DNA from: a virus
Lineage: Duplodnaviria; Caudoviricetes
IMG/VR virus record: IMGVR_UViG_3300005612_000020
Coordinates: 1 to 25,981 of that record
Direction: 5' to 3' (one strand)
DNA length: 25,981 bases
Below the pieces are notes generated by a model. That model made no database searches. It had not been told where the DNA came from and was given only the letters and a program-made list of their open reading frames with translations. A program made the position numbers and the translations under genes. Shown here piece after piece: positions 1 through 25,981 of the stretch. Each line of letters begins with the position of its first letter. Within the stretch, counting starts at the first letter, position 1.

Positions 1-724
1 CCTGCCATGTGCCGATAATATCCGTATACAGACTTCCTGTGCCGGTCGTTGTGCCGGAGATAACAATATATTCAGTTGTTTCAAGAAAGTGATTACTACC
101 GGCCTGAAGCGTCACCGTGACCGTGGTGCCAGAGAATGTAATGGTTGATATATCGGCTGCATGCGTCCACTGGTTTGGCGGTGTGGCATCGATAGTTGTG
201 ATATCCCACTGTGTTGCATCTGCCTTGCCTACATGCGTTCCAGCAGGCGATGGTGGACCCTCTTCGCCCCACGCGGATACAAACGTGTACACATAGCTAC
301 GCTCAACATCATTGCCAGCACCACCCGTATGACCAACAGTCGGCGCCACATCAGGCTGCGGCATGCCAAGCCGGTAGAAATCTTCTGGGTAATCGGTACC
401 GCCCGTAACGGCCAGGGTATCATCCGTTGATTTTGGATTCAGATCCCCGGTATAGTGAATACGAAGCTCATTTTCCAGATACAATGGAGATCTGGCCACA
501 TCAACATCGGTCAGCCAGCTCAGCCAGGTACTGCCAAGCAGGTAAATAGATTGCTTTGTACCGATTTTCGTCGGCGTATTTACCTCGATTTCATCCCGTA
601 CAGGCTCAAGCTCCTGGCTGAATAAATCACAATTCCTTGCTATCTGCGATTGCGATTGCGATAGTTTACGCGGCGCTATTCGAGGGGCTATGCCGTTGAA
701 TATTGGAATGTGCAGAATGGTCAT
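1..724 (-). CDS. Putative tail stabilisation/nozzle protein, 5' part only (runs off the left edge; absent from the ORF track)
   Basis: Manual translation from ATG at 724: MTILHIPIFNGIAPRIAPRKLSQSQSQIARNCDLFSQELEPVR...ERSYVYTFVSAWGEEGPPSPA..., open to the window edge. The F-x-G-x-x-PR...Q-x-A-x-N start and the YVYTFV...GEEGPPS motif resemble podovirus tail proteins (recognition, not searched). Confidence 0.7.
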   Translation of the reverse strand, partial: MTILHIPIFNGIAPRIAPRKLSQSQSQIARNCDLFSQELEPVRDEIEVNTPTKIGTKQSIYLLGSTWLSWLTDVDVARSPLYLENELRIHYTGDLNPKSTDDTLAVTGGTDYPEDFYRLGMPQPDVAPTVGHTGGAGNDVERSYVYTFVSAWGEEGPPSPAGTHVGKADATQWDITTIDATPPNQWTHAADISTITFSGTTVTVTLQAGSNHFLETTEYIVISGTTTGTGSLYTDIIGTWQ

Positions 725-738
725 TGCATCATAAACTA

Positions 739-1965
739 TTAAACGTAATACCCAACTATAACCATGTTAGTAGATGGGAGATTTACTCCATCATAAGTTA
801 CATTTGTTCGCCAGTAAAAATCAGAATTACCATCCAGCGGAACCAGGAATTCACCGCTAACGTACATCGTTATTGCTGGCGTACCCTCTTCCCTCATTGA
901 TAACTTCCGATAAATAGCAGTTGTTCCTGGTGCAGATGAATGTACATATAAGAACGCATCGACAACAGATGCTGAACTGTTAGAGTGTACTATTCTGGCT
1001 TGTATCACTGCGGCTGTTGCGCCCGCAGTAGCGGCCTCTGCAAATAATGCAGACATATCGGCCAATGTATCTACATTGTTAGCAGTAGAGGTAAATAGAT
1101 TCACCGGTGTAGCTAAAGGCTTGAATCCTATTGTCGTCAGGCCGTTTATTGTTCCGCCAGCAAGAACAGGGTTATTTATCGTCGGTGTGTTTATTATTGG
1201 AGCGGTGTATGTTTTGTTCGTATGAATCTCAACCCCACCAACAGTGGCCGCATCTGTAGCAGCAGTACCGGGAGCAACATTTTTGATCTGCTCACCTAAA
1301 GCATTAAATCCACTTGATGTTAAAGCAAGACCAACAGAATTAAATTTAAAATTAGTTCCATCATAGATAAAGGTATGCACATAACCGGCTTTTATGGTTC
1401 CTGCAGGCGGATTGCTGCCATCTTCCATTTTTATGTTTTTTGCAGCAACAGCATCAAGCTGTAGTGTTGCAGCAATACCAGTATTTGTATTACCGGCGCC
1501 TATTTTTACCCTTACTTCCTGGCCAGCTATAGGAACAACAAGCGCAGTAGGCGTCATCGCAACTGTGTACACGTCTGCAGCACCTGTATCAACACCGTAC
1601 AGGAATGTGCCCTGCTGTATGTTTGTGCTTGTTGCCCCGGCTGCTAGAGCCGTATAGAAAGCCGCGCTTGGCCTGAGCTCAACAATGTCACCAGCATCAA
1701 AGGCATAAGCAACAGCAGGTGTGATATTTCCGATCTCTTCCTGAGCACGAGCAATCGTTAATACATCAGCCGATCTTGATGTGCATGTAATTATTTCGAC
1801 TTCGCCGGTCGCTTTTTTATACAGCAGGCAGCGAAAGAAATCACCACCCCCCGGACTTGGAAATAAAGCGTTTCCGTCAGTTGCCTGCACCGTTAGCGAT
1901 AATCCGCCAGCTGCAATGCCTGATGCCAGGGTGGAACGGGCTAAATTTGTAAATAGTTCGGCCAT
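739..1965 (-). CDS. Tail fibre-like virion protein (408 aa)
   Basis: N-terminal FTNLARSTLASGI...EIITCTSRSADVLTIARAQE...AFDAGDIVELR attachment-type domain, central NTNTG...L/YDGTNF fibre-like segment, IKNVAPGTAATDAAT neck motif; located in the tail module. Confidence 0.65.
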   Translation of the reverse strand: MAELFTNLARSTLASGIAAGGLSLTVQATDGNALFPSPGGGDFFRCLLYKKATGEVEIITCTSRSADVLTIARAQEEIGNITPAVAYAFDAGDIVELRPSAAFYTALAAGATSTNIQQGTFLYGVDTGAADVYTVAMTPTALVVPIAGQEVRVKIGAGNTNTGIAATLQLDAVAAKNIKMEDGSNPPAGTIKAGYVHTFIYDGTNFKFNSVGLALTSSGFNALGEQIKNVAPGTAATDAATVGGVEIHTNKTYTAPIINTPTINNPVLAGGTINGLTTIGFKPLATPVNLFTSTANNVDTLADMSALFAEAATAGATAAVIQARIVHSNSSASVVDAFLYVHSSAPGTTAIYRKLSMREEGTPAITMYVSGEFLVPLDGNSDFYWRTNVTYDGVNLPSTNMVIVGYYV

Positions 1966-1995
1966 TTAATTCTCGTTAGGTTGTTTTAAATATGG

Positions 1996-2043
1996 CTAGT
2001 TTGGTGATTCTAAATAGATCGGCTTCTTCATTATTTGCCACAT
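1996..2043 (-). CDS. Possible 15-aa small ORF MWQIMKKPIYLESPN
   Basis: ATG at 2043 preceded by purine-rich AGGGAAACGAGGAAATC; TAG at 1996-1998; lies in an otherwise empty ~140-nt gap. Confidence 0.3.
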   Translation of the reverse strand: MWQIMKKPIYLESPN

Positions 2044-2107
2044 GATTTCCTCGTTTCCCTATCCTTTCAGAATTAGTCTAGGTTAGTGTAAAGATATGTC
2101 ACTATTA

Positions 2108-3376
2108 TTAAAATGGTGTATACATCGGATCGCCCCAGCAATCCATTACCCATGCTCCAGTAGTTCTTCCTAAGTGCGCAGCCATCATCATTGAATCTCC
2201 AAGTAACAGCCGTTTCATAAATGCATCCTGATGCGGAACAGTCCCAGCGCCCGGCTCTGCAAGGGCACCAACTGCTGCACAGCCGCCACTATCTAATATC
2301 ATGCGCATTAGGTTCTGTCCATTGCTGGTAGCATTGTAACCCCACGCGCCCTTCTTGAATGTAAAACTCTGTGCCATGCCTGACATTAAATCAGCGTATG
2401 ATGTATTTGCTGGCGAGCTGCCGCAGAATCCAAATAAGGAAAGATCGAGCGTCCCAGCCATCATATCAGTGTAGCTATAATCCTCCGTTGGTGGCTGTTC
2501 CGGCCAATTTGCGTTATAGGTATTTTTGTGGTGTTGCATATCAACGCCCCAATGCTCACAATACTGCCGTGACCTCTCACCCTGATATCCGGTTAAACTG
2601 ATTCCCATGCTACTGTTATCAATAACCCTATCGTGCATTCCGATATGAGTAGTGCCGCCGTTATTTGAGAGCGCATCATCTATCATGCGCTTGGCTTCGG
2701 CGTATCCGGCAGCATCCCTGTTTCTCGGATTACCGAGTGCGCCGAAATTAAGAATCATTTTATTAGCCCGCACGCCATATACGGCAGTTACTTGTGTATG
2801 ATCATAAAGCGTTCCATTATTCCAAACTTCTTTAGCAAAGATATGACCAAGTGTTGCAAGCCCGGATGTGTTTCTTGATGTAATAGCACAGCACGGTGTT
2901 ATTGATCGAATTGTGCCAGGGGCTCCAGTTTTAGGCGCAACCCCTTGATCGCCGACATACCATCCAGACGCGGCCAGTGTTCCTGATGTTGCAATAGTGC
3001 GTTCAAAAGCATCAGCATCAGCCGGTAACGCCTTGACATAGTAAGGCGTAAAACTACAAATAACTGCCTCAATATTATTCGCCTGAATATGCGCCCATAC
3101 CGGCGTCATGACATTGGTATAGAATGTTGCCATGTCAATGCCATCAGTACCGGCGCATGTACTACCACTGTCACCCAGAGAATAAGTGAGCTTGTTTGTA
3201 GCCTTTAAACCACGCGCATTAATGTAATAATCAGCTAAATCTGAAGAATAGGCATTATCTGAATCACAAATAAGCAGTACATTCTTCGGGTTTACATTAA
3301 CGCCAGTATTTTGAACTCTTGCATCCCAGAGTTGTTGGCGCGTCCGTGAAACGCTTCTTTGTTTCCTTTTGCGCAT
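2108..3376 (-). CDS. TIGR03790-like protein (422 aa)
   Basis: NVLLICDSD...S..LADYY...RG N-terminal motif, AKRMIDDAL, G..A..G.LAEP and terminal GDPMYTPF match the pattern I recall for TIGR03790 proteins. Confidence 0.55.
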   Translation of the reverse strand: MRKRKQRSVSRTRQQLWDARVQNTGVNVNPKNVLLICDSDNAYSSDLADYYINARGLKATNKLTYSLGDSGSTCAGTDGIDMATFYTNVMTPVWAHIQANNIEAVICSFTPYYVKALPADADAFERTIATSGTLAASGWYVGDQGVAPKTGAPGTIRSITPCCAITSRNTSGLATLGHIFAKEVWNNGTLYDHTQVTAVYGVRANKMILNFGALGNPRNRDAAGYAEAKRMIDDALSNNGGTTHIGMHDRVIDNSSMGISLTGYQGERSRQYCEHWGVDMQHHKNTYNANWPEQPPTEDYSYTDMMAGTLDLSLFGFCGSSPANTSYADLMSGMAQSFTFKKGAWGYNATSNGQNLMRMILDSGGCAAVGALAEPGAGTVPHQDAFMKRLLLGDSMMMAAHLGRTTGAWVMDCWGDPMYTPF

Positions 3377-4128
3377 TATTCAAGCGAGATAAGACCAGCG
3401 GGTAATATCTTGTTATTGGCTGCAAGATTTGTTTTTATATCAGCTAATAGCTGTATATAATTATTAGGCAATCCATCTTCGAAAATGTAATCAAAGAATC
3501 CCCAACAAGCTTGTCCGCTACCTGCAATTATTGCCCCGAGCCATAACTCGTCTGCAATTGCGTTTGCAGCAAAGGATGCAGCAAAAGCTGCACTGATTGC
3601 TATTGACTCAAGCTCTACACCATCTAGTATAAGCCTTAAGTTAAGACCATCTCTGACAGCCGCCATGCAATGCGTTTCGCCTATAACGAAAACCTTCGTA
3701 CTGCTGGCGGCTAGTGCGGTAGAACCATCATCCATAGTTGCCGCAATTGTGCCAGCATCTTGATGGACTCTATAATAGCCTGCTGCAGCAGCGCCAAACT
3801 GAACGTACATTTTATTGTTCGCATGCAATACAGTGAATACACAGCCAACTATAAAATCATTGCTTCCCGGCTCTGCGATAGTCGCACTATAACCACCACC
3901 AGTAACACCCGTTACAAAAGCAAGGGAACCATCACCCTGATCGGCTACGGTAAGTCCTGTATTTAGATTACCTCCGGCTGCTGCGATATCCGTGATTGGC
4001 GCGGCTGTTTCAGTACATGGGAAGTAGTGCTTACATGCAGGTGCAGAGGCGGATATTGTGGCTGTTGCCGGATTTCCGGTATCTGTTTCATTAGCATTGA
4101 GTATCATTTTGTGTGTTCTAAAGGTCAT
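3376..4128 (-). CDS. ConA/LamG-like beta-sandwich protein (250 aa)
   Basis: Beta-rich sequence with HCMAAVRDGLNLRLILDG, typical of LamG-like H...V.DG....Y.DG; coupled by 1-nt overlaps to both neighbours. Confidence 0.55.
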   Translation of the reverse strand: MTFRTHKMILNANETDTGNPATATISASAPACKHYFPCTETAAPITDIAAAGGNLNTGLTVADQGDGSLAFVTGVTGGGYSATIAEPGSNDFIVGCVFTVLHANNKMYVQFGAAAAGYYRVHQDAGTIAATMDDGSTALAASSTKVFVIGETHCMAAVRDGLNLRLILDGVELESIAISAAFAASFAANAIADELWLGAIIAGSGQACWGFFDYIFEDGLPNNYIQLLADIKTNLAANNKILPAGLISLE

Positions 4129-4628
4129 TATGCCACCTCAATAAATAATGTTACGGCTTCGTCAACATCAACAGCTATAGCATCTAGCCTGCGAAGTATT
4201 CCGCCAAGGTCATACCATTCTGACCATTCATCAACACCAACTGGATCAACTTCCCCAGTCAGTCCTGCACCAGCTCTAACCTCGAAGTATTCTACATCTG
4301 TTGCCATTGTGACCGCTGCCGTAATGGGCGCTAACCATGCCTCTGCCTGTGTGGTGTCTGTTGCATCATCAACCGGCGAGGCATCCAGCACAAAGCGGAC
4401 AAGATTACTTGATGTAACTGCTGTTGCTTTTACCCTGAAAGAAGTCACTTTTTCTGCCTCTGTCCATGTTGCTGTTGCAACATCAGTTTCCAGAACATTA
4501 CCAACAATAGATAAGTATCTGTTATGTGATTGCGCCGCAGAGCCATCAATTTTCGGGATAACCCTTTGAGAAAGTTTATTATCCGCATCTCTTTCAAATG
4601 GAGCGCCTACATCAGACGGATCTTGCAT
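4128..4628 (-). CDS. Hypothetical virion-module protein (166 aa)
   Basis: GAGGT SD upstream of ATG; acidic, beta-rich; co-oriented in the structural operon. Confidence 0.6.
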   Translation of the reverse strand: MQDPSDVGAPFERDADNKLSQRVIPKIDGSAAQSHNRYLSIVGNVLETDVATATWTEAEKVTSFRVKATAVTSSNLVRFVLDASPVDDATDTTQAEAWLAPITAAVTMATDVEYFEVRAGAGLTGEVDPVGVDEWSEWYDLGGILRRLDAIAVDVDEAVTLFIEVA

Positions 4629-4639
4629 AATTTATTACC

Positions 4640-5278
4640 TCATGTCCAAGAGCGCATCACTGCGCCGGTTGATTTTTTTAAGTTACCCTTAACGGATTGC
4701 GCTTTACCGCTTTGAATGCCGAAATTAAAGCGCTTGCCATACCAGATTGATTGTTTCATGTCTGACCATAGCTTTTCCGGTATTTCAAGAAGTTCTGATA
4801 AAGCGCCATATTTGATTGTTTCACGCCAATCATTGAACAGGATATCGTTTACTTCGGTTGCGGTATCAGTCGGCCTGGTTGCAATTCTTACAATTAAGCC
4901 ACCGACAATTGTTTCATCTGGTACTCGATTTAGTTTAAAACGATTAGGACTGATCGACATATAAGCAGTGGCTTCACCTGGATCAGCCGTTCTCCAGCCA
5001 TTGTCGATAATGTCGAGCTCTTCTTCTGTATGTCCTGGTAGCTCGCGCTCATCATAAAGAAAATGAACGATACCAACGATGTCATTATTCAATGATGCTG
5101 TCATTGTATAATCATCAACAGTGCTGATAATGTCATCAGCTGGCAGTGTTTCTCGAATTAATCGCGTATCCTTACAGAAGCGAATGCAAGCATTACGAAT
5201 AGCATCAAGCGCAATGCTTTCCGGACAGCCAGGTATGTGAGGCTGAATTAGCGGTAAAATTGATTCAAGAGTTGCCAT
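4640..5278 (-). CDS. Putative head-tail adaptor/connector protein (212 aa)
   Basis: P.I.P..PGCP......AIR.A.I.FC..T N-terminus and I..GAL..L..IP.K.WSD C-terminus are characteristic of a conserved podovirus connector gene. Confidence 0.6.
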   Translation of the reverse strand: MATLESILPLIQPHIPGCPESIALDAIRNACIRFCKDTRLIRETLPADDIISTVDDYTMTASLNNDIVGIVHFLYDERELPGHTEEELDIIDNGWRTADPGEATAYMSISPNRFKLNRVPDETIVGGLIVRIATRPTDTATEVNDILFNDWRETIKYGALSELLEIPEKLWSDMKQSIWYGKRFNFGIQSGKAQSVKGNLKKSTGAVMRSWT

Positions 5279-6423
5279 TAGCAGGACATCGCTGTTGTTG
5301 CGTCAAATGTAGCACTGGCAAGAGCGATACCACCCGTTACTGATTTGATATCGCCTCCGGTAGCACCACCTGCAACATAAGTTATATGTAAGGTATCAAC
5401 ACCACTTGCCACTGCGGCGGAAAAGGTTACGTTAAATCTCGGAGTCGCTGTGGGAGCTGTGTCGATAGCCTGGATAAGCGTTGCTGGTACTGCATCATTT
5501 TCTACATTACCGGGCCATAGTTCGGCAGTCATGCCTATTTCAAAACCAAGGGCTGATTCACAGATACATGGAATAATGTGTAATGTCGTACCTGTACCAG
5601 TAATAGGTGCATTAGAGTCGGCGGTAAATACCGTACCTGGATCATTATTAGCAGCACCACAAGTCATGAAATCAGAGGTTCCTTGAGTTACAATTTCATA
5701 CTTCTCACCCTCGACAAGCGCGGTAGCAGCAACCTCTGTTGTTTTATCTATCAGCGCGAGCGTACACATCGTTACTGTGTCTTCGTCAGGTACTACGCCT
5801 ATTTCAGCAACTTCTATACCAATTGAGCCATAATCACCACCAATAGGCGTACCTACATCAAGAGTGTCCTCTGTAAAATTGTATTGAACAAAGATATTTT
5901 TGTTCGATGTTCCTGTTAGTGCTGTTTCATTTGTGCCTGCCGTGTAATCTTTTGAAGCATAATCACAGGATGCAACAAAGTTTAATGCTAAATTACCTAC
6001 TGAATAAGCTATATCATCTATCGTTACCGAACCAGAACCACCAGACCATGAGCCTGTTTTACTTTGCTCTATCGTGATTTCAGCGTTAGTTACCTGCACA
6101 ATACATATTGCACAATTTTGCTGAACCGCTGGATAATCAATTGTTGTAACACCCGTAACTTCAGAAATCATCGTTGCCTTGTATAGCGCAACAACGCCTG
6201 TATCCCTGGAGGTATGGTCAATCTTTGTCCATACCACGCCAAGAGTAGTTGGTACACCTAAAGCATTAGCTGAACCACCAAGACCACCAAGGTCAGCGCC
6301 TCTGATACATATATATTGCTCTGAGTTTGCTGCGAAAGAATTTGAATCAGAAATGTACTGACTAAGGTTGCTTGAATCAGACCATTCAAGTGATAACTGA
6401 ATATTGCCTGCTAATAATGCCAT
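5278..6423 (-). CDS. Multi-domain virion-associated protein (381 aa)
   Basis: Beta-rich N-domain, ATALVEGEKYEIVTQGTSDF..CGAANN..GTVFTA module seen in phage structural proteins, SwmB-like C-terminal segment (VTFSAAVASGVDTLHITY). Confidence 0.5.
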   Translation of the reverse strand: MALLAGNIQLSLEWSDSSNLSQYISDSNSFAANSEQYICIRGADLGGLGGSANALGVPTTLGVVWTKIDHTSRDTGVVALYKATMISEVTGVTTIDYPAVQQNCAICIVQVTNAEITIEQSKTGSWSGGSGSVTIDDIAYSVGNLALNFVASCDYASKDYTAGTNETALTGTSNKNIFVQYNFTEDTLDVGTPIGGDYGSIGIEVAEIGVVPDEDTVTMCTLALIDKTTEVAATALVEGEKYEIVTQGTSDFMTCGAANNDPGTVFTADSNAPITGTGTTLHIIPCICESALGFEIGMTAELWPGNVENDAVPATLIQAIDTAPTATPRFNVTFSAAVASGVDTLHITYVAGGATGGDIKSVTGGIALASATFDATTAMSC

Positions 6424-6431
6424 GATTTATC

Positions 6432-8675
6432 CTAAATTAGGGGTTCTGTTGAGAAAGTAACATTATCAATGTAGAAGACAGTTTCTTCCGCGAAGCCTGC
6501 ATTACACCAACCAAGAAAACGCCCTTTATCAAACCCTCTTGCTGGTGTTACACGATCAACCCGCGTTCCGTACCAGCCACCAGTTTGGACATTTAATCGA
6601 CTACTTGTATTGCCTTCCCAGTCTGTTTTCCATATCTGAAACACGCCATCGCCTTCGTCATACTCGTAAGTTCCATCTAACGCTAACTGCGCAAGATATT
6701 GAGCCTCAGTTGCATATTTTGAGTGAATAACAAGTGTCATCCAATGGCCTATATCGTTCTGGGTAATACAGTTACTCATCTTTCCAGCACCGCAGGTTGT
6801 ACACGACCATTCTTTATTAGCTGTTTGTGAAAATGAAGTTAATACACCCAGGCTCACAAGGTCAGACGTTGGATTAGTTTGAACTAAAAGAGATGGCCCC
6901 TCCCTGTCTGCGCTATCATAAGTACCAGCCCATACATTGTAAAACTTATTGTTATCTCCATTTCCTTGCGTATTTGGGTCATGCACATAATTAGCTGGTA
7001 TAAAAAGATCATACTTACACCATAAATCTGGGTAGAAATCAGCTAAGAAGAAATCAACCTCGACACCATAGGAATAGCCATTGGCATTTTCAACTGGATA
7101 AGCGCATCTAAGGCTATAATTTCCAGTTCTTGGATTTTCATTTGATACCTCAACATTGGTAAGATTTTGTTTCCATGTAGCATTACCTGTTTTAAATGTA
7201 AAAGTCCCGTCTTCAAAATCAGCAAAAGCTATAACACCCTGGATCGGAGGGACTGGAACAGTATAACTAATGTCTGCATCTGCAACCTGTTGACCTGTGG
7301 CAACAGAGTTAAAACCACCCTCAGAATCAGAGTAAACAACATTGATTATATTACTTTGAGTTAGCGCAAGACCACCCAACGTGTAATACCATCGACTTGT
7401 TCCTACATTACCAATTGGACCTCCTGATATATCTCTAGTAACACCATTTACTGTAATCGTAATACCAGATAAGTAATTGGTTGAGGTATCACAAGCTTCT
7501 GAAAAGTTCACATAAACCTTATTTGAATCAATTACAGCATCAATTGAGTTTATCGTGGGGATAACAGTAGCAGCGTCGGTTACAATGAAATTAAATGACC
7601 CAGAGGCGTCAGATTGTAAGGTTGAGTTCGTTGCAGTAAGTTCTACAGGGAAAGTATCGGCAGAACCTCCAACCGTACCCTTTATCCATCCCAGTGTAGT
7701 TGTTGTGTCTAAACCTGTTGGGAGTGCGGCTGATCCACCATCCAGCGCCATTGCTGCAATCGCCGTTCCGCCAGTATCAGCGATATAATTCGTCACCATG
7801 TCAATAGCGACAACTTCGCCTATTGTTACGTTGAAATCAACAGGAAGCTTCCAGACCGGTTTAACAGCAGCCACGCAGGCAAGATAACCAGACTCAAAAC
7901 TCGCCATTAGAGGCGTTTCTGATCCACCACCTATGGCACTAACGGTGATATCAAAGGTTTCTGTTGAAGATAACCCAGAGGCATTCCAGCACGTCACCGT
8001 TATTGTATTAACCGTTGCTTCCGTGGTGGTGATTCCGCTTACAATTCCTGAGATATTGAAATCTAACGTAGGAGGGGCGGCGACAGAGTGTGTATAAGTA
8101 AACGATAATGCAGAGACTCCGTTGGGATCGCCATCACTGTCAATATGGTCGTTCAGGTCGAGATAGAACTGCTCACCCGCTTCTTGGGTGAAGTCTTGAA
8201 CAGGGTTGGTCGTTGACCATACGGGGGCGGTTATCTCTAAACCAACAACAATCGCCGGTAGAACTTGAGAGACTGAACCAGAGGCATTTGTAGCGTTATA
8301 AATGATTTCATACGTCCCGCCCTGGCCTGCATCAACAGTTCCATCTATATCACCAGCAGAATCAGCTCGCATTTCTGCGCCGTTAGAAGTAGGGAGGGAG
8401 CCTGAGATATAGGTATAAGTTATTGGTGAATCATCAGGGCTAACAACGTAATCAGATAACGATAAACTTACTGTCTGACCTGTTACCCAATTCTGTAAAG
8501 GTATATTTAGCCAAACAGGTTTATTAATTTCGACATCGGGGATTGTGGCTCTAGTGATTTGTGCAGCAGTAACACCTTTTGGGTTTTTGCCATCTTTGTC
8601 AACCAAAGGAAATAAATCAGTTAACTGGACAACGTGGACTAGATCTTCTTGGTCTTTTATTGATTTTACAGCCAT
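6432..8675 (-). CDS. Ig/cadherin-like repeat protein with C-terminal beta-jelly-roll (polysaccharide lyase/lectin-like) domain (747 aa)
   Basis: Three repeats each beginning xPVW with He_PIG-like LP.G......G.I.GT motifs; SwmB-like segment; C-domain FADFEDG...NNKF...W......K...DGVFQIW...FYIDNVTFS. Confidence 0.6.
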   Translation of the reverse strand: MAVKSIKDQEDLVHVVQLTDLFPLVDKDGKNPKGVTAAQITRATIPDVEINKPVWLNIPLQNWVTGQTVSLSLSDYVVSPDDSPITYTYISGSLPTSNGAEMRADSAGDIDGTVDAGQGGTYEIIYNATNASGSVSQVLPAIVVGLEITAPVWSTTNPVQDFTQEAGEQFYLDLNDHIDSDGDPNGVSALSFTYTHSVAAPPTLDFNISGIVSGITTTEATVNTITVTCWNASGLSSTETFDITVSAIGGGSETPLMASFESGYLACVAAVKPVWKLPVDFNVTIGEVVAIDMVTNYIADTGGTAIAAMALDGGSAALPTGLDTTTTLGWIKGTVGGSADTFPVELTATNSTLQSDASGSFNFIVTDAATVIPTINSIDAVIDSNKVYVNFSEACDTSTNYLSGITITVNGVTRDISGGPIGNVGTSRWYYTLGGLALTQSNIINVVYSDSEGGFNSVATGQQVADADISYTVPVPPIQGVIAFADFEDGTFTFKTGNATWKQNLTNVEVSNENPRTGNYSLRCAYPVENANGYSYGVEVDFFLADFYPDLWCKYDLFIPANYVHDPNTQGNGDNNKFYNVWAGTYDSADREGPSLLVQTNPTSDLVSLGVLTSFSQTANKEWSCTTCGAGKMSNCITQNDIGHWMTLVIHSKYATEAQYLAQLALDGTYEYDEGDGVFQIWKTDWEGNTSSRLNVQTGGWYGTRVDRVTPARGFDKGRFLGWCNAGFAEETVFYIDNVTFSTEPLI

Positions 8676-8690
8676 TAAAATAAACCTTTA

Positions 8691-9233
8691 TTAAGTTGGG
8701 TTAATGCCACCGGGGTCATCTGGAACATGTGGGGCACTATCATCACCGATTTCAAATGTTGATCCGATTATTGTTTCTGCATCCCATCCAATATGATCGA
8801 CATGTTCATCATCCCATGTCCAAAGAGAATGCGCCGTGCTACTGATACCGCCCTCGTTGTCTGGGAATGTTTCTTCAATATCAGCAACATAACTCAGCGT
8901 GTTGAATGCTATGAACAGAATTTCTGATGTATTGCCGATTGCATCCTCATGAACAAAATACAATGCGTAGTCAGTACGACTACTTAAACCAGTTAATTGC
9001 GTGAAAGTCTGCGTACCACCAAGGGAAACGGCTATGTTTTCGTTTTGAACCGCATCACCATAACCATTTTGACCAGCCTTTATTTGATCATCGCTAGGGA
9101 TTGCATTTGCAGTCAGGTCCGTAATTAAAACCATGTAAATCACACCACCAATAGAATCTGTATGGCATGATGGTATTGTTGTCGTCAGAGTTGTAAAGTT
9201 AGCTTGCGGATTCGTTAATACTGGATTAGCCAT
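8691..9233 (-). CDS. FN3-like domain protein (180 aa)
   Basis: G.IY.V.....PS..QIKAGQ...LTGLSSRTDYALYFVHEDAIGNTS, an FN3-type pattern. Confidence 0.5.
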   Translation of the reverse strand: MANPVLTNPQANFTTLTTTIPSCHTDSIGGVIYMVLITDLTANAIPSDDQIKAGQNGYGDAVQNENIAVSLGGTQTFTQLTGLSSRTDYALYFVHEDAIGNTSEILFIAFNTLSYVADIEETFPDNEGGISSTAHSLWTWDDEHVDHIGWDAETIIGSTFEIGDDSAPHVPDDPGGINPT

Positions 9234-9243
9234 GGTTATTCAC

Positions 9244-9903
9244 TCACGACAAATGCTCTCGAAGCTTTGGATTGATTGCCATATCTGTTTGAACCTTAGC
9301 TCCAAGCAATCCAAAGAAGCTTTGAAAATGAACAGCTGTCCGCTGAAGGCTTGGTGTTTCTTCAGCATCCCTTGCGATATAGCGGTAAACAATCCATTCG
9401 ATGAGTGCAGGAGAATAGATATCATCAATCGTTATCGCGTCATTTATTGTTGCAATATCAGCTGGATTTATAGATTCAGATACTTCGATCTGGACCGTTG
9501 CCGTTGCAATGACTGGGGGCGATACATAGAAATCCGTATCCAACCTGTCATCAAAGACGTATTCTTTAACCACGCTTGATGCAACCGCTGAGTGCCAGTC
9601 AGGCTCAAATTCATCCTTGATTCCACGCTCAACAAGCCTTATTGCACGACCTGGCGTCGATCCGCTTGCGCCCATGTTACGAACAACGCTCATTAATTTA
9701 AGGCCGGCTATACTTTGTTTTGTCCCGGGTACCAGGGTAATCGAGCGAATAACGGTTGAGGCATCCGGCTTTACAATCACGATTGCTCGCTGTGCATCAT
9801 TCAGCCACCCCAAAGCGTTTGCTGTTGTCATCTGGACGTTGCTTTCGTCCTGTATGATTTCAGACGCTTGACTGATTAATGCACTAGCAAGAAGTGTACC
9901 CAT
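9244..9903 (-). CDS. Putative head-tail adaptor protein, DUF6682-like (219 aa)
   Basis: A..IQDE.......L.WLNDAQR.I...KPDA...L.PGTKQ...L..VVRN pattern; position two genes after the decoration gene. Confidence 0.6.
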   Translation of the reverse strand: MGTLLASALISQASEIIQDESNVQMTTANALGWLNDAQRAIVIVKPDASTVIRSITLVPGTKQSIAGLKLMSVVRNMGASGSTPGRAIRLVERGIKDEFEPDWHSAVASSVVKEYVFDDRLDTDFYVSPPVIATATVQIEVSESINPADIATINDAITIDDIYSPALIEWIVYRYIARDAEETPSLQRTAVHFQSFFGLLGAKVQTDMAINPKLREHLS

Positions 9904-9909
9904 GGTCGA

Positions 9910-10479
9910 TTAGCCTGCAGCTGTTTGCTTATGATTTATCAATAGCTGGCATTCAGCCAATACGGCTGACAAAGTAGGTTTGCGATTAAGCTTCTGGCCA
10001 AAATGCTTTTCAGCCCATTCGGACAATACTGTTTTAGCCTCACGAGCGCCCATGTTTTCGATATTTGGTATCTGAATACCAGTTGGCGCCTGGTTGGTGT
10101 CAGTTTTGATTGTTTCATGTGGAACATCATCACTGCTACGTTTCAGTGTTGGCGCAATCGTGTTTGGAGCTTGTTCAGGAGCCTCACCGGTTATTTTCAT
10201 CTGATCCCATTGCTCTGGTGAGTCAATTGAAATCATGTCATCACGTTCAGCGAGAATGTCGGTCCAGGGATACAGCACGCCGTTCTTTGTGTTGCCAAGG
10301 TAGGGTGTTTTGCGTCTTTCAGGACCACCCATATCGCTTGCATCAGAGATATGTCCCGTTTCAATCTCGCCCTGGGCTGTACATGCCACCATGTCATCAC
10401 GAGCGGCAAGTATTTCCGTATACAGGAACACGCGACCATTGCTAATGCACTTCAGGTGCGTTGTTTTGTTTTCGATCAT
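9910..10479 (-). CDS. Hypothetical protein with internal duplication (189 aa)
   Basis: GGAGG SD; two copies of L....NG....(Y/W)T.ILA.RDDM. Confidence 0.65.
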   Translation of the reverse strand: MIENKTTHLKCISNGRVFLYTEILAARDDMVACTAQGEIETGHISDASDMGGPERRKTPYLGNTKNGVLYPWTDILAERDDMISIDSPEQWDQMKITGEAPEQAPNTIAPTLKRSSDDVPHETIKTDTNQAPTGIQIPNIENMGAREAKTVLSEWAEKHFGQKLNRKPTLSAVLAECQLLINHKQTAAG

Positions 10480-10497
10480 ATTTCCTCCGGGTTAATG

Positions 10498-10532
10498 AAA
10501 AACGGCCCAAGGAATATCCCAGGGCCGTTTTT
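10498..10532 (-). terminator. Intrinsic terminator (potentially bidirectional) after the decoration gene
   Basis: AAAAACGGCCC-N13-GGGCCGTTTTT perfect 11-bp inverted repeat including the T/A tracts. Confidence 0.75.
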
Positions 10533-10563
10533 GGTTACTACTTAGTGCCTATTTAGGAACTAA

Positions 10564-11052
10564 TTAGGCGGTATCACCCATGAAGGCGCTTGTTCCACGC
10601 ATATCCATAAATACAGATGTGACGCGGAATTTCGCAGCATCAGCAGCATTATTCATCAGAATACTGAATGTAACGCCACCATCAGGAGTGGTATAGCCTG
10701 CAGTTGCACCACCAACAGAGTGAACCTCTGCTGTGCTGGCAGAACCGGACCAGGTTAGTGTTCCGGCAGTGCCATTAAGGTCAACGCCATCGATAAGACA
10801 GTCAACATCACCGCCGGTAATACCAATATCAGCAGTACATGTACCACCTTCAGCAGTCAATACTTCGACCACGGTACTAACGTGCATGTGACCTTCAGGC
10901 ACATCGAATAGCGCAAATGATGCAGCGCCAAGGTTAACCCCGGTTGCGGCAGTTGCGTCGATATACTGCTCATACTTCACAAGTGTATTCATTGCGGCCA
11001 AGCCCTGATTACCCTGTTGAGCAGTAAAATCTATGGTTGTTGAATCAGCCAT
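10564..11052 (-). CDS. Putative capsid decoration/cement protein (162 aa)
   Basis: Directly after the capsid gene, GAGGT SD; Gly/Ala/Thr-rich beta-fold with LFDVP.G......VEVLTAEGGT.T.DIG.TG.D.D..IDGVDLN. Confidence 0.6.
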   Translation of the reverse strand: MADSTTIDFTAQQGNQGLAAMNTLVKYEQYIDATAATGVNLGAASFALFDVPEGHMHVSTVVEVLTAEGGTCTADIGITGGDVDCLIDGVDLNGTAGTLTWSGSASTAEVHSVGGATAGYTTPDGGVTFSILMNNAADAAKFRVTSVFMDMRGTSAFMGDTA

Positions 11053-11087
11053 GTTTTTATTACCTCTTAATTAAAGTTTTGTGACAT

Positions 11088-11109
11088 AAAAGGGCAATCC
11101 CTGCCCTTT
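11088..11109 (-). terminator. Intrinsic terminator after major capsid gene
   Basis: Minus strand AAAGGGCA-GGGAT-TGCCCTTTTAT, just after the capsid stop. Confidence 0.6.
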
Positions 11110-11120
11110 AACGATCAGGA

Positions 11121-11944
11121 TTACTTGGTGACAACACCGTGCGCAATCGCTTCAGGTTTGATGACTTTATAGCCATAGACCTGCAAACCGCGAACCAGCG
11201 TACCGAATGTCGATTCGGCGCGAAGCGTTTCACTGTTCAGCATCTGCGAGGCAAAAGTCAAACCTGACTTGTGTCCAGCGATGATGTTTGTGATGCTTCC
11301 ACTGTTTACAGTGAGCAAGTTAGAGCGATAGATCATGAAACGATCAATCATGCCAAGACGGCCATTGCGCATTATCGAGGTCTGATCACCCGCTAGACTT
11401 GCGTCTTTCAGGTCAGATTGCTTGATAAAGCCACATGCCCATACTGGCAAGACAAGCCACCGATCAGACTCAGGTACATTCTGCTCATCCAGAACAGAGC
11501 CCAGGTTCACGATGTAATCGAGAACATTGGTCTTGTCCAGGGTGAAAGGTGTACCGGAACTACCCAGGTTATAACCACTGGAAATTGCTCCGGCAGTTGT
11601 ACCTACGTTACTGGCATGCGCATCAGCGTAGATTGTACCGAGCACTTGCGTGTCGATAGTAATCTTGAGCTGTTCGGACGCATCACGAGTCCAGTCATCG
11701 ATGTAGTTGTAGTCCGACTGGAACTTATCAACGTCATCGGCAACCAACTGCCAATATTTGCCCTTATCGATTGTGAGTTCGACGGTTTCTGGTGTCGGAC
11801 GTTCGGTCTGCAGCGTACCACCCTTGCTGTAATCACGGATAGTGATTGTCGGGGTTGTACGAATGATAACCTTGTCGCCCTGTGACGCGATTTCGCCTTC
11901 GTACTCAGTGTTTGCGATTGCCGATAAAACTGTTGCTTCATAGA
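11121..11944 (-). CDS. Major capsid protein, exon 2 (join 13037-12950, 11944-11121; 303 aa spliced)
   Basis: Frame open 65 codons upstream of the ORF-track start: YEATVLSAIANTEYEGEIASQGDKVIIRTTPTITIRDYSKGG...LTIDKGKY...LDEQNVPESDRWLV...RNGRLGMIDRF.IY.SN...RGLQVYGYKVIKPEA, a P22-coat-like HK97-fold capsid pattern. Confidence 0.92.
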
Positions 11945-12949
11945 CTACCTTATTTTATAAGGCCGGACTGTCGCTTATACTGCGTATTCTACTGGTCTAT
12001 CTCGTTTTAATTTAATATCAAACGAAATGTTTTCAACCAATTTTGATATATCAGTATTTTGATCATTCAGTCTCTGCTCCTGTGCTTTGAGCTGCGCTAT
12101 CACATCTTTGATGGCTTTTCCGTCACGGAAATTCCCACCTTCTGCGCAAGCAAGGACAAAATATAGTTGGTCATGTTTTATTACAGAATGCTTTGCAAAA
12201 TAGTTAAAAAACTGCTTTGCTTTTGATGGCGGAAGTGGCAATACCCATACCGGATAATTACCTTCTTTGTGTTTTTCCATATACACTTTTCCGCCAAACG
12301 CTTTTTGCAGTAAATCCAGCCCTATTCTATAGGCTGGTTCAGCCGTTATTCTAGCTGAAATATATGTGCATCCTGTATGCTTTCGATATGAATACGCAAC
12401 ACATCCATCACCATCAAAATAACCAGCAACCCATTTACGAGTAGGATGGTTCTGCATCAATGTAACCAATGTTTTACGATTCTTTCTAAGCAATTTCTCA
12501 TGATATTTTGTTTCATCAAGAGAATATGGCCCCTTCAAGTCTTGAAAGTAATCAAGGCAAAAATCCGCATACTGGCGTTTTATTACCAGGTACTTTTTTA
12601 TTCTTGATAACAGCATACGCGCTTGTTTTGTTGGAATTTCAAGCCTTGAATATGACTTGGAATCACTTCCAACAACGTAAACATTTCCTGCATTTATGCT
12701 GTCGTTCAAAAGATGAAGTATTTTGTCTTTCTTTGTTTCTTGTGAAAATTGCAAATAAAATGTTGGAAAAAAACCGGTATTCTTTTTAAGAAACCTAATT
12801 CCGAACGTCCCATCAGCATCAAGAAACCCTGCTATATATTTTTCACTAAGTGTTGTCATGCTTGACTGTACCTCAGTTATTTGCACTTGGATCTGGTTAG
12901 CTTGCGCCTTCCAGTTGTTTAGATCAAATTTTAATTAAGCCCTAATTTG
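11945..12949 (-). ncRNA. Group I self-splicing intron (1005 nt) in the major capsid gene
   Basis: 5' exon ends in U, intron ends in G, removal restores AAG T|TC TAT (K-F-Y). P1 UUAAGU/GCUUAA with U.G at the splice site; P3 UUUGAUC/GAUCAAA; P4 CUGG/CCAG; P5 GC-GCAA-GC; P7 GACUG/CAGUC; P8 AUACUG/CAGUAU; P9 CCUUAU-AAA-AUAAGG. Confidence 0.92.
11975..12859 (-). CDS. Intron-encoded double-motif LAGLIDADG homing endonuclease (294 aa from ATG 12859)
   Basis: Motifs YIAGFLDADG and WVAGYFDGDG; Lys-rich; GAGGT SD 10 nt before ATG 12859; AT-richer than flanking exons. Confidence 0.9.
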   Translation of the reverse strand: MTTLSEKYIAGFLDADGTFGIRFLKKNTGFFPTFYLQFSQETKKDKILHLLNDSINAGNVYVVGSDSKSYSRLEIPTKQARMLLSRIKKYLVIKRQYADFCLDYFQDLKGPYSLDETKYHEKLLRKNRKTLVTLMQNHPTRKWVAGYFDGDGCVAYSYRKHTGCTYISARITAEPAYRIGLDLLQKAFGGKVYMEKHKEGNYPVWVLPLPPSKAKQFFNYFAKHSVIKHDQLYFVLACAEGGNFRDGKAIKDVIAQLKAQEQRLNDQNTDISKLVENISFDIKLKRDRPVEYAV

Positions 12950-13037
12950 ACTTAACCAACAATTTTCCCGACCAGATCGCATTCGGGATTGTAATGCCCG
13001 AAAGTTGCGGATGTCCGCCTGCTACTGGTAAAGCCAT
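12950..13037 (-). CDS. Major capsid protein, exon 1 (29 codons + 1 nt; absent from the ORF track)
   Basis: GAGGT SD then MALPVAGGHPQLSGITIPNAIWSGKLLVK; IP..IWS.KL is the typical N-terminal motif of this capsid family. Confidence 0.9.
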
Positions 13038-13090
13038 ATTATTATTACCTCATGGTTTACGAGCTCATTGCAGACTTACTATCCACGCAT

Positions 13091-13114
13091 AAAAAAACCG
13101 ACTGCTGCCGGTTT
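13091..13114 (-). terminator. Intrinsic terminator between scaffold and capsid genes
   Basis: Minus strand AAACCGGC-AGCA-GTCGGTTTTTTT. Confidence 0.6.
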
Positions 13115-13136
13115 GCTGTCACAAACATGACTGATT

Positions 13137-14141
13137 TTATCCTTGGATGATTTTACCTGCGGCTTGAGCCCGCTTTATACTTTCCTCGATAGCATCTGCT
13201 TGTTCGGCTGTGTATTTCTTAGTTGTGGCCCTGTCCTTGAAGAACTCGTTTACCTGGGTGATAGTAAAGGTTTCAGCCTGCGCATTAATTTCCTGCACAG
13301 GATCTCCACCAACACCACCTTCCGGGGTAAGTTGATTCTCAAGTTCGTTGCCAGCATTGCCAGGGGCAGCTGCTCCGAGATCGGATAGGTACTGTTTAAA
13401 TTGATTCAGCACCCAGATTACTGTTGTGGCAGTGTGTGTATCACCGCCTTGCTTGACTACCTCACCGTAGCTGCGTTGATCAACCGGGCTTAGTTTCTTG
13501 GCGCAAAAATTGCCCCAATCTTCACCTCTCGTTATGGTCAACCACTCATCATCAGGAAAGGCTTCGTCCATCGCCTCATCGTATAACTGCGCTTCTGTCT
13601 TCATGGCCACAGACTCAAGATGCCCAACTTTTTGCTCGAGCTCTTTCAGATTGTCAGACGGAGCATTATTATTGTCCTGCTGCCCAACAGCTGTTGTCTG
13701 TATGGTGAATTGGTCGCGCAGATAATCGTCCTGGTACTCGTCCTTGATCTTCTGCGGTAATTTATCAAGCCATGCCTTATAGGCATCATCACCTTGCGGA
13801 TCGGCGGTTGCTACTGGAGCTGGATCAGCGACTACAGTTGGCGCGGCATTGAGCTTTTGAATAAGCTCCTGATTTTGACGTTGAGATTCAGTCAGAGTCG
13901 TCTGTATATCGGCGAGAGTCTGTCTCAATTCAGTTATTGTCGCATCAGTTGTCGCTTTGTAGCGGCTGTATCGCTCCTTGTAGTTTTCCGGATCGATCCT
14001 TGGTTGTTCAGTTTTAACAGGTTCGGCTGTTGCAGCTGGTTGTGCTGCTGGTGCCGGCTTGTCTCCGCCTTTCATTCCAAGCTCTACGGCCTGAGCTTCT
14101 GCTGCATCGCCGATTGCTTGTACTGCTTTAGGTAAACCCAT
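13137..14141 (-). CDS. Putative capsid scaffolding protein (334 aa)
   Basis: Immediately upstream of the capsid gene; acidic, coiled-coil and Pro/Ala-rich; GGAGG SD; C-terminal E..I..A...G.I motif. Confidence 0.75.
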   Translation of the reverse strand: MGLPKAVQAIGDAAEAQAVELGMKGGDKPAPAAQPAATAEPVKTEQPRIDPENYKERYSRYKATTDATITELRQTLADIQTTLTESQRQNQELIQKLNAAPTVVADPAPVATADPQGDDAYKAWLDKLPQKIKDEYQDDYLRDQFTIQTTAVGQQDNNNAPSDNLKELEQKVGHLESVAMKTEAQLYDEAMDEAFPDDEWLTITRGEDWGNFCAKKLSPVDQRSYGEVVKQGGDTHTATTVIWVLNQFKQYLSDLGAAAPGNAGNELENQLTPEGGVGGDPVQEINAQAETFTITQVNEFFKDRATTKKYTAEQADAIEESIKRAQAAGKIIQG

Positions 14142-14153
14142 CTTTGGTCCTCC

Positions 14154-14237
14154 GAGCCGTGCATACGGGATTCATTCGCCAGATTGGAGCCATAGGGGAT
14201 TCCTCTCTGGTTTCAGAGCCGTCATATAACGGGATTC
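14154..14237 (-). repeat. Three copies of a GAATCCC-(variable hairpin)-GGCTC motif in the scaffold leader
   Basis: Copies at 14216-14237, 14187-14202 and 14154-14173, each separated by exactly 13 nt; the last directly abuts the GGAGG SD. Confidence 0.85.
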
Positions 14238-14271
14238 GTTGTAGTTTTGCCGCTTGAGTGCGGCAGGTTTA

Positions 14272-14535
14272 TTAAGTCGGGATAGATCGTATCCCGGCTT
14301 TACTCATGGCCAGTTTCCCGGCCTTTTCTCGCGGAGTTGCTGCATGATCACAGAACTCCAGCAATTCTTTTACAGCACCTTGCGCTCGATAGATAATAGG
14401 TGCGGATTCAGAAGAGCGCAGTCTTTCATCTTGATCGGCAGCTGATTCCAGGAACCATTCCTGGATAACCCGAAAATCAGGATTGCCTTCGAGATTGCAA
14501 AGTGCTTTTAAAACTTTTTCGTCAACCTTGCGCAT
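14272..14535 (-). CDS. Small conserved head-module protein (87 aa)
   Basis: L..L..NPDF.....W...IYRAQG helical pattern; occupies the usual small-gene slot just before a podovirus scaffold gene. Confidence 0.65.
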   Translation of the reverse strand: MRKVDEKVLKALCNLEGNPDFRVIQEWFLESAADQDERLRSSESAPIIYRAQGAVKELLEFCDHAATPREKAGKLAMSKAGIRSIPT

Positions 14536-14537
14536 TA

Positions 14538-15005
14538 CTAACCGGTCAGTGTGATACCAGCTGGAACAGAGCAGTTGCCCTCTACGAACCAGTTAGTGCC
14601 ATTTGTCTGTAATTCTATCCAGTCACCAACAACAGCCTGGCTTGCAATGAAATTCACGACATCAGCACCAGCTGTTTCAAAGTCAGATGCAGCCGTATGT
14701 GCTGTACAGGTATTCACAGCACCAACGATCGTGTCTTCATCACCAGACCCAGCTGAAATGATATATGCAGTTGTTGGCGCTGTTTCAACACGGAACCTGA
14801 ATTTAGTTCCAATCGGAACAGCAGAATGTAACGGCAGAGTTACGGTAAAGCCGCCGACCAAGTTAAGGCCAAATGTTTTCCCACTATCTTCTTTTGTCAG
14901 TGTTTTTGCGGCAGCAAGTGATTCATAGCTGTCGAACCCTTCCAGACCCTCCATGATCTGACCAACACGCAACTTACTTACTGAAAAATCTTCATATCTT
15001 GCCAT
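14538..15005 (-). CDS. Putative head-associated/fibre-like protein (155 aa)
   Basis: TLT..DSGKTF.LN..GFTVTLP...G..F.F and GDWIEL...GTNWFV.G motifs common in phage virion proteins. Confidence 0.55.
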   Translation of the reverse strand: MARYEDFSVSKLRVGQIMEGLEGFDSYESLAAAKTLTKEDSGKTFGLNLVGGFTVTLPLHSAVPIGTKFRFRVETAPTTAYIISAGSGDEDTIVGAVNTCTAHTAASDFETAGADVVNFIASQAVVGDWIELQTNGTNWFVEGNCSVPAGITLTG

Positions 15006-15050
15006 GTTAAAGCTCCCGCTTTGTGACTGACTAAAATCGTCAGAATTAAA

Positions 15051-15692
15051 TTATGAGCCCTTCACGAACTCGTCGTTTGATCCAAATGAATCGACTTCAT
15101 AGTGGATGTCAAATTCAAGCATTCTTGCATCAGCACCATAGGTATCTGCTGCGTCACTGCCTATTCTTGATAATTTCCAAAAGATAATGCTGGAAACTGT
15201 TTTTCCTGTCATAGTTATATCGCCAAGCGGTGTAATAAGCACCTCGTTAGCTGTGTCGCCGTCTGGTGTCCCTGTTGCTACTGTTGTCGCCTGAAGTTGA
15301 CTGCCGTAATCCATTGCAGCAACAGCGCCGTTATTCACAACCTCATAATCAAATTGCCAAAGCACATCACCACCAGCACTGGTTGTTTTTTGCCAATGCA
15401 CATGGGGTTTTAATGTGGTTCCTTCCTTCCATGAATGCGGCATCTGAGCAATACCAGCAAGCATTTGTGTAGCTGCTGCTGCAAACAGCCAGAGGCCAGT
15501 TGTTGTCTCTACATCAGGGTCGGAAGCTGCCCCAGGTGGATTAATGCCTTGTGATGGAAAACGTAGATCATCCCAACTGGTGTTACTAAGTCTAAAATTA
15601 CCTACCGTCAGATCATCAATTGTCGCTTCTTCAACGCCATCAATTGTGACTGCCGTAAGGCGGGTAATTATATGGTGCTCTCGTTCAGCCAT
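15051..15692 (-). CDS. Hypothetical virion-module protein (213 aa)
   Basis: Coupled to portal stop; beta-rich with WDDLRFP, QMPHSW.EGT...PHVHW and DIHYEVD motifs. Confidence 0.6.
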   Translation of the reverse strand: MAEREHHIITRLTAVTIDGVEEATIDDLTVGNFRLSNTSWDDLRFPSQGINPPGAASDPDVETTTGLWLFAAAATQMLAGIAQMPHSWKEGTTLKPHVHWQKTTSAGGDVLWQFDYEVVNNGAVAAMDYGSQLQATTVATGTPDGDTANEVLITPLGDITMTGKTVSSIIFWKLSRIGSDAADTYGADARMLEFDIHYEVDSFGSNDEFVKGS

Positions 15693-17764
15693 TACCCAAA
15701 CGCCCTCGCGTCCTGTCCAGCAACTGGATTGCCGGCCTGATCCAATGTCTGCGCTCCCGGGCCTTGTGGCTGACCGGCATTGAGCTGTGCCATGGCAGCT
15801 GTTTTCGCCTTCATGATGATCGTGTCACGGTCCGGAACCACATCATCGATTGGAATATCGAACGACTTCACGGACTCACGCAGTAGGGCTGCACGACCCT
15901 CAATACCCATAATCTGAAGATCAGTTGGATTATTTGTTTGAGCAAGGAATTCATTGCGCCTGATCATCTGCTGCTCTTTGGCAATCAGTGATGTCGACCC
16001 CTTGGCCACCGCATGCAGATCGCCTTTGATGCTGTTGTCTTTGTCATAAAGCATGTTGTGAATGTACGTGCGCTCGATGCTTCCCTCAATCGGCTTGTCC
16101 AGATTGGCAATAACCTGCTTAATACCGCGTGCTGCTGAACTCATCAGCATTGACAGACCAGAGGCGGTACCTGCGGCGCCACTACTGGAACCAGCGTCGC
16201 CATAAGCGTATTTTGGAATGCCGGTGTATTCATCGGCCAGATTGGAGAAAAACTCGTATACCGCCAGAAGTTCTTTGCTGTAGCTTTGAGGATTGTGGAA
16301 CCGGATAGCAGGATTATTCGTACCATGTGGATCACTGAGCGTCTGCCAGATCTTCCATGGGTGAAGATTTGTAATGTCCTCACCGATGGGAACTCGATCA
16401 GTGTGCACTTCGACCTGGGGTCCGGAAGCAATGGCCATGTTGTTGACCAGAGAGCGAGCTGCTGCATTGCAGACATCCTGCAGGTCTTTCATGATCTCCG
16501 GAACACCAAAGCCCCAGAAGGCGCCGGGAATTTCTTCGAATGAGCACTTATCGTATGGCCGCTTGCCCAGCGGATCCTCGTTGAGCACGCAGCGAATCAC
16601 GTAATTGCCGATTAACCAGGCATTGACCTCGTATTCAGCATTTAGATCACCAACTTTACTCGGATCCATGCCCCACTCGATCAGTAGTCGACCGGATACA
16701 GATCCCCAGAACTCCAGGGCATCCATGGTGTCATCGTAGTTCAGCCACTCATTTGGCCGTTTTTCCAACCATGCACGCTCTTGATCGCGCCACAACCACT
16801 CTCGCAGGCCTCCAGTGCCGTATGCGGTCAGTACCAGGTCAATAGCACCATCGTTATAGCCTGGCACGCCTTTCATCGCCACAAGGTCAGCACGGCGCAG
16901 ACGATGGCGTTCAAACAGATAACCATCGTTGACATCTTTGGATGATGGCGAGGGATATAGATCGAACGGCGCCACCCGGTACCACTCGAGCTTGAAATCA
17001 GTTCCTTTGACCGGTTGCCAGCCACCATCAGCTTGCTGTTCCCATTTCAGGGTTTTGCGACGACGAACAACCGGGCCTTTCAGGCATCCGATTGGATAAG
17101 TGACAACATCCTTGATCACATCCTTGATCGCATCTTCCCATTTACCCTCAACACACTGATCGGCAATCTTGTCTTCCATACGACCAGCAAGCTTGTCGGC
17201 CTCTTCCTGCATGCGCTCTTGCAGCTGCTCTTTGAGCTGTCCCATGCGTTCCTGCAAGGCTTCTTGCGGCAATACCTGCCCCGCCTCTGCCATCCATTGC
17301 TGCGCTTCAGCTGAGACATACTCAGCAACTGATGCCATGGTATCTGGGTCCAGCTCAGGTATCGGTGTGTGCTTGATTTTCCACGGCTTGTCATCAGCCG
17401 GGAATTCAACATCCTTGATCCATGCCTCTGCGGCCCGGCATTTGATGCTCGTCAGCATCATGTATATTTCAGATCCACCCTGGGCGCGTATCTGGGCTAG
17501 TTTATCGGGGGAGTATTCACCATTTCTGCGCCTAAGCGCGTCAATAATGCGTTCTTCGATGGTATTACGGGCAAATCGGGCAACTTCCCAATTATTTTTG
17601 ATTTTCCCGGCCAGGCCAAGAATGAATGGTGCGTTCTGTGCGGATTCTGCTTCTGATTTGGATAATCGCTCTGCTTCGAGGTCTGAATTGCTTTTGACCA
17701 TGACCAGGGGGTGTTGGGGCGCGTTCTTGGGGGATCTGGATAGCGTGACCGCAGCGTTTTCCAT
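15692..17764 (-). CDS. Portal protein (690 aa)
   Basis: Size and position after terL; podovirus portal-like motifs (PFDLYP, FWGFGVPE...D.Q...N...R....N......P, TASGLSMLM..A). Confidence 0.85.
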   Translation of the reverse strand: MENAAVTLSRSPKNAPQHPLVMVKSNSDLEAERLSKSEAESAQNAPFILGLAGKIKNNWEVARFARNTIEERIIDALRRRNGEYSPDKLAQIRAQGGSEIYMMLTSIKCRAAEAWIKDVEFPADDKPWKIKHTPIPELDPDTMASVAEYVSAEAQQWMAEAGQVLPQEALQERMGQLKEQLQERMQEEADKLAGRMEDKIADQCVEGKWEDAIKDVIKDVVTYPIGCLKGPVVRRRKTLKWEQQADGGWQPVKGTDFKLEWYRVAPFDLYPSPSSKDVNDGYLFERHRLRRADLVAMKGVPGYNDGAIDLVLTAYGTGGLREWLWRDQERAWLEKRPNEWLNYDDTMDALEFWGSVSGRLLIEWGMDPSKVGDLNAEYEVNAWLIGNYVIRCVLNEDPLGKRPYDKCSFEEIPGAFWGFGVPEIMKDLQDVCNAAARSLVNNMAIASGPQVEVHTDRVPIGEDITNLHPWKIWQTLSDPHGTNNPAIRFHNPQSYSKELLAVYEFFSNLADEYTGIPKYAYGDAGSSSGAAGTASGLSMLMSSAARGIKQVIANLDKPIEGSIERTYIHNMLYDKDNSIKGDLHAVAKGSTSLIAKEQQMIRRNEFLAQTNNPTDLQIMGIEGRAALLRESVKSFDIPIDDVVPDRDTIIMKAKTAAMAQLNAGQPQGPGAQTLDQAGNPVAGQDARAFG

Positions 17765-18234
17765 TAATGAATCGTCCTTTCTTGTGGGAGAGGACCGCCA
17801 TCACCAATAAAATTGGTTTCCATGGCTTCGTTATGCGCCTTGATGTCAGGCTTTAATTCGGGGAGTTCTGGCGGATCAGCCTCTTCGGACTCTTTGGCAA
17901 CGTGAGATCCGGTGTTGTAAATGGTGATTGTGTTCTCTTCCTGGCGGACCTTGCGCGCTTCCTGCGTCTGATCGCATAGCAGGCCGTAGAGGTGATCCAG
18001 GTAAGGTTTACCCTCGCGCTCGAGTCGGAGCAGATCAAGTTCGATGTTCACTTCGAGCATGTCTGCCGTTATAAAGTGGAACATAATCAGTGACTGATCC
18101 TTTTTGTTGTACAAAACATCGATGCCATAGCGGTTGCAGTCTTCAGGCGGCAATACGTTCTTATTCACACCTGGCTCCAGCATCTTGCAGAATGCTTCGA
18201 CTACATCGTCGCTTGTTATTTCAACTTTTGGCAC
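17764..18234 (-). CDS. Hypothetical protein (156 aa)
   Basis: Fills the terL-portal gap; stop overlaps portal ATG. Confidence 0.6.
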   Translation of the reverse strand: MPKVEITSDDVVEAFCKMLEPGVNKNVLPPEDCNRYGIDVLYNKKDQSLIMFHFITADMLEVNIELDLLRLEREGKPYLDHLYGLLCDQTQEARKVRQEENTITIYNTGSHVAKESEEADPPELPELKPDIKAHNEAMETNFIGDGGPLPQERTIH

Positions 18235-18255
18235 GTTAATCCCATAGTGTAAATT

Positions 18256-19758
18256 TCATGTCCAGCCACCCGCAGATTTGTTGGTAACCGGCCTTGCATG
18301 CGTCCGATAGGCCAGGTTTCGCGTATGACCCTTCATCGACATCATGCCGCAGTCCGACAGGTTTGGTGACGGTATCGGCGGTTTCAACTTCTTCATGTCG
18401 TCCTTGCTCATAATCTGAATGAGGCCGTTCGCATTGTATTTTTTCGGTATTCGGCATACCTCTGACCTGAATCTATCAATACAATCAATCTCAGAAGAGA
18501 TTGATATCATTGTTTCCGGATCTTTATACAGCTTCCGGGTTACTGCGATATGGGTGTTGTAAAACCGGTCCCGCAGATACCAGTAATACTGCGCCCGCTT
18601 GTTCCTGAACGTCTGAATGTTTGTTTTCGCATTCGATCGATCAATCATGTTGTCGGGCTGGTAGATATCTTCCGGATTATCTACGCCTTCCGATCCCTTG
18701 AACATTTCGATATCCATTCGCTTGCCGTCCAGGGCAGTGGTAATCTGGCGCTTTAAACCAGCACCAAGACCATCACAATCCCATCGGAATACATCGGCCT
18801 GGTACTCCATGGCCCAGTACGTCGCCCAATCGGCCTTTTCGTTCACATCACCGGTTGTCTTTTCCTGAATATCAAAAATGACCGAGCCCTGCCGGGCTAA
18901 TATGCCCGCCGGATCATTCTTTCCGCGCTTTGTCTCATCAGATGGATCATGCGTTAATATCGTCGCACCGATCTGCTGAAAACCCAGGGCCAGGTGTGCA
19001 TCGATGGCTGAATTGAACCATTCTGTTGGGATAATGGCGCCTTCAACCGTATCATTGAACTTGCCAAGCCAGATATGCTCGTATTCAGCTGCGGATAGAT
19101 ATTGCTCATCAAATGCCCGTTCATCTTCGAGCACTTGCGGGAAAAACGGATTGTCCAGGTAATTACAGACGATGATCAGATGCAGATCGTCCTCGTAATA
19201 ACCATCCCGGTCCAGCTCGCGCTGAAATGGATTAATGAAACGCTGGCTGAATGGATCAGCACTGGACATCGGGTTAGCCGTCATCCAGATTTCGGATTCT
19301 TCGGTTCGCAGTGTTGGCGTCAGCGTCTTTAGCGAATCTTCACTGAGAAATTGCGCCTCTTCAACCCAAAACCGTTTAAATCCGTGCATCGATTTCATGG
19401 CCGATGTGTTCCTGGCCAGCCCGCGATACTTGATCAAACCGCCGCTTCGATGCTTGATCTGGTTCGCCTGGGTGTTGAATCCATCGGCTTCAATACGATC
19501 AATCTCGTCTGAAAGCAGAGAGTGCACCGAGTCATCGATGGAGTTCATGTATTCACGAAAACAACCGATCTTCAGGGCTTTCGTTGCCGTGTCCTTCAAG
19601 CAAAGGTCGCCAACCGTCTGCGACTTGGCAGATCCGCGGCCACCAATGATAATTTTGTAGCGTTTTTTCTTCTCGATTAACGGCTCAAGAATCCGCGGGC
19701 AAAGGATCTCAGTTGAATCACCAAGGTCGGCTTCCTTCGTATAGCTAGGTAGACTCAA
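18256..19758 (-). CDS. terL: Terminase large subunit, PBSX-like (500 aa)
   Basis: Walker A GGRGSAKS, Walker B FWVEEAQ, coupling motif TANP, NY.DNPFFP, C-terminal nuclease with SPNLSD. Confidence 0.93.
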   Translation of the reverse strand: MSLPSYTKEADLGDSTEILCPRILEPLIEKKKRYKIIIGGRGSAKSQTVGDLCLKDTATKALKIGCFREYMNSIDDSVHSLLSDEIDRIEADGFNTQANQIKHRSGGLIKYRGLARNTSAMKSMHGFKRFWVEEAQFLSEDSLKTLTPTLRTEESEIWMTANPMSSADPFSQRFINPFQRELDRDGYYEDDLHLIIVCNYLDNPFFPQVLEDERAFDEQYLSAAEYEHIWLGKFNDTVEGAIIPTEWFNSAIDAHLALGFQQIGATILTHDPSDETKRGKNDPAGILARQGSVIFDIQEKTTGDVNEKADWATYWAMEYQADVFRWDCDGLGAGLKRQITTALDGKRMDIEMFKGSEGVDNPEDIYQPDNMIDRSNAKTNIQTFRNKRAQYYWYLRDRFYNTHIAVTRKLYKDPETMISISSEIDCIDRFRSEVCRIPKKYNANGLIQIMSKDDMKKLKPPIPSPNLSDCGMMSMKGHTRNLAYRTHARPVTNKSAGGWT

Positions 19759-20234
19759 GGCTCAATGACTTTTCGAGCACCGGTCTTTGCGTCTACGATC
19801 GTCACTCGCCAGTTCTGGTCGATTGGTTTGCCGTCATCGTCCTTCGGCTTGAATGCGCAAACATCAACGTGCTCGCCCATGATCTTCAGCGCCTTGCCGG
19901 CCCCGGCAGAATCGAACTTGTATTCACCAGTTGGAACACCATCGCTGTCGGTAACCTGTTCACGCTGCATACAACGCTCGAACATTTCCTTGGCGCCCTT
20001 CAGTACATAAACTGCATCAACATCAGCTTTTTCCTGTGCTTCCTTCGCAAGTTTGGCAATTAATTCTTGAACTGCAGGTATCTGAAGAATTTCACAGGCA
20101 TAAACTCTTGCCCCTTTTTTGGCGAATCCTGCGCGTTCAGCTGCCTTTTGTCCATTGAAATCAATGACATATTCATGACAAAACCGAATCCTCTTTGGCG
20201 TCATCTTCGGTTCTTTCTTAGCAGGCTTTGTCAT
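19755..20234 (-). CDS. terS: Terminase small subunit (159 aa)
   Basis: TPKRIRFCHEYVIDFNGQKAAERAGF N-terminal HTH pattern of Terminase_2 proteins; 4-nt overlap with terL. Confidence 0.88.
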   Translation of the reverse strand: MTKPAKKEPKMTPKRIRFCHEYVIDFNGQKAAERAGFAKKGARVYACEILQIPAVQELIAKLAKEAQEKADVDAVYVLKGAKEMFERCMQREQVTDSDGVPTGEYKFDSAGAGKALKIMGEHVDVCAFKPKDDDGKPIDQNWRVTIVDAKTGARKVIEP

Positions 20235-20254
20235 AATTTATTTAAAATTAAAGG

Positions 20255-20293
20255 AGGGCGGATACACCTTCGCCAGATAAGTATACCCGCCCT
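20255..20293 (-). promoter_or_regulatory. Strong hairpin in the terS leader
   Basis: Minus strand AGGGCGGGTATAC...GTGTATCCGCCCT, 13-bp stem with two G.U pairs, followed by CCTTTAATTTT. Confidence 0.5.
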
Positions 20294-20308
20294 GGAGGAA
20301 ACGCTGTT

Positions 20309-20497
20309 TTAGCTTACGCCGCTCTGCTTTGACGCAGTGTGATGGCGGCTCGAGCTGGAACCAGGTGGTTTGTTCTTGCTGGAAAATTCCAGATTAGGCG
20401 ACTTCGAAGTCTCTGGATTGTTACCAGGACTGGCCGGGTTATGGCTTTTCATGCCGCCTTTCTTGCTATTTGGTTCGTGACCTTTGGTCATTTTCAT
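20309..20497 (-). CDS. Small basic low-complexity protein (62 aa)
   Basis: AGGAG SD; K/S/N/P-rich; first ORF after the candidate late promoter/terminator. Confidence 0.6.
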   Translation of the reverse strand: MKMTKGHEPNSKKGGMKSHNPASPGNNPETSKSPNLEFSSKNKPPGSSSSRHHTASKQSGVS

Positions 20498-20524
20498 GAT
20501 TGTAAACTCCTAAATTATGCGCAT

Positions 20525-20555
20525 AAAAAAAGCCCGGGTAGCGAACCAGGGCTTT
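20525..20555 (-). terminator. Intrinsic terminator upstream of the late genes
   Basis: Minus strand AAAGCCC-TGGTTCGCTACCC-GGGCTTTTTTT. Confidence 0.7.
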
Positions 20556-20589
20556 GTTTTGGGGGATTGAATAACAATCTACATAATCG

Positions 20590-20619
20590 ATACTAAATCA
20601 TGTGATGTTTTTTTGTCAA
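20590..20619 (-). promoter_or_regulatory. Candidate sigma70-type late promoter
   Basis: TTGACA (20619-20614), 18-nt spacer, TAGTAT (20595-20590). Confidence 0.5.
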
Positions 20620-20942
20620 TCAATTTTTGCAACTTGGTCGATCTGATAACCCATCCAAGCAGCATATCCGATGTTTCGATGCTCTGGAACCTCGTCACCA
20701 GGCTGTATTAGCAATATACATTCACGGTTGAAAGGGCGACCTTCAGCATCAAAGCAGGCGAGATTCACGCTTCTATCACTTAAAACAGCCGCCACAAGAC
20801 CAATAACAGGATCTTTACCGTTGCACATCACCCTTTCATTGATCCCAGGATAATAATGCACCACGCGGCCTACGGTCGGTTTGATGACGATAGGTGGAGC
20901 TTCTTGCTGATCTTCGTGTTCATTTTCATTTACTTCTGGCAT
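20616..20942 (-). CDS. Conserved phage hypothetical protein (108 aa)
   Basis: IKPTVGRVVHY...VNL..FD..G...WM.YQ pattern; GAGG SD region. Confidence 0.7.
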   Translation of the reverse strand: MPEVNENEHEDQQEAPPIVIKPTVGRVVHYYPGINERVMCNGKDPVIGLVAAVLSDRSVNLACFDAEGRPFNRECILLIQPGDEVPEHRNIGYAAWMGYQIDQVAKID

Positions 20943-20963
20943 TTCTCGTTTCCTCTGTTGTGG

Positions 20964-21182
20964 TTAATCTATTTCAGGATTCATCTGGTTAATTATGCAG
21001 GCTTTGCCAATGTCAACAATTGCATTGATCTCAGCAAGTTTGTCAGTGGTTGCTGAAATGTACAGATCACCATCGTCTGTAATACCAATAATCACGACAT
21101 CGTTGAACTCAACATCCCTGGCCGCATCGAACAAAACGCTGGCTTCGACGCGGCCAAAAGGGAATAGTTTGACGTTGCTCAT
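20964..21182 (-). CDS. Hypothetical protein (72 aa)
   Basis: ATGA coupling with upstream ORF; V.IIG...DG.LY pattern seen in small phage proteins. Confidence 0.6.
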   Translation of the reverse strand: MSNVKLFPFGRVEASVLFDAARDVEFNDVVIIGITDDGDLYISATTDKLAEINAIVDIGKACIINQMNPEID

Positions 21183-21304
21183 CGCCTGGATTCTTTGAAA
21201 TCCTTCTTCAGCCGCTTGTATTCCTTCCTCGTGACTGATTCTTTCTGGCCAACCGTATTATCTTCGGCCATTCGTCGCAGTTGCTTTGCTCGTCTGCCGT
21301 TCAT
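21179..21304 (-). CDS. Small basic protein (41 aa; absent from the ORF track)
   Basis: MNGRRAKQLRRMAEDNTVGQKESVTRKEYKRLKKDFKESRR; GGAGG SD; ATGA overlaps at both ends. Confidence 0.65.
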   Translation of the reverse strand: MNGRRAKQLRRMAEDNTVGQKESVTRKEYKRLKKDFKESRR

Positions 21305-21633
21305 TTATCCTCCAGGTTTAATTGCTTGAATACGATGGTTCTCATATCAGCCAAGTGATCTTGTGTTGATTTGAGCATGCCTGTACTACCGGAACCTTCG
21401 GACGGCCTTAATCCACAGCGCCAGAGCTCATCGATTAGCTGTTGGCCCTGCTCGATATCGATCCTGATAAACGGAACCGTATGAAGGGCGCCATCCTCGA
21501 TCTCTTCCATGACCATGGCTTGCGCTACATGGGTCTTATGGCCTTCATATACCTGCCTTGCATACAGGCTAATGCCAAGATCCCATTCTTCGCGCCTTGC
21601 CATGAACTCAAGTGGATGTATGTCGCCTTTCAT
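21301..21633 (-). CDS. Hypothetical protein (110 aa)
   Basis: ATGA overlaps; QQLIDELWRCGLRP...HL.DMR pattern. Confidence 0.65.
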   Translation of the reverse strand: MKGDIHPLEFMARREEWDLGISLYARQVYEGHKTHVAQAMVMEEIEDGALHTVPFIRIDIEQGQQLIDELWRCGLRPSEGSGSTGMLKSTQDHLADMRTIVFKQLNLEDK

Positions 21634-21830
21634 ATTTTTGCCCTTTTCTGGCGAAAGTATTCAGAAATGATCCCGCCCGGGTTGCTGTGATCGGCCCTGT
21701 GCTTGCTGCAGGCTTTGGCGATCTTGCTTTTGCCATGCCCGCCTCCGAACGCACCTTTCGTTGGTCCAAAGTTACTTACCTTGGTTGCAGTTGCCGCTGT
21801 TTTCTTCAATAGGTCGTCTAAAAAGCTCAT
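21630..21830 (-). CDS. Hypothetical basic protein (66 aa)
   Basis: GGAGG SD; ATGA overlaps at both ends. Confidence 0.55.
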   Translation of the reverse strand: MSFLDDLLKKTAATATKVSNFGPTKGAFGGGHGKSKIAKACSKHRADHSNPGGIISEYFRQKRAKI

Positions 21831-22606
21831 GTTTCCTCCAATGATGAATAGTAGTTGTTCGGTATAAATCGCTCCAAGTCATGCTCTAAAGCCCATTCTT
21901 TCAGCTTCCAGGGCGGTACCTGCTTCCAGCTGTCATAGCCAAGCTTGGCTTTCAGGGTTTCCCAGCACCACTGCTGCAGGTATTCGATTCGCTTCTTATC
22001 CCACCAGTCGCGGCCACCAACGGCGGAGTATCCATGATCAGTTTGAGCTTGGTGTCGTTTGTAGCATAGGGGAATTGCGCTGTATGGAGGCTTTATGCCT
22101 GTACCAGAGCCATTGGCTACGCGTCGATTATGCGCAGCAATTACTGGATTACCATCGGCAAGGCATTGTTTTCCGTCCCATGCGCACGGCTGCTTCCTGA
22201 TCCACGCCAGAAACTCATCATCCGTTCCAACAGCACGCCACACTTCAGGCCTGCGGAAGAAATCAGACTGACGGAGCTCGCGGGCCTGCTGGCCGTAGTC
22301 ATGAAGCCTTGGATCACTGATTATCTGACCTATGGCTACTGGCTCGCTATCACCGTACATTCGTGCCCTCACGGTATCAACAGCTTTTCCGCTGGTATGT
22401 GTGATATCACCTGGCCATGATTCATCTTGCTCTGGTAACTGCTTGAGGTCCAACGGCGCAATGGCCACGTCCATATCAATATCCGGGAACAGTTTATGAA
22501 ACTGCGCTTTGTGCCGCGGCTCGATGTCGATTTGAATCCTGAGCGTACCATCAACTAGCTCTTTGACGGCCTTGCGCGTGCCAGCGATGGCGAGATTATC
22601 ACTCAT
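21827..22606 (-). CDS. DUF968-like (HNH-related, Zn-binding) domain protein (259 aa from ATG 22606)
   Basis: FLAWIRKQPC...AAH.R...GTGIKP..SAIPLC..H..Q motif; start placed at the ATGAGTGA overlap rather than the ORF-track TTG. Confidence 0.6.
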   Translation of the reverse strand: MSDNLAIAGTRKAVKELVDGTLRIQIDIEPRHKAQFHKLFPDIDMDVAIAPLDLKQLPEQDESWPGDITHTSGKAVDTVRARMYGDSEPVAIGQIISDPRLHDYGQQARELRQSDFFRRPEVWRAVGTDDEFLAWIRKQPCAWDGKQCLADGNPVIAAHNRRVANGSGTGIKPPYSAIPLCYKRHQAQTDHGYSAVGGRDWWDKKRIEYLQQWCWETLKAKLGYDSWKQVPPWKLKEWALEHDLERFIPNNYYSSLEET

Positions 22607-22991
22607 CTTCTGCTGGCTCATCGCCCAGTGGATAGCCGGTAATTCTTGCTTCGTCAAATGTCATCCCGCTAGGGAATCCCCCATCAAAAGAAAAAGTAAG
22701 TTCTTCTGTACCGCCTTCAATTACCAGACCAGGTATCTCGGTCCAGTCTGGAGTAATCGCCGGGATAAGTTCGCCTTCCGAGATAGTGATTGTTGTCGGT
22801 GGATTATCTTTGGTTTCGTATTCAATCACTGCCGTTCCACTCGCAAGCATTTCCATTGATGTCGGAAACTTCGTTATCCTGGCGCCCGCTGGTATTAAGC
22901 ACAAGATTGCGGCCTCATCCGGCTTGACAGCAAGCTTGCGTGAAATAAGTTCTATCTGCTCTTTGTTCAGAATGATTGTGGTAATGGCCAT
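22599..22991 (-). CDS. Hypothetical protein (130 aa)
   Basis: Coupled to both neighbours; acidic. Confidence 0.55.
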   Translation of the reverse strand: MAITTIILNKEQIELISRKLAVKPDEAAILCLIPAGARITKFPTSMEMLASGTAVIEYETKDNPPTTITISEGELIPAITPDWTEIPGLVIEGGTEELTFSFDGGFPSGMTFDEARITGYPLGDEPAEDE

Positions 22992-23623
22992 TAGCTACCC
23001 GTATATACCGTGTTATATCCGCTAGTCGTGTATCCGCTAAATATTGTATTCTTGCGTTTTTCAACATCACAGTCGTAATCTTTCAGCATGCCCTGCACAA
23101 TGCTAATGATCTCAATCTCTTGCTCAAGCTTGGTTTTCTGAAGCCCGCAATCCTCAATAAGCTGATTGATCACACCATCGAACACATTGCCATCGTCTTT
23201 ACCATGATAGTGGATACGCTTCTTGATCTTTAAACAGTTCTCGATCGATGCCTCTGTTTTTTTGAGATCAAGTAAAGCCTGATCTATTCCATTACCCAGG
23301 GTCATTTTCATTACCTTGACCATATCCTCATCGGGCTTTGCCTGAAGAATGAATTGATTAAACATCAGCGCCAATCGCTCACGCGCAATTGTTTCGACTG
23401 TTCTGATCGGAATCGTTGTGTCCTCGCCGCGGTCGTACCTGGCACGCTTGTCTGGATCGATCAACGTCCTGTAGGCCAAGCTCACGGCCTGGAACTCATC
23501 GACGCCGCCACCCTTGTCCGGATGCACAGACTGCGCAATTTTGCGATAAGCGTCGCGGATCTCTGCATCTGATGCTGCTCGATCGATGCCGAGTATTTCG
23601 TAGTAATCTTTCAAGCCACCCAC
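22991..23623 (-). CDS. J-domain (DnaJ-type) co-chaperone protein (210 aa)
   Basis: DYYEILGI...AS..EIRDAYRK.A...HPDK...F..V..AY..L.DP.KR..YD with intact HPD; C-terminal coiled coil. Confidence 0.9.
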   Translation of the reverse strand: MGGLKDYYEILGIDRAASDAEIRDAYRKIAQSVHPDKGGGVDEFQAVSLAYRTLIDPDKRARYDRGEDTTIPIRTVETIARERLALMFNQFILQAKPDEDMVKVMKMTLGNGIDQALLDLKKTEASIENCLKIKKRIHYHGKDDGNVFDGVINQLIEDCGLQKTKLEQEIEIISIVQGMLKDYDCDVEKRKNTIFSGYTTSGYNTVYTGS

Positions 23624-24156
23624 CCCCTCAACTTCAATTCCGGCCAGAGCTCATGCTCTGCCTGGTCCAGCCAACTGTAAACAATACCTTTGGCTTCGTG
23701 CCTGAGTATTCGCCATGAATCTGACTTACTGAATTGCTCTCTTGATATTCCGACACCACGCGCCATGCGCTTGATTGGATATCGCTTGCCATAAAGCTCT
23801 ACGCTGCGCGCTGCCTTGATCGTACTCACACCCAGGGCAATCAACTGGTATTGCTTCTTTTTCCTTGCGGCATCGATGCTGTTGATCCTGGTCGCCACCT
23901 CTTCACCAAGCAGCAAGTCACGATCCCGGTCCCGGCCAGCGTACACGGCTTTCATCGCGATGCCCTTCCATGGTAAGCAGGCCTGCGTCAAAGAACTGAT
24001 CGTCATAGCAATATCAATTGCCTCCTGGCGTGTGATATCTCCGGATCCCGGCTTACTCAACAAAGCTCCGAGCGTTGTTTTCATCGTCGTCAATGTCGCA
24101 ACCTCTTCGGACCACCGGACGGCTGCGCTGACGCTGTGAAAGATGATTTCACTCAT
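23611..24156 (-). CDS. Putative Q-like antiterminator/transcription regulator (181 aa from ATG 24156)
   Basis: C-terminal HTH-like IKRMARGVGISREQF...W followed by a long helix; position downstream of the VRR-NUC gene as in lambdoid nin regions. Function is inferred. Confidence 0.4.
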   Translation of the reverse strand: MSEIIFHSVSAAVRWSEEVATLTTMKTTLGALLSKPGSGDITRQEAIDIAMTISSLTQACLPWKGIAMKAVYAGRDRDRDLLLGEEVATRINSIDAARKKKQYQLIALGVSTIKAARSVELYGKRYPIKRMARGVGISREQFSKSDSWRILRHEAKGIVYSWLDQAEHELWPELKLRGWVA

Positions 24157-24433
24157 CTTGCCATTCAAGCAATAAATCAGCTGATTCACCCTCATCATCC
24201 ATTCGATGATTAAGTGGCCATGCGTACTTTACTTGATTTGAGGTACCCTCATCACCAGAGCCAATCCATACCTCAGTTTCCTCACCTGTGTACGCATTGT
24301 TCTCAGGCCAGTCTTTGACTAGATCCTTGAGCTCGCGCACCGTCATTCCATTAACAAAGCCTACTGGTATAAGTTTTCTGGTCATTTTCCCCTCGGCCTT
24401 CATTGCGCTTTCCCACGCTCCATCATCGTTCAC
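24149..24433 (-). CDS. Hypothetical protein (up to 94 aa; start uncertain)
   Basis: MTVRELKDLV..WP pattern; coupled to neighbours. Confidence 0.55.
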   Translation of the reverse strand: MNDDGAWESAMKAEGKMTRKLIPVGFVNGMTVRELKDLVKDWPENNAYTGEETEVWIGSGDEGTSNQVKYAWPLNHRMDDEGESADLLLEWQDE

Positions 24434-24597
24434 TCTGTTTCAGCCTCAATTATTTTTTTGAGCTTTATGACGCATTTAATCATCGTATCGCTAACGACAC
24501 TGTGTTCAGGCGTTTCAAGATAAACGGTCGCACCATCTTTGTACAAAATGATGTGCTCCTGCGCCATGATCCACTTGATTGCTTCGAGGTCGTTCAT
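24430..24597 (-). CDS. Hypothetical protein (55 aa; absent from the ORF track)
   Basis: MNDLEAIKWIMAQEHIILYKDGATVYLETPEHSVVSDTMIKCVIKLKKIIEAETE; 4-nt overlaps at both ends. Confidence 0.55.
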   Translation of the reverse strand: MNDLEAIKWIMAQEHIILYKDGATVYLETPEHSVVSDTMIKCVIKLKKIIEAETE

Positions 24598-25016
24598 TTC
24601 ATGTCAAACTCCCCGCCACCAGGTAAAAGCATTTCCATGTCTTGATCAAGCTTGAGATATGTTTCAAATAGAAAGATTGCCCTTTCCCATCCTTTTACAA
24701 CAAATGCTGCATAATCTCTATCACGCATCTTCGTACGCCATTCACGCTGTTTATCAGATACAGATGGATAATAGCCCTTCACATCAGGCTTGAGCTCGAC
24801 CCAAAGGCCGTGATAAATGCCCATGGGCACCGGCAAGAAGTAATCGTGGACGCCAGCACGGACGCCCATGCGCTTTAACCTGGCCGCTTCGCGCTTGTTG
24901 CGCTTGCCGCCGTTAGGCACATGCAGTAAGAATTCTCTGAGAATGGGATTTAGCTGCGCTCGTGACCATAGCGCAATCGACTCGCTGTCTTCGTAATGTT
25001 GGGTTTTACTGGCGAT
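24594..25016 (-). CDS. VRR-NUC domain nuclease/resolvase (about 140 aa; probable ATC start)
   Basis: HVPNGGKR...A..LK.MGV.AGV.D...GLWVELK...S..Q..W PD-(D/E)xK motifs; frame extends 32 codons upstream of the ORF-track GTG. Confidence 0.8.
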   Translation of the reverse strand: MASKTQHYEDSESIALWSRAQLNPILREFLLHVPNGGKRNKREAARLKRMGVRAGVHDYFLPVPMGIYHGLWVELKPDVKGYYPSVSDKQREWRTKMRDRDYAAFVVKGWERAIFLFETYLKLDQDMEMLLPGGGEFDMK

Positions 25017-25040
25017 GGCTCATCCTCCCCAGGTAAGCTG

Positions 25041-25254
25041 GTGCTAATACTATCCGAAATAATTTGCAGTTGCCACCCTTTAGCACAATGATATCTGCAT
25101 AATCGCATGCAGAGGCGCGAGCACTAATTCAGGATGGCTTGATTCCAGGACGCTGCGTTTCCCGCCCTGCCCTGTATCGCGCCGTTATTTCTTATTCATA
25201 CCCTCAATAGTTATTCATGCCTGAATCCGGTTTATCTGCATCAACCGGATCAGG
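25041..25254 (-). ncRNA. Candidate structured non-coding region
   Basis: Several inverted repeats: GTGCTAA/TTAGCAC, TCTGCAT/ATGCAGA, GGCGCGA/TCGCGCC, CCTGA-ATCCGGTT/AACCGGAT-CAGG; no convincing ORF in an otherwise gap-free gene array. Confidence 0.4.
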
Positions 25255-25307
25255 ACTACGCGTTTGACAGATTTTCCACAGGTGCGTTACCCCTTTAATT
25301 CATACCC

Positions 25308-25481
25308 TTATTTCTTATCATATGGTGGTAGTTTACAGATTTCCTTAATATCATCAGAATGCACCCAGCCTTGGTGATGTCTTTCAAATAACTCCCTACC
25401 TATCTGCTGTCTAATTTGTTTGGCAAGTTCTTCGCCAATATTCGCATAGCCTGATACATCAATATCTTCTATCTTATCCAT
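25308..25481 (-). CDS. Hypothetical protein (57 aa; absent from the ORF track)
   Basis: MDKIEDIDVSGYANIGEELAKQIRQQIGRELFERHHQGWVHSDDIKEICKLPPYDKK; TGATG coupling. Confidence 0.55.
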   Translation of the reverse strand: MDKIEDIDVSGYANIGEELAKQIRQQIGRELFERHHQGWVHSDDIKEICKLPPYDKK

Positions 25482-25717
25482 CACTCCATACCCTCAATAG
25501 CTGCTATTAAATCATCAACAAGGATTAGCTTTCTTTTCTCACGACCATCTATATTAAGCACGAATCCACTTTTAAGAGACTTAACCACCTCAATCACCCC
25601 TTCCCGGTCATACAGGCGGACAATCTGGATGATGTTTTCACTAATAGCTAGCTTCATTGCTGGTCCAGTTTCTTCGTCTGGAAGTCTTTCAGCTATCTGC
25701 TCTATCAATTCACTCAT
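25481..25717 (-). CDS. Hypothetical protein (78 aa from ATG 25717)
   Basis: ATGAGTGA overlap with upstream gene; MSELIEQIAERLP...AAIEGME. Confidence 0.55.
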   Translation of the reverse strand: MSELIEQIAERLPDEETGPAMKLAISENIIQIVRLYDREGVIEVVKSLKSGFVLNIDGREKRKLILVDDLIAAIEGME

Positions 25718-25981
25718 TAGGTGGCTCCGGTAGTGGCATATTAAGATAGTAAGCAACAGAATCGTCAGGTTTACGACAGTCGTTCGCGCCTATAAACTCA
25801 AAATATCCTTTACTATGTGGTTGTGGTGGTACATATTCTGCTGGCCATGATTCATCGAGGCAACAATCTTTATCCATAACAATGTACCACCCAGCTGCGT
25901 TTGGTAGCTCACTCACAGGTATCCACTGAGGCTGACAGAGGGCGATGATCCGTTTTATTAAACTATCATCTTCTTCATTAT
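25710..25981 (-). CDS. DUF551-like domain protein, 3' part (starts beyond the right edge)
   Basis: Frame is open to the edge: ...QPQWIPVSELPNAAGWY...MPLPEPP, the WI.VSE.P/MPLPEPP signature. Confidence 0.6.
   Translation of the reverse strand, partial: NEEDDSLIKRIIALCQPQWIPVSELPNAAGWYIVMDKDCCLDESWPAEYVPPQPHSKGYFEFIGANDCRKPDDSVAYYLNMPLPEPPNE

Follow-up and report, generated by a model that had tools for sequence, protein, structure and literature searches.

From the sequence and its relatives we infer, with high confidence, that the major capsid gene of this uncultured marine-sediment phage is cut by a compact group I intron, predicted to splice from the late mRNA and so restore a capsid protein of 303 residues, and likely to spread by homing through its own two-motif LAGLIDADG endonuclease; both the splicing and the DNA cleavage are predicted activities. 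The window (the whole stretch of DNA analysed, 25,981 nucleotides) is a minus-strand head-morphogenesis region, with genes for the small and large terminase, an SU10-like portal, a probable scaffold, the capsid and an adaptor. Its DNA is present in six public runs (X1 to X6), all labelled marine sediment metagenome, three of which are possibly its own source. No RNA run is among the public runs listed for it, which says nothing about expression. The split gene is laid out as follows.

12950..13037, minus strand: major capsid gene exon 1, 88 nt (29 codons + 1 nt), ending GTTAAGT at 12950
11945..12949, minus strand: group I intron, 1,005 nt, after nt 88 of the capsid CDS, ending in G
11975..12859, minus strand: two-motif LAGLIDADG ORF, 294 aa, starting in the P6a loop; PF00961 54.7 bits (cut-off 23.1)
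11975..12085, minus strand: dual-coding stretch, 111 nt, ORF codons 259-294 + stop, which are also P6a', P6', J6/7, P7, P3' and P8
11121..11944, minus strand: major capsid gene exon 2, 824 nt (2 nt + 273 codons + stop), starting TCTATGAA

Exon 1 has a GAGGT Shine-Dalgarno-like sequence upstream, and all 29 of its residues are the same as in P0001, an intron-free protein that is also the best homologue of the joined product (289/303 identical). Exon 2 encodes a major head protein (phrog_267, E 2e-52; PF25209, 39.6 bits) and is 95% identical to an intact homologue. By its profile matches, the product of the joined exons belongs to the major capsid proteins phrog_267 / PF25209. The exon coordinates and the 303-residue join had been put forward in the original prediction; when recomputed, the junction was the same and the reading frame was open, without an internal stop. 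Translation likewise confirmed the claim that the unspliced RNA gives only a 31-residue peptide, ended by a TAG three codons into the intron, and this supports the view that the full capsid protein needs splicing (303 residues joined vs 31 unspliced). Automated annotation had been expected to report a capsid truncated to 208 residues, and exactly such an entry (P0048) was found in the protein collection.

The rules of a U before the 5' site and a G at the end do not by themselves fix the junction, because 40 in-frame joins nearby obey them; the homologues do fix it. Among the best 120 capsid homologues, 106 cover the junction, and every one of these is gap-free there. The alignment to intron-less homologues that the original prediction had proposed as a check is thus contiguous across K-F-Y. 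K29 is present in 110 of the 120, F30 in 108 and Y31 in 110. The 14 that do not cover the junction are N-terminally short, and some of their N-termini resemble intron ends. The U/G rule extends to related loci: such a join is among the tied best joins at 40 of 42, against 5.9 expected, these loci having been picked by exon scores and lengths alone and not by the rule, with a few near-copies among them. For many other loci, where exon 1 is divergent, unconstrained junction calling was unusable.

Contigs of the public runs agree with this arrangement. The 5' boundary of the intron is spanned without differences by contigs of X1 to X5 and the 3' boundary by contigs of X1 to X6 (X1 to X3 being possibly the source of the DNA). 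Among the contigs listed in the comparison with the window there is no joint across the intron and one loose end only. One contig of 172 nt, from run X1, has 9 differences in 77 nt to exon 1, departs exactly at 12950, and from there reads, by eye, F-Y-E-A-T-V-L-G-E-I. It is an intron-free capsid allele of a relative, seen once at depth 2.3. Of 80 viral-contig capsid loci, two are the window DNA, four have another intron, inserted after residue 46, and the remaining 74 give a single match. This patchy presence, together with the low GC of the intron (36.8%, vs about 49% in the exons), fits mobility.

The intron can be folded into the following elements.

12931..12959, minus strand: P1, exon 12959-12950 with intron 12940-12931, 10 bp, U12950.G12940 at the splice site
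12944-12941 with the first 4 nt of exon 2, minus strand: P10, 4 bp, can form
12883..12928, minus strand: 5' half of core, with P3 12928-12922; J3/4 12921-12915; P4 12914-12911 with 12896-12893; P5 hairpin 12908-12899 with a GCAA loop; P6 12891-12889; P6a 12885-12883
Inside the ORF, minus strand: 3' core, with P6a' 12085-12083; P6' 12080-12078; J6/7 GCA; P7 12074-12068 (bulged A, G-site); P3' 12064-12058; P8 12057-12052 with 11982-11977
11945..11976, minus strand: intron 3' end, with J8/7 11976-11971; P7' 11970-11965; P9 hairpin 11963-11947; terminal G 11945

The original prediction of a group I intron, based on a U before the 5' site, a U.G pair in P1 and a terminal G, is upheld. U12950 pairs with G12940, as group I introns require, the last nucleotide is G11945, and a P3-P7 pseudoknot and a P4-P5-P6 domain are present. 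There is no P2. P9 has 7 bp and a loop that is not GNRA, so unaided splicing in vitro is not assured. The in-frame TAG falls within the P1/P10 region, and an in-frame stop lies no more than five codons from the 5' site in 35 of 38 relatives.

Evidence for this fold comes from covariation. A profile of 52 nuclease relatives led to 165 loci, of which 102 were non-redundant and had enough flank; 32 of these were dropped (10 without the 5' pattern and 22 without the 3' pattern), and 70 were used. P3 is fully paired in them (1.00 over 7 unconstrained pairs, vs 0.77 with shuffled partners, maximum 0.81), as is P6 (1.00 over 3 unconstrained pairs, 210/210 cells, vs 0.56 shuffled, maximum 0.65), related introns possibly sharing pairs by descent so that the shuffles overstate independence. 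In each of these helices the two strands lie about 800 nt of ORF apart, and each column shows several pair types; sliding the partner by 1-3 nt lowers pairing to 0.21-0.57. P6a is paired at 0.97, against 0.64 in the control. P4 shows a G-C/U-A exchange in 36 and 33 of the 70 relatives, and P7 is paired at 0.98, with its bulged nucleotide and G-C guanosine site present; these two helices covary, with the pairing partly preset by the search patterns.

A search with Infernal and a group I model had also been suggested in the original prediction. RF00028 gives no match on the whole window nor on 11800-13100, and it is the covariation among relatives that provides the evidence instead. The sole weak Rfam match, to Dicty Class I RNA (E 9.3), was set aside as chance. 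RF00028 is reported to miss group I subtypes (PMC6125680, PMC11878797). It matched only weakly, below the gathering score of 50, at two of six loci with ORF-less introns of the same core (L268, 29.3 bits; L337, 25.9 bits), both in the register of the family core. Scanning viral contigs for the core motif yielded 103 loci and 74 distinct matches, some of them due to chance, with ORF-less introns of the same core among them. Promoter and terminator scans gave results at chance level only.

The ORF within the intron most likely starts at ATG 12859, with GAGG at 12874-12871 upstream. A GTG start at 12886 was rejected, as homologues start at ATG 12859. Sequestration of the ribosome-binding site was also considered and rejected: only 20 of 70 relatives have the motif that surrounds this site, and the local hairpin is weak (-2.9 kcal/mol). 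A LAGLIDADG homing endonuclease had been proposed for this ORF, and the proposal gains support from the PF00961 match, from the motif aspartates (D14/D16 and D149/D151), which are invariant in 52/52 aligned relatives, and from the predicted fold. AlphaFold generates a model with pLDDT 94 and a two-domain LAGLIDADG fold. The model superimposes on an I-OnuI variant with Z 21.1 (rmsd 3.0 A, 256 aligned residues), and on I-OnuI-type monomers and single-chain I-MsoI (mMsoI) and I-CreI with Z 20-21; the best profile matches are single-chain I-CreI and I-MsoI. The two-domain fold is thus like that of I-OnuI, I-LtrI, I-SmaMI and single-chain I-CreI/I-MsoI (rmsd 3-4.5 A over about 250 residues), whereas the window nuclease is only 12-20% identical to these enzymes, is phage-encoded and has a tail of about 35 residues from the ribozyme core, its activity being a prediction. 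Sequence and model together make it likely that the product is a DNA-cutting homing enzyme. It has 223 relatives at E <= 0.001; a search of viral contigs with the nuclease alone returned the window's own DNA only.

The C-terminal end of the nuclease is encoded by the 3' half of the ribozyme core, and its TAA stop overlaps the start of J8/7. The frame of the overlap is the same in 38/38 well-resolved relatives; all 38 ORFs continue beyond P3', and 37 of them extend as far as J8/7. Structure alignments with I-OnuI-type enzymes mostly stop at residues 259-262, which is where the overlap starts; with single-chain I-MsoI and I-CreI they continue to 288-289, these limits being the first and last aligned residue only. 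Sequence profiles match solved structures only to about residue 238, so homology of the core-encoded tail is not demonstrated by sequence. The tail may be either a dispensable extension or a working C-terminal element of the I-CreI type. An earlier reading had missed both the passage of the ORF through the ribozyme core and the membership of the intron in a large capsid-gene family.

Members of this family occur in cultured phages. Pseudomonas phage HHBS10_2 (PQ287653.1) has a 32%-identical nuclease encoded within an intron of 885 nt that bears the same core signature, and this intron splits the only phrog_267 match in the genome, which is not annotated as capsid in GenBank. Phages O4 and IME180 are intron-free, having a 313-aa ORF with exactly the junction predicted for HHBS10_2 and a 100% identical exon-2 protein; all three phages were isolated on Pseudomonas aeruginosa. 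HHBS10_2 has been shown as a podovirus particle by electron microscopy (PMC12141865), in a paper whose main text does not contain the word 'intron'. Splicing in vivo in HHBS10_2 is strongly implied, because virions are made though the only phrog_267 match is split. With a nuclease only 32% identical, HHBS10_2 supports the family and not the window copy. Split capsid genes of a closer clade are found in the genomes of Halomonas sp. H2 (L247) and Nevskia soli DSM 19509 (L244).

The association with capsid genes is close. A capsid profile match lies beside the nuclease in 80/80 viral, 54/80 metagenome and 4/5 genome loci, these collections overlapping. A further 42 loci were mostly without a capsid match; 32 of them have a scannable downstream frame, which encodes a major head protein (phrog_267, 3437 or 1005) in 28 and has no match in four. 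In one case, phage J2-1, a distant relative is found immediately upstream of the ORF annotated as terminase large subunit. The searches were seeded with this nuclease and its core motif, and the capsid bias describes this lineage only. Several introns per capsid gene are present in L135, L143 and L192, and ORF-less introns with the same core occur in the capsid genes of L273, L293, L328 and L337, some beside ORF-bearing introns.

On the scale of the window CDS, insertions fall at nt ~64, 80, 81, 88, 89, 120, 123 and 351-357, plus 114, or about eight sites, of which 351/354/357 may represent a single site and 64 could in fact be 67. The list comes from the 38 of 70 loci that reached the score threshold, at a step that imposed the U/G rule, and so gives sites and not a test of the rule. 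The intron at site 88 was recovered as DNA only from the window's own DNA. When insertion-site labels were placed on a nuclease tree, 20 changes were needed, vs a mean of 54.9 for shuffled labels, and 0/200 shuffles were as low; this was a quick tree, with 23 lower-scoring loci labelled by eye. Sites 80, 81 and 89 each occur in more than one clade, not in single clades. The pattern suggests, but does not prove, retargeting by the nuclease lineage. The clustering of labels bears only indirectly on the predicted cleavage of the intron-free allele near the insertion site.

Group I splicing is a two-step reaction initiated by guanosine, and homing proceeds by double-strand-break repair. On the basis of the observations above, we propose that a ribosome translating exon 1 would stop at the TAG three codons into the intron and so be kept out of the core. 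The RNA would then fold, a guanosine bound at the G-C site of P7 would attack after U12950, and the exon would be joined to 11944 after the terminal G. For the nuclease, translation would begin at a separate ribosome-binding site, located in the P6a loop. The last 36 codons of this ORF make up the 3' half of the core, so that ribosomes reading through to its stop would pull the ribozyme apart; splicing and complete translation would then be alternative fates of any one precursor, and the nuclease may perhaps be made mainly from excised intron. In a co-infected cell, capsid alleles that lack the intron would be cleaved by the enzyme around CDS nt 88 and would receive a copy of the intron during repair. 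A broader hypothesis is possible, if rather doubtful: that this is a capsid-specialist group I lineage outside the 14 catalogued subtypes, in which one ribozyme-nuclease pair radiated across several phage capsid families and was retargeted repeatedly among sites as close as 1-8 nt (CDS nt 80, 81, 88, 89), with the core coding for a folded, functional C-terminal part of the nuclease, and with completion of nuclease translation and splicing being mutually exclusive and so setting capsid output.

The persistence of the family in an essential, highly expressed gene would be explained if the nuclease, beyond its selfish homing, were useful to the phage because it attacks the capsid gene of intron-free relatives infecting the same cell. 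We offer this only tentatively. A precedent is reported for phage PhiPA3 (PMC11620839), an intron-free relative is present in the same run as the window phage, and the family is concentrated in capsid genes; however, a conserved target sequence alone may explain the choice of site, and the insertion sites lie at the 60th-94th percentile of local conservation. We consider it unlikely that the same intron needs the LAGLIDADG protein as a maturase (or a host chaperone) for splicing, homing being secondary or lost. The core is indeed very small, without P2 or a GNRA L9 loop, the tail of the ORF shows conservation and has a confident model as far as about residue 280, and there are documented LAGLIDADG maturases, that of the Thermotoga 23S intron being one example (PMC3984707). 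Against this, the four ORF-less loci named above have the same core, though some of these introns adjoin ORF-bearing ones, and neither acidic motif varies, which is what selection for DNA cleavage would be expected to produce. That the intron is real but dead, the window being a defective phage with a broken capsid gene, is very improbable: the helices are all preserved, as are the nucleotides at the two splice sites, no stop interrupts the nuclease frame, exon 2 is close to its intact homologue, the neighbouring head genes are unbroken, and identical DNA occurs in several sediment runs. Least probable is that the insert is no group I intron and is instead an assembly chimera, a free-standing endonuclease gene, an intein or a translational bypass, as the missing RF00028 match might suggest, since the boundaries are spanned by contigs of up to six runs, the long-range helices covary, the U/G rule holds family-wide, and an intein is excluded by an insertion that splits a codon and carries an in-frame stop.

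The preferred reading, a splicing and homing group I intron, has precedents. Phage group I introns have usually been described in DNA-metabolism genes, with HNH or GIY-YIG enzymes (PMC3984707, PMC12350094), and a LAGLIDADG ORF is reported in one DNA-polymerase intron of the Bastillevirinae (PMC11878797). The original prediction considered the combination of intron, gene and ORF unusual and perhaps undescribed. It is not unprecedented, because a capsid intron of mycobacteriophage LittleE, with a LAGLIDADG-related ORF, is spliced in vivo, as demonstrated by RT-PCR and N-terminal sequencing; its type was called unclear by the authors (Pope et al. 2013, PMC3706429). As reported there, the LittleE intron resembles the present one in being in the major capsid gene, with a U before the 5' site and a terminal G. 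It differs in that its ORF has 177 aa and lies on the opposite strand, whereas the window ORF is a sense-strand, two-motif ORF of 294 aa that runs through the core; the capsid families also differ. Capsid-gene introns have been identified from protein domains in crAss-like Delta and Zeta phages (PMC7886860), and one is attributed to lactococcal phage Tuc2009 by citing papers (PMC3706429, PMC2504315). These too are group I introns in major capsid genes, sometimes several per gene, in other phage lineages than that of the window. The literature searched held no description of this intron family or of the HHBS10_2 intron; most subscription papers lie outside that search, as do the crAss, HHBS10_2 and Bastillevirinae supplements, which may list such introns.

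The topology of the intron is IB3-like; the comparison was by eye only, and no subgroup is assigned. Like GISSD IB3 introns (yeast cox1 aI5b type; PMC6125680 supplement), it has no P2, a P7 followed by 3 nt and then P3', and a short P4'/P6 junction, the 3-nt J7/3 in the 70 loci used being required by the search pattern. In contrast, the window and the 70 loci have a J3/4 of 7 nt and GCA as J6/7, where six of the seven IB3 rows compared have 4 nt and GUA (PMC6125680). IA3 comprises rRNA introns with LAGLIDADG ORFs in P6, and the archaeal intron IA3.1 shares with most family members the P4'/P6 junction sequence and with this intron the ORF in P6; it has two hairpins between P7 and P3', which are absent here (PMC6125680). 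The commonest P7 of the family (C_A_GACUG/CAGUCG) is the commonest ID motif (PMC8971849).

Overlap of endonuclease ORFs with core helices has been described as core creep, in the T4 td intron with I-TevI and in the Synechococcus lividus LSU intron, where a LAGLIDADG ORF overlaps P6/P7/P3/P8/P9 by 81 nt (Edgell et al. 2011, PMC3073962). For T4 I-TevI, completing translation of the nuclease is reported to compete with ribozyme folding, and the model predicts that core-overlapping residues of the homing enzyme are dispensable (PMC3073962). Compared with these cases, the overlap in the window is 111 nt, keeps one fixed frame in all 38 relatives compared, and lies in the mRNA of a highly expressed structural protein.

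Capsid introns were thus already known, and this one comes from a large family that is almost confined to the capsid genes of phages. What is distinctive here is the family-wide dual coding, together with a cultured test pair with and without the intron. The family breaks capsid annotation, as seen in the cataloguing of the window gene as a 208-aa fragment and in the capsid of HHBS10_2 that GenBank does not name. With HHBS10_2 and O4/IME180 to compare, three questions become directly accessible to experiment: how a phage tolerates an intron in its most highly expressed late gene, whether the homing enzyme can do without the residues that overlap the core, and whether intron nucleases aid phage competition. 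In addition, the family supplies a natural set of monomeric meganucleases whose targets are offset from one another by short distances.

A relative of the window intron is present in a cultured phage. In Pseudomonas phage HHBS10_2 the capsid gene is split by such an intron, whereas the capsid genes of the cultured Pseudomonas phages O4 and IME180 have none. The GenBank record of HHBS10_2 labels the intron nuclease as HNH, and covers exon 2 of the capsid gene with hypothetical ORFs.

L352:2393-3277 (PQ287653.1, about 4567-5451), plus strand: HHBS10_2 capsid intron, 885 nt
L353:1100-2070, plus strand: intron-like element of Pseudoalteromonas phage J2-1

The J2-1 element, which is not annotated, carries a related LAGLIDADG ORF and is closely followed by the ORF annotated as the terminase large subunit. 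It probably splits the terminase large-subunit gene, the sole non-capsid host among those found.

Six close capsid relatives (P0002, P0004, P0090, P0018, P0021 and P0026) have catalogued N-termini that are odd or absent, and are probably further intron-split genes that have been mis-annotated. The longest contig is 8251 for both P0026 and the nuclease P0123.

The capsid family of the window also hosts a second, unrelated intron type, inserted after residue 46.

L049:2130-3000: residue-46 intron
L052:2107-3000: residue-46 intron, ORF antisense
L060:2093-3000: residue-46 intron
L028:49-357: residue-46 intron, 57 bits against the Rfam group I intron model RF00028

The ORFs of these introns are HNH-like, as read by eye, or absent. 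Five capsid genes (L135, L143, L192, L273 and L293) have two or three introns each, with differing core types and some introns lacking an ORF; RF00028 scores are 82.5 bits (L135), 56.8 bits (L143) and 86.1 bits (L192).

Three other features of the window were noted.

13114-13095, minus strand: terminator-like hairpin with a T run
22991-23623, minus strand: phage-encoded DnaJ-domain protein (PF00226, 69.5 bits)
6432-8675, minus strand: virion-region protein, 747 aa; putative Ig domains (PF05345) plus a C-terminal domain without assignment

The hairpin, from a terminator scan that was overall at chance level, lies in the gap that separates the capsid gene from the probable scaffold gene, so that the capsid gene may depend on read-through or on its own promoter.

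Introns of the window intron's family occur in prophage-like capsid genes of Halomonas sp. H2 (L247) and Nevskia soli DSM 19509 (L244), inserted at about CDS nt 80 and 89. These two loci are possible inducible test systems.
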